IMG/VR virus record: IMGVR_UViG_3300032180_000006
Span: 6,265 to 70,264 of that record
Length of the DNA stretch: 64,000 nucleotides
Direction: 5' to 3' (one strand)
Source of the DNA: a virus
The position numbers and the translations under genes were made by a program. Each line of letters opens with the position of its first letter. Positions within the stretch are counted from its first letter, which is position 1. The notes beneath the pieces were generated by a model that was not told the DNA's origin, did not search any database, and saw only the letters and a program-made list of their open reading frames with translations. Below are positions 1-64,000 of this stretch, piece by piece.

Positions 1-283
1 GCCCAGCAGCGGTAAAGCCATAGTTAAAGGCTGCCACACCTGCGCAGCTTTGCACGGGCAGGTCGTGCTCGCGCCAGCGTGGTCCAAATTTACCGCACGT
101 CTGTACAGTGTCAGCCGTGCGCACGGCCAGCAGCGCGGTGAAGGCGATTTTATTGGTAGTGTCCAACAGCTTGGGTCGCGGGCTGTCGGGTAGTGTTTGA
201 CAATGACCCATCGCACCGACTAAAAGAAACAGCAGCGCCAGCGCGACGAGGGCTATGGTTACGTCCTTGCTATCTTGTTGCAT
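1..283 (-). CDS. Hypothetical membrane/secreted protein (runs off window edge)
   Basis: ATG at 283 after GGAGG; MQQDSKDVTIALVALALLFLLVGAMG hydrophobic N-terminus; frame open to position 1. Confidence 0.6.
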   Translation of the reverse strand, partial: MQQDSKDVTIALVALALLFLLVGAMGHCQTLPDSPRPKLLDTTNKIAFTALLAVRTADTVQTCGKFGPRWREHDLPVQSCAGVAAFNYGFTAAG

Positions 284-389
284 TTTACTGCCTCCCTTGG
301 AACTGCGTTCGTTCAAGTGGCTGAGGGTTTGGCTGCCACTGGCTATGCGCTAGAACGCAATTCCAAGCGGAGCAGTAAAACTCCGCTTG
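284..389 (-). other. Structured intergenic RNA element with alternative hairpins overlapping the RBS
   Basis: UUGGAAUUGCGUUC/GAACGCAGUUCCAA stem; CAAGCGGAG/CUCCGCUUG hairpin competes with UUUUACUGC/GCAGUAAAA. Confidence 0.55.
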
Positions 390-391
390 TG

Positions 392-622
392 CTACCTGGA
401 TTTTCTGGCTGAGTGTATTACAGATGGCCCGCGCAGCGTGTCGGCGATGAAGAGATTCACTTGGTCTTCATGGCGATACTCAGCAATTCTTCGTTCGTCC
501 ACCCACTCGCCGTCGACGGCTGAGAAGCGTTGTGGCATCAGTTGATAGTAGAGTGAACCGGGAATCAGTTCAACGATGATACGACGATCACCATCGTTGG
601 CGATTAATTCAGATTTTGGCAT
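392..622 (-). CDS. Hypothetical early protein (76 aa, MPKSELI)
   Basis: AAGGAGAA RBS before ATG 622; the MQVASPAT extension in the ORF track is ribozyme sequence. Confidence 0.75.
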   Translation of the reverse strand: MPKSELIANDGDRRIIVELIPGSLYYQLMPQRFSAVDGEWVDERRIAEYRHEDQVNLFIADTLRGPSVIHSARKSR

Positions 623-644
623 TGCATTCTCCTTTAACTGCGTT

Positions 645-709
645 GCAGGGCTTGCAACCTGCATGCCGCATTACAGTCCGCGAGGCAAGGTGCGCGGGCT
701 GTGCTCTGC
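645..709 (-). ncRNA. Twister ribozyme, circularly permuted (P5-type), copy A
   Basis: GCAGAG-CA-[P1 hairpin]-UAAUGC-GGCAU-GCAGG UUGCAAGC CCUGC; T1 GCA/UGC; predicted cut 673/672. Confidence 0.88.
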
Positions 710-713
710 GTCT

Positions 714-929
714 TTACGTACCTGTGATTAAGGTGATGCGCCGCTTAACGCTGTCATCTTCAATTTGCAGCGCCTCAACCACATCATTGACGCACTCGTA
801 TAAGCGTTCTCTAACTTCCGTTTTGCTGAGTTTACTGGTGGGCTGGTCAGCGACAATACTGGCAAGCGCTGCGCCTGCATTGGCTACGCAGTCGTAAAAA
901 CTGCGTTCACGTTTACTACCGTCGGGCAT
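714..929 (-). CDS. Hypothetical early protein (71 aa, MPDGSK)
   Basis: CAGGAGAAGGGAA before ATG 929. Confidence 0.7.
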   Translation of the reverse strand: MPDGSKRERSFYDCVANAGAALASIVADQPTSKLSKTEVRERLYECVNDVVEALQIEDDSVKRRITLITGT

Positions 930-945
930 TTCCCTTCTCCTGTTC

Positions 946-1020
946 TGCCTCATGGCGGACTTGGAACCGCCTGTGTGCATTACAACCCGGCACGAAACCG
1001 GGCTGTCCTCTGCTTAGGCA
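946..1020 (-). ncRNA. Twister ribozyme, P5-type, copy B
   Basis: P5 UGCCU/AGGCA; GCAGAG-GA-CAGCCCGG..CCGGGUUG-UAAUGC; P4 GGCGG UUCCAAGU CCGCC; T1 GGA/UCC; cut 982/981. Confidence 0.9.
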
Positions 1021-1229
1021 ATAGGCTCCAGCGTTACCTTGAACCCGCTTACTGCATCGGGGTCAATACCAGCTTTGAGCATAGCAGCTTTGCTGACGTA
1101 GATACTGGTCAGCGCTGGGTCCTTGGCACCTTGCTCGGCGTCAAAGCGAACACTGTGCTTCTTCTCAATGCGAACGGGCAATAACTGAACGATGGATTTC
1201 GCTGTTATCGTACCCTGTTTAGTAGCCAT
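1014..1229 (-). CDS. Hypothetical early protein (71 aa)
   Basis: GGAGG RBS; stop codon lies 2-3 nt from the GCAGAG of ribozyme B. Confidence 0.75.
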   Translation of the reverse strand: MATKQGTITAKSIVQLLPVRIEKKHSVRFDAEQGAKDPALTSIYVSKAAMLKAGIDPDAVSGFKVTLEPIA

Positions 1230-1251
1230 GATTGGCCTCCATCTGCCTCAT

Positions 1252-1307
1252 GCGCGACTTGGGACGCGCTCTGTGCATTACAGCCCGGTTCGCGGGCTGC
1301 CCTCTGC
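1252..1307 (-). ncRNA. Twister ribozyme, P5-type, copy C
   Basis: GCAGAG-GG-CAGCCCG..CGGGCUG-UAAUGC; P4 GCGCG UCCCAAGU CGCGC; T1 GGG/CCC; cut 1280/1279. Confidence 0.88.
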
Positions 1308-1308
1308 T

Positions 1309-1569
1309 TTATGCTGCTGTGATGGGTTTGAATTCTAGCGCCGCGCATGTATCACAATCATTGCGCCGTTCATGTTGCGCATGTATCAGTAGGCTTTGGA
1401 TTGACGTATCGCCGTTGAACCATTGCTCACAGTGTGTGCACTGATAGCGCTTAACGCCATCGTTGCGGTTTTCAAGTTCAAAGTGCGCGCCAAGGTGCAG
1501 CGCCAGCGTTTCGAATTCTGCCAGCGTTACAGTGCGCAAACGCACATTGTAATTGATAGTTGGTGGCAT
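1309..1569 (-). CDS. Cys/His zinc-finger-like early protein
   Basis: AAGGAG RBS; YQCTHC...HAQH...CDTC. Confidence 0.7.
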   Translation of the reverse strand: MPPTINYNVRLRTVTLAEFETLALHLGAHFELENRNDGVKRYQCTHCEQWFNGDTSIQSLLIHAQHERRNDCDTCAALEFKPITAA

Positions 1570-1585
1570 TTCTGTTCTCCTTTTT

Positions 1586-1648
1586 AGCGTTGCAGGGCTT
1601 GCAACCTGCATGCCGCATTGCGCGGGCAGCGCCCGCGTGCTCTGCGCT
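1586..1648 (-). ncRNA. Twister ribozyme, P5-type, copy D
   Basis: GCAGAG-CA-CGCGGGC GCU GCCCGCG-CAAUGC-GGCAU-GCAGG UUGCAAGC CCUGC; cut C1620/A1619. Confidence 0.85.
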
Positions 1649-1654
1649 TACCTT

Positions 1655-2281
1655 TTACATACCCAGCTTGCCCGCGCACTCCGGGCCGAAACCGCTGGCT
1701 ACACTTTCAGGAACGGTGAGCGTTCGCCCGCATCTGCCGCACTTGCCCGCGTGCCATATTTCAAGCTCGGCGGGCAGTATGCCACCTACCAGTCGGCGCA
1801 GACTCCATGCCAACGCCTTAACAGGTATGCTGTCATTGTTCATGTGGCTCTTGCGGGTAAGCTGGAAGACGTTGTGCTTAATCATGCCGATGTAGACATA
1901 ATCGCCCGTGTTGTCCGGGCCACTTAGCAGGCTGACAAAGTACACCACACCGTTGTTCGCGTAGGCTGGGTTGTCCTTGGCACGGCGCACCTTATAGGTA
2001 TACCGTGCGCCCGTGGCTTTGCTGCGCAGCGTGAAGGTAGCGTTGCCGCCTGTAATGAACTGCAACGCTCGCTGTGCTGTGCTCAGGTGGGCAGGGCCAA
2101 CACCATCTAACGGTAACTGCTGCGCAGGTGCAGGCGGCACCATACGGTCAAATTCGTTGTCTGTGTCGTCAACCGCCATAGCGGGCTTTGCAGGTTTCCT
2201 GCGTGTCATGTCGGCTTGTGTGGTGTTAGCCATGCGCGTATAGAACGGTGCTTCGTTGACGTTGTGGTAACGGCGGGTCAT
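1655..2281 (-). CDS. DUF6011-like zinc-ribbon protein
   Basis: C-terminal CGRCGRTLTVPESVASGFGPEC; AAGGAG RBS before ATG 2281. Confidence 0.75.
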   Translation of the reverse strand: MTRRYHNVNEAPFYTRMANTTQADMTRRKPAKPAMAVDDTDNEFDRMVPPAPAQQLPLDGVGPAHLSTAQRALQFITGGNATFTLRSKATGARYTYKVRRAKDNPAYANNGVVYFVSLLSGPDNTGDYVYIGMIKHNVFQLTRKSHMNNDSIPVKALAWSLRRLVGGILPAELEIWHAGKCGRCGRTLTVPESVASGFGPECAGKLGM

Positions 2282-2298
2282 GGTAAATCTCCTTTGGA

Positions 2299-2402
2299 GC
2301 GTTGCAGGGCTTGCAACCTGCATGCCGCATTACAGCAGCCAAGCCCAGCGAGCAGGGAGTGATGTGCTGGGCTTGGTAACTACTGTGCTCTGCGAACTAC
2401 GC
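2299..2402 (-). ncRNA. Twister ribozyme, P5-type, copy E (long P1)
   Basis: P5 GCGU/ACGC; GCAGAG-CA-CAGUAG..CCAAGCCCAGC/GCUGGGCUUGG..CUGCUG-UAAUGC; same P4/L4 as A and D; cut 2332/2331. Confidence 0.88.
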
Positions 2403-2633
2403 GGCCAGCTTAACCAGCTTGGACGCCACAGCAAAGCGGATGAAGCTGTTGTCCGCGCCGACTTTCTTCAGCTTTGGAATGGCCTTATCGGTGGTCTTGC
2501 TGGTCAGGATGATGTCCATGCCCTTCTGCCGCTTGGTACCCTTGCGAGCACCGTGTTCGCGGTTGATGACGACGATTTTCTTGCCAGTGTAACGACCAAC
2601 GGAACGACGAGCAACTTTCTTTGAGTTTTTCAT
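2397..2633 (-). CDS. Small basic protein, possibly nucleic-acid binding
   Basis: 78 aa, Lys/Arg rich, AAGGA RBS. Confidence 0.7.
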   Translation of the reverse strand: MKNSKKVARRSVGRYTGKKIVVINREHGARKGTKRQKGMDIILTSKTTDKAIPKLKKVGADNSFIRFAVASKLVKLAA

Positions 2634-2684
2634 TTTTGTTTATCCTTTTCTTAGTTGAATTTCTGCGGCTGGTACCTTATACCT

Positions 2685-2740
2685 GAGCTCATCAGTGCCT
2701 GATTTTACAGGCAGACACGGCGCAATGCCGTGTTTCGCTC
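2685..2740 (-). ncRNA. Hammerhead ribozyme, type II
   Basis: GAGC-GAAAC-ACGGC AUUGC GCCGU-GUC-UGCCUG UAAAAU CAGGCA-CUGAUGA-GCUC: complete core and three stems; cut after C at 2714. Confidence 0.95.
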
Positions 2741-2745
2741 TTTTT

Positions 2746-2847
2746 CTAGAGCCATAGAAGACGGCGCAGGTAGTGCGCAAAGCCCGCTAAGTCTGTACAC
2801 AGACCGCGAGCAAAGTTTTGAGCGTAAAGCGCAAATCCTCGTGCCAT
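2746..2847 (-). CDS. Small ORF, 33 aa (MARGFALYAQ)
   Basis: AAGGAGGCGGCAAGAAATG leader, nearly identical to that of the upstream gene; below ORF-track cutoff. Confidence 0.55.
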   Translation of the reverse strand: MARGFALYAQNFARGLCTDLAGFAHYLRRLLWL

Positions 2848-2874
2848 TTCTTGCCGCCTCCTTAACGGTTTCAC

Positions 2875-3108
2875 TTACGCAATGCGAACCATTGCAATCA
2901 GCAGTTCGTTCGGTGTGCCTTTAGCGTAATCCAACCATTTGCCATCTTGCAGGCGTTGTGTGTACAGCATGACTTGTCCTTGACTGTCTACGTAGCTCGC
3001 ACCTTGCGAAATACGATAACGGCCAGTACGGTCGTGCGTCAGTGCAAACTCTTGCGGAAATTTGCCCATCGCTTCTAAAATCTTAAGGTCGTCATTTTCA
3101 TGCCACAT
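2875..3108 (-). CDS. Hypothetical early protein (MWHEND)
   Basis: AGGAGGCGGCAAGAAATG leader. Confidence 0.7.
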   Translation of the reverse strand: MWHENDDLKILEAMGKFPQEFALTHDRTGRYRISQGASYVDSQGQVMLYTQRLQDGKWLDYAKGTPNELLIAMVRIA

Positions 3109-3122
3109 TTCTTGCCGCCTCC

Positions 3123-3213
3123 TAGCGGTTTGCAGCACCTTATACAAGGTTGCCGTGCTTTCGCGGCAATCGCGCTGCATTTCATGCAGTGTATAAGGTG
3201 CTGCAAACCGCTA
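3123..3213. repeat. Perfect 24-bp inverted repeat enclosing two small hairpins
   Basis: TAGCGGTTTGCAGCACCTTATACA (3123-3146) / TGTATAAGGTGCTGCAAACCGCTA (3190-3213). Confidence 0.9.
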
Positions 3214-3457
3214 CGGGTTGCGCCTTGGCTAAAGTGCCGCCCGCTCGGCTGGGCATTGCGTGTACATCCGCTTTTATGCGCGTTACACGTCGCAGCCTGC
3301 TTCGCAGGTGGTTGGTACTTTGCCAAGGGCTTGTGGAGGCGGTGGCTTGCGCGCTTGAAAACCGCCGTAGCTTTCGGGCTGGCCCTCTGCAAGTGCGTTG
3401 CAGTTTAACCGTTTAACTCCGCCTGCCCTGTGTTGTCAATGAACTGTTACTGCACAT

Positions 3458-3486
3458 AATGTACGCCTGTAGTTACAGGCATGCAA
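3458..3486 (-). promoter_or_regulatory. Sigma70-like promoter with palindromic operator, upstream of the ribozyme operon
   Basis: TTGCAT-17 nt-TACATT; spacer contains GCCTGTAACTACAGGC. Confidence 0.55.
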
Positions 3487-3535
3487 GCAAAAAGTGAAAA
3501 ATAGGCCTGACTTTATCAGACCTGTTTTCAATCAC

Positions 3536-3709
3536 TTAGGCAGCGCGTACGAAAACTGACGCAACCCAGCACGGCGGGCTTAGTCGCAGGCGGGCTGCAT
3601 TAATGGCGCGCACATCTTCACCATATCGTAACAGAGTTTGCGTCTGTGCGATGCCCAGTTGTTGCCAGTGCCACCAGCTTTGTGACGCAACAAAATATTC
3701 TGTCTTCAT
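3536..3709 (-). CDS. Hypothetical protein
   Basis: ORF coupled (TAATG) to upstream gene. Confidence 0.5.
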   Translation of the reverse strand: MKTEYFVASQSWWHWQQLGIAQTQTLLRYGEDVRAINAARLRLSPPCWVASVFVRAA

Positions 3710-3936
3710 TATTTCACCGCCGTAACGCAACTGATAGCCGTACCACCATCTGCAAAGTTGGCGACAATAGCGTAACAGCGTGTATGCGTTTCGCGATCTT
3801 CAACGAACAATAAGGTGTGAGTGTGGTTCGTCCATTCAACATTGACCCACAATTTTGAAACCGCTTGCGACAAACCAAGGTTAAATGCCGCCAGCAGCCC
3901 AACAGCTACCCATATTCCTATAACAAATTTTTTCAT
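3709..3936 (-). CDS. Small membrane/secreted protein
   Basis: MKKFVIGIWVAVGLLAAF; GGGAG RBS. Confidence 0.6.
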   Translation of the reverse strand: MKKFVIGIWVAVGLLAAFNLGLSQAVSKLWVNVEWTNHTHTLLFVEDRETHTRCYAIVANFADGGTAISCVTAVK

Positions 3937-4127
3937 GCTGCGCTCCCTTTCTTTAGTTCTTCATTACTTGTCAGCGCGTAGTTTCTTAAGCGATGCTGTA
4001 TGTACAGCAAAAATCGTTCCTCCAAGTCCCTGATATTGTTCGAACGTGGTTCGGCGTTTGCCTGTACTTCCAAGGTGTACTTGGTAGCAAGATACAGCAG
4101 ATGGTCTAATACGCGCCTGTCGTCCAC
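3933..4127 (-). CDS. Hypothetical protein
   Basis: GAGG RBS, GTG start just downstream of a promoter. Confidence 0.5.
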   Translation of the reverse strand: MDDRRVLDHLLYLATKYTLEVQANAEPRSNNIRDLEERFLLYIQHRLRNYALTSNEELKKGSAA

Positions 4128-4147
4128 CGTCTTTTACCTCTACCAGT

Positions 4148-4176
4148 ATTATACCTTTATAACTACACCATTGCAA
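4148..4176 (-). promoter_or_regulatory. Sigma70-like promoter
   Basis: TTGCAA-17 nt-TATAAT; TGTAGTTATA in spacer. Confidence 0.7.
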
Positions 4177-4181
4177 TAGAT

Positions 4182-5627
4182 CTATGGTGTCTGGTGGCGC
4201 ACCTTAATATACGTGCGTAGAGCCTGCATCAACCCGCGCTGTGTGCGTTCTTTGCTGCGCATGGCGCGCAGTTTACTTTCATCTACGGTGTCGCGGGCTA
4301 TAAAGTGGTGGACGATCACGTGGCCGTGCTTGTTACCCTGCCTGCGCACGCGGCGGATAAACTGGTCGTAGTTTTCAAAGTCCCAAGGCACGGTATAGAA
4401 CGCTACGTGCTGGCACTGACCTTCTTGCAGATTAAGCCCATGCGCTACGCTGGCGACGTTACAGGCGAACAGCGACAGCTTATTGCCGTTCCACTGCTGT
4501 ATGATGCGCCGCGCATCGTCGGGCTTGACACCACCTTTAATGTATGGCGTCCGCGGGAACGCGGTCAGTATGCGTTCCAGGTCATGGTCAAACTCAAAGC
4601 CCAGCAGCAGCGGCACACCTTGCAGTTCTTCAACTAGATCTACCAGTGCCTCGGTCTTGGCATTGTGCAGCAATTTACTGATGCGGTTGATGCGCTCGTT
4701 TTTCAGTTCGTTAATATAGATTCCGCCGCTGGCAACTTGACAGCATTTCATACTGGCGACGGCTGCGTTCACGGCGGTAACTACGCTGCGATCTTCCAGT
4801 TCAGCTATCATTTCATCTTCAAGGTCATCGTAAATTTTGCGCGCTGCTGGTGGCAGTGCCACGCGAATAATGTTCGGTACTTCCTTGGGTACCTTGAGGT
4901 ACTCATTTTCATCCAGACTTAGCACCAGCGGCTTGATGGCGCGCTGGATTGCCTTTTCGCCGCCCTGCTTCAATCGCCAGTTGTACACGATTGGCCCGCT
5001 GCCTCCAGCGGGTATAAAATAATTCATGCGGAAATGCGTTATGTATTCGCCCAGCGCCTTTCCTAAGTCTAGAATGTAGATTTGCCCAAACAAATCCATG
5101 TACCCATTAGGATTCGGGCTGCCTGTAAGTATCCAGCGTCGTTGGAAACGTGATAAGAACGGCTTCAGCAGCTTGAACCGCCGTGTTCGCGTGTGTTTGA
5201 ACTTACTGCTTTCATCAATGATCAGCAATTCAGGCTTGATTATATTGAACGGTGACTGCCCGGTGCGATTGGCAAAGAACCACGGCAACCCATCAGGATT
5301 GATAATGTACACATCCGCGTCCGTATTAACGGCATCGTCCTTGTTATCGCCGTGCAGTATGTTCCAACGCAGGTGGCTGAACTGTTTCCACTGGTCAATC
5401 TGCACGGGCCATACTTCATACGCTGGCCGCAAAGGCGGCACCACCAGCGCACGACGAATCAGTTTATTTTTCAGCAGTATGTCTAGTGCTTTTAACGCGA
5501 TGCTGGTTTTTCCCAGTCCTGGGTCTAAGAACAGACCTGCGCTGCATTGTTTTAGCAGGAACTGCACTGCCATTTTTTGATACGGGTGTGGTATCCAATC
5601 CTGTTGCAAAAATGTATTTTCTGGCAT
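4182..5627 (-). CDS. SNF2-like (DEAD/SF2) helicase
   Basis: PGLGKT, IIDESS, LTGSP, HGLNLQ, RVRRQG motifs; start uncertain (5627 or 5771). Confidence 0.9.
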   Translation of the reverse strand: MPENTFLQQDWIPHPYQKMAVQFLLKQCSAGLFLDPGLGKTSIALKALDILLKNKLIRRALVVPPLRPAYEVWPVQIDQWKQFSHLRWNILHGDNKDDAVNTDADVYIINPDGLPWFFANRTGQSPFNIIKPELLIIDESSKFKHTRTRRFKLLKPFLSRFQRRWILTGSPNPNGYMDLFGQIYILDLGKALGEYITHFRMNYFIPAGGSGPIVYNWRLKQGGEKAIQRAIKPLVLSLDENEYLKVPKEVPNIIRVALPPAARKIYDDLEDEMIAELEDRSVVTAVNAAVASMKCCQVASGGIYINELKNERINRISKLLHNAKTEALVDLVEELQGVPLLLGFEFDHDLERILTAFPRTPYIKGGVKPDDARRIIQQWNGNKLSLFACNVASVAHGLNLQEGQCQHVAFYTVPWDFENYDQFIRRVRRQGNKHGHVIVHHFIARDTVDESKLRAMRSKERTQRGLMQALRTYIKVRHQTP

Positions 5628-5988
5628 CAAGTTCGTGGGTAAATCTTCTTGGTACGATTTTGGCAAAAGCGTCGCTGATTGTTTTTGCGAAGAACTTGCC
5701 TTCTTTTTCTCTTCTAAGTAATTCCTTGAGATAGGCAATGGCTTTGTCTTTGTTGTCAAAATAGGTGACATCGTAACCTAGTTTCTTTAGAATACTGATG
5801 GTGTGCTGCTGTAAACGTCTAGGTTTCTTACCCGGTCGCTTGAACTCCATTAAGCAGGGGCGACCGCCCGGTATAAAGAAAATTCTATCTGTGTACCCGC
5901 GTCTGCCCAGCACGTTCAGCTTTAAGTGCAGCAGCCCGCACGCATCAGCCCAGTGGCACACGGGCTTTTCAATGTTGTGTTCAAGCAT
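5464..5988 (-). CDS. VRR-NUC domain nuclease
   Basis: E..IE, GYTDRIF, MEFKRPG..RRLQ. Confidence 0.85.
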   Translation of the reverse strand: MLEHNIEKPVCHWADACGLLHLKLNVLGRRGYTDRIFFIPGGRPCLMEFKRPGKKPRRLQQHTISILKKLGYDVTYFDNKDKAIAYLKELLRREKEGKFFAKTISDAFAKIVPRRFTHELDARKYIFATGLDTTPVSKNGSAVPAKTMQRRSVLRPRTGKNQHRVKSTRHTAEK

Positions 5989-5989
5989 G

Positions 5990-6193
5990 CTAATCTTTCA
6001 ATTCTTTGGCAAGTTCCAGCAAAGCATACCACTGGTTACTGTCAAATGAAATGCCGATCTTGTTATCAATATACACAGATACTACGTTCACTGTACGATG
6101 GCTAACTAAATGCATGGTGTGTCCGGGACATCCTTCTCTTACGCAATCGTCCACACAGCGGTATTGAATCTTTGATGTAGTTTTCGTAGACAT
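5990..6193 (-). CDS. Hypothetical protein
   Basis: Coupled ORF in operon. Confidence 0.55.
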   Translation of the reverse strand: MSTKTTSKIQYRCVDDCVREGCPGHTMHLVSHRTVNVVSVYIDNKIGISFDSNQWYALLELAKELKD

Positions 6194-6933
6194 TAAAATT
6201 TACACGGTCCATTCTTTGATTTGCTGAAGAAGCACCACCTGCAATGATTGCCGGGTTTCGGCGCAAAACGTCTATCGCGAAACATCGGCACTGTGCGCGT
6301 GAGCCACTGCTGCTTCAATTCATCAAGCTGGTCGGCTGTGTAATCATCTTCATGTTTATCACCGCTGTCGGCGTACCAGTGCGCAACCTGCACAGCAGCG
6401 GCATCAGGGTACATAAGCATCGCGCCCAACGCATACAAATCGCGCTGCATTTTGTGTTCTTCGGCGTGCACCTTACCTGTCTTGTAGTCAATGATGACGA
6501 CCGTAGTTTGATTGGTAAAACCGTGTGTTCTGCTGCCTACAGGTTTTTTAGCCACTTCAAGATAGTGAACGTCTACCTTGATGCGCAACCACGCACGCGG
6601 CATATCAAACCAGTCACAGCTTTCCCAATCGCGTGTAAAAGCCCATTGCTGCTCTGTTAATGCTTTGCGCCTGCGCAGGTCATTGATTTCTTTTTTGAAC
6701 ACATCAAGTTCTTTTGGAAACGTCTTCAAATTGCCGCTTACATACTTGTCCGCGTTTTTATGCACGGCGTCGCCATGCGCGCCGCTAGGACTGTCGGGTT
6801 CTTTTATTTTATCTACGTGTTTATAGCGTGCTTGCGCAGGGCAGTTGGTATAATCCTTCCAACGACTAAATGACCACGCCAGCATCTGAAGAACCTTGTT
6901 GACGGTTTTCTTTCCTTTAACGATTCTGGTCAT
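6193..6933 (-). CDS. PD-(D/E)xK Cas4/AddB-like exonuclease
   Basis: SFS...CP, KVD, IIDYKTG, QxxLY, C-terminal CRWC..C. Confidence 0.85.
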   Translation of the reverse strand: MTRIVKGKKTVNKVLQMLAWSFSRWKDYTNCPAQARYKHVDKIKEPDSPSGAHGDAVHKNADKYVSGNLKTFPKELDVFKKEINDLRRRKALTEQQWAFTRDWESCDWFDMPRAWLRIKVDVHYLEVAKKPVGSRTHGFTNQTTVVIIDYKTGKVHAEEHKMQRDLYALGAMLMYPDAAAVQVAHWYADSGDKHEDDYTADQLDELKQQWLTRTVPMFRDRRFAPKPGNHCRWCFFSKSKNGPCKF

Positions 6934-7135
6934 TTAATCGCCTTTCAATTTTTGGCAGCGCTGAAATAACAGATTCAGACCATTCTGTAACTGCTACCAA
7001 CACGGCGCACGCTTCTAATATGCGTACAGCTAAGCGATCAGGATGCGACGATGTTGGATTTTTGATTTCTGGTGTTTGTTGTACTAAGTGAATTTGTGCA
7101 AATCGCAATTTTAGGTACGGATCTTGTCTATCCAT
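6917..7135 (-). CDS. Hypothetical protein
   Basis: Coupled ORF between pol and exonuclease. Confidence 0.55.
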   Translation of the reverse strand: MDRQDPYLKLRFAQIHLVQQTPEIKNPTSSHPDRLAVRILEACAVLVAVTEWSESVISALPKIERRLNDQNR

Positions 7136-9084
7136 TACACACTCCTTTGAAAATTGAGTCGTGTATCTTCCTTCAATTCTTGTAAGTGGCCCCAGTCTTT
7201 GCCGATCTCGCCGTCGCTGAGCATAGGTACGTCCATCTTCACGCTCTGCATCACGTCGCGCAGCAGCGTCATCTCATGCTTCATGGCGCGCTTAGGTGCG
7301 CTGATATCATTCTCGTCATGCACGGTTACTAAAAAGCGTGCATTACCCGTGCGCGGACCACACTTGGGATGCGCGTGGTAGCGGATGATGCTTTCCTTAG
7401 TGACGTCGCTGGCGCTGCCTTGAATCAGGTAGTTGAGCAGTTTGTAATAGAAATCCATCACTTTCTTATACTTCTTGCTGTAACCTGGTGGCTGCGCCAG
7501 ATACAGCCTGCCGCCCCAAGTGCGGATCGGCAACCCAGCTTTACCACGCTTGATTAAGGCTTCGTTCAACTGGCGAATACCGGGCAGCAGCTTGTCCTTA
7601 GCTTTGCGCAAGCGGCGAATAGTCTGTATATCGGTGTTTAGAGCTACCGCCAGCATCGCCTGACCTCGACCGTAAATGTCAGCGAAATTCAAAATTTTGG
7701 TAGGATCACGCGGCAACTCAATGCCTACTTCTTCAAGTATGCACTGTTGCACATCACGATGAATGTCGTACCATAATTTTTTCTCTGCTCCTTTCAATCG
7801 CGGATCGTTGATGTAATTCTGCATCAACTGCCCATCTTCAAAGTGAGCTAACAGGCGCAACTCCTGCTGATTGTAATCGCGGCGACCCCACAAATGGCTT
7901 CGTTCATCAGGCAGAAAATACTGCCTCATGTTCGGCAACTCTGGTACACGTAAGAACGCAGGATAGACGTAGCCATCTGCAATCGCCTTTTTCCAGTTCT
8001 TTGGTATGTTCTGGAAGTTTGGGCTGCTGCTGAACCGCCCTGTCTTAGCACCGCCTTTCTCTTCCCCTCGTACTTGGTTCCACTGCGTATGTATGCGCCC
8101 GCCCGTTTCACGCGCTACGTGCAGCCACGGCTCCATAAAGGTTCCTAGGCAGGTAGATAGTATGTTGCGGTAGCCAAACACGCTGGCGACGCGTTTATCA
8201 TTGAACATGTCCGCAGTCAGGTTCTTTTTGCTTACACTGCGTTGTCCTTCCGGATGGCGCTTGGTCGGCGCTGTGTAGTTCCATTCCGTAACTACGCCAG
8301 CAGCTTCCAGGGCATCAGCCATATCGTTATCGGCATCAATATTCAAATCCTTGACACCGAGTTTTTTGCGCAACCATATATCCGCTTTTTCAAGCGCGGC
8401 TGTGTAAATTTTGAAATCGCGCTCAAGCAGCGGTAAATTAACACGTATACCTTCACGCTCGTTAGCGAGCATGATTGGCATCAGTTGCCGTTCACGATCG
8501 TATGCCTCCAGCATATCTTGTTCGTAGATGGAAGGGTATAAATGGTCAAACAGTTTGTCGGTGCGCAAGACGTCGCCGTCCGCGTAGCGCCCTACCAGCC
8601 CGCCCGGTGCGCGGCAAATGTAGGCTCCCCACTTTTTAGGGCTGCGCCGTGCTTCAGATACGTTGGCAATAATCCAGTCACGTACATCATCGCGTTCCGT
8701 GCTGGGTATATTCAATATGCGCTCGGCACTGGGTTTTAAACTGAAGCTGCGAGCATACGGGTCGGCCAAAAACAACAGATACAAAGTGTCGTGCACGCGC
8801 TCCCAGCTAATCTTCGGCATATCCATGTGAGTTTGCGCTACATCAACGTCAAACTTCATATTCTGACCCAGTAGTGGAATGCCGCTTTTCCATGCACGGC
8901 TCAACTCACGACGCGCCTGCTCACGGGTACAGTTGTTGCCTTCCGGATGTGCAAAGGCCCAGTATTTACTTCGCTTCTCGCCGGGCCAGCGGATACTAAA
9001 ACCAACGGGTTTCGGTGGGTAGTGCGGGCGAGGTTCAATGCCATCTGTTTCAAAATCGAGCGTTATGCGCTTAGGTGCCTTCAT
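7135..9084 (-). CDS. DNA polymerase family A with 3'-5' exonuclease
   Basis: LDFET ExoI; TGRFSS.PNFQNIP; DYNQQELRLLAH; K..NF..IYG; LIQGSASD; VHDE. Confidence 0.95.
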   Translation of the reverse strand: MKAPKRITLDFETDGIEPRPHYPPKPVGFSIRWPGEKRSKYWAFAHPEGNNCTREQARRELSRAWKSGIPLLGQNMKFDVDVAQTHMDMPKISWERVHDTLYLLFLADPYARSFSLKPSAERILNIPSTERDDVRDWIIANVSEARRSPKKWGAYICRAPGGLVGRYADGDVLRTDKLFDHLYPSIYEQDMLEAYDRERQLMPIMLANEREGIRVNLPLLERDFKIYTAALEKADIWLRKKLGVKDLNIDADNDMADALEAAGVVTEWNYTAPTKRHPEGQRSVSKKNLTADMFNDKRVASVFGYRNILSTCLGTFMEPWLHVARETGGRIHTQWNQVRGEEKGGAKTGRFSSSPNFQNIPKNWKKAIADGYVYPAFLRVPELPNMRQYFLPDERSHLWGRRDYNQQELRLLAHFEDGQLMQNYINDPRLKGAEKKLWYDIHRDVQQCILEEVGIELPRDPTKILNFADIYGRGQAMLAVALNTDIQTIRRLRKAKDKLLPGIRQLNEALIKRGKAGLPIRTWGGRLYLAQPPGYSKKYKKVMDFYYKLLNYLIQGSASDVTKESIIRYHAHPKCGPRTGNARFLVTVHDENDISAPKRAMKHEMTLLRDVMQSVKMDVPMLSDGEIGKDWGHLQELKEDTRLNFQRSV

Positions 9085-9389
9085 ACAATCAATTTCTTTT
9101 CTCGTTCTACTCGCTCTTTCTCAGCCAGCACACCAATCGCCATGCCGTACATCATCGCCAGCGCCATCGCGTTCACAGGTGGCAAACTTTGTCTATATGC
9201 TTCCTCGGTTACTTCGGCAAGGAAATTCTTGAACATATTGCCGCCCTGTACTACGGCGTTTCTAAATTCCTCTACCAACTCAGCGCGCTCACTGTTGGCA
9301 CCGCGTCGCCAGTATTCATGGATAACGCCTTCTACATCGTATTTAACGCGATTGCCGCGTGCGATACGCTGTTGTTGTATCTTAGCCAT
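9081..9389 (-). CDS. Hypothetical protein
   Basis: AGGAGG RBS before MAKIQ. Confidence 0.6.
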   Translation of the reverse strand: MAKIQQQRIARGNRVKYDVEGVIHEYWRRGANSERAELVEEFRNAVVQGGNMFKNFLAEVTEEAYRQSLPPVNAMALAMMYGMAIGVLAEKERVEREKKLIV

Positions 9390-9615
9390 TGAGTTGAACC
9401 TCCTGTCCGTTAACTGCGATACTATGAATTGCCAGCCGCTCACGTTCACAGCGCAAGGTGTTATACCGCCCATAAATGCGCATGAGATAGCTGAAGCGAC
9501 GGCGCTTTTTCTTTTCTTCTTTTAACAATGCGCTGCATTGGTCTTCACTCAAATCGCGCAACGCTTTATTAAGATCAGCAAATTTCAGATCAAGTAATTG
9601 CGTAGCATTGAACAT
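9382..9615 (-). CDS. Hypothetical protein
   Basis: AAGGAG RBS. Confidence 0.65.
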   Translation of the reverse strand: MFNATQLLDLKFADLNKALRDLSEDQCSALLKEEKKKRRRFSYLMRIYGRYNTLRCERERLAIHSIAVNGQEVQLNG

Positions 9616-9637
9616 TGATTTCTCCTTAGAGAAAGCA

Positions 9638-9682
9638 GAGGCGGGCAGAGTTATGACAATAGTAAATTAGGCTGCCCGCCTC
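9638..9682 (-). terminator. Intergenic 11-bp hairpin (terminator or processing site)
   Basis: GAGGCGGGCAG/CTGCCCGCCTC with 23-nt loop, then TGCTTTCTCT on minus strand. Confidence 0.45.
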
Positions 9683-9691
9683 GGTTATGAT

Positions 9692-10498
9692 TTATGCAAA
9701 CTTGGCAGGTTTCTTTTTCGCCGCTGGCGCTGCCTGTCTGCCGCGTGCTGGCGGAGGCGCAGAGCGGCGATTGCCGCGTGCTGGCTTTTCAGCAGGTGTG
9801 ATCTGTACGTAGGGGAACTCAATTACTTTGGAGACGGCTTCAGCTTTCTGCGTCAGCGCTTCAAGCACGTCACCGTCATCAATCTGTTCAACGGTTTTGA
9901 ATGTCATGCGGAACTGCACGTCATCGTCAGGCACAAGAGCGATTTCGGTTACTACAGCCAGCGGCGGACGGTGCAGAGTGCTTTCAAGCTGGCGCACGTA
10001 GCCTGCCCACGCCTTAACGCTGGTTACAGGAACATGCACGTAAGCCTCTTCAGCTTGCAGTATGTCTTCTCCTAAGTCGCTCTCAGCCAGCACGGCCAGA
10101 CGGCGCGTGTTCTTACACGCTTTGCCCTTGCCACGGTCAGCGCTTCCCCACTCGTTTTGCGAGCAGCTTGCGCAGTCCTCGCCCTGCTTATTAGGGCTAT
10201 CATCGTGCGGTGCCATACCCTCTTCTTCCCTGCCGTAAGCATAGCAGGCCGGGCTGGCAGGGCTGCTGGGATCAAAGACACCTTCGTAGTACAGATTGGC
10301 GAAAATCTTATCTATGATAACGACACGCATTTTATTTTCAGGTATGTCAGCGCCTTTATAGCGCAGACGCCCGCCCTGCGTGCCGATTACATTGCCGCCG
10401 GATGTCACTTCGTTGGCTGCTGCCTTTGCCGCCATCTCCGCCAGCTTTGCATCCCACTTCGTCATTGCTGTTGTTTTCTTTCCAGGTTGTTTAGCCAA
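9692..10498 (-). CDS. Putative ssDNA-binding/annealing replication protein
   Basis: Position next to pol; CxxCxxNEWGS...GKACKN motif typical of phage replication-module proteins. Confidence 0.55.
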   Translation of the reverse strand: MAKQPGKKTTAMTKWDAKLAEMAAKAAANEVTSGGNVIGTQGGRLRYKGADIPENKMRVVIIDKIFANLYYEGVFDPSSPASPACYAYGREEEGMAPHDDSPNKQGEDCASCSQNEWGSADRGKGKACKNTRRLAVLAESDLGEDILQAEEAYVHVPVTSVKAWAGYVRQLESTLHRPPLAVVTEIALVPDDDVQFRMTFKTVEQIDDGDVLEALTQKAEAVSKVIEFPYVQITPAEKPARGNRRSAPPPARGRQAAPAAKKKPAKFA

Positions 10499-10642
10499 GT
10501 TAGTGCTCCTTAGGTAATACTACGATTTCGATTGCGGTTTCAAGTTCGGAGGCGCATTCTACAAGCGTTTCACGCTGAGCAGATCCTGTAGAATCATAGT
10601 CAGCTATTTCACGCCACTTCTTCACAAGGTCTTGTAGAGTTT

Positions 10643-10930
10643 TCATTTCGCGTTTGGACGCTGCGCGGCGTTCGGTGTTGGCCCGCCCGTTTGTACAGTT
10701 TCGGGGAATCCTATACCGCCCGCAAGCGCGTCCTTCTTCCAGAAGGCTCTCGCTTCAAGCACGACAAGTTGTTATTCATCGAAGGTCTGGCCGTCAATGG
10801 GTTTGCCGTCGTGCAGTTGTTCAGGCTGAACACAGATACGCACACATTTGTTCAACCATTCGGTACGACACACCACGATACCTTCAAAGTTTGTGATTAA
10901 ATCTTTTACTCTATCTCCGGGCTTAATCAT
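10643..10930 (-). pseudogene. SH3/KOW-like phage protein interrupted by in-frame TAA at 10772-10774
   Basis: MIKPGDRVKD..FDE*QLVVLE..TGGP; frame stays open to a TGA overlapping the next ATG. Confidence 0.55.
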
Positions 10931-11337
10931 TTCGCTCCCTTCAGTAGTGTGCAACTAACAGTCTTAGCCTGTAGACGGCCGATGCCGGGTACTTGCTTCT
11001 TTGCTTCCCAGCGTTCTTCAACGGCTGTTGTGCTAAGTCGTTTCTGCATCAAGTCAAACTGCCCAGTGCGTTTGATGTACGTGTACAGCTTGTCCCAGTC
11101 TTCCACAATAGGAACAGGCTTGGGGTTAACCTGCACGCGAGCAATACGGCCAGCAACACCCGTACTGTCTTTGCTTAAACTGTTGATGAAGAAGTCTTTC
11201 AGCGTAGATTCAAGCGTTTCTAGCTTCTCAACCTGCTTTTGCAGCGCCAGCCGTTCTTCGCGTGTTTTATACAGCAGGTCAGCGCATTGTGCTGCGGATT
11301 TAGGGATTGGTGGTTTGGTGGTTTTTGATTTTGCCAT
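10927..11337 (-). CDS. Coiled-coil phage protein (replication/recombination module)
   Basis: Coiled coil then VEDWDKLY..I; coupled ORF. Confidence 0.7.
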   Translation of the reverse strand: MAKSKTTKPPIPKSAAQCADLLYKTREERLALQKQVEKLETLESTLKDFFINSLSKDSTGVAGRIARVQVNPKPVPIVEDWDKLYTYIKRTGQFDLMQKRLSTTAVEERWEAKKQVPGIGRLQAKTVSCTLLKGAK

Positions 11338-11340
11338 CTC

Positions 11341-11565
11341 TTACGTTGGGCCATCTGCCATTACTGAACCGTGGAATGGCTGCTCACTGGTTGGCTGCTC
11401 TGTTGCACGCAAAGCGTTGGTAATTTTCTCAAGTTCAAGCGGTGTCAATCTGTACAATACTAAGTTGAACATGCCGCCGCTTGTGCTGTAGACATCGGGT
11501 TCTAAATGGTGAGGTAGCTTTGCTTGCAATTTAAGTTCGTACTCTGTCTTAGTATCTTTTTGCAT
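11341..11565 (-). CDS. Hypothetical protein
   Basis: ORF in operon. Confidence 0.5.
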   Translation of the reverse strand: MQKDTKTEYELKLQAKLPHHLEPDVYSTSGGMFNLVLYRLTPLELEKITNALRATEQPTSEQPFHGSVMADGPT

Positions 11566-11729
11566 TGATGATTGTTCCCAGCGCCGCGCAAGGGCTTCGT
11601 CACAAGGTTGGTCCTCTATCCACGTTGCGCGGCGTTACAACAATCAGCAAGCCTTTCGGCTAACCTTTCTGCTTGCGCATAAGTCACCTCCCGATCTTTT
11701 GTTTGTTGGGTAATGTTTGAAGCCCAGTA

Positions 11730-11758
11730 ATTATAAAAGCCTATTTTATAGATTGCAA
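11730..11758 (-). promoter_or_regulatory. Sigma70-like promoter
   Basis: TTGCAA-17 nt-TATAAT. Confidence 0.7.
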
Positions 11759-12475
11759 TGGGTAAGGTTTAAGATCTGCAACGGTGCGCTGTATCTGCCA
11801 GTGATCGCCAAACAAATCCAAGGTAGATGGCGCGTAGATTCTGTTAATGCGCTTCCATGTCAACCATATCACGGCTTGAATCTGCTGCGGACTGTGCATT
11901 CTATATTCAAGTACATCGGCGACGCTGCGCACATCGCGTTCAACTTCAGCATAGTTGAAGCCCATTGTGGCAACTAATTTCAAATTGTTTACTTGACCGC
12001 ACCACGCATTGACCATGTGGCCGTCGACCACTATAGGGCAATCTCTGTTCGCTGGCTCAAGTATGCAGCGATAGAAGGCGCGTGTCTTCAGGCCTTTGGT
12101 GCGTCCAAGGAAATCAACGCCTCCTAGAAAGTCATAGGCGCGCTGGCGACAGGCGTTGAACGCAGTGGTAGTGATTTCTGTGACTGGTCGCTGGCGTAAA
12201 TGCCAGTACATCAACGTCGCAAGGCTGCGTAGATTTTTATGGTAATCGTTGTTCGGGCTCAAGGCTACAAACGCGGCCACGGTTGAAGACACGGTGTAAC
12301 CGTAGTGATCAGCCAGCGCCAGCAGCACAGCGTTGAGGCGTTGGTAATACCCAGTGCCTGCTTCCCAGTCAATGGCATCAGCCTGCGCCAGCACCTTTAA
12401 CAAGCGTGAAACCGTACCTTGCAATCTCGGTAGCGTCAATTGTCTCCCCTGCACGTAGCCTCCAGTAGATAGCAT
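11741..12475 (-). CDS. HhH-glycosylase-like phage protein (DUF7178-like)
   Basis: ALSPNN, KTRAFY, VVDGH, QIQAVIW motifs. Confidence 0.6.
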   Translation of the reverse strand: MLSTGGYVQGRQLTLPRLQGTVSRLLKVLAQADAIDWEAGTGYYQRLNAVLLALADHYGYTVSSTVAAFVALSPNNDYHKNLRSLATLMYWHLRQRPVTEITTTAFNACRQRAYDFLGGVDFLGRTKGLKTRAFYRCILEPANRDCPIVVDGHMVNAWCGQVNNLKLVATMGFNYAEVERDVRSVADVLEYRMHSPQQIQAVIWLTWKRINRIYAPSTLDLFGDHWQIQRTVADLKPYPLQSIK

Positions 12476-12731
12476 GCCAGCGCTTGTGATGCGTACGACA
12501 TAGCAGATGGCATTTCTTAAGTTCCTGCCGTCGCCGTTCCTTACTCATGCTGGTTAGGCGATGGCTGATTTTTATGCTTGGATCTTCGTGGTGCAGCTCT
12601 AAGAATAGTTGACTGTTGCATACAACGCACATACCGCCCAGCGCGGCAATACATTCGTCTCGTATTTTCTGTTTGTATCTCTTTTGGTACGCTTTGAAAT
12701 ATTCTGGGTGAGACTTCCATGTAAAAGGCAT
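12378..12731 (-). CDS. HNH endonuclease
   Basis: LGGMCVVC...LELHHEDP...KCHLLCRTHH. Confidence 0.8.
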   Translation of the reverse strand: MPFTWKSHPEYFKAYQKRYKQKIRDECIAALGGMCVVCNSQLFLELHHEDPSIKISHRLTSMSKERRRQELKKCHLLCRTHHKRWHAIYWRLRAGETIDATEIARYGFTLVKGAGAG

Positions 12732-13396
12732 CAGCCGTGCGGCGCTGCTATCCAGCGTTCCGCAGCGGCAAAGTAGTTCTTATTTGCCAACACGGTATTC
12801 CACCCTCTGGGTTCGCTGGGTTTTAAACTGCACTGATCTTTAATAAATTGAAAACGATGCGGTAATGCGAACTTTAGAAGATGCGGGTTAAGTATAAACA
12901 AACGCATCGTCTCTGCCCATGCTTCCCATTGCTTTGGTTCGTAGCTGCTAACTTGCTTCTTATGTTGTTTTAAGATACTATCCCATTCAGGACTTCGTCC
13001 CCACCAACGTTCATCACGACTTCGCAAGCATTCTTCAACATAATGACCCAGCTCGTGAGCTACTACACCGACAGCCGTGCGGTCAGTCTTCCAACCGGGC
13101 CAGCTCCAACGTCGCATACCGGGTTGCTGCACGGGCAGCGCCGTCACCGCTACGTTAACGAAGATAACTCCGCGGCTGTAGAGTCCTGTATGTGCTCCCA
13201 CCAACGCGGCATTCGGCATCACTTTGCGCGCGAAGCGTATAGCATCCGCGGTTTCTTGAGTACTGACGAATGCGTGTGATAGTTCATCGTACGTTATAAA
13301 TATCGGATGCGGTATTTTGTTGACGTCACAAAACCGCTTCGCCAACTTCACGCCGCGTTGGTAGAGTTGTTCTTTGATTTGTAATGATGTATTCAA
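12731..13396 (-). CDS. Zincin-like metallopeptidase
   Basis: AHELGH (HExxH) and downstream SSY...EAWAE. Confidence 0.7.
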   Translation of the reverse strand: MNTSLQIKEQLYQRGVKLAKRFCDVNKIPHPIFITYDELSHAFVSTQETADAIRFARKVMPNAALVGAHTGLYSRGVIFVNVAVTALPVQQPGMRRWSWPGWKTDRTAVGVVAHELGHYVEECLRSRDERWWGRSPEWDSILKQHKKQVSSYEPKQWEAWAETMRLFILNPHLLKFALPHRFQFIKDQCSLKPSEPRGWNTVLANKNYFAAAERWIAAPHG

Positions 13397-13398
13397 TT

Positions 13399-13872
13399 TT
13401 AAGTTACCTTACGATGTTCTTGACAACGACGCATAGCTTCTTTTTCGTGTTCAGGAAAATTTGATTTCCATTTTTCCGGATGTTCCTTTGATTGCGTGTG
13501 CTTACCGCCCACACCTTTAGGACCGTTATTGTAGTACCATTTATGAGTGCGTTGAATAACTGCGTTAGCAGTTGGCAGTCGCCCTGTCTGTTCTTTATAA
13601 TCTTCAAATAGATCAGGACAAACTTGCTTTAAGAAATTCCATGCACCTTTTGCCGTCAAACCTGCATCAGCAAAATTATTGTTATAGGCACGCGCATCAC
13701 TATTCACTATTTGATTCTTATATCTATGATAAAGACAAAGTAGAGCTACGATGCCTGCGTCACGTGTCCTCCAACTATAGTTACGACTATGCCGTGGTTT
13801 TCGTTCATACGGGTATTGTCGATTGGTGAATCTATCCTTTGGTAATTGGTGATCTTGGTGTGTGATCGTCAT
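13399..13872 (-). CDS. Hypothetical protein (AT-rich)
   Basis: AAGGAG RBS before MTITH. Confidence 0.6.
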   Translation of the reverse strand: MTITHQDHQLPKDRFTNRQYPYERKPRHSRNYSWRTRDAGIVALLCLYHRYKNQIVNSDARAYNNNFADAGLTAKGAWNFLKQVCPDLFEDYKEQTGRLPTANAVIQRTHKWYYNNGPKGVGGKHTQSKEHPEKWKSNFPEHEKEAMRRCQEHRKVT

Positions 13873-14311
13873 GATTTGTCTCCTTTGGAAGTTTGTACAT
13901 GCGCCCATCGGGCTGCACTATAAAGCCATGCCGCGTGTACCACGCTTTAAGCTGCTGGCGCGTTAACTGTGGCTGCTGCTGGCCGCATGGTTGCACCAGC
14001 CCTGCCAAGGCTACCCGGTGCCGCTGGGCGAGCTCTGTAAGCCACGCCAGAGCCTCTGTACCATACCCTAAACCACGTTGCACGCTGCGCAGGCTGCTTA
14101 GCCATACAAGCTGCCCGCCCGTGGCACGGCTGACCTGCACAGCGAATACCGCCTTCGCTCGCCACACATGTTCCTGCTTGTTGAACGGATTGACTTCCGT
14201 CTGCGCATAAAACTCTTGCAAGAAAGCGCGGATGTTCTGCGCGTAATGCCACGGGCAATTCGTATCTGAGCAGGTACACATTTTTTCGAAGATGCGCTGC
14301 GCTATACTCAT
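13832..14311 (-). CDS. GNAT family acetyltransferase
   Basis: QRGLGYGT acetyl-CoA motif; WYTRHGF. Confidence 0.75.
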   Translation of the reverse strand: MSIAQRIFEKMCTCSDTNCPWHYAQNIRAFLQEFYAQTEVNPFNKQEHVWRAKAVFAVQVSRATGGQLVWLSSLRSVQRGLGYGTEALAWLTELAQRHRVALAGLVQPCGQQQPQLTRQQLKAWYTRHGFIVQPDGRMYKLPKETNHDDHTPRSPITKG

Positions 14312-14604
14312 TTCTCAATTTTCTTTGCATCAATTGGTTTCTCGTCAATATCTATACGGCCAATCATCAACCAATTACCATGCTCTTCACCGTCACCGTT
14401 AGGGTAGCGCATGATACGCACGCCGCGCACATTTGGAAACGTCTTGCCGCAAAATTTACACCTACCCACACCTATGCTAAAAGAGGGTAATTCGATAACG
14501 AATGTCATACCGCGAAATGGAAATTCAAAATCAATAGAGTCTTGGCAGCAATACGCGCCGCCTATTTCATCTTGACATTTTAACTGTGCTTCATGCAGTG
14601 GCAT
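14308..14604 (-). CDS. Hypothetical Cys-rich protein
   Basis: ATGA overlap with downstream gene; CKFCG. Confidence 0.55.
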   Translation of the reverse strand: MPLHEAQLKCQDEIGGAYCCQDSIDFEFPFRGMTFVIELPSFSIGVGRCKFCGKTFPNVRGVRIMRYPNGDGEEHGNWLMIGRIDIDEKPIDAKKIEK

Positions 14605-15073
14605 TATTCTGCTCTAGGTATTTTTCTTTCATTATTTCGTACGCTGCTGCCGCCTCTTTTTTGCTCTTAAAAGAACCGAGACGGACTTTACTATTGCCGC
14701 GAGTTATATATGCTTCCCACTGTTTTGAGCGTTTGTCCCAGCTAACGCCAGTAAACCCAGAAGTATTATGAGAGCGTAGTCCAACTTTTAAATACACCGT
14801 ACTTCTTAATTCCAATACTAAATTTTCTTTACGAAAATCCATCCTATTACTATTCTTAAAAACAACTTGTCGTTTATCGCCAGTCTTATCAACGCCCATA
14901 ATAAATCGGGACAGCTGTGTCGTTACCTGTTTGTTATTTGATTGTGAGACATTGATTACTGTGACATAAAATCCTCGTGTAATAGACACAGTCCATTTCT
15001 TTGTGCTTACTTTATCGAAATCATCATCATCAACAATCGCAACGAACCCACGGTTTAACTGTATTTCCTTCAT
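14591..15073 (-). CDS. HNH-AP2 domain protein, nuclease motif degenerate
   Basis: AIVDDDDF; VVFKNSNRMDFRKENL; NTSGFTGVSW...LGSF...AAAAY. Confidence 0.8.
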   Translation of the reverse strand: MKEIQLNRGFVAIVDDDDFDKVSTKKWTVSITRGFYVTVINVSQSNNKQVTTQLSRFIMGVDKTGDKRQVVFKNSNRMDFRKENLVLELRSTVYLKVGLRSHNTSGFTGVSWDKRSKQWEAYITRGNSKVRLGSFKSKKEAAAAYEIMKEKYLEQNNATA

Positions 15074-16038
15074 ATATCTCTTTTATCGCGCAGCCCGGTG
15101 AATACCGGGTGACGCGGTTTATCCTTCATACCTATCTGTAGAAATTTGTAGCGTACGATTTTGCCAACAGCTTCGTCGCGGAAGTCCCAGAAGCTACGAC
15201 GTTCTTCTGCACTGAACCCGGTACCGATGTTGAACGCTACCTTGGTCTTAAGGTCACGTACATGCAACGCGCCCATCGTACCGCCCGCCGTGCGGTTTGC
15301 TTTGTGCGTGCTGCGCTCGGTGTGTCCAAGTGCGTTGATAGTGGCTGTGTTTTCGTTGTGCAGCAATTCAAGCACGCCAAGGATACGTGCCTCACCATCC
15401 TTAAAGCGCTTCAACTTCAGCAGCCCGCCTTCGCGCAGAGTGCTTCGTCCCTGCTTATACTTGCCGAAAGGGTCGCGCATGCAGATACCTTCGTATCCTT
15501 CACCAAGGCAGAATCGCTCAAACCGTTGCAGCGCTTCAACATCGTCAATCTGCTGCTGCGGTACTTTTTGAAGGCAGCTTTGCACTAGACTACGATTATT
15601 TAAACGAATAGGCCAGTTCGGCAAGTCGTGACGTGCGCGTCTAATCAATTTATCTGCCCAAACTAATCGTTTATGAAAAGCCGTATGCTCAGCCTTAACG
15701 CCATAAAGAAGTTCGTGCGCGTCAATTACCCAAAACGTCACTTCTGGCTTGCCATCAACGCTCATCACGGCGCTGCTGGTACGGCGGAACACAGCGCTAC
15801 CATCGGCAGGCGGGCCAACTACAAGTTCACCGTCAAGCCCGTTGAGCCCAGCGCGGCCGAATATCTGCTGCACATAAGCATTCGGTATGAGTTTTAGATT
15901 CCTGCTCCACACCTGCCCGTGCTGCACCGTGGCGCGCACACCGTCCAGCTTAGGGCTTGCCAGCAGCGGGTAGAACAGCGTTGCCGGGTTAGTTACCTTG
16001 GCCGCGAGCATTGGTTTAAAGAACTGTAGTTTCGCCAT
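15070..16038 (-). CDS. ATP-dependent DNA ligase
   Basis: SPKLDGVR, LDGEL, GYEG, LKLK, IGTGF, PRHPVF. Confidence 0.93.
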   Translation of the reverse strand: MAKLQFFKPMLAAKVTNPATLFYPLLASPKLDGVRATVQHGQVWSRNLKLIPNAYVQQIFGRAGLNGLDGELVVGPPADGSAVFRRTSSAVMSVDGKPEVTFWVIDAHELLYGVKAEHTAFHKRLVWADKLIRRARHDLPNWPIRLNNRSLVQSCLQKVPQQQIDDVEALQRFERFCLGEGYEGICMRDPFGKYKQGRSTLREGGLLKLKRFKDGEARILGVLELLHNENTATINALGHTERSTHKANRTAGGTMGALHVRDLKTKVAFNIGTGFSAEERRSFWDFRDEAVGKIVRYKFLQIGMKDKPRHPVFTGLRDKRDI

Positions 16039-16273
16039 GTTTGTTATGCCAATCGTTATGTCTTTCTAAATCAAGTTTATCTATCAACGCACCGCACGTT
16101 AAGCAGTTATAGATCATGCGAATTCCTGCTACAACACCAAAGTTAAACCGTTCTGTCACAGTGCAGGTTATAGGTGGTGGTATTTCAACGTACTCATGAA
16201 ATCCAACCTGCTTCGGATTTTTGTGGATGCTGTTGTTTGGCGACATGTCGCACTTAGAACATTGGCCAATCAT
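16016..16273 (-). CDS. Hypothetical Cys/His protein
   Basis: Coupled ORF; CLTCGAL..H..WH. Confidence 0.55.
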   Translation of the reverse strand: MIGQCSKCDMSPNNSIHKNPKQVGFHEYVEIPPPITCTVTERFNFGVVAGIRMIYNCLTCGALIDKLDLERHNDWHNKHGETTVL

Positions 16274-16460
16274 ATCTTTTCCTTAAGTCGTGTCACGATT
16301 ACGCCATGCCACGGACGGTGAAAGAAACTTTGGTGCTGTGCGCATAAATTGACTTTAAGTGTTACGATGCCAACCACGCGACAAAGGTTCGTTCTTGCGC
16401 GAACTGCGCAGCATCTAATAAGGCGCGCACCATTCCACGTAACAGCCGCGCATCCCGCTG

Positions 16461-16676
16461 TCATACACGCACCATCACAACCCAGCGCACGCAGCGCCAG
16501 TTCGCCTTCACCAGCCTGAACAGCCAACGCGGGCAGCCCTTGCGCCGATGCCATGCCTGCGCCTTACCCTGCAAGCGCTGAGCTATTACATATATAGGTT
16601 GCCCGCCGTGGTCGGTACCTATAGGTTCGAGCGGTATATCGCGGATGCCGTTGTTTCGCAGAACGGGTTGCTGCAT
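16461..16676 (-). CDS. Hypothetical protein
   Basis: AAGGAG RBS, TAATG coupling. Confidence 0.5.
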   Translation of the reverse strand: MQQPVLRNNGIRDIPLEPIGTDHGGQPIYVIAQRLQGKAQAWHRRKGCPRWLFRLVKANWRCVRWVVMVRV

Positions 16677-16861
16677 TAAGTTTTCTCCTTGATTGTGTAG
16701 TATTGATGCAACCAGCCGATAAACCTATCAAGCGCGTCGCCATGTAATTCTGATGTTTCTTCCGGATCGTGAATGCCGTCTAGGTATTCTTTGATCAAAT
16801 TTAACTGTTGCTTTTCTTGCTGCTCTTGTTCAATCTGTTCCTGCTCCGACTGGTTAGGCAT
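16676..16861 (-). CDS. Hypothetical protein
   Basis: TAATG coupling on both sides. Confidence 0.6.
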   Translation of the reverse strand: MPNQSEQEQIEQEQQEKQQLNLIKEYLDGIHDPEETSELHGDALDRFIGWLHQYYTIKEKT

Positions 16862-17142
16862 TACTTCTTTTCCTTGTCGTTGCTGCGATTGTTGCGCGTG
16901 GTGCGATGCGTGCGCAGCAGCCCGCGCATGGACGTAATTTCCTGCTGGAAGAACTGCGAAACTGATTGCGACCGATTGTAGCTTTCAATAATACGGTTGA
17001 ACGCAGTCAAGTCCCACATATACACAGGGGCAGACCTAGTAAAGCGCTGTTGCGCGCCGTCAACGATACTACTCAACAGCAGCCCGCTATCCATCCACTG
17101 GTGCAGTTGAGCTGAAGTTAAATGTACCGTGTTCTTAGACAT
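16861..17142 (-). CDS. Hypothetical protein
   Basis: Coupled ORF. Confidence 0.6.
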   Translation of the reverse strand: MSKNTVHLTSAQLHQWMDSGLLLSSIVDGAQQRFTRSAPVYMWDLTAFNRIIESYNRSQSVSQFFQQEITSMRGLLRTHRTTRNNRSNDKEKK

Positions 17143-17545
17143 GCGCGGCTCGTACTTTCTCTACGTTCGGTTTATCGCTTTTAAATCGACCGCTGCGCGT
17201 TGTTTCTACGACGAACGTGGTATGTGCATAGGCGCGCTGGGTGGCCAGATACTGCGACTTGCGATTAAACACTGGTCGCTTCTCATGGTCAACGACAGGT
17301 ATCATTTCATTTTCGCAAAGCCAGTTGCGTTTTCCAAACTGGTCAGTCACCAGATACCCGTACTCATCACCGCGCCGCCAGTGCGTAATCATGGTAACGT
17401 AGCCTTCGCGCTGGCAGGCGCGCACTTCTCGCCGCCCTGTTTCTGGGTTAGCTGAAAGTGAAACCGTTACGCACGGCGTATTTTCGTGATGCTCATGTAG
17501 CAGGTAGGTAACAATCTGGAACATGCTGAATTGTGGTCGATTCAC
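17135..17545 (-). CDS. Hypothetical protein
   Basis: AAGGA RBS, GTG start. Confidence 0.55.
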   Translation of the reverse strand: MNRPQFSMFQIVTYLLHEHHENTPCVTVSLSANPETGRREVRACQREGYVTMITHWRRGDEYGYLVTDQFGKRNWLCENEMIPVVDHEKRPVFNRKSQYLATQRAYAHTTFVVETTRSGRFKSDKPNVEKVRAAHV

Positions 17546-17733
17546 GAGCGTCCTTTCTTTATAAGGTCATTGAGTTTGTCGTTCAGATTTATAGTCAGTT
17601 TAGCCAATGCTTCAAAGAATTCGGCAATGGCTAGATTTTTTAAAGACTCGCCGCTAACACCTGCATCATACTTTTCTCTTATGCTTTTGTTTAGGTTTGG
17701 CATCAGTCTAACCCTCCTTGTGTTGGTAGTTAC

Positions 17734-18138
17734 CTACCATTTCATTCCTTTTAATTTGACAACGAAAGCAGCGTACCCACCGAATTCATTTACAAAGGCG
17801 CGAATACGTTGTTCTTGTTTTGCAAATTCCTGCGTCGCATCTGTCTCAGCCTGCATCAATTCGCGTTTCAAACGTGCGACACGTTGAGCAGCAGTTTCGC
17901 GGGACTTACGTTGAGAAGTCCCATAACGAGCGCGAAATGCTCGTCTACGCGGACACTCTAGCAACCTTGCGATTGCCGAAATGTACCCTGTTAAACTTGT
18001 TTGCCGTTCTGCGCCTAAAGAGATACCGCAAAGTTCAGCAACATCCTTATTTTGCAGCGAATGGTCGTTGTAGGCTTCCCGAAAGGTTGCTAATTTATCG
18101 GGGTTATCAGTTATCCATTGACTAGCGCTCGTGCTCAT
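17734..18138 (-). CDS. Hypothetical protein, possible HTH plus coiled coil
   Basis: NKDVAELCGIS; AAGGAG RBS. Confidence 0.55.
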   Translation of the reverse strand: MSTSASQWITDNPDKLATFREAYNDHSLQNKDVAELCGISLGAERQTSLTGYISAIARLLECPRRRAFRARYGTSQRKSRETAAQRVARLKRELMQAETDATQEFAKQEQRIRAFVNEFGGYAAFVVKLKGMKW

Positions 18139-18611
18139 TTGAATAGCTCCTTTATATCCAAGTTAATCAGCTCTTCATATACCTGCACCATGTACCAGCA
18201 TTCAGGCATATCATCCAGCCATGCAGCGCCGCGTTCGTCTTCCATGAACTGGAACACAAGACTGCTGACTATGTGCATGTCTGGATGGTTGTAGCGTTCT
18301 CCCGTTGGCAAGGTGCGGCTTAGGTCGGCCTCAAGCACCGTAGCGGCCATGCGACGCAGCAGCGCCGTGTAGTCGTCCACAATCTGCTGGTTAAAACGCC
18401 GCACGCCTATCACGGCCAGCAGCACCACGGTCGGCAGCAGGTCCACGGGCAGACGTTCAACCTGCATAACCTGCCCAGCAGCCAGCGCCGTTATAAGGTT
18501 GCTGCGGTTGACCGGATTGTAGATGCCGCTAAGGAAGTGCTCGGTTTGCGGTGTCATATTAGTACTCGTAGCATCCACCCACGCATGCTTCCGGGTCTTT
18601 GCAGTAGCCAT
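18135..18611 (-). CDS. Hypothetical protein
   Basis: ORF in operon; start uncertain. Confidence 0.55.
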   Translation of the reverse strand: MATAKTRKHAWVDATSTNMTPQTEHFLSGIYNPVNRSNLITALAAGQVMQVERLPVDLLPTVVLLAVIGVRRFNQQIVDDYTALLRRMAATVLEADLSRTLPTGERYNHPDMHIVSSLVFQFMEDERGAAWLDDMPECWYMVQVYEELINLDIKELFK

Positions 18612-18828
18612 TGCATTTTTTGTTTGACTTTGCTTTTTTCGGCGTTTGAGTTGGCATCGCAATGCACTTGCGCAACAATACGTTCAAGTGCCGGATGGTT
18701 ACGTTGTAACTTTCATTGCCGCGTGTCTCTTTGGCAAGACGCGCCACAAGCTGGACGGCTTTCTGTTTACCAAGTTCTTCAATCATGATGAAAGAAACCT
18801 TGGCGAGTGTGGCTTTACTTGCTGGCAT
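18559..18828 (-). CDS. Hypothetical protein
   Basis: GGAGG RBS. Confidence 0.55.
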   Translation of the reverse strand: MPASKATLAKVSFIMIEELGKQKAVQLVARLAKETRGNESYNVTIRHLNVLLRKCIAMPTQTPKKAKSNKKCNGYCKDPEACVGGCYEY

Positions 18829-19105
18829 GTCCCGTCCTCCACTTCATTCTAATAGCAATAACAACTTTCTCAGCCCGCCAGCCATCACGCATCAGTGCTT
18901 CTTTGCTCATACCTGTTCCCATCATGCGTGTTCTAGATACGTACCGCCACAAGGCAGCGCGGTCAGTAGCTACCGCGTATACAACACCAGCGGGCTTACC
19001 GGGCTTTGTACTGCGCCGTACGAGCATCCATAGATGACCTTCATCCATGATTCGCAGACTGCCTTCCACGTGCATCGGTTCTAGTAATTTTAGGTCATTT
19101 GCCAC
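18815..19105 (-). CDS. Hypothetical protein
   Basis: ORF in operon. Confidence 0.55.
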   Translation of the reverse strand: MANDLKLLEPMHVEGSLRIMDEGHLWMLVRRSTKPGKPAGVVYAVATDRAALWRYVSRTRMMGTGMSKEALMRDGWRAEKVVIAIRMKWRTGHASK

Positions 19106-19478
19106 GGCGCACCGCCTGCTTGAATTTGTATTTGCGTAATTCAGTACGTAGGGGAAAGTGACCTTTAAGGTTGTCGTTCACAAAGTTCCGTACCGTGCGC
19201 GTAGAACGAAACCAAGATGTTATCAGCTCATCTACAGCCTGTTCAAGCGTTGATTCAGTGCTGGTCAATAGAATTTCAAAGTCCTTAGGGTCCCTACCAT
19301 TGTAGCGCTTCAGGCTGGCGTAGAACTGTCCCGGTTCGTCGCCATTATACGGAAGAAAAGCAATTTGGATACCGGGTGACAGCTTGTCACGAGGGTAGAG
19401 TTCAGTTAAGGCTTGCAAGAACAGAGCCAGCTTACTCTGCTTCGCAGGTTTAGCACGACGCTTCTTTGCGCGCTGCAT
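19095..19478 (-). CDS. Hypothetical protein
   Basis: GAGG RBS, first gene after a promoter. Confidence 0.65.
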   Translation of the reverse strand: MQRAKKRRAKPAKQSKLALFLQALTELYPRDKLSPGIQIAFLPYNGDEPGQFYASLKRYNGRDPKDFEILLTSTESTLEQAVDELITSWFRSTRTVRNFVNDNLKGHFPLRTELRKYKFKQAVRRGK

Positions 19479-19511
19479 GTTTCTTACCTCGGTTGTAGGA
19501 TTGATGCGCCT

Positions 19512-19540
19512 ATTATACGCCTGTAACTACACAGATACAA
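19512..19540 (-). promoter_or_regulatory. Sigma70-like promoter with TGTAGTTACA operator
   Basis: TTGTAT-17 nt-TATAAT. Confidence 0.7.
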
Positions 19541-20162
19541 CAGGTTTGTTTATCAATCTGTAGTTCTCCATCATCTGGTAGTTCAACACCACGTCCTGAT
19601 CAATATCCAGTGCCATACGCAGCAGCCACGGCAGATTAGGGATTGAATTCTGCGTTGTAATGTGATTGATGTTCTCCGTTGTGATTTGCTCGTGTTCCAA
19701 ACTACGCAACGCCATGAAAGGTTGCATGGTTTGCGCAAACCCGCGCAGGAAGTGACATTCGTAACTGCGATCTGGATTTCCAGTTCGCACCTGCTTACCG
19801 TACACGGTGCAATAGTGTTGCCAATTCACAAACTCAACGCTGGTTTCTTCCTTGAACTCACGTATCTGTGCCTGCAACGGTGTTTCAAGTTTGTCGTAAG
19901 TGTACTTCGTGCATACATGCTTCAGCATATGTCTATTTTTATAGCACTCAGTACAGCCATAGGGTTGATTCGGCATATAGCGCAGCATGTGTACACTTTC
20001 AATATGAAAGCAATCACCACACAACCTTTCAATCTTGCCGCCGATACCGTTCAGCAGACCCGCTTGCCATGCTGGTTTCTGCTTGCGCACCAGCGCCACC
20101 AGCATCAAGGGCTTGTGAATAAGAAAACCGCAGACGTTAAGAAAACCGCAGACGTAGTTCAT
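19527..20162 (-). CDS. Nudix hydrolase with Cys/His-rich insertion
   Basis: WQAGLLNGIGGKIE-[insert]-ETPLQAQIREFKEET; IPNLPWL. Confidence 0.85.
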   Translation of the reverse strand: MNYVCGFLNVCGFLIHKPLMLVALVRKQKPAWQAGLLNGIGGKIERLCGDCFHIESVHMLRYMPNQPYGCTECYKNRHMLKHVCTKYTYDKLETPLQAQIREFKEETSVEFVNWQHYCTVYGKQVRTGNPDRSYECHFLRGFAQTMQPFMALRSLEHEQITTENINHITTQNSIPNLPWLLRMALDIDQDVVLNYQMMENYRLINKPVVSV

Positions 20163-20429
20163 TCAAAACAACCTTTCAAATACATGAAACACAAGTCTGT
20201 CAAATAAAACCGTGCCTATGTATTGTTTCTTGATAATAGGAGCTATTGGATGCCCGGTGCCGCGTATCTCAAAATGTCTATGCTCCTTTGTTTTCTCTAG
20301 TGGATCAACTTCAGCCCACACGCAAACATCGCCAGCCTGCGTATTTACATGCAAAATCTTCGCGCCCATCGGCATGTCAATCGTTTGCGAATCAGCAACC
20401 TTCAATGTGAATTTCCAGATTGTTGTCAT
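20163..20429 (-). CDS. Conserved phage hypothetical protein
   Basis: TIWKF...MPMGAKIL...WAEVDP...GTGH...YIGT...LVFHVFE. Confidence 0.7.
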   Translation of the reverse strand: MTTIWKFTLKVADSQTIDMPMGAKILHVNTQAGDVCVWAEVDPLEKTKEHRHFEIRGTGHPIAPIIKKQYIGTVLFDRLVFHVFERLF

Positions 20430-20577
20430 TGCTCTAACTCCTTGATAGCAGCATAGATTGCCAGTACCACATCGGCGACAGCGCCGCTGCACGTCCAACC
20501 TCGACTTCGTACAAAATACTTGGTCTTAAGTATATTGAAGATTTGCTTCAAACTACCAAGTTCTTCTTCCTGTTTTG

Positions 20578-20835
20578 TCATTTCGCTCCTCCTACAAAAC
20601 CCGGCATACGTTCAACCGGGTTGGCTGCTTCTACATTGTTATTGCGCAGTACCACTTCAATTCCTCTGTATCGCGTGCGCGTGCCTCGTTTAAGATTCCA
20701 GCGCAGCGCATCAACGTCAGTACCATACAACTTGCCAAACGGCAACCAGTCTTTAACTTCATCGTTCCACACTTCAATCGTACGGTCTGGCCCGCGTCTC
20801 ATCATACGCACCCTCTTCCTTCGCATTTCGCGCAT
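20578..20835 (-). CDS. Hypothetical protein
   Basis: ORF in operon. Confidence 0.5.
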   Translation of the reverse strand: MREMRRKRVRMMRRGPDRTIEVWNDEVKDWLPFGKLYGTDVDALRWNLKRGTRTRYRGIEVVLRNNNVEAANPVERMPGFVGGAK

Positions 20836-21245
20836 GCGCTGCGGTTAGATTTCTTAAAATCGGAATTCGTCTTACCTTTACCGTTGCAGCTAGAGCACCA
20901 GCGCAGCCCGCCAAGTTGCAGCTTAGTATCGTACGTCTTGCGCAATGCCCTATCGCGCAGTGTTGCTCGCGCCTCAGTAAGCTGAGCGAACTGTACTGTA
21001 GCTTCACATACCGGGCATCCACGCTGTCGCCCACCTGCTACACAGTCAGCATGCGTGCGCCGTGCACCAGCCCATTGAAGCACTTTGTCTGGATGTAATT
21101 TTTCAGCCAGCTCTTTGAACCGCGCTTCAATCTGCTCTAGTGTGGCCGCTACAGGTACGCCAAGCAGCCCGTAGTAAGTGGTTGCGTACAAGGCGGATTG
21201 TATGTGTGTAGTTTTGCCTGCTTGGCGTGCGCCGCCGAACTTCAT
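20802..21245 (-). CDS. DnaJ-like co-chaperone (J domain plus zinc finger)
   Basis: YYGLLGV...LHPDK...RKTYD; CSSCNGKG and CAKCEGRG. Confidence 0.85.
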   Translation of the reverse strand: MKFGGARQAGKTTHIQSALYATTYYGLLGVPVAATLEQIEARFKELAEKLHPDKVLQWAGARRTHADCVAGGRQRGCPVCEATVQFAQLTEARATLRDRALRKTYDTKLQLGGLRWCSSCNGKGKTNSDFKKSNRSACAKCEGRGCV

Positions 21246-21830
21246 CGCAGCACCCGCGCTCGTATGTAAGTATCGTGAGGTAGATTCAACGGCAACGGCT
21301 CCCACGTCTTGCCGTTGTCAAAACTGAATTCAAGCACACTGCCTTCAGGCCAGTACAATTCTGGTACTTGCGGTTTACCATCTACCGCAACACTTAGTCG
21401 CGTAACGGGTGAAGGTTTTTCTAACTGCGTTCTGGGCCAGACTGCATACATAATGGCCGCACATACCAGCACGGCCAGCGCCAGCGACCATCCCCAACTA
21501 TTTCTTTCCGATTGCATCTTGCAATTCCTTTCGTCGTTTGGCAAGTTTGATTTTCATTGTATACCAGCGTTCAATGCTGGCATGCGCTACCGACACCGCT
21601 GCGTAGAACAAGAACCCAGCACCGAAGGTGTAATGCAGCGCGCTGACTAGGTACTGCAAAGGCTTGTCGGTCATTTCAGCTCCACGCAGGTTGCGTTCAC
21701 AAAGCGATCATGCCAGTAGTTCGCTTCCTGCGTAGCCTGCTGAGCTACCTTAACTCCCTTATGTAGTGTAAACAGCAAAAACACCAACAGGATTGTACCT
21801 AACACAATAATAAGTGGTTTCATTCAAAAC

Positions 21831-22124
21831 CTATCCTTTCCTGCTGAACGCTCCGCCGCGGAATACACTCAGCATTCTACCCATGATCTTACCGAACTTA
21901 CTGCGCTGTGCAGCGGGCTGCTTCAGCTCTTTCTTCGCCTGCTGACGCTCTGTGTCCTGGCGCTGCTTGGTTGTGTTGTCAAACAAAGTTTGCAGGAAGG
22001 CACGCTTGCGCGCTCCAGGTGCTTCGCTCTGTTGGTTGTTGTAGCTGCCATACTTGCGAGTCTGCGCACGCCTGCGCTTAACAGCGCCGATGCGCGGGCT
22101 GGTGTTACATACGTTTGTACTCAT
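21831..22124 (-). CDS. Hypothetical basic protein
   Basis: GGAGG RBS after a promoter. Confidence 0.6.
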   Translation of the reverse strand: MSTNVCNTSPRIGAVKRRRAQTRKYGSYNNQQSEAPGARKRAFLQTLFDNTTKQRQDTERQQAKKELKQPAAQRSKFGKIMGRMLSVFRGGAFSRKG

Positions 22125-22154
22125 ATCCCTCCATAGATTTGTGTGATGGCGAAC

Positions 22155-22184
22155 ATTGTAGTTACAAAGTTACACGAGGCGCAA
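22155..22184 (-). promoter_or_regulatory. Sigma70-like promoter with operator overlapping -10
   Basis: TTGCGC-18 nt-TACAAT; TGTAACTACA. Confidence 0.5.
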
Positions 22185-22196
22185 GTAACAAGTTAG

Positions 22197-22589
22197 CTAA
22201 CCTGCGCCTTTCGGGTTTAGATTGTTGCGCTCGCTCCACGGACGGTAATGGTGCAGCTTGTTGCGCGTCTGCTTGGTCATAGGTTGCGTGAACAGCGCTG
22301 TTCTACCTTGGCTATGGTTATCTGGGTCAGTCCATGTTTCAAATTCGACCTTTAGATTAACCAGATTGCCGCATACAGCTTCTAGTTGCTGCTCATCAGG
22401 CAAACCTACGATGATCACGTTCGGATGGCCGTTAGGTCTGCTGCCCGAGGTGAATGCTTCTGCTAAGGGCATATTGCGCACCATATCGACGCCTGCTTCA
22501 ATGGCGGCATGCGCCACGGCAACAAGCTGCTCCCAGTTGAACAAGTCCTGCCGCACAAAGATAAATACATATGCTTCATCAAGATTCAT
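22197..22589 (-). CDS. Peptidyl-tRNA hydrolase 2-like protein
   Basis: IFVRQDL...AVAHAA...IIVG.DEQQL...W.DPD...TAL.TQP. Confidence 0.7.
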   Translation of the reverse strand: MNLDEAYVFIFVRQDLFNWEQLVAVAHAAIEAGVDMVRNMPLAEAFTSGSRPNGHPNVIIVGLPDEQQLEAVCGNLVNLKVEFETWTDPDNHSQGRTALFTQPMTKQTRNKLHHYRPWSERNNLNPKGAG

Positions 22590-22599
22590 AGATTCTCCT

Positions 22600-22824
22600 T
22601 TAAAACATACCAGCGATGCGCCCGCAATAGTAGCGCCACGCATCATCTATTTCTGCTATGTGTTCCGGGAACACAGCATAGTAGGTAATCAACCGCAAAG
22701 CAAAAGCCAACGAAGACAAGTAACCTCGCATTCGTTGCTCAGCCTTGAGCCTATCCATATGCGTAGCAAACAATAGATACTCCTCTTTATTTTGCTGTAT
22801 GCGCAGCGCACCAATACCGATCAT
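22600..22824 (-). CDS. Hypothetical protein
   Basis: ATGA coupling. Confidence 0.5.
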   Translation of the reverse strand: MIGIGALRIQQNKEEYLLFATHMDRLKAEQRMRGYLSSLAFALRLITYYAVFPEHIAEIDDAWRYYCGRIAGMF

Positions 22825-23492
22825 GGTTTAATCACTCCCGCCCTAATTTCCTCAATATACTTTTCAAGATAGTGTTGCGCCTTCTCAAGGTCTTGCAGCC
22901 CATTCTTAAACTTCCACCGCTCCACGTATTTGGTGATCACGCCCTGGAAGTAATCAAATTTCTTCAGCGCCGCGTAATCCCAGTGCTGCATCTCAGAACC
23001 GTGCACACGGTAGTGATCGCCACCCACCTGCCTCGCATTCGCACCCTCTTTGTGGTCATACTGATCAGATGGTCTGTTCGCTGATTCAATCTTAACGGTG
23101 ATGGGCTCTTTCCTGTCCATGATGCTGAGTATAGCCGCGTCTAACTTCTCTGCTGCGATACTGTGATACTCATGCGATCCATGTGTCTGCTGCGCCAGCA
23201 TTTCTTTAGCAGCTTCAAACAATTCACGTACTTGGTTCTCTGTGGCGTTCAATGGTATCTGTGTCATGGTTTCTCCTTGGCCGCCTTGTATCTGCGTTAT
23301 CCCTTCCCAACAGTAGTCCCACTCATCGCACAGATAGTCAATCGCATCAAACTGCCGTGCCGTGGGTCGAAGTGTTCTGTCCTTGCGCCGTATAATACCC
23401 TTGTCGTCAATAAAGTTGTCGCCCAGCACATTCCACGCCTGCACATCCCCTTCAGGAAACTTCGCTCGTAGCCTTTCACTTGCTTGTGGCAT
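22821..23492 (-). CDS. DUF3310 domain protein with N-terminal extension
   Basis: QVGGDHY...G.ITKYV.RW..KNG.QDLEKA.HYL. Confidence 0.85.
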   Translation of the reverse strand: MPQASERLRAKFPEGDVQAWNVLGDNFIDDKGIIRRKDRTLRPTARQFDAIDYLCDEWDYCWEGITQIQGGQGETMTQIPLNATENQVRELFEAAKEMLAQQTHGSHEYHSIAAEKLDAAILSIMDRKEPITVKIESANRPSDQYDHKEGANARQVGGDHYRVHGSEMQHWDYAALKKFDYFQGVITKYVERWKFKNGLQDLEKAQHYLEKYIEEIRAGVIKP

Positions 23493-23501
23493 GCTTCTCC
23501 T

Positions 23502-23720
23502 TTAACCTAGATTTATGCTGCACTTCGTGCAGTGACTATACATAAACCCGCCATCGTCGATGTGTGGGTTGCAGTTCTGCTGTGCTACAACCAACTCATC
23601 TCGGATTTCTTTATGCTTCTGCTCCAGTGCTTGTTCTAGCGGCGGTATTTCTTGGTCTAGCCGACGGCAGTAGCGTTGCCACGGCGTTTCATCAACAACA
23701 GCCTTAACAGTTATCGCCAA
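23502..23720 (-). CDS. Hypothetical protein
   Basis: AGGAGG RBS, TTG start. Confidence 0.55.
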   Translation of the reverse strand: MAITVKAVVDETPWQRYCRRLDQEIPPLEQALEQKHKEIRDELVVAQQNCNPHIDDGGFMYSHCTKCSINLG

Positions 23721-24041
23721 TTAATCCAACCTCCTATCCGGTGTCATTTGCTTTACCTTGTTCTCAAGTTTATCAATTCTACTTTCTACAATCAGAACAC
23801 CGATGAACGTACCAATCGTGAAAAACGATAATACGATTAACCACGTGTAAGCCCATTCCATTAGAATTTCTCCTTTAATCGTACATTTCTTCGTACGTGT
23901 TTTTCCTACGCAACATGCGACACGTCTGGCATTCGTGTAGATGCCAGTACAGGCGCGTGCATTCTCCATCTTTAGTAATGCACACTTCATTACCTTGTGA
24001 TCTCACAATACGCTGCGCTAGTTCGCACAAATCAGATTTCA

Positions 24042-26177
24042 TTAGAACTTCTCCTTCTTCACGTTCTTCACTCCAATCGCCCGCTCCCTGTCGTACAGCG
24101 CACCGACTTCCGCGGGCTTCATCTTAACCAGCTTGGCAATGTCGCCGCGCAATACCCACAGCCGCTGATGCCCGCTTATCTCTGTGCGCACGCTGGCACC
24201 TTGGTTCGCCTGCACCAGCCCGCTCCGGCGCAATTCACGCGCCATGCCGTTTGTCGTTACCTTTGTCTTACCGTCAGGGTCGTACAAGGCGCGCAGCTCC
24301 TCGCTGGTAAACAAGGTGTGTTTCAGTTTCAAATCACCCAGTCGCAGCACGCGGTCGGGCTCCAGCTTCAGGCGCTGGCACCACTGGCCGAGGTCGCTCT
24401 TCCCGGCATCTATCATGTCTTTTTTACTTTGTGTGGTGGGAGCGTGCGCGCTGGGATTAAACCCTGTAAGGTCTAGGTTAAGAAGATGATGGAACAGGTA
24501 AGACGCACCGCCAGTATCAAGCCACTGGATGTATCCTTTGTAGAATTCCTCGGTCTTAGGCTCAGTACTTCGTACCTCGTGTACAAAGAACCGCCTATCC
24601 GCATCCTCGAGGAAGAAAGCATCTGGGTGATTGGATGTGAAGTAGTAATTGATGCAATCAGGAACGGTATAACTGGGAACATACTTTGGATTCAACCTTA
24701 TCGCTTTCTGCGTGATCATCGACTTCATACGATCCGCCGTGTTGCGCTTGTCGCCGCCTGTGATTTCATCCGCCATCACGAATTGCTTGTGCTCAGCCCA
24801 TTCGTTGTGGGTACTGTACAGGTCGCGGTCACCAATCTCAGTAGCATTACTGCCGTAGATTTTAAACATGGTGGTGCCTACCAGCGTCTTACCCGTGCCC
24901 TGTAGTAATCCCCACATTACAGCAGCGCTGTACAACTTAAAGCCCGGATGTTGCAGCGGGTAAGCAAGCCACTGCTCAAACCAAGTGCGGGCAGCATGGT
25001 CAATGCCGCTGAACAGATAGTCCAGCAACTCCAACCACGGGCGAATGGTGCTTGGGCTGCTGGTTACGGCAGGCTGCACTCCCCATCCGGGCCAGCAGTT
25101 AAAGCTGCCTGCTACAACGCGGTCAGCTCCGGGCAGGTACGTTGCTCGCACCACCTTACTGCGGTGCTTCCACTTCAGCCATTCACGCGGCGCGCTTTTC
25201 TCTGTTACCTTTACCTCATCATCCTTGCCAATCTTGTGCTCGTAATATACGCGATCGCTGTAGGCGTGGTCGGTAAAGGCACGGCAACTAAGGCGCTGCA
25301 AGGTGTCAAGGCGTACAATCAAACCCGGATCTTCTACGTACAATACCTCCTCGTTCAGGGTAAGCAGTTCCTGCGCCGCTGCGAACTCAACCGCGTTGTG
25401 CACCACAATGTCGCTTTGGAACGCTTCCACGCCACGGTCCACTATGTAATCGTCCAGCCCGGTTTTAGCCTCGCTGGCAAGGCTGGGCAGGCGCACTATA
25501 TAAGGTACGGCGCCAAGGGTCTTAAACAGCTCGCGGGCCAGCGCGTTTTCTGCCTGTACAACGTTTGGATTCGTCATCGCATCGCTGTCGTACACAATGT
25601 ATACAATGCGATCCTTCCAGTCTATCCAGTTAAAGGCAGGCAGCAGCGGCAAAGTCTGCGCCTTGCTCTTAAAGCACCACACACCACCTAAGCCCATACA
25701 GGCAAGACCTTCCTTGCAGGCACAGGCAGCCTTGATCTCACCTTCGGTTATAAATATAGGTATGGCAGTGTCGCGGGCTATTACGGGCCACGGCGCGAGG
25801 GGAGGCAGGTAAACTTCATTCAAACTCTTGGCGGGCTGCGCATAGCGCAACTGCTTGGCTGTAATGCTGACCAGCGCGTTGAATCCGCTCTGCACTTCTG
25901 CGCCTTCAAGATAGCGAAAGCGGAAGAAGGTAGTGGGTTTGCCTTGCAGGTCGAAATAAGGTATGCGAAAACCTGCCCGGTATACAGGCAAGCTGTCCAA
26001 CGCTGCGCACTGCACGGCGGTAAGCGCTTGCAGCTTTAAACGCTGGGCATCCTTGGCATCAAGCCCGCTGTGCTTCAACTTTTCCAACATGGCAGCCTGC
26101 ACGGAGGCAACACTGGTGAATTTACTTCGCACCGTTTTGCCTGCGGACACAGACACACCATTGCTAACAATAGGCAT
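24042..26177 (-). CDS. Primase-helicase (DUF3854 TOPRIM-like plus SF3-type NTPase)
   Basis: ITEGEIKA, YDSD, GLDD; GLLQGTGKT, ADE, FTSNH, DRRF. Confidence 0.9.
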   Translation of the reverse strand: MPIVSNGVSVSAGKTVRSKFTSVASVQAAMLEKLKHSGLDAKDAQRLKLQALTAVQCAALDSLPVYRAGFRIPYFDLQGKPTTFFRFRYLEGAEVQSGFNALVSITAKQLRYAQPAKSLNEVYLPPLAPWPVIARDTAIPIFITEGEIKAACACKEGLACMGLGGVWCFKSKAQTLPLLPAFNWIDWKDRIVYIVYDSDAMTNPNVVQAENALARELFKTLGAVPYIVRLPSLASEAKTGLDDYIVDRGVEAFQSDIVVHNAVEFAAAQELLTLNEEVLYVEDPGLIVRLDTLQRLSCRAFTDHAYSDRVYYEHKIGKDDEVKVTEKSAPREWLKWKHRSKVVRATYLPGADRVVAGSFNCWPGWGVQPAVTSSPSTIRPWLELLDYLFSGIDHAARTWFEQWLAYPLQHPGFKLYSAAVMWGLLQGTGKTLVGTTMFKIYGSNATEIGDRDLYSTHNEWAEHKQFVMADEITGGDKRNTADRMKSMITQKAIRLNPKYVPSYTVPDCINYYFTSNHPDAFFLEDADRRFFVHEVRSTEPKTEEFYKGYIQWLDTGGASYLFHHLLNLDLTGFNPSAHAPTTQSKKDMIDAGKSDLGQWCQRLKLEPDRVLRLGDLKLKHTLFTSEELRALYDPDGKTKVTTNGMARELRRSGLVQANQGASVRTEISGHQRLWVLRGDIAKLVKMKPAEVGALYDRERAIGVKNVKKEKF

Positions 26178-26195
26178 GGTCGCGGTGTCCTTGTA

Positions 26196-26699
26196 TTACT
26201 TGGCTGGGCTGGAAACGTTGGTTCCTACACGGTTCTTATCACCATATATAATCTGGTGCTGATACTGCTCCATCTCTCGCTCATAGGCTTCCACGCCTAG
26301 TGCCACAAGGAAGTACACAAAACTGTGTCGGCTAGGTTTGTACTTGGCTGGGTTTACCAGCGCTGCGCGGCACTGGCGCAGAAAGTCGTTGGCATGCTTA
26401 ACGCCTTTAGCGCGTGCGATGGTCTGGGCTTCTTTAAACTGCGCAGGTGTAACTCTAGTAGCGCGTGGTGCGTAGTAGTGCAGTTCTTGCAGCTTATAAA
26501 GGTGCTCGTCGATGCGAATGCGCAGCTCGTCGTTGAACTTGAGCAGCACATTGGCATTATCACCTATCTTCATATCGCTGCGGAATGGCTTTTTCTCGGG
26601 TACTAAAGGTACAACGGCGGGCGCTACTTCGGCTGTCTTCTTCGCTTTCTCTACCCACTGCTGTTGTTTGCGCTTGCTAAGCTGCGCGGATTTTGGCAC
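26196..26699 (-). CDS. Hypothetical protein, first gene of leftward arm
   Basis: GAGGA RBS, GTG start. Confidence 0.6.
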   Translation of the reverse strand: MPKSAQLSKRKQQQWVEKAKKTAEVAPAVVPLVPEKKPFRSDMKIGDNANVLLKFNDELRIRIDEHLYKLQELHYYAPRATRVTPAQFKEAQTIARAKGVKHANDFLRQCRAALVNPAKYKPSRHSFVYFLVALGVEAYEREMEQYQHQIIYGDKNRVGTNVSSPAK

Positions 26700-27345
26700 G
26701 TTTGCGTGTCCTCAGTTCTATAAATTGTTCGCTCCACTTACTTACAGGTGCGGGCAAGTAGTAAAGCATTTTATAACCCGGAAGCGCAAGTGAGAGGTTT
26801 GTAATTGTACAATTTGCGCAGTGTACACACGGTAGATTGCAGTTTTGGACATGGTAACGGTATAGTGTACGCGCAAAATTGTACAATCCGCCGTGAACAA
26901 AGCGCATTACGGCAAATAATGTGCCGCAAATCTCTGAAGGTGTTTGTCATATTGCGTTCGTCTAACCGGGCTGTTTACGCAGGTGCGCAGTGGTGCGCGC
27001 TCGGCACATGGGCATTTAATGCGTGTATTGTACGCGGTGTTTCGCAGTAGCGGCTGGGCATGCAGGTATAGAGTGCTCAGTGTATACGCTGAGTGCTTGC
27101 GGCACATTTTATGCAAAACGTGCTCAAACTCTATGTGTACAAAACACCTATTTCTTATTTACATGTATCTTTTATAAATAAATACACATATTTTCTAACA
27201 ATATAGTTTGCGACCAAAAATAGCATAATGTGCCGCACGATATCGTTAACGATCACCAACGATAGTTTTCCCGACCATTTCAGTAATCTCTTTGTCACTC
27301 TCCGTTCCGAGATGCTTGCACCGCGCAGACCTGCACTGCCATAAT
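26700..27345. promoter_or_regulatory. Divergent non-coding control region (candidate origin/pac)
   Basis: Strand switch; TGTACA palindromes; inverted repeat 26804-26819/26871-26887; AT-rich 27140-27230. Confidence 0.5.
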
Positions 27346-27352
27346 GCCGCGC

Positions 27353-27571
27353 ATGGCGAAAGCAAACTCGCTTCCCAGTTTCCCGTTCGTTGATGACAGA
27401 GTTCATCCTCTCGGTGGACGAGACTTCCGGAGAATGAGCGTCAAGGAACTGCGTGGTCTATTGCCCGATAATCTCTACATCCTGAACGGCACGGAAAGCG
27501 AAGGTGCGCTGGCCGTGCTCATGTCGTTTGACACGTTCGTGCATCTACAGCAGCTATTGCAGAACAGATGA
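27353..27571 (+). CDS. Small protein, weak Phd/YefM-like resemblance
   Basis: MSVKELR...AVLMSFDTF..L. Confidence 0.4.
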   Translation: MAKANSLPSFPFVDDRVHPLGGRDFRRMSVKELRGLLPDNLYILNGTESEGALAVLMSFDTFVHLQQLLQNR

Positions 27572-27575
27572 CACT

Positions 27576-27830
27576 ATGCAGCGCCACGATCTTAGCAGCG
27601 TTGGATATTCATGGATTCGACGGGGGAACTCTGGGTTCGTGGTGCTGTGTAGCGTCATTCTGCTGGCAGGTTGTGCAAAGCGTAATACTAGCGTGCACGT
27701 ACCGCACGTGAATGACACGATAGAGATTCGCAATGTACATGGTGCCTGCACTACGTATTGCTTAGTGCACCATGTTCAGTTTGATGCGCGAACAGGTCGT
27801 CAGGCTATTGTGTGTAAAGATGCTAACTGA
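27576..27830 (+). CDS. Putative lipoprotein
   Basis: VILLAGC lipobox; start uncertain. Confidence 0.45.
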   Translation: MQRHDLSSVGYSWIRRGNSGFVVLCSVILLAGCAKRNTSVHVPHVNDTIEIRNVHGACTTYCLVHHVQFDARTGRQAIVCKDAN

Positions 27831-28194
27831 AAGGAGGGGCGATTATGCGTGTTTTTGCATTACTTGATAGAGTGCTAAAAAACAAATGCCAAAAACAACG
27901 TAGTGCCGATGGTGGCTGGCGCGGAGCAATTCGCGATGGCTGCCTAGGTTCAAAGCAGGGCTGGCTTCGGCTGGCCCTGTTCCATTCCCTTCAGTGGTTA
28001 TTGACACGCGCTCCCCGAGCAGCGTTTTGCGCCGCTGCTTTTCTGGGCGTGTCTGCGGTGAGCCGAGCGTGTGGCGTGGTGAACCATGCGCCCGGTTCAC
28101 CTACAAAGATTCCAGCGCGTATGATGCGCGGAGAGATTCCGCGATGCCTTCTTCCGCGTGCTTCGGCCATGAAACAAAGCGCTGGAACCTATTA

Positions 28195-28944
28195 ATGCCA
28201 AAGAAACCTAAAATCGTTACGAACGACCCGCTGGTGGCAGCGACAAAGCAGCGCCATATAAAGCGAATGAAGAAGCAATCGCGTGAAGCGACGAAGCGTA
28301 ATCTACCTGCCAAGGGCTTGGAGTATGGCACCACACGCGAGGCACGGCGCACGTTGCCCGCTGAAAGCTGTAAGCACTTGCCGGGTCGCAATTCAAACAT
28401 CAACATAAGAAACATCACAGCAGCGCAGAAGAAAGCTGTCGCCGCGGAATGGGTTAAGGACTTCAACTTTAGCGCGACCGCCGTGCGCGCAGATATTAAG
28501 CGTGGCACGCTGTGGAACTTGTTGCATCGTGATGCTGAGTTCATGGGTATTGTACGTGAACTGAGCGGCGCGATCGCAGAAGAAGTAGGTATGGACGCTA
28601 AGGAAACGCTCTTGGAAGCCAGCCGTGTCGCGCGAGGCAACATACTAGACTACTTTGAATGCGACGATGATGGTGATTTGAAGTTAACGCTTGCTTCTGT
28701 AACACGCGGTAAGATGGCCGCTGTGCGCAGCATTGAGTATGAGGAATGCTGGCAAGGACGAGGTGAGGATCGTGTACTCGTTCGCAAACCCAGAATTACC
28801 ATGCACAACAAGAATGAGGCGTTGAAACTTGTAGCGCAGATCAACAAGATGTTGGGCGATACTCTGCCCGGTGGAGCTCCAGGTTCTATGCCTCCGCCCG
28901 CCATTATCGTTAAGTTCACTAACGACGAGGTAGTAAAACTGTAG
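28195..28944 (+). CDS. terS: Terminase small subunit
   Basis: DFNFSATA, ETLLE..RVA.GNI.DY, K.EALK; directly upstream of TerL. Confidence 0.85.
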   Translation: MPKKPKIVTNDPLVAATKQRHIKRMKKQSREATKRNLPAKGLEYGTTREARRTLPAESCKHLPGRNSNINIRNITAAQKKAVAAEWVKDFNFSATAVRADIKRGTLWNLLHRDAEFMGIVRELSGAIAEEVGMDAKETLLEASRVARGNILDYFECDDDGDLKLTLASVTRGKMAAVRSIEYEECWQGRGEDRVLVRKPRITMHNKNEALKLVAQINKMLGDTLPGGAPGSMPPPAIIVKFTNDEVVKL

Positions 28945-30324
28945 ATGGCAGCACTCGCACAACCCGTTATCAACTACAACCAAGTCCAAGGCTTGGAGAT
29001 AGTGTACGCACCAGCGTTTAAGCCGTTGTTCCGTGCGCGGCGCTATAAGGTTCGCTGGGGAGGACGTGGTGGTGCGAAGAGTTGGAGTTTTGCCCGTGCC
29101 TTGATTACCATCGCGCATGGCAAGCGTGTTCGCATATTGTGCACGCGTGAATTGCAGAACAGTATCAAGGATAGTGTGCACCGCTTGCTCGTAGACCAGA
29201 TTGACGCGCTGGGTCTGCGCCCGTGGTTCATCATAATGCAAAGTGGTATTGTGAGCACGGTAACAGGCAGTGAGTTCATATTCAAAGGGCTGCGTCACAA
29301 CAGCAATGAAATCAAATCTACCGAAGGCATTGACATAGTTTGGGTTGAGGAGGCACAGCTTGTCAGTGATGAAAGCTGGGAAACGCTCATACCCACGATT
29401 CGTAAGGAGAACAGCGAAATTTGGATCAGCTTCAATGCTATCGAGAAGACTGATGCTACTTATCGTCGTTTTATACCTCAATGCCATACGTGCGATATTG
29501 ATTTTGAAACTGTTGCTCTGGCCCATGTACACGAAGATGCACATGCTGCTGAAGAGAAACCGCACAAGGTAAGTTACCCGCCTCCTGACTGCGATGTACA
29601 GAAAGTAAACTGGAACGCGAACCCGTGGTTCCCCAAAGTTCTGAACGAAGAACGCCTGTATATGCTGAAGAAAGACCCGGTCGCTTATGCGCATGTATGG
29701 GAAGGCAGTACGCGCATTATCGGCGATGCGGTAATCTTTAAGAATCACTACGTTATAGAACCGTTTGATACGCCAATGCATCCCAGTCCGCGGTTCTTCC
29801 ATGGCTTGGATTTTGGCTTCGCCGATGACCCGTGCGCTTTGACGCGCAGTTTCATTACTACCAACGACGATAGAAGCGAAGACCTTTGGATTGACCGCGA
29901 GTGCTACCACCACCACTTGGAACTAGACCAGATGCCCGCGAAGTTCGACGCGGAAATGCCGACTGCGCGGAAGTGGCCTATTAAGGCGGACAACAGCCGA
30001 CCGGAAAGCATCAAGTTCTTAAAGCGTCGTGGATTTCAAATCAGCGCAGCGGAGAAGTGGGCAGGCAGCATAGAGGACGGCATTGCTTTCCTCAAAGCCT
30101 TCCGGATGATACACATCCACCCGCGCTGTGAGCACCATGCTATTGAAGCACGGCTGTACAGCTACAAGATTGACAAGAAGCAGATCAAGGAAGATGGTAA
30201 GCCCGTAATTCTACCTGAGCCCGTGGATGCGTGGAACCACTGCTGGGATGCCGACCGCTATGGGCTTGACGGTCACATCCACAAAGGCGCGAGTCAAATC
30301 TGGGCTAACTTAGGGAGGAAGTAA
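28945..30324 (+). CDS. terL: Terminase large subunit (PBSX-type)
   Basis: GGRGGAKS, RELQNSI, WVEEA, GLDFGF.DDP, NHCWDA.RY. Confidence 0.95.
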   Translation: MAALAQPVINYNQVQGLEIVYAPAFKPLFRARRYKVRWGGRGGAKSWSFARALITIAHGKRVRILCTRELQNSIKDSVHRLLVDQIDALGLRPWFIIMQSGIVSTVTGSEFIFKGLRHNSNEIKSTEGIDIVWVEEAQLVSDESWETLIPTIRKENSEIWISFNAIEKTDATYRRFIPQCHTCDIDFETVALAHVHEDAHAAEEKPHKVSYPPPDCDVQKVNWNANPWFPKVLNEERLYMLKKDPVAYAHVWEGSTRIIGDAVIFKNHYVIEPFDTPMHPSPRFFHGLDFGFADDPCALTRSFITTNDDRSEDLWIDRECYHHHLELDQMPAKFDAEMPTARKWPIKADNSRPESIKFLKRRGFQISAAEKWAGSIEDGIAFLKAFRMIHIHPRCEHHAIEARLYSYKIDKKQIKEDGKPVILPEPVDAWNHCWDADRYGLDGHIHKGASQIWANLGRK

Positions 30325-30702
30325 ATGGCTGACGTAAAAGAAAAAGCAATATTGCATACGAACGAACAAGGTGTGGCGCAGCGCAAGCACCTTGCAGCGC
30401 GGTTAACAGACGCGGAACTATTCGCAATCATAGATAGTTATCGCGAAGGACGTGATGATAGTGCAAGTACCACTGACGCGCTGTTGGCACAACTGATTCT
30501 TACACACCGAGGACACTGATATGTCACATCCACGCAGAAAATCAACGTTAGGGCTACGCACCAAAGACACAGACAACGCCATGCGTCTGTTGATTACGCA
30601 AGCGCAGGACATACCGATCAACGTGAAGGACAGCGCACCTAATCGCCACTTGATGGAAACGTTCTGGGCTTGGGTTGATCATCGCACTAAGAAAGTAAAG
30701 AA

Positions 30703-31176
30703 ATGAAAATAATTGTTAACCGCGACATCAGTACACCACGCTCATTGACGTCAATCGTCAAAGCGATACCGTTGTTGCGTCCTGAGCAAGCATGGCAGTG
30801 CTACGGGCTTGAACCATTCTGGGATCCTACGGAGACCATCAAGCCTCGTGCCATATTGCCCGGTACTTACAGCATCAAGCTGCAATGGTCACCGAAACGT
30901 CAGCGCATCGTTCCGTGGCTGCTTGATGTAAAGAACTTCGACGCAGTTGAGATTCATTGGGGAAACTTTGAGTTTGTACATGAAGATGCGCAGGGCAAAT
31001 GGCATCTACCTGACAGCGACGCTTGCTTGGTAGTAGGTGCGCAACGCGGGCTTGATAGTGTGCTGGTCAGTATGCCGACTTTTGACCACATCTTTACCAT
31101 GATCTACGATGCTGAGCAGGCGGGTGAAGATAACACCATTACTTACATTAACGCATGGGAGGGACAAAATGCCTAG
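30703..31176 (+). CDS. DUF5675-like protein, candidate endolysin
   Basis: AILPGTY, SPK, EIHWGN, DSDACLVVG. Confidence 0.7.
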   Translation: MKIIVNRDISTPRSLTSIVKAIPLLRPEQAWQCYGLEPFWDPTETIKPRAILPGTYSIKLQWSPKRQRIVPWLLDVKNFDAVEIHWGNFEFVHEDAQGKWHLPDSDACLVVGAQRGLDSVLVSMPTFDHIFTMIYDAEQAGEDNTITYINAWEGQNA

Positions 31177-31372
31177 CGGGTATGTTCTTGTCGCTGCTGC
31201 TGCGATTGCGCTTGTCTACTACGGTGGAAAAACCGTGTACACACACGTCGGGAAACCTGTCAACCACGCGGTATGTCGCGCCGTTACGCTGGGTCACAAG
31301 TGCAAACCGAAATCCAAGATTAAGAAGCCTGTAGTTGCTGTCTACTACCCGGATCAACAGGTGCAGAAATGA
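31169..31372 (+). CDS. Small membrane protein
   Basis: One TM segment, GGAGG RBS. Confidence 0.5.
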   Translation: MPSGYVLVAAAAIALVYYGGKTVYTHVGKPVNHAVCRAVTLGHKCKPKSKIKKPVVAVYYPDQQVQK

Positions 31373-32172
31373 AACCGCAATATCTCATCACCAATCGCGC
31401 TTTTACTACGCAGAACGGCGCTGTGCACTTCGGCACAGATCGCAATGCCAAGGGTTTAAGCTACTGGACGAAGAGCGATCTTCATGATTGGCAGCAGTCG
31501 ACGGCCAACGACTTCGCGCAACTGGCTGGTCCGTTCTGCGTATTCGCACATGGCTTTAATAACGATGACCATAAAGCGACAGACATGGGCAAAGTCATCG
31601 CGGATGGATTGCCTGACTACATCGTAGTTACGTTCGATTGGTACAGCGACGGTAACGTAATCGCGTATGAACAAGATCGTGTGCATGCACGAGACAGTGC
31701 GCAGGATTTTTTGGATGCGTTGCGCCTATTACGTCGCGTTAAACCTGCCTGCGTAATCGCGCACAGCATGGGAAACTACCTTCTGCAATGTGCACTGGAT
31801 GCGCAGGTTGCCTATGCGAACAGTGCAGGTACGACCAACATCATACATCGCGCTGCGCTGGTGGCCGCTGATATTGACTTCACCGCATTAAAAGACAGTG
31901 CGTTCGCTACGCTTGTTCAACGCGGTGTGGTGTTCTACTGCACCATGGATGGCGCGCTGCTGGCGAGCAGCCAACTGCATGAGCTGGAGTTGCAGGGTAT
32001 CGCACGGCTGGGTTTGCTTGGTCCGGAGAAAGGTAGTCTGCCAGTCGAGTGGGAGCAGCACGATTGTACGATGCGCTTGCTGCACCACGTTGAGTTGATA
32101 GGCAAGCACAGTGCGTATTTCTTTGAGTCGTGGTTCTATGAGACGGTGAAGCAGTTCTTCGGGGAGGCGTGA
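31369..32172 (+). CDS. Alpha/beta hydrolase (DUF900-like)
   Basis: FAHGFN, IAHSMGN, AADID, D.AL..S, HSAYF. Confidence 0.85.
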   Translation: MKPQYLITNRAFTTQNGAVHFGTDRNAKGLSYWTKSDLHDWQQSTANDFAQLAGPFCVFAHGFNNDDHKATDMGKVIADGLPDYIVVTFDWYSDGNVIAYEQDRVHARDSAQDFLDALRLLRRVKPACVIAHSMGNYLLQCALDAQVAYANSAGTTNIIHRAALVAADIDFTALKDSAFATLVQRGVVFYCTMDGALLASSQLHELELQGIARLGLLGPEKGSLPVEWEQHDCTMRLLHHVELIGKHSAYFFESWFYETVKQFFGEA

Positions 32173-32453
32173 TGGCTGCCAAGGTTCATCCACATGGTGC
32201 GACGAGGCTGGCATTTCATTGTCCGGGTTGTAAGCACGCGCATGAAATAAGAACTGTGCGAGAGAATGGACCGCAGGATTCGGTATGGGAGTGGAATGGC
32301 AGCTTTGACAAACCAACGTTCAAGCCTAGTGTGCGCGTAACCAGCAGCGCAGGCGTATGCCACTTCAATATCAACGACGGTGAGTTTAACTACCACCACG
32401 ATACTACGGTGCACGCGCTGCGCGGCAAAGTTCCTATGGAGGATTGGGAATGA
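32169..32453 (+). CDS. DUF6527-like zinc-binding phage protein
   Basis: FHCPGC..H; W.WNG...PTF.PS; CH..I.DG. Confidence 0.75.
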   Translation: MMAAKVHPHGATRLAFHCPGCKHAHEIRTVRENGPQDSVWEWNGSFDKPTFKPSVRVTSSAGVCHFNINDGEFNYHHDTTVHALRGKVPMEDWE

Positions 32454-32568
32454 ACTACTCTTTGAATGCTGACTTTCGTGCTGTGTGCGACCGCCTGCGA
32501 TGGCAGTGGGAATCGAACCACATTCTATGCGCTGTCAATGAAGCGCTTGCAAAAATCTGGGGGAACGC

Positions 32569-32859
32569 ATGAAACATCAGGCTCAGGTAGGGTTGCCCGC
32601 GGATCGCGGTATCATCGCTGACTTAGCGATCTGCCATAGCTTCAATATATGGCAAGAAGCGCAGGCAATCGTTGATGCCGAGACACCTGTTGAAGCAATG
32701 GTTGAGTGGACCGTAGAGCAGTGGCGGGATTACTGGGTTAGTGTGCGGCAGGTTTATCTATGTCGTGGCGGACTGCTAGTGCATACCTTGAGCTGGGAAG
32801 AGCAGGTTCACTACTACAGTGAAGGTTGTGAACTGAACAGGGGGATTGGGCATGCCTAA
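32569..32859 (+). CDS. Hypothetical protein
   Basis: ORF in operon. Confidence 0.5.
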   Translation: MKHQAQVGLPADRGIIADLAICHSFNIWQEAQAIVDAETPVEAMVEWTVEQWRDYWVSVRQVYLCRGGLLVHTLSWEEQVHYYSEGCELNRGIGHA

Positions 32860-33352
32860 CGATGGCAAACAAGTAACTTTACAGAGCGGTTGGGGTTACT
32901 GGGATTTAACGCACTATCCCTATGGTGGCGATTTTCACCGCTTATCAATGAATACAACTGCTGAAATCATAGGTGAAGGTTCAAATGGTACAGAGGTCAA
33001 AGTTAGATTATCGAATGGTACCGTAGCTATTATCAAAAAGGCAGCTATTGTGGAGGATATGAAAAAGGACAGTGTCTACAAACCCGTTGGCACGTTTGCT
33101 GATCTACGCAGACAGGCGGGTAACGACGTTGCGGCTAAGTTTAGCGTCGGGCAGGAAGTAGAACTTAATGCCGCTGGTATGCCGATGGCTTATAAGGGCG
33201 ATAAAGTAAAGATTATCGCTGTTGAAAAGTCAGATGTTTGGGCAGGCGGTAACAAGGCGTTCGGCGTGCGCCCTAAGAAAGAATCAAGTTATCGCTATCA
33301 AGTGCAAGGTTCTAAAGGTACTGGTTGGGTCTACGAAGAAGACTTGGATTAA
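32846..33352 (+). CDS. Hypothetical protein with two SH3-like segments
   Basis: KFSVGQEV...GWVYEEDL. Confidence 0.6.
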   Translation: MGMPNDGKQVTLQSGWGYWDLTHYPYGGDFHRLSMNTTAEIIGEGSNGTEVKVRLSNGTVAIIKKAAIVEDMKKDSVYKPVGTFADLRRQAGNDVAAKFSVGQEVELNAAGMPMAYKGDKVKIIAVEKSDVWAGGNKAFGVRPKKESSYRYQVQGSKGTGWVYEEDLD

Positions 33353-33355
33353 TCT

Positions 33356-33901
33356 ATGCCCAAGAACAGCATTTATAAATCGATTGGTTCGTTCGCTGAT
33401 ATGCGGCGCGCTGCTGGTGATGCTTCCAAAGAATCGCCTAACCGTATAACGCGCGATGCCTTTTTGTTTCTAACGCCAAAGAGCGAAGCACAGAAAGAAG
33501 ATTTTGCTCAATGCGGACCGTGCCGCATGTTTGTGCCAGAGGCAAATCTTCAAGGCAAATTTAATGGTGACCGATGCATCATACACGGTTCTCACGTGGA
33601 TTTGGACGACGATGATTCGTGTGGCTTCATGCTACCTTGGCCGACTCCGAACGGTAAGCCAGTTGAGCAGGTTGTAAAAGACCATGCTGCCGAATTACTG
33701 AAGATAATACCGGGCTCAGTCACTGCGAAAGAGTCAGGGTTGGTGTCGCGCAGGGTTCAGTGCCATCGGTGTTTCTTTGCTATAGAAGGCGCGACGGTAT
33801 GCAATCTATATCGTATGCTAAACACGACATTTCCAGAATATTTTAACCTGGACGAAAAGGTAACACCGAATTCTTGCTGCAATGCGCAGGAACTAAAGTA
33901 A
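33356..33901 (+). CDS. Cys-rich protein with two HiPIP-like repeats
   Basis: QCGPCRMF..C..SC and QCHRCFF..C..CCN. Confidence 0.55.
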   Translation: MPKNSIYKSIGSFADMRRAAGDASKESPNRITRDAFLFLTPKSEAQKEDFAQCGPCRMFVPEANLQGKFNGDRCIIHGSHVDLDDDDSCGFMLPWPTPNGKPVEQVVKDHAAELLKIIPGSVTAKESGLVSRRVQCHRCFFAIEGATVCNLYRMLNTTFPEYFNLDEKVTPNSCCNAQELK

Positions 33902-33907
33902 ATACTT

Positions 33908-36079
33908 ATGCCCAAGAACAGCATCAAAGGCGCTGCGAACGCGGTTAAGCGTGAAGACGCAAAACTGCGCCGTGCGGTTATGGACGCCAAGACACCGGGT
34001 AAGAAGCTGTCGCCTGCTTTCCAGCGGGTCACCATGGACAGCTTTCAAAATTTCGCGGCGCAACTTGGTATCGGCACAGGAAACCTCACCAGTTTCAACA
34101 CCTATGGCTTCAATCCTATTACGCGCATCCATACGCTGTTGGAGTGGATTCACCGCGGAAGCTGGATTGGTGGCGTAGCGGTAGACATTGTCGCTGATGA
34201 CATGACGCGAGCAGGCATCAGCCTTAAGGGTAACATTAAACCTGAATCGATTGAGAAAATCAACGCAGAAGCTACTCGCCTCGGTATCTGGTCGGCTATA
34301 AACGACACTGCAAAATGGGCGCGCCTGTTTGGCGGATGTATCGGCGTACTGCTAATCGATGGGCAAGATCCCAGCACTGAGTTCCGCATTAAGACGGTAA
34401 GCAAGGAGCAGTTCAAAGGCATATTGCCGCTGGATCGCTGGATGGTAGAGCCAGACCTCACCAATCTGGTTAGTCAATTCGGTCCGCAACTAGGGATGCC
34501 TCCTCGTTATCGCGTTACCAGCGACACGGCACCTGTATTCCGCGGGAAGTGGATTCACTATACGCGCTGCATTCGCATGGAAGGCATTCGTTTACCCTAT
34601 TGGCAGCGCGTGATTGAGAATCTTTGGGGATTAAGTGTTCTTGAGCGCTTGTATGACCGCATGACCGCCTTTGATGCCGCCAGCACCGGAGCAGCGCAAC
34701 TGCTGCATAAGTTGCACCTGCGCACCTATAAGATTGAGGATTTGCGCAGCAACATCAATCAGGGCGGCGATTCTATGACCGGGCTGCTCAAGTACGTGGA
34801 CATGATGCGCAAGTTCCAGTCCATTGAAGGTATGACTTTGATGGATAAGGATGATGAATTTGAAGTGCAGGGCAGTACGGCTGTCGGTGGTGTTGCTGAA
34901 CTAATGACACACTTCGGGCAGCAGATTAGCGGTGCGCTGCAAATACCTCTTGTCAGGTTGTTTGGGCAATCACCTATCGGGCTAAACGCTACGGGTGAGA
35001 GCGACCTGCGCATGTACTACGATGGCATTTATCAGCAACAGGAACGCTACCTGCACGAGCCCATCGCCACGGTATATCGCTGCATCGCGCAGTCGCTAGG
35101 AATCAAGTTACCTGATGACTTCGATATTCGCTTCAACCCATTGTGGCAGCTTATGGAGAAAGAGAAGGCAGAGATCGCGCAGGTTGTAACGACCGCTGTC
35201 ACCACGGCGCAAGAAGCTGGGCTTATTACACAGCGCACCGGGTTGCAGGAACTGCGCCAGTCCAGTGAGACAACGGGCGTATTCAGCAACATCACCGACG
35301 ATGACATCGCGGCTGCTGAAATTGAATTACCGCCGGGTCTACCTGTTGAAGAGGAAACGGCTGCGATTCGGGCTGGTGGCGGCAGTGCAGAAGATGCGGA
35401 GTTTCAAGACCCTTTGGTAGAAGGTAAGACTGCCCGCGAATGGTCAAATGAAATGACACGGTTGCGCGACATCAAACCGCGTCCCATTGAAAAGTTGTAC
35501 GGCACGAATGGACCGACGACAGAACAACTTGAAAAATGGAAGTCTGATATGCGTGAGTGGAATAAGTTGTATGGCCGCGTATCCAGAAATCAAAAAGTTG
35601 CGCTACAACTAAGCAATGAAGCATTTCGTAAGTGGAAGGAACGCGGCGGAACCTATGATGCAGCACACACCAGCGCGGGTCAACTTGCATGGCACCACGA
35701 CCTTCAAGTTGTGATTGAGAACCCGGCAGGTACGGAGCGTCGTGGTTATGGTTGGGTTGCCAAGATGCCCGCTGATTATGGCTATGTGCGCCGCGTTGAT
35801 GGTGCAGACGGCGACGCTCTGGATTGTTACATAGGCCCAGCGCCGGAAAGTTCGAATGTCTTCGTTATTAATCAACGTCGTTTGCAAGACGGCGCGTTCG
35901 ATGAACATAAGATAATGCTCGGCTACCACAGCCAGGAAAGCGCGATTGAGGATTACGTGCTGGGCTATACCGATGGCAGTGGGCCGAGGCGAATGATGGA
36001 TTGTATTGCCACCAGCATGGATGAGTTCAAGGAATGGATGAAAGACGGAGACCATACCAAGCCCTATGCTCGTTCTTGA
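33908..36079 (+). CDS. Portal protein (DUF1073-like) fused to inorganic-pyrophosphatase-like domain
   Basis: VDIVADDMTR, WARLFGG, IPLVRLFGQSP.GLNATGESD; C-term IENPAG..DYGY..GADGD.LD..DEHK. Confidence 0.9.
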   Translation: MPKNSIKGAANAVKREDAKLRRAVMDAKTPGKKLSPAFQRVTMDSFQNFAAQLGIGTGNLTSFNTYGFNPITRIHTLLEWIHRGSWIGGVAVDIVADDMTRAGISLKGNIKPESIEKINAEATRLGIWSAINDTAKWARLFGGCIGVLLIDGQDPSTEFRIKTVSKEQFKGILPLDRWMVEPDLTNLVSQFGPQLGMPPRYRVTSDTAPVFRGKWIHYTRCIRMEGIRLPYWQRVIENLWGLSVLERLYDRMTAFDAASTGAAQLLHKLHLRTYKIEDLRSNINQGGDSMTGLLKYVDMMRKFQSIEGMTLMDKDDEFEVQGSTAVGGVAELMTHFGQQISGALQIPLVRLFGQSPIGLNATGESDLRMYYDGIYQQQERYLHEPIATVYRCIAQSLGIKLPDDFDIRFNPLWQLMEKEKAEIAQVVTTAVTTAQEAGLITQRTGLQELRQSSETTGVFSNITDDDIAAAEIELPPGLPVEEETAAIRAGGGSAEDAEFQDPLVEGKTAREWSNEMTRLRDIKPRPIEKLYGTNGPTTEQLEKWKSDMREWNKLYGRVSRNQKVALQLSNEAFRKWKERGGTYDAAHTSAGQLAWHHDLQVVIENPAGTERRGYGWVAKMPADYGYVRRVDGADGDALDCYIGPAPESSNVFVINQRRLQDGAFDEHKIMLGYHSQESAIEDYVLGYTDGSGPRRMMDCIATSMDEFKEWMKDGDHTKPYARS

Positions 36080-36875
36080 TACAAGACGACAAGACGCAGT
36101 ACGAGCGAGGCGCGTAGCCCGTGAACGTTTTCTGCGAGCGCGCAAAGTAGCACAGGAATTTGAGAGTCAGCTTGCAGCCGTCGGCCGCAACATCGGTCAT
36201 TTGATTAAGGGCTTCGCGCCGCATGGTTATGTTCCGTACGAGCGACGCGTTGAACTACACGTAGCGTTACAGCAATACAGCGCCGTGCTGCGACCGTGGG
36301 CGACCGCTGTAACGGCGCGTATGCAGAGCCAAGTAAGTCAGCGTGACACGGCAGCGTGGGAAGAACTGGCGCGTACGATGGGTCGCAGCTTGCGTAGAGA
36401 TCTGCTGGGCGCGCCTATTGCTGAGGCGCTGCGCAGCAAGCTGAGCGAGCAGGTGGAATTGATCAGCAGTTTGCCGCTGGAAGCTGCGCAGCGCGTGCAG
36501 GAATTGACGGTGCAGAATGTGTTGCAGGCGGGTCGTAGTGATGAGATCGCTGCTGCCATACTGCGCAGCGGGCAGGTCGCGGCTAGTCACGCACGGTTAA
36601 TCGCGCGCACAGAAGTAGCGCGCACGGCCAGCCTATTGACGCAGGTGCGCGCCGAGTACGTTGGCAGCGAGGGTTACATCTGGCGCACTAGCGATGACGG
36701 CGTTGTGCGACCGCTGCATAAGAAATTAGAAGGCAGATTTATTAAATGGGATAAACCGCCTATCGCTGGAGAGAACGGCGAGCGGGCGCACGCGGGCCAG
36801 ATCTATAATTGTCGTTGCTGGCCTGAGCCTGTAATACCAGATGTTGTAATAGACTGGCTGCGCATAGCAGCCTGA
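36066..36875 (+). CDS. MuF/SPP1 gp7-like minor head protein
   Basis: LIARTE, YIWRT..D..VRP.H, YNCRC. Confidence 0.9.
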   Translation: MLVLDTRRQDAVRARRVARERFLRARKVAQEFESQLAAVGRNIGHLIKGFAPHGYVPYERRVELHVALQQYSAVLRPWATAVTARMQSQVSQRDTAAWEELARTMGRSLRRDLLGAPIAEALRSKLSEQVELISSLPLEAAQRVQELTVQNVLQAGRSDEIAAAILRSGQVAASHARLIARTEVARTASLLTQVRAEYVGSEGYIWRTSDDGVVRPLHKKLEGRFIKWDKPPIAGENGERAHAGQIYNCRCWPEPVIPDVVIDWLRIAA

Positions 36876-36886
36876 GGAGGAAGTAA

Positions 36887-37360
36887 ATGCTTCGAAAAGT
36901 AATTGCAAGTTCATTGCTATGTGCAGCGCTGTTCGGTATGCTGTCTGTACCCGTTCAAATGGCGCAGGCGCAAAGTGGTGGAAATTTCCAGACGTCAACC
37001 GTTATCTACAGCCCGCCCGCAACAACCATCGTAGCGACTTGTACTACCACGGGTTGTCCTACGTTTGTTTTGTCAGGTGGTTTCTGCACGGCAACTCTAC
37101 GCGTTGCTGGGTCTACAACCATTAACGTAGTGGTGAAAGTCAGTAATGATGGTGGTGCCAACTATAGCCAGATTACACCTTTGGTCGTAGGTGTGGCCGC
37201 GAACGGCACTATCACCACCAACGCTATCGCTTCTAACGGTTTGTATTCTATGACTATCGCAACTATGAACCGAGTGCGTCTTGAAGTCGGCACACTTACC
37301 GGAGCCAGCGCGACCTTTAAGCTGGTATCTACTGGCAACTGTATCTCGCAGGCGTTGTAA
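36887..37360 (+). CDS. Beta-rich protein with signal peptide
   Basis: MLRKVIASSLLCAALFG..AQAQ; GAGGAGG RBS. Confidence 0.7.
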   Translation: MLRKVIASSLLCAALFGMLSVPVQMAQAQSGGNFQTSTVIYSPPATTIVATCTTTGCPTFVLSGGFCTATLRVAGSTTINVVVKVSNDGGANYSQITPLVVGVAANGTITTNAIASNGLYSMTIATMNRVRLEVGTLTGASATFKLVSTGNCISQAL

Positions 37361-37371
37361 AGGGATAAACC

Positions 37372-38694
37372 ATGCAGTTCTACACGGTTGAACAACTCGG
37401 CCCGAAGCGCAGCTTGACACCTGACGGTTTCTTGCTATGCGAAGCGGTGCCGATTGCTCGTACTGGCGTGCAGATGTATGGTCCTGGAGAAACGCAGATT
37501 ACTCCGGGCGGCGATGGGATGGTGTACATCGAACGCAAGGAGGAAGAAGTATTCAGGCCAGAAACCATCGCCAGCTTTAATGGTAAGCCTGTGTTGAACG
37601 ACCATCCACAAGGTGGTGCGCCTGTAGATCCAGATACTTGGCAAAGTTTGGCCGTAGGAGTTGTACTGAATCCACGGCGAGGTACGGGCGTAGAGGATAA
37701 TTTCTTAATCGCAGATCTTCTTATCACTCAGCGCGAAGCCATTGATGAAGTAATGGAAGGTAAGCGTCAGGTTAGTTGCGGCTACGGTGCTCAGTGGGTT
37801 GAAATCAGCGCAGGACACGGCGAGCAGCGCAACATCGTGGGCAACCATGTTGCTCTAGTGCAGCGTGCTCGTTGTGGAAGTCGTTGTAGTATCGGAGATC
37901 AAGCTAATGAAGGAGAACCACTGATGTGGGACAAACTTAAAAAAGCATACATGGCTTACTTCAAGGTAAATACGGATACAGCCTTGGACGCGGCCATGAG
38001 CACGAAGAAGGTTATCGCTGAATTCGGAGCTGACGGTGAAGTACATTTGCATGAAGCACCGGAAGAGCGGTCGAAGTTTACCGATGAAGCATTGGAAGAG
38101 AAGTTTGCGGCATACGATAGGCGTCATGCAGGGCATGATGCTGCGATCGAGGAAATTCGGCAGAAAGTGGGCGCAGCGCCGCATGCTTCGGACGCTGGCG
38201 GTGAAGAAGGTGAGAAAGAAATTGAAGGTGAATTGAAGGAAGAAGCGCCTCCGGGCACGGGCGACAAGGCAGGTATGGCAAAGGATAGTGCGTACCTCGA
38301 AGATAGTTTCGCGGCGACCGTTGCTGCTGCTGAAATCCTGGTACCCGGTATTCAGCTCATCATGTTTGACAAGGCACGTAACCCGAAAGATATGTTCAAG
38401 GATATGTGCGCGTTCCGTCGCCGTGCATTGATTCTGGCATCAAAGGACGAAAAGACTGCGCCGCTGATGCAGGAAGTTCGCCGTGGACGCGTTGTGGCTG
38501 ATGGTGAAATTCAGAAAATGCCGTGCGGTGTTGTGCGCGACTTTTTCTTCTCAACCAGCGCCTTGAAAAAGCGCCTTAACAACGAAGCGTCGCGCAGCGC
38601 GGCAGCCTCGGTCTACACGTCTGTTAATAAAGGCAAGATGAAAACCATTGCCGATATCAACGAAGCCAATCGCAAAAAGTTTGGAGGCAACTAA
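37372..38694 (+). CDS. DUF2213 prohead protease/scaffold
   Basis: PIARTG, SF.GKP...DHP, SCGY, NHVALV..ARCG; acidic C-terminal half. Confidence 0.88.
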   Translation: MQFYTVEQLGPKRSLTPDGFLLCEAVPIARTGVQMYGPGETQITPGGDGMVYIERKEEEVFRPETIASFNGKPVLNDHPQGGAPVDPDTWQSLAVGVVLNPRRGTGVEDNFLIADLLITQREAIDEVMEGKRQVSCGYGAQWVEISAGHGEQRNIVGNHVALVQRARCGSRCSIGDQANEGEPLMWDKLKKAYMAYFKVNTDTALDAAMSTKKVIAEFGADGEVHLHEAPEERSKFTDEALEEKFAAYDRRHAGHDAAIEEIRQKVGAAPHASDAGGEEGEKEIEGELKEEAPPGTGDKAGMAKDSAYLEDSFAATVAAAEILVPGIQLIMFDKARNPKDMFKDMCAFRRRALILASKDEKTAPLMQEVRRGRVVADGEIQKMPCGVVRDFFFSTSALKKRLNNEASRSAAASVYTSVNKGKMKTIADINEANRKKFGGN

Positions 38695-39314
38695 TGTACA
38701 CACGTAAGTCCATTTCTCGCGAACAGTTTCAGAAGCTGGTTGAAGACGGGCAGATCTACCGTCAAGGCAACCAGTTCTTCTGCGATGCCGCGTTTACCTT
38801 TCGCATGGGCGCTGGTTTTCCTGGCGATATAACGCGTATCGAGCTGGCGACAGTTGAACCGTGCTTGATTGATGTCAATTCTCCGCCCACGGCTTACGGT
38901 CAACCCGTTGTCATGGATCCGACCACGCAAGGCGTTCGGCCTATCGCGGCTGGTGATAGCGCGCTGACTGCAATCTACGGTTTTACCGTTCGTCCTTTCC
39001 CAACACAGCAACAGAGCACTGCGAACTTCGGTGCCACTGTGCTCGGTGGAACACAAGTGCCGCCGACTAGCGGTGTTATCGATGTGCTGCGCAGCGGCTA
39101 CATCCTTTCACAACTCAGCAATCCTACTGTCGTGCCTGTTAAGGGCGGCACCGTGGATGTATGGTTCGCGGCCAGCTCTGGCGCGCACGTGCAGGGCGGA
39201 GTAGAAGCTGCGCACACGGGCGGCAGCAGTTTCACGATTGTTGGCAGCACGACAACCGATTTTAACGGCGGTCCGGATGCGAACGGCGTCGTTGAAGTAG
39301 CGTTTAATATCTAA
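38694..39314 (+). CDS. Head decoration/cement protein
   Basis: RMGAGFPGD, VRPFP, LRSGYI; between protease and MCP. Confidence 0.75.
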   Translation: MYTRKSISREQFQKLVEDGQIYRQGNQFFCDAAFTFRMGAGFPGDITRIELATVEPCLIDVNSPPTAYGQPVVMDPTTQGVRPIAAGDSALTAIYGFTVRPFPTQQQSTANFGATVLGGTQVPPTSGVIDVLRSGYILSQLSNPTVVPVKGGTVDVWFAASSGAHVQGGVEAAHTGGSSFTIVGSTTTDFNGGPDANGVVEVAFNI

Positions 39315-39324
39315 GGAGAGTGAA

Positions 39325-40458
39325 ATGCAATCGATGAATCGTTCGGGTCGCGGATTCTTTATGGATCGTGCATTCGGCGGTGGAATGACGCATGACTCAG
39401 CGGGAAATGCGCTGGGCCAGCCTTTGCCGTTTCCATGCCCTGTGATGGATGCCGCTGGTAATCAGACATTTGTTGACACGACAGGTGCGTTTCTGGTCGG
39501 TGAACTGGAACGCCTGGATATGACTTTGCATGAACCGTTGGTGAGCGTCAGTTGGGGTCGAGACATTGACCTCCGCGAGGACGTTACCGTGGCCGATGAA
39601 GTGTCCAGCTTTACCATCAGTACTTACGGAAGTGCTGGCGGTTTGGGTACTGGTCAGGGCATCGGTACTGGCAAAGCGTGGGTCGGTAAGGAAAGCGATG
39701 CGATCGCTGGCGTCAGCGTTGATATCGCCAAGACTCCACATCCGTTGCGTCTATGGGCTTTGGAATTGAAATATACGATTCCCGAGCTTGAATCCGCTGC
39801 GAAGCTGGGTCGTCCGATTGATGAACAGAAATACAAAGCGCTTCAGCTCAAGCACCAGATGGATATCGACGAGCAGGTGTACATCGGAGATACCACGCTG
39901 GGTGATACCGGGCTTGTTAACCAGTCTGCCACGGGCGCGCCGACAACGGGCGTAACGCAACAGAACGTGGTTGCGGGCGTCAGTGGGCAAACGGTGTGGA
40001 CTGGCAAAACGCCGGATGAAATCTTAACTGACATCAACACCGCACTGACTACGGTGTGGGCGAATAGCGCGTGGGCAGTAGTGCCACGCAATATCCTCAT
40101 TCCTCCAGCTCAGTATGGTTACATCGCAACGCAGAAGATCGGCTTGGCTGCGCAGACCAGCATTCTCAAGTACATTCTTGAGAACAATTTGTTGGCGCGT
40201 ACCGGGCAGGGTCAGCTGAACATCAATCCGTTGAAATGGTGTATCGGTTCTGGCGTCGGCGGAACACTGGGTACGGTTGGCAACGATCGCATGGTTGTGT
40301 ACACGAAGGACAAAGATCGTGTTCGCTATCCCATGACTCTGTTGCAGCGCACTCAGCTTCAGTATATGTCGATCTGGCATAAGTGCACGTACTTCGGCCG
40401 TCTCGGCGTGTTGGAACTGGTGTACCCACAGACGATGGGCTATTTTGATCTAATTTAG
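39325..40458 (+). CDS. Major capsid protein (DUF2184-like)
   Basis: GELERLD, W.RDI.LR.DV, YT.PEL, DRMV.Y; synteny. Confidence 0.9.
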   Translation: MQSMNRSGRGFFMDRAFGGGMTHDSAGNALGQPLPFPCPVMDAAGNQTFVDTTGAFLVGELERLDMTLHEPLVSVSWGRDIDLREDVTVADEVSSFTISTYGSAGGLGTGQGIGTGKAWVGKESDAIAGVSVDIAKTPHPLRLWALELKYTIPELESAAKLGRPIDEQKYKALQLKHQMDIDEQVYIGDTTLGDTGLVNQSATGAPTTGVTQQNVVAGVSGQTVWTGKTPDEILTDINTALTTVWANSAWAVVPRNILIPPAQYGYIATQKIGLAAQTSILKYILENNLLARTGQGQLNINPLKWCIGSGVGGTLGTVGNDRMVVYTKDKDRVRYPMTLLQRTQLQYMSIWHKCTYFGRLGVLELVYPQTMGYFDLI

Positions 40459-40474
40459 AGCTCAGTCCAGCAGT

Positions 40475-40524
40475 ACCGGGACTGGGCTTGATGAAGGTCA
40501 AGTCCCGGTTTAACTTTACTTTTT
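40475..40524 (+). terminator. Putative terminator after MCP
   Basis: ACCGGGACT/AGTCCCGGT then T-rich tract. Confidence 0.5.
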
Positions 40525-40540
40525 GAAAGGATGCGCAAAA

Positions 40541-41053
40541 ATGGCTAGTTTTCCCTTAACGAAAGATCCAGTACAGAAAGTAGTTAAACCCGCGAAAGAG
40601 AAGATGGTACCGATGGAATTTCCCGGTCCTGCTGATGTGCGGCTGGCATTGTCAAGCAATCAAGTTCTTATCTTCAAGCCCGGTGTACAGCTTGTGCCGC
40701 AAAGTCTGGTTAATCACCCTTGGTTGAAGGCACACAAAGTGAAATTGATTGAAGGTCTGGAAGGCGAGCAGGCTAAAGCGACCGCGGAAGCACAGCAGGC
40801 GCAGGAAAACGCTGATGATAAGAAAAAGCAAGATGACCTAGACAAAGCAGCAAAGGCCGAAGCTGATAAGAAGCGCAGCGCGGCTGCTACCGCGCTGAAT
40901 GCCATGACTAAGCCTGAGCTCGCTGTGTTTGCCAAACAGACTCATGGTTTGGAACTTAACCATGAGGAAATGAAGAAACCTGAAATGGTTGCGGCCATTC
41001 AAAATGCGATGGCGCCGAAGAAGGAGAGCGATGCCGTTACAGCAGGGCAATAA
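40541..41053 (+). CDS. Head-associated hypothetical protein
   Basis: HPWLKAH; C-terminal HeH-like MTKPEL..A...G. Confidence 0.65.
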
Positions 41054-41264
41054 CGAAGAAGCGATCAGCCATAACATAGAGACTGAGCAGAACGCAGGCA
41101 AGTCGCATGAGCAGGCTGTAGCTATTGCACTGCATACTGCTAAGGACGAAGCGGAAGTGATACTGCCCAGCAATATGACACTGAAGCAGATCAACGAGCG
41201 CAATCGTGAACTTTGGAACAAGGAGTGGAAGGCTCCAAGTCCTACTGAAAAGGAAGTTGTATGA
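41031..41264 (+). CDS. Conserved small phage protein
   Basis: MPL..G...IS.NI......G....QAVAIAL; AAGGAG RBS. Confidence 0.65.
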
Positions 41265-41743
41265 GCACCAGCGGAACTCCAGTCACGGTGCCTGTAACGG
41301 TAACAGCGTTCAGGACAGATTTTCCAGAATTCGCCAATACGGCCGTTTTTCCGGACACGATGGTGGCTTACTGGCTTAATCTTGCTGCTTTGCTGCTGAC
41401 TTCGCGCTGGGGTCAGCAGCTTGGCACAGGCATTGAGTTGTTCTGCGCGCATAACTGTGTGTTGGAAGCGTACAACACGCAGGGCGTCAACGCTGGTGGG
41501 CTGCCCGGTTTGACGAAAGGCGTGGTTAGCGCGGAGTCGGCAGGTTCAGTCAGCGTTAACTACGACACGGCCAGCGCGCTTGACCCAAAGGCAGAACACT
41601 GGAATATGACGAACTATGGTACTCGCTTCTGGTTTCTTGCGCGTATGATGGGCGCTGGGCCGATCCATTTGTCAGGTTGTGGTTCAGGTAGCAGCCCGTT
41701 CAGCGGTGGAGTACTTGGACCGGGAATCGGAGGTCAATTCTAA
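41261..41743 (+). CDS. Head-tail adaptor (DUF4054-like)
   Basis: [20 protein letters not shown]. Confidence 0.85.
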
Positions 41744-41744
41744 C

Positions 41745-42257
41745 ATGGCTGCTGAAATTCAGGTTAAACTGACAACGACCGCGGACAATGTGACAGTGTT
41801 TAAACGTGCCTTGGAGACTATCGTCCGCGATCACGTTGAGGTTGGTGTACCTGAAGAGAAAGCGCCGCGCAAGGCAGGTTCGAAAATCAGTAATGCTGCA
41901 CTGGCGTACATTCACAATACGGGCAGCCCGTTGAGAAACATTCCAGCACGACCATTCATGGAGCCCGGCATACATGATGCAGAGGACAGCATTACTGCTC
42001 GCATGGAGGCAGTGGCAAAGGCAGCATTGAAGGGTGATGTTCAAGGCGTTGAGCGCGGGCTGAACGCTGTTGGGCTGCTGGTGCAGAACGCCATTCGTCG
42101 CCGCATCAACACAGGTATTCCACCACCTTTAAAGCCCGGGACGCTGGCAGCGCGCAAACGGCAGAACTTTGAAGGTGAAAAACCGTTGATTCGTACTGGG
42201 CAACTGCGAAATTCTATCGTCTATGTGATAAAGCGTATCACGAGGAGGATTAAGTAA
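41745..42257 (+). CDS. Neck/tail-completion protein
   Basis: NIPARPFM, KPLIRTGQLRNSI. Confidence 0.8.
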   Translation: MAAEIQVKLTTTADNVTVFKRALETIVRDHVEVGVPEEKAPRKAGSKISNAALAYIHNTGSPLRNIPARPFMEPGIHDAEDSITARMEAVAKAALKGDVQGVERGLNAVGLLVQNAIRRRINTGIPPPLKPGTLAARKRQNFEGEKPLIRTGQLRNSIVYVIKRITRRIK

Positions 42258-42874
42258 TGCCGATGCTAGATGTAAGTATCGCTCTTACCAGTCCGTATCT
42301 TGTAGATACGTTCAGCGTTCAGCGCAGACAAGAAACGGTTGGTACAAATGGGCGCAGTATAATCACACCTCTTGTGTTCAATGTGGTGTCTGGCGTTGTG
42401 TTTGCCAGCGGTGCCAGTAAACTTCGTCGCGGAAGCGATGACGACGAGCAAGATAAAACTATCACTATTATTACGCGGTTCGCGCTGCGTGGTACGAGCC
42501 TTGATGGTGCAGCGCAAAGCTACAAACCAGACATTGTGACGTGGCATGGCAACCAGTTTATTGTAGATGACATAAAAGACTTCACAGGTTACGGACCGGG
42601 ATTTATTGAAGCTGAGTGCTGTCTGTACGATACTACGGCGCAGCCTTCCACGGAGCCACAAGCAATGATCGCACAAAGTAAATTGCAGCAATACCCGCTG
42701 ACGCAGGTTTCGTCTACTCAGTTCACCGTACCTGTAACGACGGGTCAATTTTTCTTGTATCGCAACGGCATGTTGCTTGTTCAAAATGATGCGCATGGCT
42801 ATACGGTTCAGGGCAACACGCTAACACTCGCTATTCCATTGGGAGCGGGAGATCTGCTGGCATTCTATGCTTAA
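42257..42874 (+). CDS. Head-closure protein with extra C-terminal domain
   Basis: PDIV.W.G, YG.GF; added LYRNG..Y...GN.LTL....GD.L segment. Confidence 0.7.
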   Translation: MPMLDVSIALTSPYLVDTFSVQRRQETVGTNGRSIITPLVFNVVSGVVFASGASKLRRGSDDDEQDKTITIITRFALRGTSLDGAAQSYKPDIVTWHGNQFIVDDIKDFTGYGPGFIEAECCLYDTTAQPSTEPQAMIAQSKLQQYPLTQVSSTQFTVPVTTGQFFLYRNGMLLVQNDAHGYTVQGNTLTLAIPLGAGDLLAFYA

Positions 42875-45800
42875 AAAACTCTTACTGTGCTGTGCTGTGT
42901 GCGTGCCTGCGTTGGCACAGCAGATTGACCTTGGCAACCAAGTTAAGGGCCAACTTGTGCCGTCGTTTATTCAACCCGGCGTAGCTGGGCAGTGCTTACT
43001 GACTGTTGGTAGCACAACAACTTGGGGAACGTGCGCAACGGGTTCAAGTGGATATACAACAATTCAATCAGCAGGTGTAGCACTGGCACAGCGCAGCGCC
43101 GTTAACTTCTTCGGCGCATTGTCGTGTGTAGACAACGCAGGTGCTGCCCGTACTGATTGCCAGCTAGTAACGCCAATTACCGTCCCGCAGGGCGGTACAG
43201 GGCTTGCTACGCTTACGGCGCATCAGCTATATGTCGGTAATGGTACAGCGACGCCTAACCCGGTCGCACCCGGGACGGCTGGGCAGGTGCTGGAGTCAAA
43301 CGGTGCAAGCGTAGATCCCAGCTTCCAAGACCCGATAGTTTCTGGCCCTGATGCTCCAGGTGTCGCTCCTACGCGCAACCCAGTACAGATAGGTGCAATC
43401 GGTGCTGACGGCAACGTACATCGCGTGCTGAGCGACAATAACGGCAACTTGAACGCACTGGTTACGAACTTCCCTGCAACGCAGGCGGTATCAGCAGCAG
43501 CGTTGCCGTTGCCCGCTGGTGCGTCTACCAGCACGAACCAGACGAACGGTACGCAGCAAACACAGATCGTACAGGGCGGTAATACCGCTATAGTTTCAGC
43601 AGCGGGTGCGCAGAAGGTTGATGGTTCGGCTGTAACGCAGCCTGTCTCTGCTGCATCGTTACCGCTGCCCGCTGGCGCTGCCACCAGCTCAAATCAGACC
43701 AATGGTACGCAGCAAACGCAGGTCACGGATGGTGCTGGGCATACGCAGCCAACGGGTGATGCATCAGCGCGCACTATACACACTACGGTTGATAATGCGA
43801 GCGTCACTGTAGTGCAGGGAACGGGCACGAATCTACATACCGTGGTAGATAACTTCCCTGCGACGCAACCTGTAAGTATTGCTACGAATGTTGGTGTTAC
43901 GCAGCAGACAACACCGTGGCTCATTGCTAATGGTACACCGACAGCGCAGACAGCGAGCTGGACGTCGGCTACTGGGTTGAATACCGCGCTAACCCTCGGA
44001 GTTCTAAACTATGCTACAGCAGAACTCTCTGTTGACATCGGGGTGATTACTGGTGGTGCATTGACGTTTGAAGTGCAAGATTCAAACTCTTCCGGGCAGT
44101 GGCATACCATACAGGGAGTACAGGTTGGTTCTACTGTTGGTTCGCCGGGCATGGGAACCACTGGAGTTTCTTATACGCTGGCATCTACTGCGCATCCAGT
44201 ATTTATTTTCAATACATCGGGTGTCAGCAGTATACGAGTACGCCTATCTTCTGTGATTACGGGTGGAGGTACCGTAACCGTCGCACTTCAAGGAGTGGCA
44301 TCACCATCTGCACTTATTCACTTAGCAGCAGAAGGAGCTACAGGACAAAGCACCACAGGAATGCCTATATTATTGATGGGAGCTCAAAGTTCAGGTGGCA
44401 CGCTCACTCCTCTGACCTTGGATTCTTCTAATAACTTGAACATGGCGTTGCCTGAAGGTGTAGATTCAGTCGTGGGGACTACTGGTGTCGCAAACTGGAG
44501 TAATGCTACCAGTGCTAATACTGCGTTGAGTGCTAACACCACTGCGATACCATTAGCGGGAGCTACAACTGTCGCGTTTAATATAGTACAGAGCGGTGCA
44601 TTCACAGGAGGAGTAATTACATTTGAAGTGTTAGGTGTATCTGGAATTACCGCTTCCTACGTTCCTGTACAAGGCATCAACATCTCGACTGGAGCGGCGC
44701 AAGGTTCTACGTTTTCACTGACTGCAAATTCTGGTACAAACGTAATCATTTTTAGTTCGGTAGGTGCGATTAACGATATTCGTGCTAGACTCAGTACAGC
44801 TATTTCAGGAGCTGGAACAGTTGCGCTTCAGGGTACTGTTCAAGGTATGGGACAACCTCCAGGGCATGTGAATCTTGCTTTTCTGGGAGGCGTGCCTTTA
44901 TCTGGCGCGAATGTGGTTGATGTTGGAAATTCCGCATTCAAGGTGAATTGTGTTACGGGCTGTTCATCTACACCCGGTTTCACTGACAATACAGCGTTCA
45001 CGGCTGGTACCACAACAGAAGCGAATATAGGTGGTGTGTTTAACGATGGTCTTAGCGCTGTTACCAGCGGCAACGCAGCAGCGGCGCGCATCACTACGAA
45101 CCGCGCTGTACACATGAATCTGCGTAACAATGCAGGTACTGAAATTGGCACTGCCAGCAATCCTGTTCAAGTATCGTTAGCAAATACTGCTGCGAACGCC
45201 ACGGCTGTCAAGGTTGATGGCAGTGCTGTAACGCAGCCAGTTAGCGCAACGCAAGGTACGGCAGCGGCGACAACGGCTGGATGGCCCGTGGTTGGTGGTA
45301 CTCTAACTGAGCAGACAGCAGCATGGACAAGCGCAACGGGCAGTAACACCACTTTACGTGAAACAATCACGGGTTATAATTCTATCGCTGTATTTTTCAA
45401 CCAGACCACTACAATCACAGGTGGCGTAGCTACATTTGAAGCGTCTGACACTACTGCATTCACCAATGCATACCCGGTACAGTGCGTTGAGTCAAACGCG
45501 GGTATCGTGGCAACTACATATACGTTCGTTGCATCTACGAATCAACTTTGGGATTGCGATGTTACAGGGTACACGGCGTTTCAAGTTCGTTTGAGTACAG
45601 TGATTTCTGGTACTGGTACTGTAAATGTTGGTGTAACTGCTAACTCAATGCCATCAGCGTCTAACGTCACGGCAAATCAAGGAACTAGCCCGTGGATAAG
45701 TAACATCACTCAATTCGGTAGCACGAACGTATCTACAGGCACGGGCGCAAGCGGCGCAGGTATACCACGTGTAACTATTTCCAATGATTCATCGTTGGCA

Positions 45801-46577
45801 GCTAATCAATCTGTTAACGTGAGTCAGTTTGGTGGTACGAACGCAGCTACAGGTACAGGCGCAAGCGGTGCTGGAATTCCGCGTGTTACAGTTTCAAACG
45901 ATAGCTCACTTACTGGTACGCTGGCGAATAACGGAGCCGCTGCTGCAACCAATCGTTTAGGTACGTTACCCGCAATCGCTCAAACTTCTTATAATAACGG
46001 AACAGCCTCTACGCAAGGAAGAGATGTTGCAGCCAACGCAGGTACGGACGGTCTCTTATGGGTAGCGAATCTACCAGCAATAAGACCTGCCAGTTTCGTT
46101 GCTTCAAAGAAATTCGCGGCGAGTTCTACTACAGATAACGCAGTGATGCCGGGTAATGCAACTAACACTGTGTTGCTTACGGCAATTAAAATCACCTGCA
46201 CGCAAACCACGGCTGGCGTTATCAGTGTAGAAATCTTGAAGCGCTCCACTGCTGACACAGCGGGTACTTCAGCAGCTATGACCGCCGTGCCAGATGATTC
46301 AAACTATTCGGCTGCTGTAAGCGCACCATTGTCCTACACAGGAACTGGACCCACGGTTGGAACACCTGTAGGTGATGTTGACAATGGGCAGGTAGGTTGC
46401 CTAGCTCCAGGTACCGCAGGAGCTAACGACATCTACATATTGAACCGTCGTCAGAAGCCGATTGTATTGCGTGGCACAGCGCAGCAGGTTGCTGTGAACG
46501 TCGGTAATGCTGCGCTGACTGGCGGCAACTTAACTGTGACATTCGAATGGATGGAGATAACAACAATAACGCCATGA
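42867..46577 (+). CDS. Large repetitive fibre-like protein with signal peptide
   Basis: 1236 aa, T/G/A/S rich, internal repeats; MLKKLLLCCAVCVPALAQQ. Confidence 0.75.
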   Translation: MLKKLLLCCAVCVPALAQQIDLGNQVKGQLVPSFIQPGVAGQCLLTVGSTTTWGTCATGSSGYTTIQSAGVALAQRSAVNFFGALSCVDNAGAARTDCQLVTPITVPQGGTGLATLTAHQLYVGNGTATPNPVAPGTAGQVLESNGASVDPSFQDPIVSGPDAPGVAPTRNPVQIGAIGADGNVHRVLSDNNGNLNALVTNFPATQAVSAAALPLPAGASTSTNQTNGTQQTQIVQGGNTAIVSAAGAQKVDGSAVTQPVSAASLPLPAGAATSSNQTNGTQQTQVTDGAGHTQPTGDASARTIHTTVDNASVTVVQGTGTNLHTVVDNFPATQPVSIATNVGVTQQTTPWLIANGTPTAQTASWTSATGLNTALTLGVLNYATAELSVDIGVITGGALTFEVQDSNSSGQWHTIQGVQVGSTVGSPGMGTTGVSYTLASTAHPVFIFNTSGVSSIRVRLSSVITGGGTVTVALQGVASPSALIHLAAEGATGQSTTGMPILLMGAQSSGGTLTPLTLDSSNNLNMALPEGVDSVVGTTGVANWSNATSANTALSANTTAIPLAGATTVAFNIVQSGAFTGGVITFEVLGVSGITASYVPVQGINISTGAAQGSTFSLTANSGTNVIIFSSVGAINDIRARLSTAISGAGTVALQGTVQGMGQPPGHVNLAFLGGVPLSGANVVDVGNSAFKVNCVTGCSSTPGFTDNTAFTAGTTTEANIGGVFNDGLSAVTSGNAAAARITTNRAVHMNLRNNAGTEIGTASNPVQVSLANTAANATAVKVDGSAVTQPVSATQGTAAATTAGWPVVGGTLTEQTAAWTSATGSNTTLRETITGYNSIAVFFNQTTTITGGVATFEASDTTAFTNAYPVQCVESNAGIVATTYTFVASTNQLWDCDVTGYTAFQVRLSTVISGTGTVNVGVTANSMPSASNVTANQGTSPWISNITQFGSTNVSTGTGASGAGIPRVTISNDSSLAANQSVNVSQFGGTNAATGTGASGAGIPRVTVSNDSSLTGTLANNGAAAATNRLGTLPAIAQTSYNNGTASTQGRDVAANAGTDGLLWVANLPAIRPASFVASKKFAASSTTDNAVMPGNATNTVLLTAIKITCTQTTAGVISVEILKRSTADTAGTSAAMTAVPDDSNYSAAVSAPLSYTGTGPTVGTPVGDVDNGQVGCLAPGTAGANDIYILNRRQKPIVLRGTAQQVAVNVGNAALTGGNLTVTFEWMEITTITP

Positions 46578-47347
46578 AAAAACTTGCACTCATATTATTT
46601 TTTCTACTGGCTTCCAGTTTCGCATCGGCAACGATCAGCGTAGCGCAGAACCCTACATGGTGCAGTTTCTCTTCTACCACGTCTGGAACCTGTGCTTATA
46701 GCTCGAACAATGCTGCTGGTTCTGTGTTGATTGCGGGTGTTGCTTGTTCTACATCAGGCGATACGCTGACTACACCGACAGATTCAATAGGAAATACGTG
46801 GCTTGTTGCTAATACTGCGACAAACAACACAGGCGATGGCTCAACTTGGGGAACGTTTTATGTGCAGAATTCTCGTAGCGGCGCTAATACCGTCACGTAT
46901 GGTGTAAGTGTGGCGCATAGTTGTACGATAATGATAGGGGAGTGGGCGAATACTATTACTGGAACATGGACTCTTGACCAAAAACAGAGTAATCCTAATA
47001 CAGGTTCATTTTCTACAGCGATGACTAGCAATGCTACAAGTGCACTTTCTCAAAGCGATGAACTTGCTGTTGGGTTTGGTGGAAGTTTTGGTACATCTAC
47101 AGCGACCTTCACGGCTGGTGGTAGTTACGCCATACCTACAGGCGGACAGCACAATACAACTTCGTCTATGAGTGCTGCTGTGGAATGGCTTGAGACTGCT
47201 GCTACTACTGCGCAAACAGCAACGATGACGATTAGTGTCAGTCAAAATTGGACGATGTTTGTTGCTACGTTTATACCGCCGACAAGTGGTGGTGCTACTG
47301 TTATTCCAGTGAACAAACGGCAGAAACTGGAGTTGCTTGATCTATGA
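46574..47347 (+). CDS. Beta-rich protein with signal peptide
   Basis: MKKLALILFFLLASSFASA; ATGA coupling. Confidence 0.7.
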   Translation: MKKLALILFFLLASSFASATISVAQNPTWCSFSSTTSGTCAYSSNNAAGSVLIAGVACSTSGDTLTTPTDSIGNTWLVANTATNNTGDGSTWGTFYVQNSRSGANTVTYGVSVAHSCTIMIGEWANTITGTWTLDQKQSNPNTGSFSTAMTSNATSALSQSDELAVGFGGSFGTSTATFTAGGSYAIPTGGQHNTTSSMSAAVEWLETAATTAQTATMTISVSQNWTMFVATFIPPTSGGATVIPVNKRQKLELLDL

Positions 47348-48021
47348 GTGATTCTACAGTTGTAGGGTATATAGCGCCGATAACGACGAACGGTGATTTG
47401 AACGATACCGTGCTTGCAGATTTTTTGCAGGCTGTTATCGTTGGTATCGTTGGACTACCTCCAACGCTGGTGCGACCACGTTGGCAGCCGGAACCGCCGA
47501 ATAAGCCGTCGTTTGGAACGGACTGGGCAGCGCTGGGTGTGCAGAGCAGGAAGCCCGATGGCTTTGCTTACATAGCGCACCAACCGAACGCGCAGAATGC
47601 GCAAGGTCAAGATCGTGCGTATCGTCAGCAGATTTTGAGCATACTGTGCAGCTTCTACGGACCGCATGCTGAAGCAAATGGTGATCTACTTTCTATGGGT
47701 ATGCAGATTGAACAGAATCTCGAAGCAATGAAGTCCGCGGGTTTCGGGTTCATTGAGGTAGATGATCCAATCGTAGTGCCGGAACTAGACCATGAGCGCT
47801 GGCTTTACCGCGTTGACACTGGGTTTAAATTACGCCGCGTACAGATTTATGATTACCCGGTTCGTAATCTGCTGGGCGCGCAAATGGCAACAAAGACCGA
47901 TGGTGGCGCACCAGAACAAGACAGTACGATTACTCTAGATACAGTCATCCAAGCACCGTTGTTTGGATTTGATGTTGAAGCAGAATTTATAGCAGGATTT
48001 GACCAAGGTCATTTGAAATAA
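47344..48021 (+). CDS. Tail terminator/neck protein
   Basis: VRPRWQ, SFYGP; precedes sheath. Confidence 0.75.
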   Translation: MSDSTVVGYIAPITTNGDLNDTVLADFLQAVIVGIVGLPPTLVRPRWQPEPPNKPSFGTDWAALGVQSRKPDGFAYIAHQPNAQNAQGQDRAYRQQILSILCSFYGPHAEANGDLLSMGMQIEQNLEAMKSAGFGFIEVDDPIVVPELDHERWLYRVDTGFKLRRVQIYDYPVRNLLGAQMATKTDGGAPEQDSTITLDTVIQAPLFGFDVEAEFIAGFDQGHLK

Positions 48022-48033
48022 GGGAGGATGTAG

Positions 48034-49524
48034 ATGCCGACAGCAACTTTACCTATCAGTAGGCTTATTTCTGTTAGCCTGACGCTGACGCCACAAGCTG
48101 CGCAGCAACAGAATCTAAGCCAGCTCTTGATTCTCGGTGACAGTGCTATCATCGATGTTGTCAGTCGTATGCGACTGTATACTTCGCTGACGCAAGTCGC
48201 CACAGATTTTGGCACGAATGCGCCGGAATACTTGGCGGCGACTCTATGGTTCGGTCAGAATCCACAACCGACCAGTTTGCTGATCGGCCGCTGGGCTCAG
48301 TCAGCTACACACGGCCAATTATTCGGTGCGCCGTTGACGCCGACGAACAGCTTGATTGCTACGTGGACAGCTATCGCGAATGGTGGCTTTCACATCAGCG
48401 TGGATGGTGGCGCGTCTACCAACGTAACTGGATTGAACTTCACGGGTGCTACCACGTTGAACGGTGTAGCAGCTATTATCAGCGCTGCGCTTACGGGCGC
48501 AACATGCGTCTATAATTCTGTGTTCAACCGCTTTGAAATTACGAGCAACACGACAGGCGCTACCAGCAGCATCAGCTTCTTAACTGCTCCCACGGCAGGT
48601 ACGGACATTAGTGGTTTGATGGGTGATGTTGCAGGTGGTGGAGGCTACCAAGCGAACGGCATCGTTGCTGAGACGGCGCTGGCCGCTGCTACGTTCTTCG
48701 ACCAGACGTTTGGTCAGCAGTGGTACGCGCTGCAATTTGCCAGCACGCACACGGTCAATGCAGATCATCAAGCTGTATCAGCGTTTATCGAGGGAACGGC
48801 GACGTATCATTTCTACGGTGTTACAACGCAAGACCCGAATGCGTTGCTTGCCAGCAGCACCACTGATATCGCGTATTTGCTTAGCCAGACTAAACCGAAT
48901 CGTACGGCGGTACAGTACAGTAGCACGTCCAACTACGCGATAGCGTCTGCGCTGGCGCGTATTTTGACTACGAACTACGCAGGTGCGAACACTGTCATTA
49001 CTCTGATGTATAAACAAGAGCCCGGTGTTGCGCCTGAAGTGCTGAATTCGACGCAGATTGCAGCGCTTGAAGCGAAGAACTGTAATGTCTACGTCACTTA
49101 CAATAACAACACGTCAATTTTTGAACCCGGTGTGTGCAGCAGCGGGTTATTCATTGATACTGAAATCGGAACAGCAGCGTGGGTCGTTACCATGCAGACG
49201 GCGCTGTATAACGTGCTGTTTACTACGTCGACCAAGGTGCCGCAGACTAACACGGGCATGCATTTGCTTGCTACGGCCATTGAACAAACCAGCAGCCAGT
49301 TCGTAGTGAATGGTTTGCTCGCTCCGGGAACGTGGACTAGCGCGGGCGTTGGAGTAATCAATCAGGGCGATCCTTTGCCGAAAGGTTACTACGTATTTGT
49401 TCCGCCTATTGAGCAACAGTCTGCGTCGCAGCGCGCTGCTCGTTTGAGCGTTAACTTTCAAGTGCTTGGAAAATTGGCGGGCGCTGTGCACGATGTACAA
49501 ATCGGCGTTACCGTCAACAGCTAA
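48034..49524 (+). CDS. Tail sheath protein (DUF3383-like)
   Basis: DFG..APEY.AA, KQEPG, KVPQT, LAGAVH. Confidence 0.9.
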   Translation: MPTATLPISRLISVSLTLTPQAAQQQNLSQLLILGDSAIIDVVSRMRLYTSLTQVATDFGTNAPEYLAATLWFGQNPQPTSLLIGRWAQSATHGQLFGAPLTPTNSLIATWTAIANGGFHISVDGGASTNVTGLNFTGATTLNGVAAIISAALTGATCVYNSVFNRFEITSNTTGATSSISFLTAPTAGTDISGLMGDVAGGGGYQANGIVAETALAAATFFDQTFGQQWYALQFASTHTVNADHQAVSAFIEGTATYHFYGVTTQDPNALLASSTTDIAYLLSQTKPNRTAVQYSSTSNYAIASALARILTTNYAGANTVITLMYKQEPGVAPEVLNSTQIAALEAKNCNVYVTYNNNTSIFEPGVCSSGLFIDTEIGTAAWVVTMQTALYNVLFTTSTKVPQTNTGMHLLATAIEQTSSQFVVNGLLAPGTWTSAGVGVINQGDPLPKGYYVFVPPIEQQSASQRAARLSVNFQVLGKLAGAVHDVQIGVTVNS

Positions 49525-49536
49525 AGGAGAATCTAA

Positions 49537-49995
49537 ATGCCTCAGCCGCAACTTGTCTACAGTTTTAAGGATGTGCACGCCACAATCGCAGGACCGGGCG
49601 GCACCGTTCCTCTTGGTAACAACGCAGGTATCGAAGAGGGTGGTATCACTGTTGAACCGCAGGAAGAAATCGGCAGCCTAAAGATTGGCGCTGATGGCAG
49701 TCCTGCGCATAGTCTCAAGGCGACCAAAGCTGCTAAGATAACTGTTCGCGTACTGAAAACCAGCCCGACGAACGCATTGCTACAGGCTATGTTCAACTTT
49801 CAACGCACCAGTTCATTGAACTGGGGCCAGAACACCTTAGTTATTTCCAACATCGCCACGGGCGATGTATACACGAATCAGTTCGTAGCGTTTTTACGCC
49901 AACCACCGAATACCTATGCCAAGGAAGCAGGTGCGATTGACTGGGAATTTCTAGTCGGTCAGCTTGATGTCAATCTTGGTGCGCAGCTAACATAA
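49537..49995 (+). CDS. Tail tube protein (DUF3277-like)
   Basis: YSF.DV, IGADG, LKTSPTN. Confidence 0.85.
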   Translation: MPQPQLVYSFKDVHATIAGPGGTVPLGNNAGIEEGGITVEPQEEIGSLKIGADGSPAHSLKATKAAKITVRVLKTSPTNALLQAMFNFQRTSSLNWGQNTLVISNIATGDVYTNQFVAFLRQPPNTYAKEAGAIDWEFLVGQLDVNLGAQLT

Positions 49996-50006
49996 GGAGA
50001 AATTGT

Positions 50007-50411
50007 GTGATTGAAATCGCAGGACACCAATACACCGTTGGTAAACTTGACGCGCGCCGACAGTTCCATGTAGTACGTCGGCTCGCGCCAATTCTTGCAG
50101 GTCTGGGCGAAGCTACTGTAAAGGCTTTGCAGAACGGTAAAAAACCGTCGTTTGAAGTAATCGCGCAACCCATCGCAGATAAACTGGCGAAGATGAGCAA
50201 TGAAGATGTTGATTATGTGCTGACATCGTGCTTGTCTGTATGCAGTCGCTTAGTTAACGGAGAACCTGCCTTAGTGCAGGCACCAAAGACAGACTTGCTT
50301 ATGTTCCCGGATATAACTATGGAGGTAATGCTGAAATTGATGATTGCTGTTATTGAGGAAAACATGGGCGATTTTTTTACTTTAGCGCAACCCGAGTTGA
50401 AAACCGACTAG
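50007..50411 (+). CDS. Tail assembly chaperone
   Basis: KL.A..QFHV.RR..P; ends GDFF on a T7 run. Confidence 0.8.
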   Translation: MIEIAGHQYTVGKLDARRQFHVVRRLAPILAGLGEATVKALQNGKKPSFEVIAQPIADKLAKMSNEDVDYVLTSCLSVCSRLVNGEPALVQAPKTDLLMFPDITMEVMLKLMIAVIEENMGDFFTLAQPELKTD

Positions 50412-50608
50412 ACACGTTAGGTGTTGCGCTGCTTAGTATGACTACCGGAGAGGACTGGTTGTTGCGACCTGTGCTGGCAGGCATGTGCAGGTTTGAATCT
50501 CTGGTAGATGGAACATTGTCGTTAGAAAATATTGCCTGTATGAACGATGCGTTGAACGTGCAACAAGAAAATCAATCGCGGGTTAACCGCACGCTTGTGA
50601 AAAGGTGA
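50378..50608 (+). CDS. Tail chaperone -1 frameshift extension (or separate ORF from ATG 50438)
   Basis: -1 frame open from T TTT TTT (50372-50378) to TGA; GEDWLLRPV..G.C..ESL.DG. Confidence 0.7.
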   Translation, partial: YFSATRVENRLDTLGVALLSMTTGEDWLLRPVLAGMCRFESLVDGTLSLENIACMNDALNVQQENQSRVNRTLVKR

Positions 50609-50614
50609 TGCTCG

Positions 50615-52273
50615 ATGTCTGAAGAGAATATCTTAAAATCGTACTTGATGTCTATCGGGTTTAAGATAGACGAAGTAGGCTATAAGAAATTCAAAAATTT
50701 GGAGGAGGAATCTGACAAGCACATCAAGGAGTTGGGTGAGCGACTTGAGAAGTTTGCCACCATTGCAGCAAGCAGCGCGGGCGTGCTTACAGCGAGCGTG
50801 TTGCGCATCAGTGATCGTCTTACACAACTTTATTACAGCAGCCAGCTTGCAGGCACCAGCGCTCGCAACCTTCAAGCCTTTAAAAGCGCCGCGGAGCAGG
50901 TGGGTGTCAGCGCTGAAGTAGCGCAGCAATCTGTTCAAGCGTTGTCAATGGCGTTGTACCAGAACCCGCAACTGGGCGCGCTGTTGCGTGGGTTTAACAT
51001 CAACCCTGATCAAGATAAAGTTCAGGTATTGATGGAGCTACTTGATAAACTGTCTGCGATGCCTGCATGGCAAGCTACACAGATCGCGAATATGTTTGGA
51101 CTTGACCCACAGACTTTTCGCATGCTTGAGATGCACCGCGATGAGCTACACAAGTTTGTTGCGCAGTACCAGGAATTGAATAAGGAGACTGATAAGCAAA
51201 GCGAAGCAAGCAGACGTTTCAATCAACATCTAAAAGATTTAGAGAATCGCTTTAACAAGTTGTGGGAAACAATTTCAACACGTCTATTACCTATCGGTGA
51301 GGAGGTTATCACTTGGCTTGATGATGTGATTGATGGATTACAAGCTGCTGATAAAGCTACTGATGGTTGGTCTAGCAAAATACTCGGTGTTGTCAGTGCA
51401 TTAGGTAGTGTAGTTGGAGGCATGGCATTTTTCAAAAGTGTGCTTGGCATGCTGGGTATAGGTGGTGCGGCAGAAGCTACAGCAGGAGCGGGCGCTGCGG
51501 CAGCGATAGGTTCAGCAGCCACAGCAACGTCAATCTTAGCTGCTATACCTGCTGAAATAGCGTCTGGTTATTATTTGAAGAAGGCCTACGACTACTACAA
51601 CGCCACGGGCGCTGATCGTGAAAATATTCATAAACGGCGTTTACAGTTATTGAAGGAACAGGGTCGGCTTGCACCTGAGGATTTACCTGAGTATAACCGC
51701 TTATTCGGTGGTGGTGGTGGCGGTAGTGGTGTAGTGCAGGACACGATCGATAAGTTCGCTGCTAAGTACGGAGTTAGTACCGCTTTGATGCATGCACTGG
51801 CGCACGAAGAGCACGGTGTAGACAAGCAAGGTAGATCGCGGATAAGCCCGAAAGGTGCCATCGGTATGTTTCAACTGATGCCGAAAACCGCGGAGATGCT
51901 GAAAGTCGACCCGTTTAATATGGAGGCGAACATTGAAGGCGGCATTCACTACTTCGCTGACCTGTTGAAACATTTTGGCGGTAATGAAATCTTAGCACTG
52001 GCCGCATACAACGCAGGTGAAGGCAAAGTTGACCAGTACGGTGGGATTCCACCGTTTAAAGAAACGCAGAATTACGTCTCAGACATTTTGAAGTATCGTC
52101 TTGCGCATCCCTATGGTGTGGAAGGTGCTGGGCCGAAAGTTGTTATCAGCCAAGAAACGAAGATTGACATAAACGGCGTGGATGATCCTATGCAGGCAGG
52201 TAGGCAGGTAGCGGCTGAGCAGGAGCGTGTTAACGGTGATCTCGTGCGCAATGCCAGCGGAGTTGTGAAATGA
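50615..52273 (+). CDS. Tape measure protein with lytic transglycosylase domain
   Basis: Helical N-terminus; SPKGAIGMFQLMP, ALAAYNAG, ETQNYV. Confidence 0.9.
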   Translation: MSEENILKSYLMSIGFKIDEVGYKKFKNLEEESDKHIKELGERLEKFATIAASSAGVLTASVLRISDRLTQLYYSSQLAGTSARNLQAFKSAAEQVGVSAEVAQQSVQALSMALYQNPQLGALLRGFNINPDQDKVQVLMELLDKLSAMPAWQATQIANMFGLDPQTFRMLEMHRDELHKFVAQYQELNKETDKQSEASRRFNQHLKDLENRFNKLWETISTRLLPIGEEVITWLDDVIDGLQAADKATDGWSSKILGVVSALGSVVGGMAFFKSVLGMLGIGGAAEATAGAGAAAAIGSAATATSILAAIPAEIASGYYLKKAYDYYNATGADRENIHKRRLQLLKEQGRLAPEDLPEYNRLFGGGGGGSGVVQDTIDKFAAKYGVSTALMHALAHEEHGVDKQGRSRISPKGAIGMFQLMPKTAEMLKVDPFNMEANIEGGIHYFADLLKHFGGNEILALAAYNAGEGKVDQYGGIPPFKETQNYVSDILKYRLAHPYGVEGAGPKVVISQETKIDINGVDDPMQAGRQVAAEQERVNGDLVRNASGVVK

Positions 52274-52800
52274 GCAGTCCTATTCTAGTTCGCCCCGTTC
52301 GCAATGTCAATGGTATTTTTGCAGATGCCGTGGTGGAGGAACTGCACAGTGATGAATCAGAGATTACAGAACATCCGGTTGAAGTAGGTTCTGTCATAGC
52401 TGATCACATGTATAAATTGCCATCAGAATTGGCGTTGACGTATGTGTGGTCAATGGGTAGTGTGCAGAACACGAGCAGAGACAATTCATTTCTAAAAAGT
52501 ATCTACCAGCAATTCCTGACACTGAAGGACAGCGCTACGTTGATGCAGGTGATTACAGGTAAGCGAGTTTATAAAAATATGGTTGTGCGCAGCTTGGCAG
52601 TGCGTACCGACAAAGAAACCGAAAACCTGTTGGAACTGCGCATCGGTCTTCGAGAAATTATTCTGGCTACTACGCAGACTGTGCCTCTAACACCAGCGGC
52701 GCAGCAAGCGCTCGCGCAGATAACAGCACCGCCAGTAAGCCAAGGTCAGCAAAACTTGCAGGTAGGAACCAACTTCAATAATAGTGCGGTGCCTAAATGA
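52270..52800 (+). CDS. Baseplate/tube initiator protein
   Basis: ITEHPVE.G..I.DH; TGKR.Y.NM. Confidence 0.8.
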   Translation: MSSPILVRPVRNVNGIFADAVVEELHSDESEITEHPVEVGSVIADHMYKLPSELALTYVWSMGSVQNTSRDNSFLKSIYQQFLTLKDSATLMQVITGKRVYKNMVVRSLAVRTDKETENLLELRIGLREIILATTQTVPLTPAAQQALAQITAPPVSQGQQNLQVGTNFNNSAVPK

Positions 52801-53111
52801 CAGTTAACCTGATTCCTTTAAAGCAAGGCACGGCGCAGAAACTTGGTATCACGCTGAATGGTGTGCAATATCAGTTAGTGGTGCGCTGGAATGATACTGC
52901 GCAGGCGTGGCACGCTGATCTACTTGATGTAAACGGCAATCCTATTTTGATGAATCTACCACTGGTTACAGGCGCTGACTTACTGGGCCAGTATGCGTAT
53001 CTGGGTATCGGCGGTAAGTTGATAGTGCAGACAACGAACAGCGTGTGGGCTGTACCTACATTTGCAAATCTTGGAGATACGGGAAATTTGTACTTTGTGA
53101 CTACACCATGA
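52797..53111 (+). CDS. Baseplate protein
   Basis: PLVTGADLL.QY.YLG. Confidence 0.75.
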   Translation: MTVNLIPLKQGTAQKLGITLNGVQYQLVVRWNDTAQAWHADLLDVNGNPILMNLPLVTGADLLGQYAYLGIGGKLIVQTTNSVWAVPTFANLGDTGNLYFVTTP

Positions 53112-54070
53112 GTGCAACGACTACAACACCGAATCAATTTTTACGCAGCTTTAAACTGCTGGTGGCGAATTCGCCAGTAGAAGGTTTTTCTAGCAGTGTA
53201 GGTACGCAGATTGATGAATCGCTGCGCTGCACTTTTGAAATTTTCGCCAACGATGTAGAGACACCGAACCATGCCGTCATTACGATTTATAACTTGTTTG
53301 AAGATACACAGAATAAGATTATCAACGAGTATGATACTGTTATCTTGCAGGCGGGTTATCGCAACGGCAACTTCGGCGTGATTTTCAAAGGTACAATCAA
53401 GCAATTCAAGCGCGGTCGTGAACGTAATGTGGACAACTACTTACGAATTCTGGCTGCTGATGGAGATTTGGCGTACAACTTTGGTGTCATCAACCAGACT
53501 TTCAATGCAGGCAGTAGCCCGCAACAACAACTCGCAGCAGCAGCAGCATCGGCGAACATACCTGTTGACCAGAATGCAAACAACTTTTTAGTTGGTGGCG
53601 TAATACTGAGTCCGCGTAGCAAGGCTGCATTCGGGCTCATGCGCAACTACATGCGCGATTTGGCAGATACGTACAATTGTCGGTGGTCAATACAGAACGG
53701 CGTGCTCACGCTTATACCGATGAATGGGTATCTACCGGGCGCAGCCGTGCAGATTAATAGCGGCACAGGCATGATCGGCGTGCCGGAAGCTACGGATGAC
53801 GGTATTCACGTAACCACGCTACTCAACCCACTGATAAAGGTTGGTTATCTGGTTCAAATTAATAATGCTGATATCGCACAGTCAACGCCTGAACGTTTTG
53901 GTTTGAGTTTCACCCGACCACCTGTACCATTAGCGACGACTACCAATGATGGGTTTTATCGCGTGCTGGTGGTTGAACACCACGGCGATACACGCGGTCA
54001 AGATTGGTATACCGAACTTACTTGCATCAGTTTAACCGCACCGGGCGGTATCGTATTGCCCGCAGGATAA
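53108..54070 (+). CDS. Baseplate hub protein
   Basis: IYNL, L.AGY, WSIQNG, TGMIG.P, GDTRG..W. Confidence 0.85.
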   Translation: MSATTTTPNQFLRSFKLLVANSPVEGFSSSVGTQIDESLRCTFEIFANDVETPNHAVITIYNLFEDTQNKIINEYDTVILQAGYRNGNFGVIFKGTIKQFKRGRERNVDNYLRILAADGDLAYNFGVINQTFNAGSSPQQQLAAAAASANIPVDQNANNFLVGGVILSPRSKAAFGLMRNYMRDLADTYNCRWSIQNGVLTLIPMNGYLPGAAVQINSGTGMIGVPEATDDGIHVTTLLNPLIKVGYLVQINNADIAQSTPERFGLSFTRPPVPLATTTNDGFYRVLVVEHHGDTRGQDWYTELTCISLTAPGGIVLPAG

Positions 54071-54073
54071 ATC

Positions 54074-54730
54074 ATGGACCAGAGAGAACGTATAGGCGAC
54101 AGAGAAGAAGGTCTTCGCAGTCAAATCGAAGACTTTCTAATCAACACGTGGACGGCCATACCGGGCATCGTGCAGAGCTACAACGCTGCGCAGAACACGG
54201 TTTCGGTACAGCCTGCAATCAAGGCGCGCATAAAGCAGGTGAACGGTTCATTCCAATGGGTGAATTTACCGTTGCTGCAAGACGTGCCCGTCGTATTTCC
54301 AGGTGGTGGCAATTTTATTGCTACATTTCCCATTAAACAGGGAGATGAGTGCATCGTCGTGTTTAGTTGTCGCAGTATCGACGGCTGGTGGCAACAAGGT
54401 GGAGTTCAACTACAAACTACAATACGACAGCATGACTTGAGTGATGGCTTTGCATTTGTTGGCCCGCGCAGTTTACCTGCAATGGCAGCGATACCGAATA
54501 TCAGCACTACCACGGCGCAGCTTCGCACGCTTGATGGCACCAGCTTTATAGAATTAGCGCCGGGTGGAGTTATTAACATCAAGGCTGCTGGTGGTGTGAA
54601 TGTTACTGGACCATTGACGGCGACAGGTGAGATAACTGCCAAGCAAGGCGCAGGCAACCATACTGTAAGCGCGCACATACACGGCGGAGTAACCACGGGC
54701 GCTGGGAGCACAGGAACTCCAACAGGATGA
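54074..54730 (+). CDS. Baseplate central spike (Gp138-like)
   Basis: DVPV.FP, GDEC...F, HDLSD, C-terminal HxH. Confidence 0.88.
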   Translation: MDQRERIGDREEGLRSQIEDFLINTWTAIPGIVQSYNAAQNTVSVQPAIKARIKQVNGSFQWVNLPLLQDVPVVFPGGGNFIATFPIKQGDECIVVFSCRSIDGWWQQGGVQLQTTIRQHDLSDGFAFVGPRSLPAMAAIPNISTTTAQLRTLDGTSFIELAPGGVINIKAAGGVNVTGPLTATGEITAKQGAGNHTVSAHIHGGVTTGAGSTGTPTG

Positions 54731-55140
54731 GATATCGCAAATTAGATGCGAACGGCGATTATACGTTTGGACATGGCAGCGCTGACTTTCTTGTCAATAG
54801 CAGCGCAGCCGTTGCGCAGGCGGTGCAGACTACATTGCTGTTAGCACAGGGCGAATGGTTTTTAGATGTCACTGTCGGCGTGCCTTACAACTCGCAGATT
54901 CTTGGCTATAACACGCAGTCGCTTTATGACAGCGTTATAAAACAAGTAATCAGCAATGTGCAGGGCTTTGTTTCATTTAGCAGTTACAGCAGCACGCTGA
55001 ATCCGCGAACTCGTGTTCTTACAGTATCTGCTGTTATCAATACGCAATTCGGCATCGCGCAAGTAACTGGCACTGTTGCTGGTGTGGCGCAAGGCGGATA
55101 CGGTGTCGGTGGTTATGGCGTGGGAGGATATGGATTATGA
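54727..55140 (+). CDS. Baseplate wedge/sheath initiator
   Basis: MRYRKLD..GDY.FG, GEWFLD. Confidence 0.8.
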   Translation: MRYRKLDANGDYTFGHGSADFLVNSSAAVAQAVQTTLLLAQGEWFLDVTVGVPYNSQILGYNTQSLYDSVIKQVISNVQGFVSFSSYSSTLNPRTRVLTVSAVINTQFGIAQVTGTVAGVAQGGYGVGGYGVGGYGL

Positions 55141-56312
55141 GTACATTTCCGCTACCAGTAAAATCAGCGCAGGGGATGTCGTCACCATCGTACAACGATA
55201 TTCTAAATTACCTGACTACGCAGTTCCAATCCATTTATGGGTCGGACGCCGTACTTACACCTGACAGTCAAGATGGACAGTGGTTGGCCGTGCAGGCGCT
55301 GGTATATTTTGATCTGATCCAAGTAATGGTGGCAGAATTCAATAGTCGCAGTCCTGTATTCGCGCAAGGCGCAGGGCTTGATTCAGTAGTCAAGATTAAC
55401 GGTCTGCAACGATTGATTCCCAGTAATAGCACCGCTGTCGTCACTATCGTGGGTGTTGCTGGCACACAGATCACAAATGGTGTTGTGCAAGATACGTCGG
55501 GTAACTTGTGGAACTTGCCCGGTCTAGTTGTAATACCGAATACGGGCAGCATCAATGTCACAGTGACGTCACAAGTTGTCGGCGCCATTTCTGCCAGTAC
55601 GAATACGATTACCACTATTTTCACGCCGACGCTAGGTTGGCAAAGTGTAACCAACCCAGCAGCAGCCGTTCCGGGCGCACCTGTTGAAACAGATGCACAG
55701 CTTCGCCAACGCCAAAGTATATCCACCGGGCAGCCTGCGCAGACGCCTATACAAGCCATAATCGCTGCCGTGGCTAACCTGCCAACGGTAACGCGCATAC
55801 AGGGCTATGAGAATAGCACGAACGCGACAGACAGTAACAACATACCGTCGCACAGTATTTGTATCGTGGTGCAGGGCGGTATCGCTGCATCTATTGCGCA
55901 GGCGATTGAGGCAAAGAAAAGTCCGGGAACTGGTACATTCGGCAGTACAACAGTCGTTGTAAATGATCCAGGTGGATTGCCTGTACCAATCAAATTCAGT
56001 GCGCTCGCCTTCACGCCGATTTTCGTTAGCGTGACTATTCACCCGTTGAATAACTTTTCCGCGGCGACGGCGCAGACAGTCGCAACGAATCTTTTGAATT
56101 TCTTGAACAATTTACCTATTGGACAGGCCGTTCTCTATGATTGGTTAGTTGCCGTTGTAGCAATGATTGATCAACCCGCTGGAGTAACGTTCAGCATCAC
56201 TACATTGACATCTGGTCTTGCAGCTACTCCAGTAGGAACGGCAGATATCCCAATAGCGTTTGATCACGCAGCATCATCCATAGCGGCAAACATCATAGTG
56301 ACGGTGGCATAA
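55137..56312 (+). CDS. Baseplate J-like protein
   Basis: DS.DGQ, ETDA.LR.R, HSI..VV.GG. Confidence 0.9.
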   Translation: MSTFPLPVKSAQGMSSPSYNDILNYLTTQFQSIYGSDAVLTPDSQDGQWLAVQALVYFDLIQVMVAEFNSRSPVFAQGAGLDSVVKINGLQRLIPSNSTAVVTIVGVAGTQITNGVVQDTSGNLWNLPGLVVIPNTGSINVTVTSQVVGAISASTNTITTIFTPTLGWQSVTNPAAAVPGAPVETDAQLRQRQSISTGQPAQTPIQAIIAAVANLPTVTRIQGYENSTNATDSNNIPSHSICIVVQGGIAASIAQAIEAKKSPGTGTFGSTTVVVNDPGGLPVPIKFSALAFTPIFVSVTIHPLNNFSAATAQTVATNLLNFLNNLPIGQAVLYDWLVAVVAMIDQPAGVTFSITTLTSGLAATPVGTADIPIAFDHAASSIAANIIVTVA

Positions 56313-56965
56313 TGACAGTCGGAATCAATCGCTATACTAATTTGATTACTTCGGAGCATAACAAGCGACCGAAGTTCATGGCGATGATCAGCGCTTGCGC
56401 GCAGCCTGCCGTAGACCTTCAAAATCTGGTATTGTCGTTTGACAGTGCGTATGATCTTGATAGTGCTGTCGGTAATCAACTTGATGTTATCGGTCAATGG
56501 GTTGGTGTTTCTCGCAACATTACGACATCGATTGCGGGCGTGTATTTTTCACTAGATACCGCTGGTCTTGGTTTTAATCAAGGCGTATGGCTTGGCCCAG
56601 GACAATCGGCTACAGGTCTCACAGTGCTTCCAGATGATAAGTATCGCTTATTGCTTAAAGCTCGCATTGCTGTTAACCAGTGGGACGGTACGGTGCCGGG
56701 TATTTATGCAATCTGGGCTATTGCGTTTCTACTTCAGCAGTTCCATATTCTGATTCAAGATAATCAGGATATGTCTATGACAATTATTTTATTAACGTCT
56801 GGCGCTATCGACGCAGTTAGTCTGGCGCTGGTGCTGGGTGGATACATTGTGCCGCGTCCGGCGGGTGTGCGCATCACAGGTTATACGCAGCGCACAGCAC
56901 CTATTTTCGGGTTAGATAGCAACACATCAACAGTTTCGGGTTTTGACACGGGCAAGTGGCTCTAG
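56312..56965 (+). CDS. Baseplate wedge (DUF2612-like)
   Basis: AVG.QLD.IG.WVG, DNQDM, PRPAGV. Confidence 0.85.
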   Translation: MTVGINRYTNLITSEHNKRPKFMAMISACAQPAVDLQNLVLSFDSAYDLDSAVGNQLDVIGQWVGVSRNITTSIAGVYFSLDTAGLGFNQGVWLGPGQSATGLTVLPDDKYRLLLKARIAVNQWDGTVPGIYAIWAIAFLLQQFHILIQDNQDMSMTIILLTSGAIDAVSLALVLGGYIVPRPAGVRITGYTQRTAPIFGLDSNTSTVSGFDTGKWL

Positions 56966-56973
56966 GAGGATGA

Positions 56974-57603
56974 ATGCTTCTCTTTGGTTTAGAACGAATT
57001 TTTCGGTTGCTGACGCTAGGGTTATTCGTTGCGTCAGACTACCTGCCTGTTGCGACAGGTGGTGGTGCGAACGTAGATAGTCAAGTTAACTTTGCGAGCA
57101 GCACTTACCAGCCTAACGGCTTTACAGCGGGTGTAGCGCAAAGCATACAGATGAACAAGGTGTGGCGTCAGTCCAGTATGGTGGCTGCTGCTGTAACCAA
57201 CTTCATCGTTAACATGTTGGGCATTAATATCGCAGATGATGGCAACCTCGCCGGGTTGATTACTAACCTGACCAATGCCATTCGCCGCGCTGCGAATACT
57301 CTGGTGGTAGTTGTGTTTAGCAGCACACCGACGTTTGATTTAAATCTAGGCAATGTGTTTGAAATTACTTTGACAGGCAACGTAACTAGCAGCACGCTCG
57401 CTAATCTGGTGTTCGGCGCGCCGCTTACGTTGGAGATTACATTTATCATTCACCAAGACGGAGCGGGTGGACATACGTTTGTCGCACCTGCCGCCGTTCC
57501 ACTGGGAGCCATCAGCCCGTTGGCGAATAAAACTACGATGCAGAGTTTCAAGGTGGGCAACGCGGGCGCACTGTACCCAACTGGCGGTCCGACCGTTATA
57601 TAG
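56974..57603 (+). CDS. Short tail-fibre/baseplate-attached protein
   Basis: GF..G.A.S..MNK..RQ.S; DDG; QDG.GG. Confidence 0.75.
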   Translation: MLLFGLERIFRLLTLGLFVASDYLPVATGGGANVDSQVNFASSTYQPNGFTAGVAQSIQMNKVWRQSSMVAAAVTNFIVNMLGINIADDGNLAGLITNLTNAIRRAANTLVVVVFSSTPTFDLNLGNVFEITLTGNVTSSTLANLVFGAPLTLEITFIIHQDGAGGHTFVAPAAVPLGAISPLANKTTMQSFKVGNAGALYPTGGPTVI

Positions 57604-57611
57604 GAGGAATC

Positions 57612-58076
57612 ATGAAAGCTATAAAGATTGCAAGCTGTGTCGTGCTTTTGTTTATCGCCACAGCATTCGCCGCTTTTACAACCATAACAAGTATCGCTCT
57701 CGTTAACTCAACGATTGATAGTACACCAATCGGAGCGACCACGCCGAGCACGGGCGCGTTCACATCACTTATAGTCAATACCAGTATTCCAACTACCAGT
57801 TCCGCGGTCAAAATTTTTCAAAGTTCAGGTACTAGCTGCACCACGTCTGGAACTGCTGGCAACGTATGCACCAGCAGCTCCATCAGCATTCCTGGTCCTG
57901 CCTTTGCGGATACTGGTTATTTCGGCGGATGTGAAACCGAAGGAGCCAATACAGGCAGTCCGGTTATACAGGGATTAGCATCAAAAACTACCAACACCAT
58001 TCAAGTCGGTGTTCTTCAGGGCGGTTCTGTTGCGTCTAGCTACGGCACTATTGATTGTTGGTTGTTTCATCCATGA
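57612..58076 (+). CDS. Fibre-like protein with signal peptide
   Basis: MKAIKIASCVVLLFIATAFA; IDSTPIGATTPSTGAFT. Confidence 0.7.
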   Translation: MKAIKIASCVVLLFIATAFAAFTTITSIALVNSTIDSTPIGATTPSTGAFTSLIVNTSIPTTSSAVKIFQSSGTSCTTSGTAGNVCTSSSISIPGPAFADTGYFGGCETEGANTGSPVIQGLASKTTNTIQVGVLQGGSVASSYGTIDCWLFHP

Positions 58077-58603
58077 AATTGCTTATTCTATTATCGTTGT
58101 TAGTACTTACCGCTTGCGCAGGTGTGCATGCGTCTGCGCCGCTTACGGTGGATTGCGCGCCTACCATTGCACAACTCGGCGATGATGGGCGTTCACCGTC
58201 CGCTAAATTGCAATATGGCCCGTGTACCGTGCACGGCGCAGACAATGGGCCAGCGCGATCTGAAGATTCATATACGCTGCGCACGGCAATGAGTGTGTGC
58301 AGCGCGCAAAGCTGGCTTGGAACTCCTACGGGTAGTCGTGAAGAAGTTGGCTTGGAATGGCTGGCGTTTGCTCCTGATGGTAGCTATTTGTTCTCCGTGC
58401 CTAACCAGTATGATAAACATCAGGATGTAGTCGGCAGCCATTGGTCAAATGTTACAGACTTGCGAAATCACGGTGCATGCGCGCATCTTCCACCGGGTAC
58501 GCGCCTTGTAATTCAACAAGCACTGGGAGTCGCAGACGCTGGCAAGGATTGTCCGAATACGTGTGGTAGTCACACGATTCTGTATTTAACAGGAGCAGAG
58601 TGA
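58073..58603 (+). CDS. Putative lipoprotein/secreted protein
   Basis: MKLLILLSLLVLTAC. Confidence 0.6.
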   Translation: MKLLILLSLLVLTACAGVHASAPLTVDCAPTIAQLGDDGRSPSAKLQYGPCTVHGADNGPARSEDSYTLRTAMSVCSAQSWLGTPTGSREEVGLEWLAFAPDGSYLFSVPNQYDKHQDVVGSHWSNVTDLRNHGACAHLPPGTRLVIQQALGVADAGKDCPNTCGSHTILYLTGAE

Positions 58604-60150
58604 TGAAAAGGATGATGTGTAATATATTACTCATTTTAATTGTGTCATGTGGTTTATATTGCACAGCGCAGATTACAACACCGAATATCGGTTTGATATT
58701 GCCACCACACGGCGCGACGAACTGGGACACGCAAGCGAACGGAAATTTCTCCACTCTTGACACAGTTATCGGTATTTTGCAGACACCGTTCCAAGGCGCG
58801 TGGAACTCTGCTGTCATATACTCTAAGGGACAACAAGTTCTATTCGGCGGTAATCTGTACTATTCGCTTGCGAACTTCAACATAAACAATACACCGAATG
58901 CTTCGCCGCTTCAATGGGTACAGGTAACGGGCGGCACCACGGGCAGTATCTTGTGTATGGGCAACGGTGTTGTCTGTGATACAGGCATCTCACGTGACTC
59001 TATTCTCGGTGCCGGGTTCTTCGACTTTGGTAATGGAACGCAGAACGACGTTTCTGGAACCATACGTGCGGCAAGTCTACAAGGAGTATTTCAGCCATTT
59101 AATTCCACGACGGCAGTTTTTAATACTACTGGCCCTATCATTTCTTCTAGTTGTGGAGGCAGTGTTTACCCTCTTATAGAATGTGGTAATCTACTGTATT
59201 TTTCAAGACAGTCTGGCGCTACTCGTGACCATGTTTTCTTTATTGGAAATCCGGCGGTGCCAGTTTTCAAGATGGACCGCACCAATAAGTTCGTCGGCAT
59301 CAGCAGCACTGTCATGGGCTTTACACCTTCAAATGATCTTAGCGTAGCGCCGGATACGGCTGTGTCACGTCTCGGTGTTGGCATTATGGGAACGGGTAAC
59401 GGTACGCAGGGCGATGTATCGGGTACGCACAAGGCAGCAATCTTTGACGCGGGAACGGGCTGGCGTGTCGCAGGCGCTGCACCATCAGCGCACTATCTTC
59501 GCGGCAATGGTACCAACTATGTAGACGGTACGGTTCAAGTAACTGATATTCCACCGGGTACGAACAGTCAGTGCTTAATAACTTCTGGTGGTGTGGCTGC
59601 GTGGGGAGGTTGCAACGGGCAGCTTGTCGTTCAATTGACAGGTACTCCCAGCATTGTTTCAACTGCTGTGAATGCCAACACTACCAGTACACAGGTGATG
59701 CAGTCTGCTTGTACGTCTGCGCCTTGTTACGCGGCAGGCGCGTTAAATTCTTTGAATAAGACAATCGATTTTGAATTTAGTGGAGGAATGTCTTTTGTCA
59801 ACACAAGCGAATCGGTTGCGTTGATAGTAGGTTTGACAACTGCTGAAGTCACATCTGGTACTGGAGTAGCCGTCGCTCTTCCATTCACTCCTACAAATAC
59901 CGGGTCCGCAGCATTTGATATACATTTTACCTGCGTAGTGACTACCGCTGGTGCAGGAGGTAGCATGACCTGCGCTACCGTTACTTCGCTGCGAGATGCT
60001 TCCGGAGTTGTATTTTCCAGGTTTGGAACGAATGTCCTTTCAACCGATTTAACGGCGGCAGTCACGCCATCGTATGGAGTGCAATTCGGTACAGCATCCA
60101 CCGCAAATATCGGTGCGCCTGTTTTCGGTATTCTACATATACATAACTAA
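58600..60150 (+). CDS. Tail-fibre-like protein with signal peptide and carbohydrate-binding-like motif
   Basis: TPNIGL..P, N.N...LD, W.....Y..G..V...G..Y; GNGTQ.DVSGT twice. Confidence 0.7.
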   Translation: MMKRMMCNILLILIVSCGLYCTAQITTPNIGLILPPHGATNWDTQANGNFSTLDTVIGILQTPFQGAWNSAVIYSKGQQVLFGGNLYYSLANFNINNTPNASPLQWVQVTGGTTGSILCMGNGVVCDTGISRDSILGAGFFDFGNGTQNDVSGTIRAASLQGVFQPFNSTTAVFNTTGPIISSSCGGSVYPLIECGNLLYFSRQSGATRDHVFFIGNPAVPVFKMDRTNKFVGISSTVMGFTPSNDLSVAPDTAVSRLGVGIMGTGNGTQGDVSGTHKAAIFDAGTGWRVAGAAPSAHYLRGNGTNYVDGTVQVTDIPPGTNSQCLITSGGVAAWGGCNGQLVVQLTGTPSIVSTAVNANTTSTQVMQSACTSAPCYAAGALNSLNKTIDFEFSGGMSFVNTSESVALIVGLTTAEVTSGTGVAVALPFTPTNTGSAAFDIHFTCVVTTAGAGGSMTCATVTSLRDASGVVFSRFGTNVLSTDLTAAVTPSYGVQFGTASTANIGAPVFGILHIHN

Positions 60151-60160
60151 GGAGAGAATC

Positions 60161-60430
60161 ATGCACTACAAAGATGGTAAGGAAGCAAAAGTCAACGATT
60201 TGATTATCTGCGTATCTAATCATGGCACGCAGTTTGAAAACCATTTTGTCGGCATTCTGGTTACGGCCAGCAGTGCATCGCCAAGCTGTAACGGCAGTGT
60301 ACTACCGCTGGCACAGCGGCAGAAGAGCGATCTAGGGTTTGGCCCGTGGTTGCCGTTGACGCCAGCATCGTCCAACTGGAGTGTGACGATCAAGGAATGT
60401 TATAAAATCGACGAACTTCCACAAACGTAG
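60161..60430 (+). CDS. Hypothetical protein
   Basis: AAGGAG RBS; MHYKDG.EAK..D. Confidence 0.65.
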   Translation: MHYKDGKEAKVNDLIICVSNHGTQFENHFVGILVTASSASPSCNGSVLPLAQRQKSDLGFGPWLPLTPASSNWSVTIKECYKIDELPQT

Positions 60431-60467
60431 CATAACTAAGAGAACAACCTGTTAGGAGACGGATGCA

Positions 60468-60737
60468 ATGAGTGAAATAAACGAACTACCTGATGACGCG
60501 CCAAAGCCCTTGAGAACTATATCCGCCTATGTTGGATTGGCGGCAATGGCGATCACCGCCTTGCTATGGTTGTTTTCTGTAAGTTCTAAGGCTGATTACG
60601 CAAAAACCAAAGTAGACGAGCATGACAAGGTTCTTGAAAACAAAGCTGATAAAAATGACGTTCGTGACGGCTTTGACAAACTCAATAAAAAACTTGACGA
60701 TCTCACCGATTATCTTCTTAACAATAAACGACGCTAG
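60468..60737 (+). CDS. Single-TM coiled-coil protein, holin/antiholin candidate
   Basis: One TM then coiled coil; AGGAG RBS. Confidence 0.55.
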   Translation: MSEINELPDDAPKPLRTISAYVGLAAMAITALLWLFSVSSKADYAKTKVDEHDKVLENKADKNDVRDGFDKLNKKLDDLTDYLLNNKRR

Positions 60738-60747
60738 GAGGAAATAG

Positions 60748-60930
60748 ATGTCATTCTTCAAATCAGGGCTCTGGGCCAAAATCGCAGGCTGGACAGGCGC
60801 AGCGCTGACCGCGCTAGGCGGTATCGGCGCACTGGGAAAGACATGGTCACCTATCGCTATGATCGTAGGTGGTGCACTAACCGGACACGGAGTACACGTA
60901 GCAAGCAACAACGGAAAGGTTGTACAATAA
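60748..60930 (+). CDS. Two-TM small protein, holin candidate
   Basis: Two Gly-rich hydrophobic helices; AGGAGG RBS. Confidence 0.55.
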   Translation: MSFFKSGLWAKIAGWTGAALTALGGIGALGKTWSPIAMIVGGALTGHGVHVASNNGKVVQ

Positions 60931-60934
60931 CACC

Positions 60935-61624
60935 ATGCAAAAACTTCTATCAATCACAATTATCTACGCGATGCTGTTCGTCAGTACTGTTTACAATACA
61001 GGCTGCACTTCAGCACAGATACAAACCGACATTGCCAACCTTGAAAGCCGAATTCCGCAGGTGGCGGAACTGGCAACGGCTGTTCTTGAAATCACTGACC
61101 CTGCTCTGGCTCCGCTTGTCGCGCCAGCAGCAGCCGTCCTAAAGCAGAATGCTGAGCAACTGCAAAGTCTGTTGAAGCAGTGTTCCGCGGCAGGCTGTAA
61201 TCTCAGCACTCTAGCAGGCATTGACGCCATTGTACAGACTGCTGTCAACAACATCAACAACATTGTAGCCAGCGTCGGCGTCAAAAGCCCTGAGTACACC
61301 AGTAAAATTCTGGGATGGGCCAGCATCGTTGGTCTGTTCTTCAATGACGTTGCCGCGTTCGCAGCTAATCACGCAACTACGGCAATGCTTGACCACCTGC
61401 CCAGCGTGTTCGGCTGGCATATTGCAGGCGTTAACCTGATGGCCGTGGATGGCAGTAAACTTCCACCGCCTATGGTGGGCAAGGTGAAGAAGTCCGGTGC
61501 TACGGCGCGCAGCGTCGCTAAGCAGTGGAACGGCTTTATTGGCAAGACCAATCCCAAGGCGCAGATCAGCGTGCCGAAAATGCACCTGCTCGGCGTGCCT
61601 GTACCCTTTACAGGCAAGAAGTAG
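60935..61624 (+). CDS. Helical lipoprotein-like protein, spanin candidate
   Basis: Hydrophobic leader ending NTGC; position after holin-like genes. Confidence 0.5.
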   Translation: MQKLLSITIIYAMLFVSTVYNTGCTSAQIQTDIANLESRIPQVAELATAVLEITDPALAPLVAPAAAVLKQNAEQLQSLLKQCSAAGCNLSTLAGIDAIVQTAVNNINNIVASVGVKSPEYTSKILGWASIVGLFFNDVAAFAANHATTAMLDHLPSVFGWHIAGVNLMAVDGSKLPPPMVGKVKKSGATARSVAKQWNGFIGKTNPKAQISVPKMHLLGVPVPFTGKK

Positions 61625-61647
61625 CCAGCCCGGTTAAACAGATAAAC

Positions 61648-61680
61648 AAAAGCCCGCCTATTGGTTTAGGCGGGCTTTTT
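61648..61680. terminator. Bidirectional intrinsic terminator
   Basis: AAAAGCCCGCCTA-ttggtt-TAGGCGGGCTTTTT between convergent arms. Confidence 0.9.
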
Positions 61681-61721
61681 ACTACCTTGTACAGATCGCT
61701 GGGGTCGCGCCTATCGAAGCG

Positions 61722-62345
61722 CTAGACGAACGGTGCCGTACTCCTAGCCAGCGGAGGTATTTGCCCTGTTTTTGGTGCAATTAAGGTTTCCTTCCAAAGC
61801 ACGTCCAGCGCGGCCACTAACTCATTGCAGCGTTGGTGCAGTGAGTCATAGGAGGACACGTTGCGCACTAGTTCTGCAACATAGCTATGAAACCGCTCGT
61901 ACGGTGCTTCGGCGTAGCGATTGCCCAGCCGTCGTTCGTGAATACAGCTCAGCATTCCTTCCATACAGTCCGCAAGTTTTAGTACAAACTTTTGTCCGAG
62001 GGTAAGTGTAAATAACATATTATTTTCTGCGAGCGTTTTGTTTTCATTTTTATCTAGCAGATCACCGATTTCAAGAGCTCGCTTCGCGGGCGCGCTGACG
62101 TCACTCCACACCTGCTCAGCCATATCGTGAGATAGCGCGGCCATAAGCAGATCAACCGAGCAGCTTCCCTTCGTTAAAAGATAACAGAACCATGCAACGC
62201 CGAATTGGTGCTGGGCCAGCGTTACACCATGCAACATCGGTACAGTGTGGAAGCGCTGCACGCTTCGGCCATAGAGAAGGAATATCATTTCCTGTCTAGG
62301 GTCAGTTGATTTTTTTCCCATGCGTTCTAACATGGTCTCAAGCAT
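61722..62345 (-). CDS. HD-domain 5'-deoxynucleotidase-like protein (YfbR-like)
   Basis: V.RFH, LAQH, AL.HD.AE...D, LKLAD..E; AAGGAG RBS. Confidence 0.85.
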   Translation of the reverse strand: MLETMLERMGKKSTDPRQEMIFLLYGRSVQRFHTVPMLHGVTLAQHQFGVAWFCYLLTKGSCSVDLLMAALSHDMAEQVWSDVSAPAKRALEIGDLLDKNENKTLAENNMLFTLTLGQKFVLKLADCMEGMLSCIHERRLGNRYAEAPYERFHSYVAELVRNVSSYDSLHQRCNELVAALDVLWKETLIAPKTGQIPPLARSTAPFV

Positions 62346-63411
62346 TTGCCGCCCGCTCCTTTTTCTGATTACGACGGTTGATCCATTCTTTGCACGCAAT
62401 GTGCCAATCATTGTTCGCTGGCATGCGCAGTATGTGTTCCATCCCAGTACCCGCTTTCTCCTTTCGTAGTATGTAAGCTGCGTACATAGGACCAGCAATG
62501 GTTTCAAGGAAGAAGTTATGTGTTTCACGACCGCGTGTTTCAATAAAGCGGTTCACATGCCACTGTGTCCAATTTTCTTGATGACCCATTTGAACCCATT
62601 GAAGAGGTTGAAAATCTGCGCATTGCAGCCGGAACAACGGCGAGTCCGAATAATAATTGTAGTGCAGAGCGTCATTCGCGTATTCGCGCAGCCGTTCCTC
62701 CGGTACGACGCTGGTGTACAGATGAAAATTGTTGCTGACTTGGTAGTACAAACCCATCGGCACGCCGATGCGGTCGGCAACGTATTCTTGCAGTATGCTG
62801 AAGTGCACGGCGTTTGCGCCATACGCTCCCCACCAGATGTCGTTGCTGCGACAGCATACAGTCATGTTCAGTTTGCCGCCGCGACAATCAAAGTAAGCGT
62901 GTGTATTGCAGGGTACGTCCTTGCCGTCTGCGAACGCAATTTTTAAATCACTCTTTCTGCGTGGCACGTAACCATCCGGGTCATCGCATTCTGTACCATC
63001 CCACATTGCCAGTACGCATCTACGACTGCTTGGGTTACGTTGCAGTTCAGTAACTATTTCTGTAAGCTGGTCGTATCCAAACCATTCACGCCAGCGATGC
63101 CCGTATGCGCCGTGCACCACAACACCGTCATCACTGTAGCTGCCGAAGTTGCTGTTGAAGTACCGCGGAAATTCAAGGTCGTTGCGCCCAGCCAACATCC
63201 ACAACGCTTCCATCAAATGGAAGAACGGGTTGGCATCTCGTAGCGGGCTGAACAGCACGCGCTGCCACGGTTTATGGTAGACAGTGGTCACTGGTCCGGG
63301 AGCGACCAACACTGGTCCGTTGCGACTGGGTTCTTTGATGCCGTGGTCTGCAAGATAAATCAAGCCGTGGTGCAAGGCTGTGTTGACGTTATCGCATTCT
63401 ATGACGTGCAT
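62338..63411 (-). CDS. Thymidylate synthase family protein, likely dUMP hydroxymethyltransferase
   Basis: ANPFF, AYG.RW, SRR, DVPCN, RSND...GAN, N.HLY. Confidence 0.9.
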   Translation of the reverse strand: MHVIECDNVNTALHHGLIYLADHGIKEPSRNGPVLVAPGPVTTVYHKPWQRVLFSPLRDANPFFHLMEALWMLAGRNDLEFPRYFNSNFGSYSDDGVVVHGAYGHRWREWFGYDQLTEIVTELQRNPSSRRCVLAMWDGTECDDPDGYVPRRKSDLKIAFADGKDVPCNTHAYFDCRGGKLNMTVCCRSNDIWWGAYGANAVHFSILQEYVADRIGVPMGLYYQVSNNFHLYTSVVPEERLREYANDALHYNYYSDSPLFRLQCADFQPLQWVQMGHQENWTQWHVNRFIETRGRETHNFFLETIAGPMYAAYILRKEKAGTGMEHILRMPANNDWHIACKEWINRRNQKKERAANA

Positions 63412-63587
63412 TTCGTAACTTCCTCTATTGACTGTACTAAATTCAATAATCCGTAGTAGAAAAAAGCGCGCTCCTTTGCGTTTGGTCCGCTGAAAATAGT
63501 AACTTCTATAGCGCCATCTTCAAGTATTGTTTCAACACGCCAAGCATTTTCAGAAAATTTGTCTTGCTCTACGCTACGTTTCTTCAA
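63399..63587 (-). CDS. Hypothetical protein
   Basis: WRVE...DG..E.T.F.GP.A..RA; coupled. Confidence 0.6.
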   Translation of the reverse strand: MKKRSVEQDKFSENAWRVETILEDGAIEVTIFSGPNAKERAFFYYGLLNLVQSIEEVTKCTS

Positions 63588-64000
63588 TTTGCGCCTCCAT
63601 TATATTTTTGTTTCGGTCTTCCCTGACCCAATCGTACACGCTCGTACTTATCCCACTCGCATAGGCAGTTCTGCAAGTCTTGCGCGTGCACGGGTGATAA
63701 AATTCGCTGATTACGGTTGACGGTTAAGGTATTTTGAATCAAGCTGTTGATCTGCTTTTGTAACTCTTGTAGTTGCGCCAGCCACGTTGCTTCATTCCAA
63801 CCATCTTGCACATCATGGTGGCAAATACGATTAAGCCCGCGTCGACTGCCCGGTCCGCTGGCTGCCCACGTCCCCCAGTCAACTGCGCTTTTCAGTGGTT
63901 CAACGTACTTGAGGTCAGCTATCACCTGCGCAGCTAGGAAGCTGCCCAGTCCGTTAAAGTGCGTCAAGGTTGTGTGTACCTGCGCCAGCGTTGGCGGTGG
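63584..64000 (-). CDS. 5-hmdU DNA kinase / aGPT-Pplase1-like helical protein (5' part outside window)
   Basis: GLGSFLAAQVIADL, GPGSRRGL, DLQNCLCEWDKY. Confidence 0.8.
   Translation of the reverse strand, partial: PPPTLAQVHTTLTHFNGLGSFLAAQVIADLKYVEPLKSAVDWGTWAASGPGSRRGLNRICHHDVQDGWNEATWLAQLQELQKQINSLIQNTLTVNRNQRILSPVHAQDLQNCLCEWDKYERVRLGQGRPKQKYNGGAN

What the first reader, a model, noticed from the sequence alone, without database searches (positions are those of the whole stretch)
2685..2740. Canonical type-II hammerhead at the head of the twister array
Seen: CUGAUGA and GAAAC core with a GUC cleavage triplet. Stem I is UGCCUG/CAGGCA, stem III is CACGGC/GCCGUG, and the open stem II is GAGC/GCUC, 5 nt after the stop of a 33-aa ORF. 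A second, unrelated ribozyme class in the same positional role argues that cleavage itself, not a repeated DNA site, is the selected function.
Basis: partly seen in the sequence, partly recalled or inferred. Interest (0 to 1): 0.8.

Follow-up and report, generated by a model that had tools for sequence, protein, structure and literature searches.

The report
Ordinary hammerhead ribozyme in phage operon
A genuine copy of the well-known hammerhead self-cutting RNA sits between two small genes of an uncultivated soil phage, just ahead of five twister self-cutting RNAs, which is a tidy example of an arrangement already described for phages rather than something new.

Summary
On the minus strand, 2740-2685 carries every conserved hammerhead core base, a GUC cleavage triplet (cut predicted after C2714), closed stems I and III and an open 4-bp stem II. 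It starts 5 nt after the stop of a 33-aa ORF and 51 nt before the next ATG.

Rfam Hammerhead_II scores it 33.9 bits, under the 37-bit cut-off. The shortfall comes from the missing loop-I/3'-tail pseudoknot. Among 25 phage hammerheads of the same no-pseudoknot build, only 4 pass that cut-off. A model I built from 33 such hammerheads, leaving out the window copy, scores it 56.6 bits as the only hit in the window.

Five Twister-P5 ribozymes follow on the same strand, each 0-8 nt after a stop codon. The same scan already followed up these twisters and called them ordinary.

Mixed twister/hammerhead neighbours recur in 8 of 118 twister-bearing phage stretches.

The proposed contact between loop I and the downstream tail has no support: at most 2 complementary bases, and the tail folds as its own hairpin.

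No RNA data and no diverged orthologous copy could be obtained, so cleavage is inferred. This is a new member of a known kind, of low interest.

The parts
2685..2740 (-). Type II hammerhead ribozyme. Stem II is 2740-2737/2688-2685, GAAA 2736-2733, stem III 2733-2727/2721-2715, C17 is 2714, stem I 2713-2708/2701-2696 and CUGAUGA 2695-2689. The predicted cut lies between 2714 and 2713.
   Evidence: Sequence read. Rfam RF02276 gives 33.9 bits. My own model R1 gives 56.6 bits. The isolated stretch folds as a hammerhead.
2671..2683 (-). Small hairpin (5 bp, 3-nt loop) in the 3' tail of the hammerhead. It contains the 9-mer GTATAAGGT, which is also present in both arms of the inverted repeat at 3123-3213. 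Its role is unknown.
   Evidence: Present in the minimum-energy and centroid folds. The 9-mer has 3 exact copies in 64 kb, all within this operon.
2746..2847 (-). Upstream 33-aa ORF (gene B) with an AAGGAGG ribosome-binding site. Its stop is 5 nt before the hammerhead.
   Evidence: No family match in Pfam or PHROGs.
2875..3108 (-). First gene of the unit (gene A, 77 aa from ATG 3108). No ribozyme lies between A and B.
   Evidence: The Rfam E-value scan found nothing there.
2397..2633 (-). Downstream gene C, a 78-aa very basic phage protein of unknown function. The AAGGA ribosome-binding site is 2647-2643. After cleavage its 5' UTR would be 80 nt.
   Evidence: Homologs P0002-P0004. Atlas neighbours are viral hypothetical proteins.
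2305..2394 (-). Twister-P5 ribozyme 1
   Evidence: Rfam RF02684, 42.1 bits against a cut-off of 37.6.
1593..1646 (-). Twister-P5 ribozyme 2
   Evidence: Rfam, 48.4 bits.
1253..1308 (-). Twister-P5 ribozyme 3
   Evidence: Rfam, 48.3 bits.
955..1014 (-). Twister-P5 ribozyme 4
   Evidence: Rfam, 47.1 bits.
646..710 (-). Twister-P5 ribozyme 5
   Evidence: Rfam, 47.6 bits.

Best explanation
The element is a functional type II hammerhead self-cleaving ribozyme of the no-pseudoknot, 4-bp-stem-II build that is common in phages. It is transcribed as part of a long leftward (minus-strand) phage operon.

While or soon after the spacer between gene B and gene C is transcribed, the three-helix junction forms and the RNA cuts itself after C2714. 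Hammerhead chemistry leaves a 2',3'-cyclic phosphate on the upstream A-B message and a 5'-hydroxyl on the downstream message.

Because the open helix is stem II, both new ends are capped by a hairpin. The upstream RNA ends in stem III plus one C. The downstream RNA begins with stem I. The five twisters then do the same job between the next genes. One transcript is thereby turned into separate gene-sized mRNAs whose stability and translation no longer depend on their neighbours.

Shown here: the motif, its fold, its position and the same-strand array. Inferred: transcription through it, cleavage in vivo, and the effect on mRNA fate.
For: - All conserved core bases, three helices and a GUC triplet are present.
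- Rfam Hammerhead_II gives a full-length match, E 1.2e-6 for the genome.
- Model R1, built from 33 phage hammerheads without the window copy, gives 56.6 bits and a single hit in the window.
- The isolated RNA folds as a hammerhead.
- The build is typical of its subclass. 28 of the 33 have exactly 4 bp in stem II, with many different pair combinations.
- The order stop, then 5 nt, then ribozyme, then RBS, then ATG matches the five twisters on the same strand.
- The flanking minus-strand genes are real: gene C has homologs and gene D is DUF6011 / phrog_20259.
- Type II hammerheads beside Twister-P5 on the same strand, 0.5-1.4 kb apart, occur in 8 of 118 other phage stretches. One of these was checked with Rfam and passes its cut-off (L150, 37.6 bits).
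- Published work (passages seen): prophage hammerhead arrays flank single genes and cleave about 2-kb polycistronic RNAs in vitro (PMC3088659). Three type II hammerheads near phage-like genes cleave in Desulfovibrio vulgaris cells (PMC8782182). Reviews propose polycistronic processing (PMC6765202).
Against: - No cleavage or RNA data exist for this locus.
- The Rfam score is below the curated cut-off (33.9 against 37).
- There is no loop-I/tail pseudoknot (best run 2 bp). For one pseudoknot-type hammerhead, loss of that contact cut the rate 20- to more than 100-fold at 0.5 mM Mg2+ (PMC3088659), so this copy might be slow.
- In a 127-nt context the minimum-energy fold (-38.8 kcal/mol) sequesters both stem II strands. 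The hammerhead-competent fold is 2.1 kcal/mol worse, and stem II has a pair probability of 0.012.
- Predicted RBS accessibility hardly changes with cleavage (0.80 uncut against 0.85 cut), so RBS unmasking is not the benefit.
- The only orthologous locus I could read (L003, gene C homolog at 58% identity) has no ribozyme upstream. The ribozyme is therefore not obligatory for this gene.
Confidence: 0.8

Rival explanations
1. The hammerhead is real but crippled or very slow. Lacking a stem I/stem II tertiary contact and competing with an alternative fold, it cleaves little in vivo. It would be a decaying copy at the edge of an array that now relies on twisters.
For: - There is no pseudoknot.
- The alternative fold is 2.1 kcal/mol better than the active one in context.
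- The Rfam score is below the cut-off.
- L003 manages without a ribozyme before its homolog of gene C.
Against: - Not one core base is mutated.
- 40 of 119 distinct phage hammerheads of this stem-I family also lack a pseudoknot of 4 or more pairs. They share a strictly kept 4-bp stem II (28 of 33), which argues for a selected build rather than decay.
- The identical sequence is present in a second soil study (run X2, 0 differences over 2575-2742).
- An upstream hairpin that blocks stem II is no more common than chance in other copies (4 of 42 against 3.55 expected), so the alternative fold here may be accidental.
Confidence: 0.1
2. It is a regulated ribozyme. Cleavage, or the fate of the 3' product, is controlled through the extra 28-nt module between the hammerhead and the RBS. 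That module is the hairpin 2683-2671, carrying the 9-mer shared with the inverted repeat at 3123-3213. Control could come from a protein that binds both sites, or from ribosomes terminating at the gene B stop 5 nt upstream.
For: - The hammerhead-to-ATG spacer is 51 nt against 23-25 nt for the twisters.
- The 9-mer occurs exactly 3 times in 64 kb, all within 530 nt of this operon's start.
- Two mutually exclusive folds lie within about 2 kcal/mol of each other.
Against: - There are no homologs to test conservation. A hammerhead followed by this 9-mer has 0 matches in the viral collection.
- The upstream-hairpin feature is not enriched among 42 comparable hammerheads.
- The 9-mer with one mismatch is not clearly enriched in the window (13 found against 8.2 expected; 5 of 100 shuffles reach 13).
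Confidence: 0.07
3. It is not an RNA enzyme at all but a plus-strand hairpin or intrinsic terminator, or a DNA-level site. The stem III sequence followed by a T-run on the plus strand could act as a terminator.
For: The consensus scan lists a terminator-like site on the plus strand at 2713-2735, with a 10-pair stem followed by a tail that contains TTTTT.
Against: - All supported genes here are on the minus strand. No plausible plus-strand gene reads into the site.
- A terminator does not explain the 11 or more conserved core bases, stem I or stem II.
- The hit is strand-specific in both covariance models.
Confidence: 0.03

Closest known systems
Type II hammerhead ribozymes of bacteria and prophages (Rfam RF02276; Perreault et al. 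2011, PMC3088659, passages seen)
   Same: - The permutation is the same: stems I and III closed, stem II open.
- The core is the same, and so is the conserved stem I sequence (UGCC.../...GGCA).
- The setting is the same: between small phage genes, often several per operon. More than 119 stretches in IMG/VR carry the same stem-I family.
   Different: It lacks the loop-I/3'-tail pseudoknot that the paper reports for a majority of type II members. Here 79 of 119 distinct copies have at least 4 bp of it. Loop I is 6 nt rather than about 10, and the score is 33.9 bits against a cut-off of 37. The paper itself notes that many hammerheads lack known contacts.
No-pseudoknot phage type II hammerheads with a 4-bp stem II (my own grouping of 33 IMG/VR copies, alignment A2, model R1)
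   Same: - Stem II is 4 bp, stem I is 6-7 bp with a short loop, and there is no tail complementarity.
- The window copy scores 56.6 bits on a model that does not include it.
- This build is under-called by Rfam: 4 of 25 pass the cut-off.
   Different: - Loop I is 6 nt, against mostly 3-5 nt in the group.
- The tail carries an extra hairpin and the RBS is 37 nt away. In most members a GGAG-like RBS appears to follow within about 10-20 nt (by eye, not counted).
Prophage hammerhead arrays shown to cleave polycistronic RNA (Agrobacterium tumefaciens ardA triple array, Clostridium scindens, Azorhizobium caulinodans; PMC3088659) and the Desulfovibrio vulgaris type II hammerheads active in vivo (PMC8782182)
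   Same: Ribozymes flank single genes or short gene blocks of phage origin on one strand. Cleavage yields gene-sized RNAs.
   Different: Those arrays contain hammerheads only. Here one hammerhead heads five twisters. Activity here is untested.
Shared genomic context of twister and hammerhead ribozymes (review PMC6765202; the original twister paper is cited there, and I did not read it)
   Same: Two unrelated self-cleaving classes occur in the same gene neighbourhoods. DUF6011-type genes sit beside ribozymes in three other loci as well (L063, L027, L138).
   Different: Nothing differs in principle. This locus simply shows both classes within a single operon. I found that in 8 of 118 twister-bearing phage stretches.
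Synthetic ribozyme insulators such as RiboJ
   Same: A self-cleaving ribozyme between promoter or upstream context and the RBS leaves a defined 5'-OH end with a hairpin, which decouples expression from upstream sequence.
   Different: Those are engineered single devices. This is a natural six-unit array, and the effect on expression is untested.

Membership tests
Hammerhead ribozyme (class) | Conserved catalytic core: CUGANGA, GAAA, and an A15.1-U16.1 pair | tested here: met
   CUGAUGA is at 2695-2689 and GAAA at 2736-2733. A2733 pairs with U2715.
Hammerhead ribozyme (class) | Three helices around the core with an NUH cleavage triplet (H not G) | tested here: met
   Stems are I 6 bp, II 4 bp and III 7 bp. 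The triplet GUC is 2716-2714. The minimum-energy fold of the 61-nt stretch equals this structure.
Hammerhead ribozyme (class) | Site-specific self-cleavage giving 2',3'-cyclic phosphate and 5'-OH ends | not testable with these tools
   No RNA run holds the locus. This needs an in vitro transcription assay.
Type II hammerhead, Rfam RF02276 | Open stem II, with closed stems I and III | tested here: met
   full-length alignment, model positions 1-66.
Type II hammerhead, Rfam RF02276 | Score at or above the curated gathering cut-off (37 bits) | tested here: not met
   33.9 bits. Only 4 of 25 comparable no-pseudoknot phage copies pass it, so the cut-off under-calls this build.
Type II hammerhead, Rfam RF02276 | Pseudoknot between loop I and the 3' tail (majority feature, Perreault 2011) | tested here: not met
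   The longest complementary run between loop I and the 14-nt tail is 2. The tail folds as its own hairpin.
No-pseudoknot phage type II hammerhead subclass (own model R1) | 4-bp stem II, short loop I, and a significant score on a model built without this copy | tested here: met
   56.6 bits with a rough E-value of 2.5e-16, the single hit in 64 kb. 28 of the 33 model sequences have exactly 4 bp in stem II.
Ribozyme-punctuated phage operon | Several self-cleaving ribozymes on the coding strand, each in an intergenic spacer between stop codon and next RBS | tested here: met
   Six of six ribozymes start 0-8 nt after a stop (one overlaps it by 1 nt) and end 23-51 nt before the next ATG, all on the minus strand.
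Ribozyme-punctuated phage operon | Co-transcription of the whole array as one RNA | not testable with these tools
   There is only a terminator-like site upstream at 3523-3503 and no consensus terminator inside the array on the minus strand that separates the units. No RNA data are available.

The most novel reading that the evidence does not exclude
The hammerhead is not a plain constitutive cutter. The extra 28-nt module behind it is a hairpin carrying the 9-mer that also forms both arms of the 24-bp inverted repeat at the start of the operon. That module would be a binding site for a phage protein, possibly one of the operon's own small basic proteins such as the 78-aa product of the gene just downstream. 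Binding would tip the balance between the active fold and the nearly isoenergetic inactive fold, making this a natural protein-controlled hammerhead that gates release of the downstream messages.
Probability: 0.06. Interest if true: 0.55.

Novelty: new member of a known kind. Interest (0 to 1): 0.2.

Why it matters
It matters little for discovery. Type II hammerheads in phage operons, their pairing with twisters, and the argument that cleavage itself is selected are all in print.

It has three modest practical uses:
- It is a clean natural test bed: six ribozymes of two classes in one 2.4-kb operon. This could help answer the still open question of what self-cleavage does for phage mRNAs, whether stability, insulation or stoichiometry.
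- It shows that Rfam's Hammerhead_II cut-off misses most no-pseudoknot phage copies (4 of 25 pass). Annotation pipelines will under-report them.
- Because the open helix is stem II, both cleavage products end in a hairpin. This follows directly from the sequence and suggests why this permutation suits mRNA processing.

Tried and rejected
1. Orthologous copies for covariation.
- The gene C protein search gave only 3 relatives besides the window's own protein.
- The search for related loci with the protein or with alignment A1 found nothing in viral contigs or genome contigs. It found one metagenome contig, L003, which has no ribozyme at E up to 1.
- The SNF2 helicase gave no related viral contig.
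- tblastn of gene C against cultured phages gave no match. megablast of window 1-6000 gave no match.

2. RNA evidence. No RNA holder is listed. The two DNA runs laid as contigs showed no differences over the parts covered; X2 covers 2575-2742 identically.

3. Tail/loop I contact. Rejected: 2 complementary bases at most.

4. Cleavage unmasking the RBS. Rejected: accessibility is 0.80 uncut against 0.85 cut.

5. The upstream hairpin that sequesters stem II as a general switch. Rejected: 4 of 42 against 3.55 expected, with 48% of the shuffle rounds reaching the observed count.

6. Other ribozyme classes in the leader, in the A-B spacer, in the seventh spacer or in the 6.2 kb beyond the window. 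None at E up to 1-10.

7. My regex for type I/III hammerheads gave 4 candidates near twisters (L140, L189, L192, L199), and L180 gave a type II candidate. None was supported by Rfam at E up to 0.05 or, for L180, by R1. I dropped them from the count of mixed arrays.

8. Twisters in 20 loci holding no-pseudoknot hammerheads: 0 of 20. Mixed arrays are therefore a minority.

9. A hammerhead followed by the 9-mer in viral contigs: 0 matches.

10. Gene C function. Pfam and PHROGs give nothing. Atlas gives only viral hypothetical clusters.

Supplementary files of the papers were not opened. Perreault 2011 Figures S4 and S5 on tertiary contacts may bear on the no-pseudoknot build.

Full report
WHAT IS THERE.

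The window is bases 6265-70264 of a 70,264-base IMG/VR virus record that CheckV estimates to be complete. On the minus strand, 2740-2685 reads as a textbook hammerhead. A 4-bp open stem II (2740-2737 with 2688-2685) brackets GAAA (2736-2733). Next comes a 7-bp stem III with a 5-nt loop (2733-2715), then the GUC triplet ending at C2714. Stem I has 6 bp and a 6-nt loop (2713-2696), and CUGAUGA lies at 2695-2689. That ORF has a strong AAGGAGG ribosome-binding site.

IS IT MORE THAN CHANCE?

- A loose core pattern has one match in the window against 0.01 expected.
- Rfam's Hammerhead_II model aligns full length at 33.9 bits. The E-value is 4.2e-4 in 6 kb and 1.2e-6 for the genome. The curated cut-off is 37 bits, so the default Rfam scan reports only the five twisters.
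- The shortfall has a clear cause. The model expects a roughly 10-nt loop I and a 3' tail that pair as a pseudoknot. Here loop I has 6 nt, and its longest complementarity to the next 14 nt is 2 bases.

Of 119 distinct copies, 79 can form a pseudoknot of 4 or more pairs and 40 cannot. In 20 loci holding 25 of the no-pseudoknot copies, Rfam's gathering threshold reports only 4. Sub-threshold scores are therefore the rule for this build.

After filtering for intact stems, 33 distinct no-pseudoknot copies remained. Of these, 28 have exactly 4 bp in stem II, with many different base-pair combinations. The filter itself required pairing, so this is description rather than independent proof. A covariance model built from these 33, without the window copy, scores the window element at 56.6 bits with a rough E-value of 2.5e-16. 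It is the only hit in 64 kb. The isolated 61-nt RNA folds into exactly the hammerhead secondary structure: -25.2 kcal/mol, z -3.2.

SURROUNDINGS.

All supported genes here are on the minus strand. The unit begins after a terminator-like hairpin at 3523-3503. It runs through gene A (3108-2875) and gene B (2847-2746), then the hammerhead, then gene C (2633-2397). After that the twisters alternate with genes: twister 1, gene D (DUF6011, phrog_20259), twister 2, gene E, twister 3, gene F, twister 4, gene G, twister 5 and gene H. A long hairpin follows that includes the next RBS.

Each ribozyme begins 0-8 nt after a stop codon: 5 nt for the hammerhead and 2, 8, 0 and 3 nt for four twisters. The remaining twister overlaps its stop by 1 nt. 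The twisters end 23, 23, 23, 25 and 23 nt before the next ATG. The hammerhead ends 51 nt before it.

The extra roughly 28 nt hold a small hairpin (2683-2671). Its 9-mer GTATAAGGT also forms part of both arms of the inverted repeat at 3123-3213. These are the only three exact copies in the window.

No further ribozyme of any Rfam family is found in the operon leader, the A-B spacer, the last spacer or the 6.2 kb beyond the window.

HOW IT MOST LIKELY WORKS.

The best reading is self-cleavage of the operon transcript after C2714 (confidence about 0.8). This would separate an A-B message from the downstream genes, which the twisters then cut apart in turn. Hammerhead chemistry gives a 2',3'-cyclic phosphate and a 5'-OH, which is established knowledge for the class.

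One structural consequence follows directly from the sequence. In the type II permutation, the upstream product ends in the stem III hairpin plus one C, and the downstream product begins with the stem I hairpin. Both new ends are hairpin-capped. That the caps and the 5'-OH slow exonucleolytic and 5'-end-dependent decay is my inference, not shown here.

Folding does not support an RBS-unmasking role. The probability that the gene C RBS is unpaired is 0.80 before cleavage and 0.85 after.

In a 127-nt context the minimum-energy fold (-38.8 kcal/mol) pairs both stem II strands elsewhere. The hammerhead-competent fold is 2.1 kcal/mol worse. This could mean slow or regulated cleavage. However, an upstream hairpin of this kind is not enriched among 42 comparable phage hammerheads (4 seen, 3.55 expected), so I treat it as probably accidental.

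COMPARISON WITH WHAT IS KNOWN.

- Perreault et al. 2011 (PMC3088659; abstract and passages seen) described type II hammerheads as very common in bacteria and reported the loop-I/tail pseudoknot in a majority of them. They noted many copies without known contacts. They found multiple hammerheads flanking single genes or short gene blocks in prophages. They showed that such arrays cleave roughly 2-kb polycistronic RNAs in vitro and, for one array, in E. coli.
- Olzog et al. 2021 (PMC8782182; passages seen) detected cleavage of three type II hammerheads near phage-like genes in Desulfovibrio vulgaris cells.
- The 2019 review PMC6765202 (passages seen) states that twister was recognised as a ribozyme because it shares gene neighbourhoods with hammerheads. 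It also states that two unrelated classes in these locations suggest a need for self-cleavage while the exact motif is unimportant.

In my own sample of 118 phage stretches with a Twister-P5-like pattern, 8 carry a type II hammerhead on the same strand 0.5-1.4 kb away (model R1). I checked one of these eight with Rfam and it passes the cut-off (L150, 37.6 bits). In six of the eight the twister comes first, so 'hammerhead at the head' is not a rule. One locus mixes two twisters with an HDV-like ribozyme (L189). Conversely, 0 of 20 hammerhead loci scanned had a twister. Mixed arrays are therefore known and recurrent, but a minority.

LIMITS.

- I could not obtain a diverged orthologous copy.
- The phage has no close relative in IMG/VR, GTDB genomes or cultured phages by the searches run.
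- The one homologous contig read, L003, has no ribozyme before the gene.
- A second soil study holds the identical sequence, which confirms the assembly but gives no variation.
- No RNA run was listed.

VERDICT.

The same scan's follow-up of the five twisters reached the same view. This is a new member of a known kind, with interest 0.2. The only loose thread is the extra hairpin module behind the hammerhead, with its shared 9-mer. I rate it a 6% chance of marking a regulated ribozyme.

Noticed in passing
L003:573-600 and L003:953-980; also L003 about 255-272 and 925-941: In the only readable contig with a gene C homolog, two successive genes are each preceded by a near-identical hairpin-like element just upstream of the RBS. 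Further upstream each has a CCTTAT[AG]TATGTGGTG element. No Rfam family matches at E up to 1. It may be a different, unrecognised processing or promoter element in the slot where this phage has ribozymes.
   Followed up: partly
window 3123-3213, 2674-2682 (and 1650-1658 with one mismatch): The 9-mer GTATAAGGT has three exact copies in 64 kb. Two are the arms of the 24-bp inverted repeat before gene A and one lies in the hairpin right after the hammerhead. A one-mismatch copy sits just before twister 2. It may be a protein-binding site.
   Followed up: partly
window 646-2394, minus strand: The twister-to-ATG distance is almost fixed (23, 23, 23, 25, 23 nt). Three twisters share the same downstream leader beginning CAACGC. 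The ATG inside the twister 3' part creates spurious 'MQVASPAT' N-termini in three ORF calls.
   Followed up: partly
L189:8934-11601 (+): Two Twister-P5 ribozymes and an HDV-like ribozyme (RF02682, 48.4 bits against a cut-off of 44) lie on the same strand within 2.7 kb of a phage contig. This is a mixed array with a third class.
   Followed up: no
L131:2681-5405 (+); L160 and L174 (one contig): Other phage contigs carry six Twister-P5 ribozymes at roughly 0.5-kb spacing, so arrays of this size are not unique to this phage.
   Followed up: no
L063:5514-5951, L027:1951-2184, L138:1094-1321: Homologs of the DUF6011 gene D lie in other ribozyme-bearing phage stretches. In L138 the homolog sits between two twisters, which suggests a recurrent gene-ribozyme association.
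   Followed up: partly
L002:3154-3987 (-), i.e. genome bases upstream of the window: The last roughly 60 residues of a 277-aa ORF are a paralog of the 78-aa gene C product.
   Followed up: no
L129, L147, L177, L228, L240 (hammerhead hits of model R1): Five twister-linked type II hammerheads carry CUGAAGA instead of CUGAUGA and a U instead of G at the first stem II position. This looks like a shared variant lineage.
   Followed up: no
window 2713-2735 (+): The complement of stem III followed by a T-run scores as a terminator-like site on the plus strand. No plus-strand gene reads into it.
   Followed up: partly
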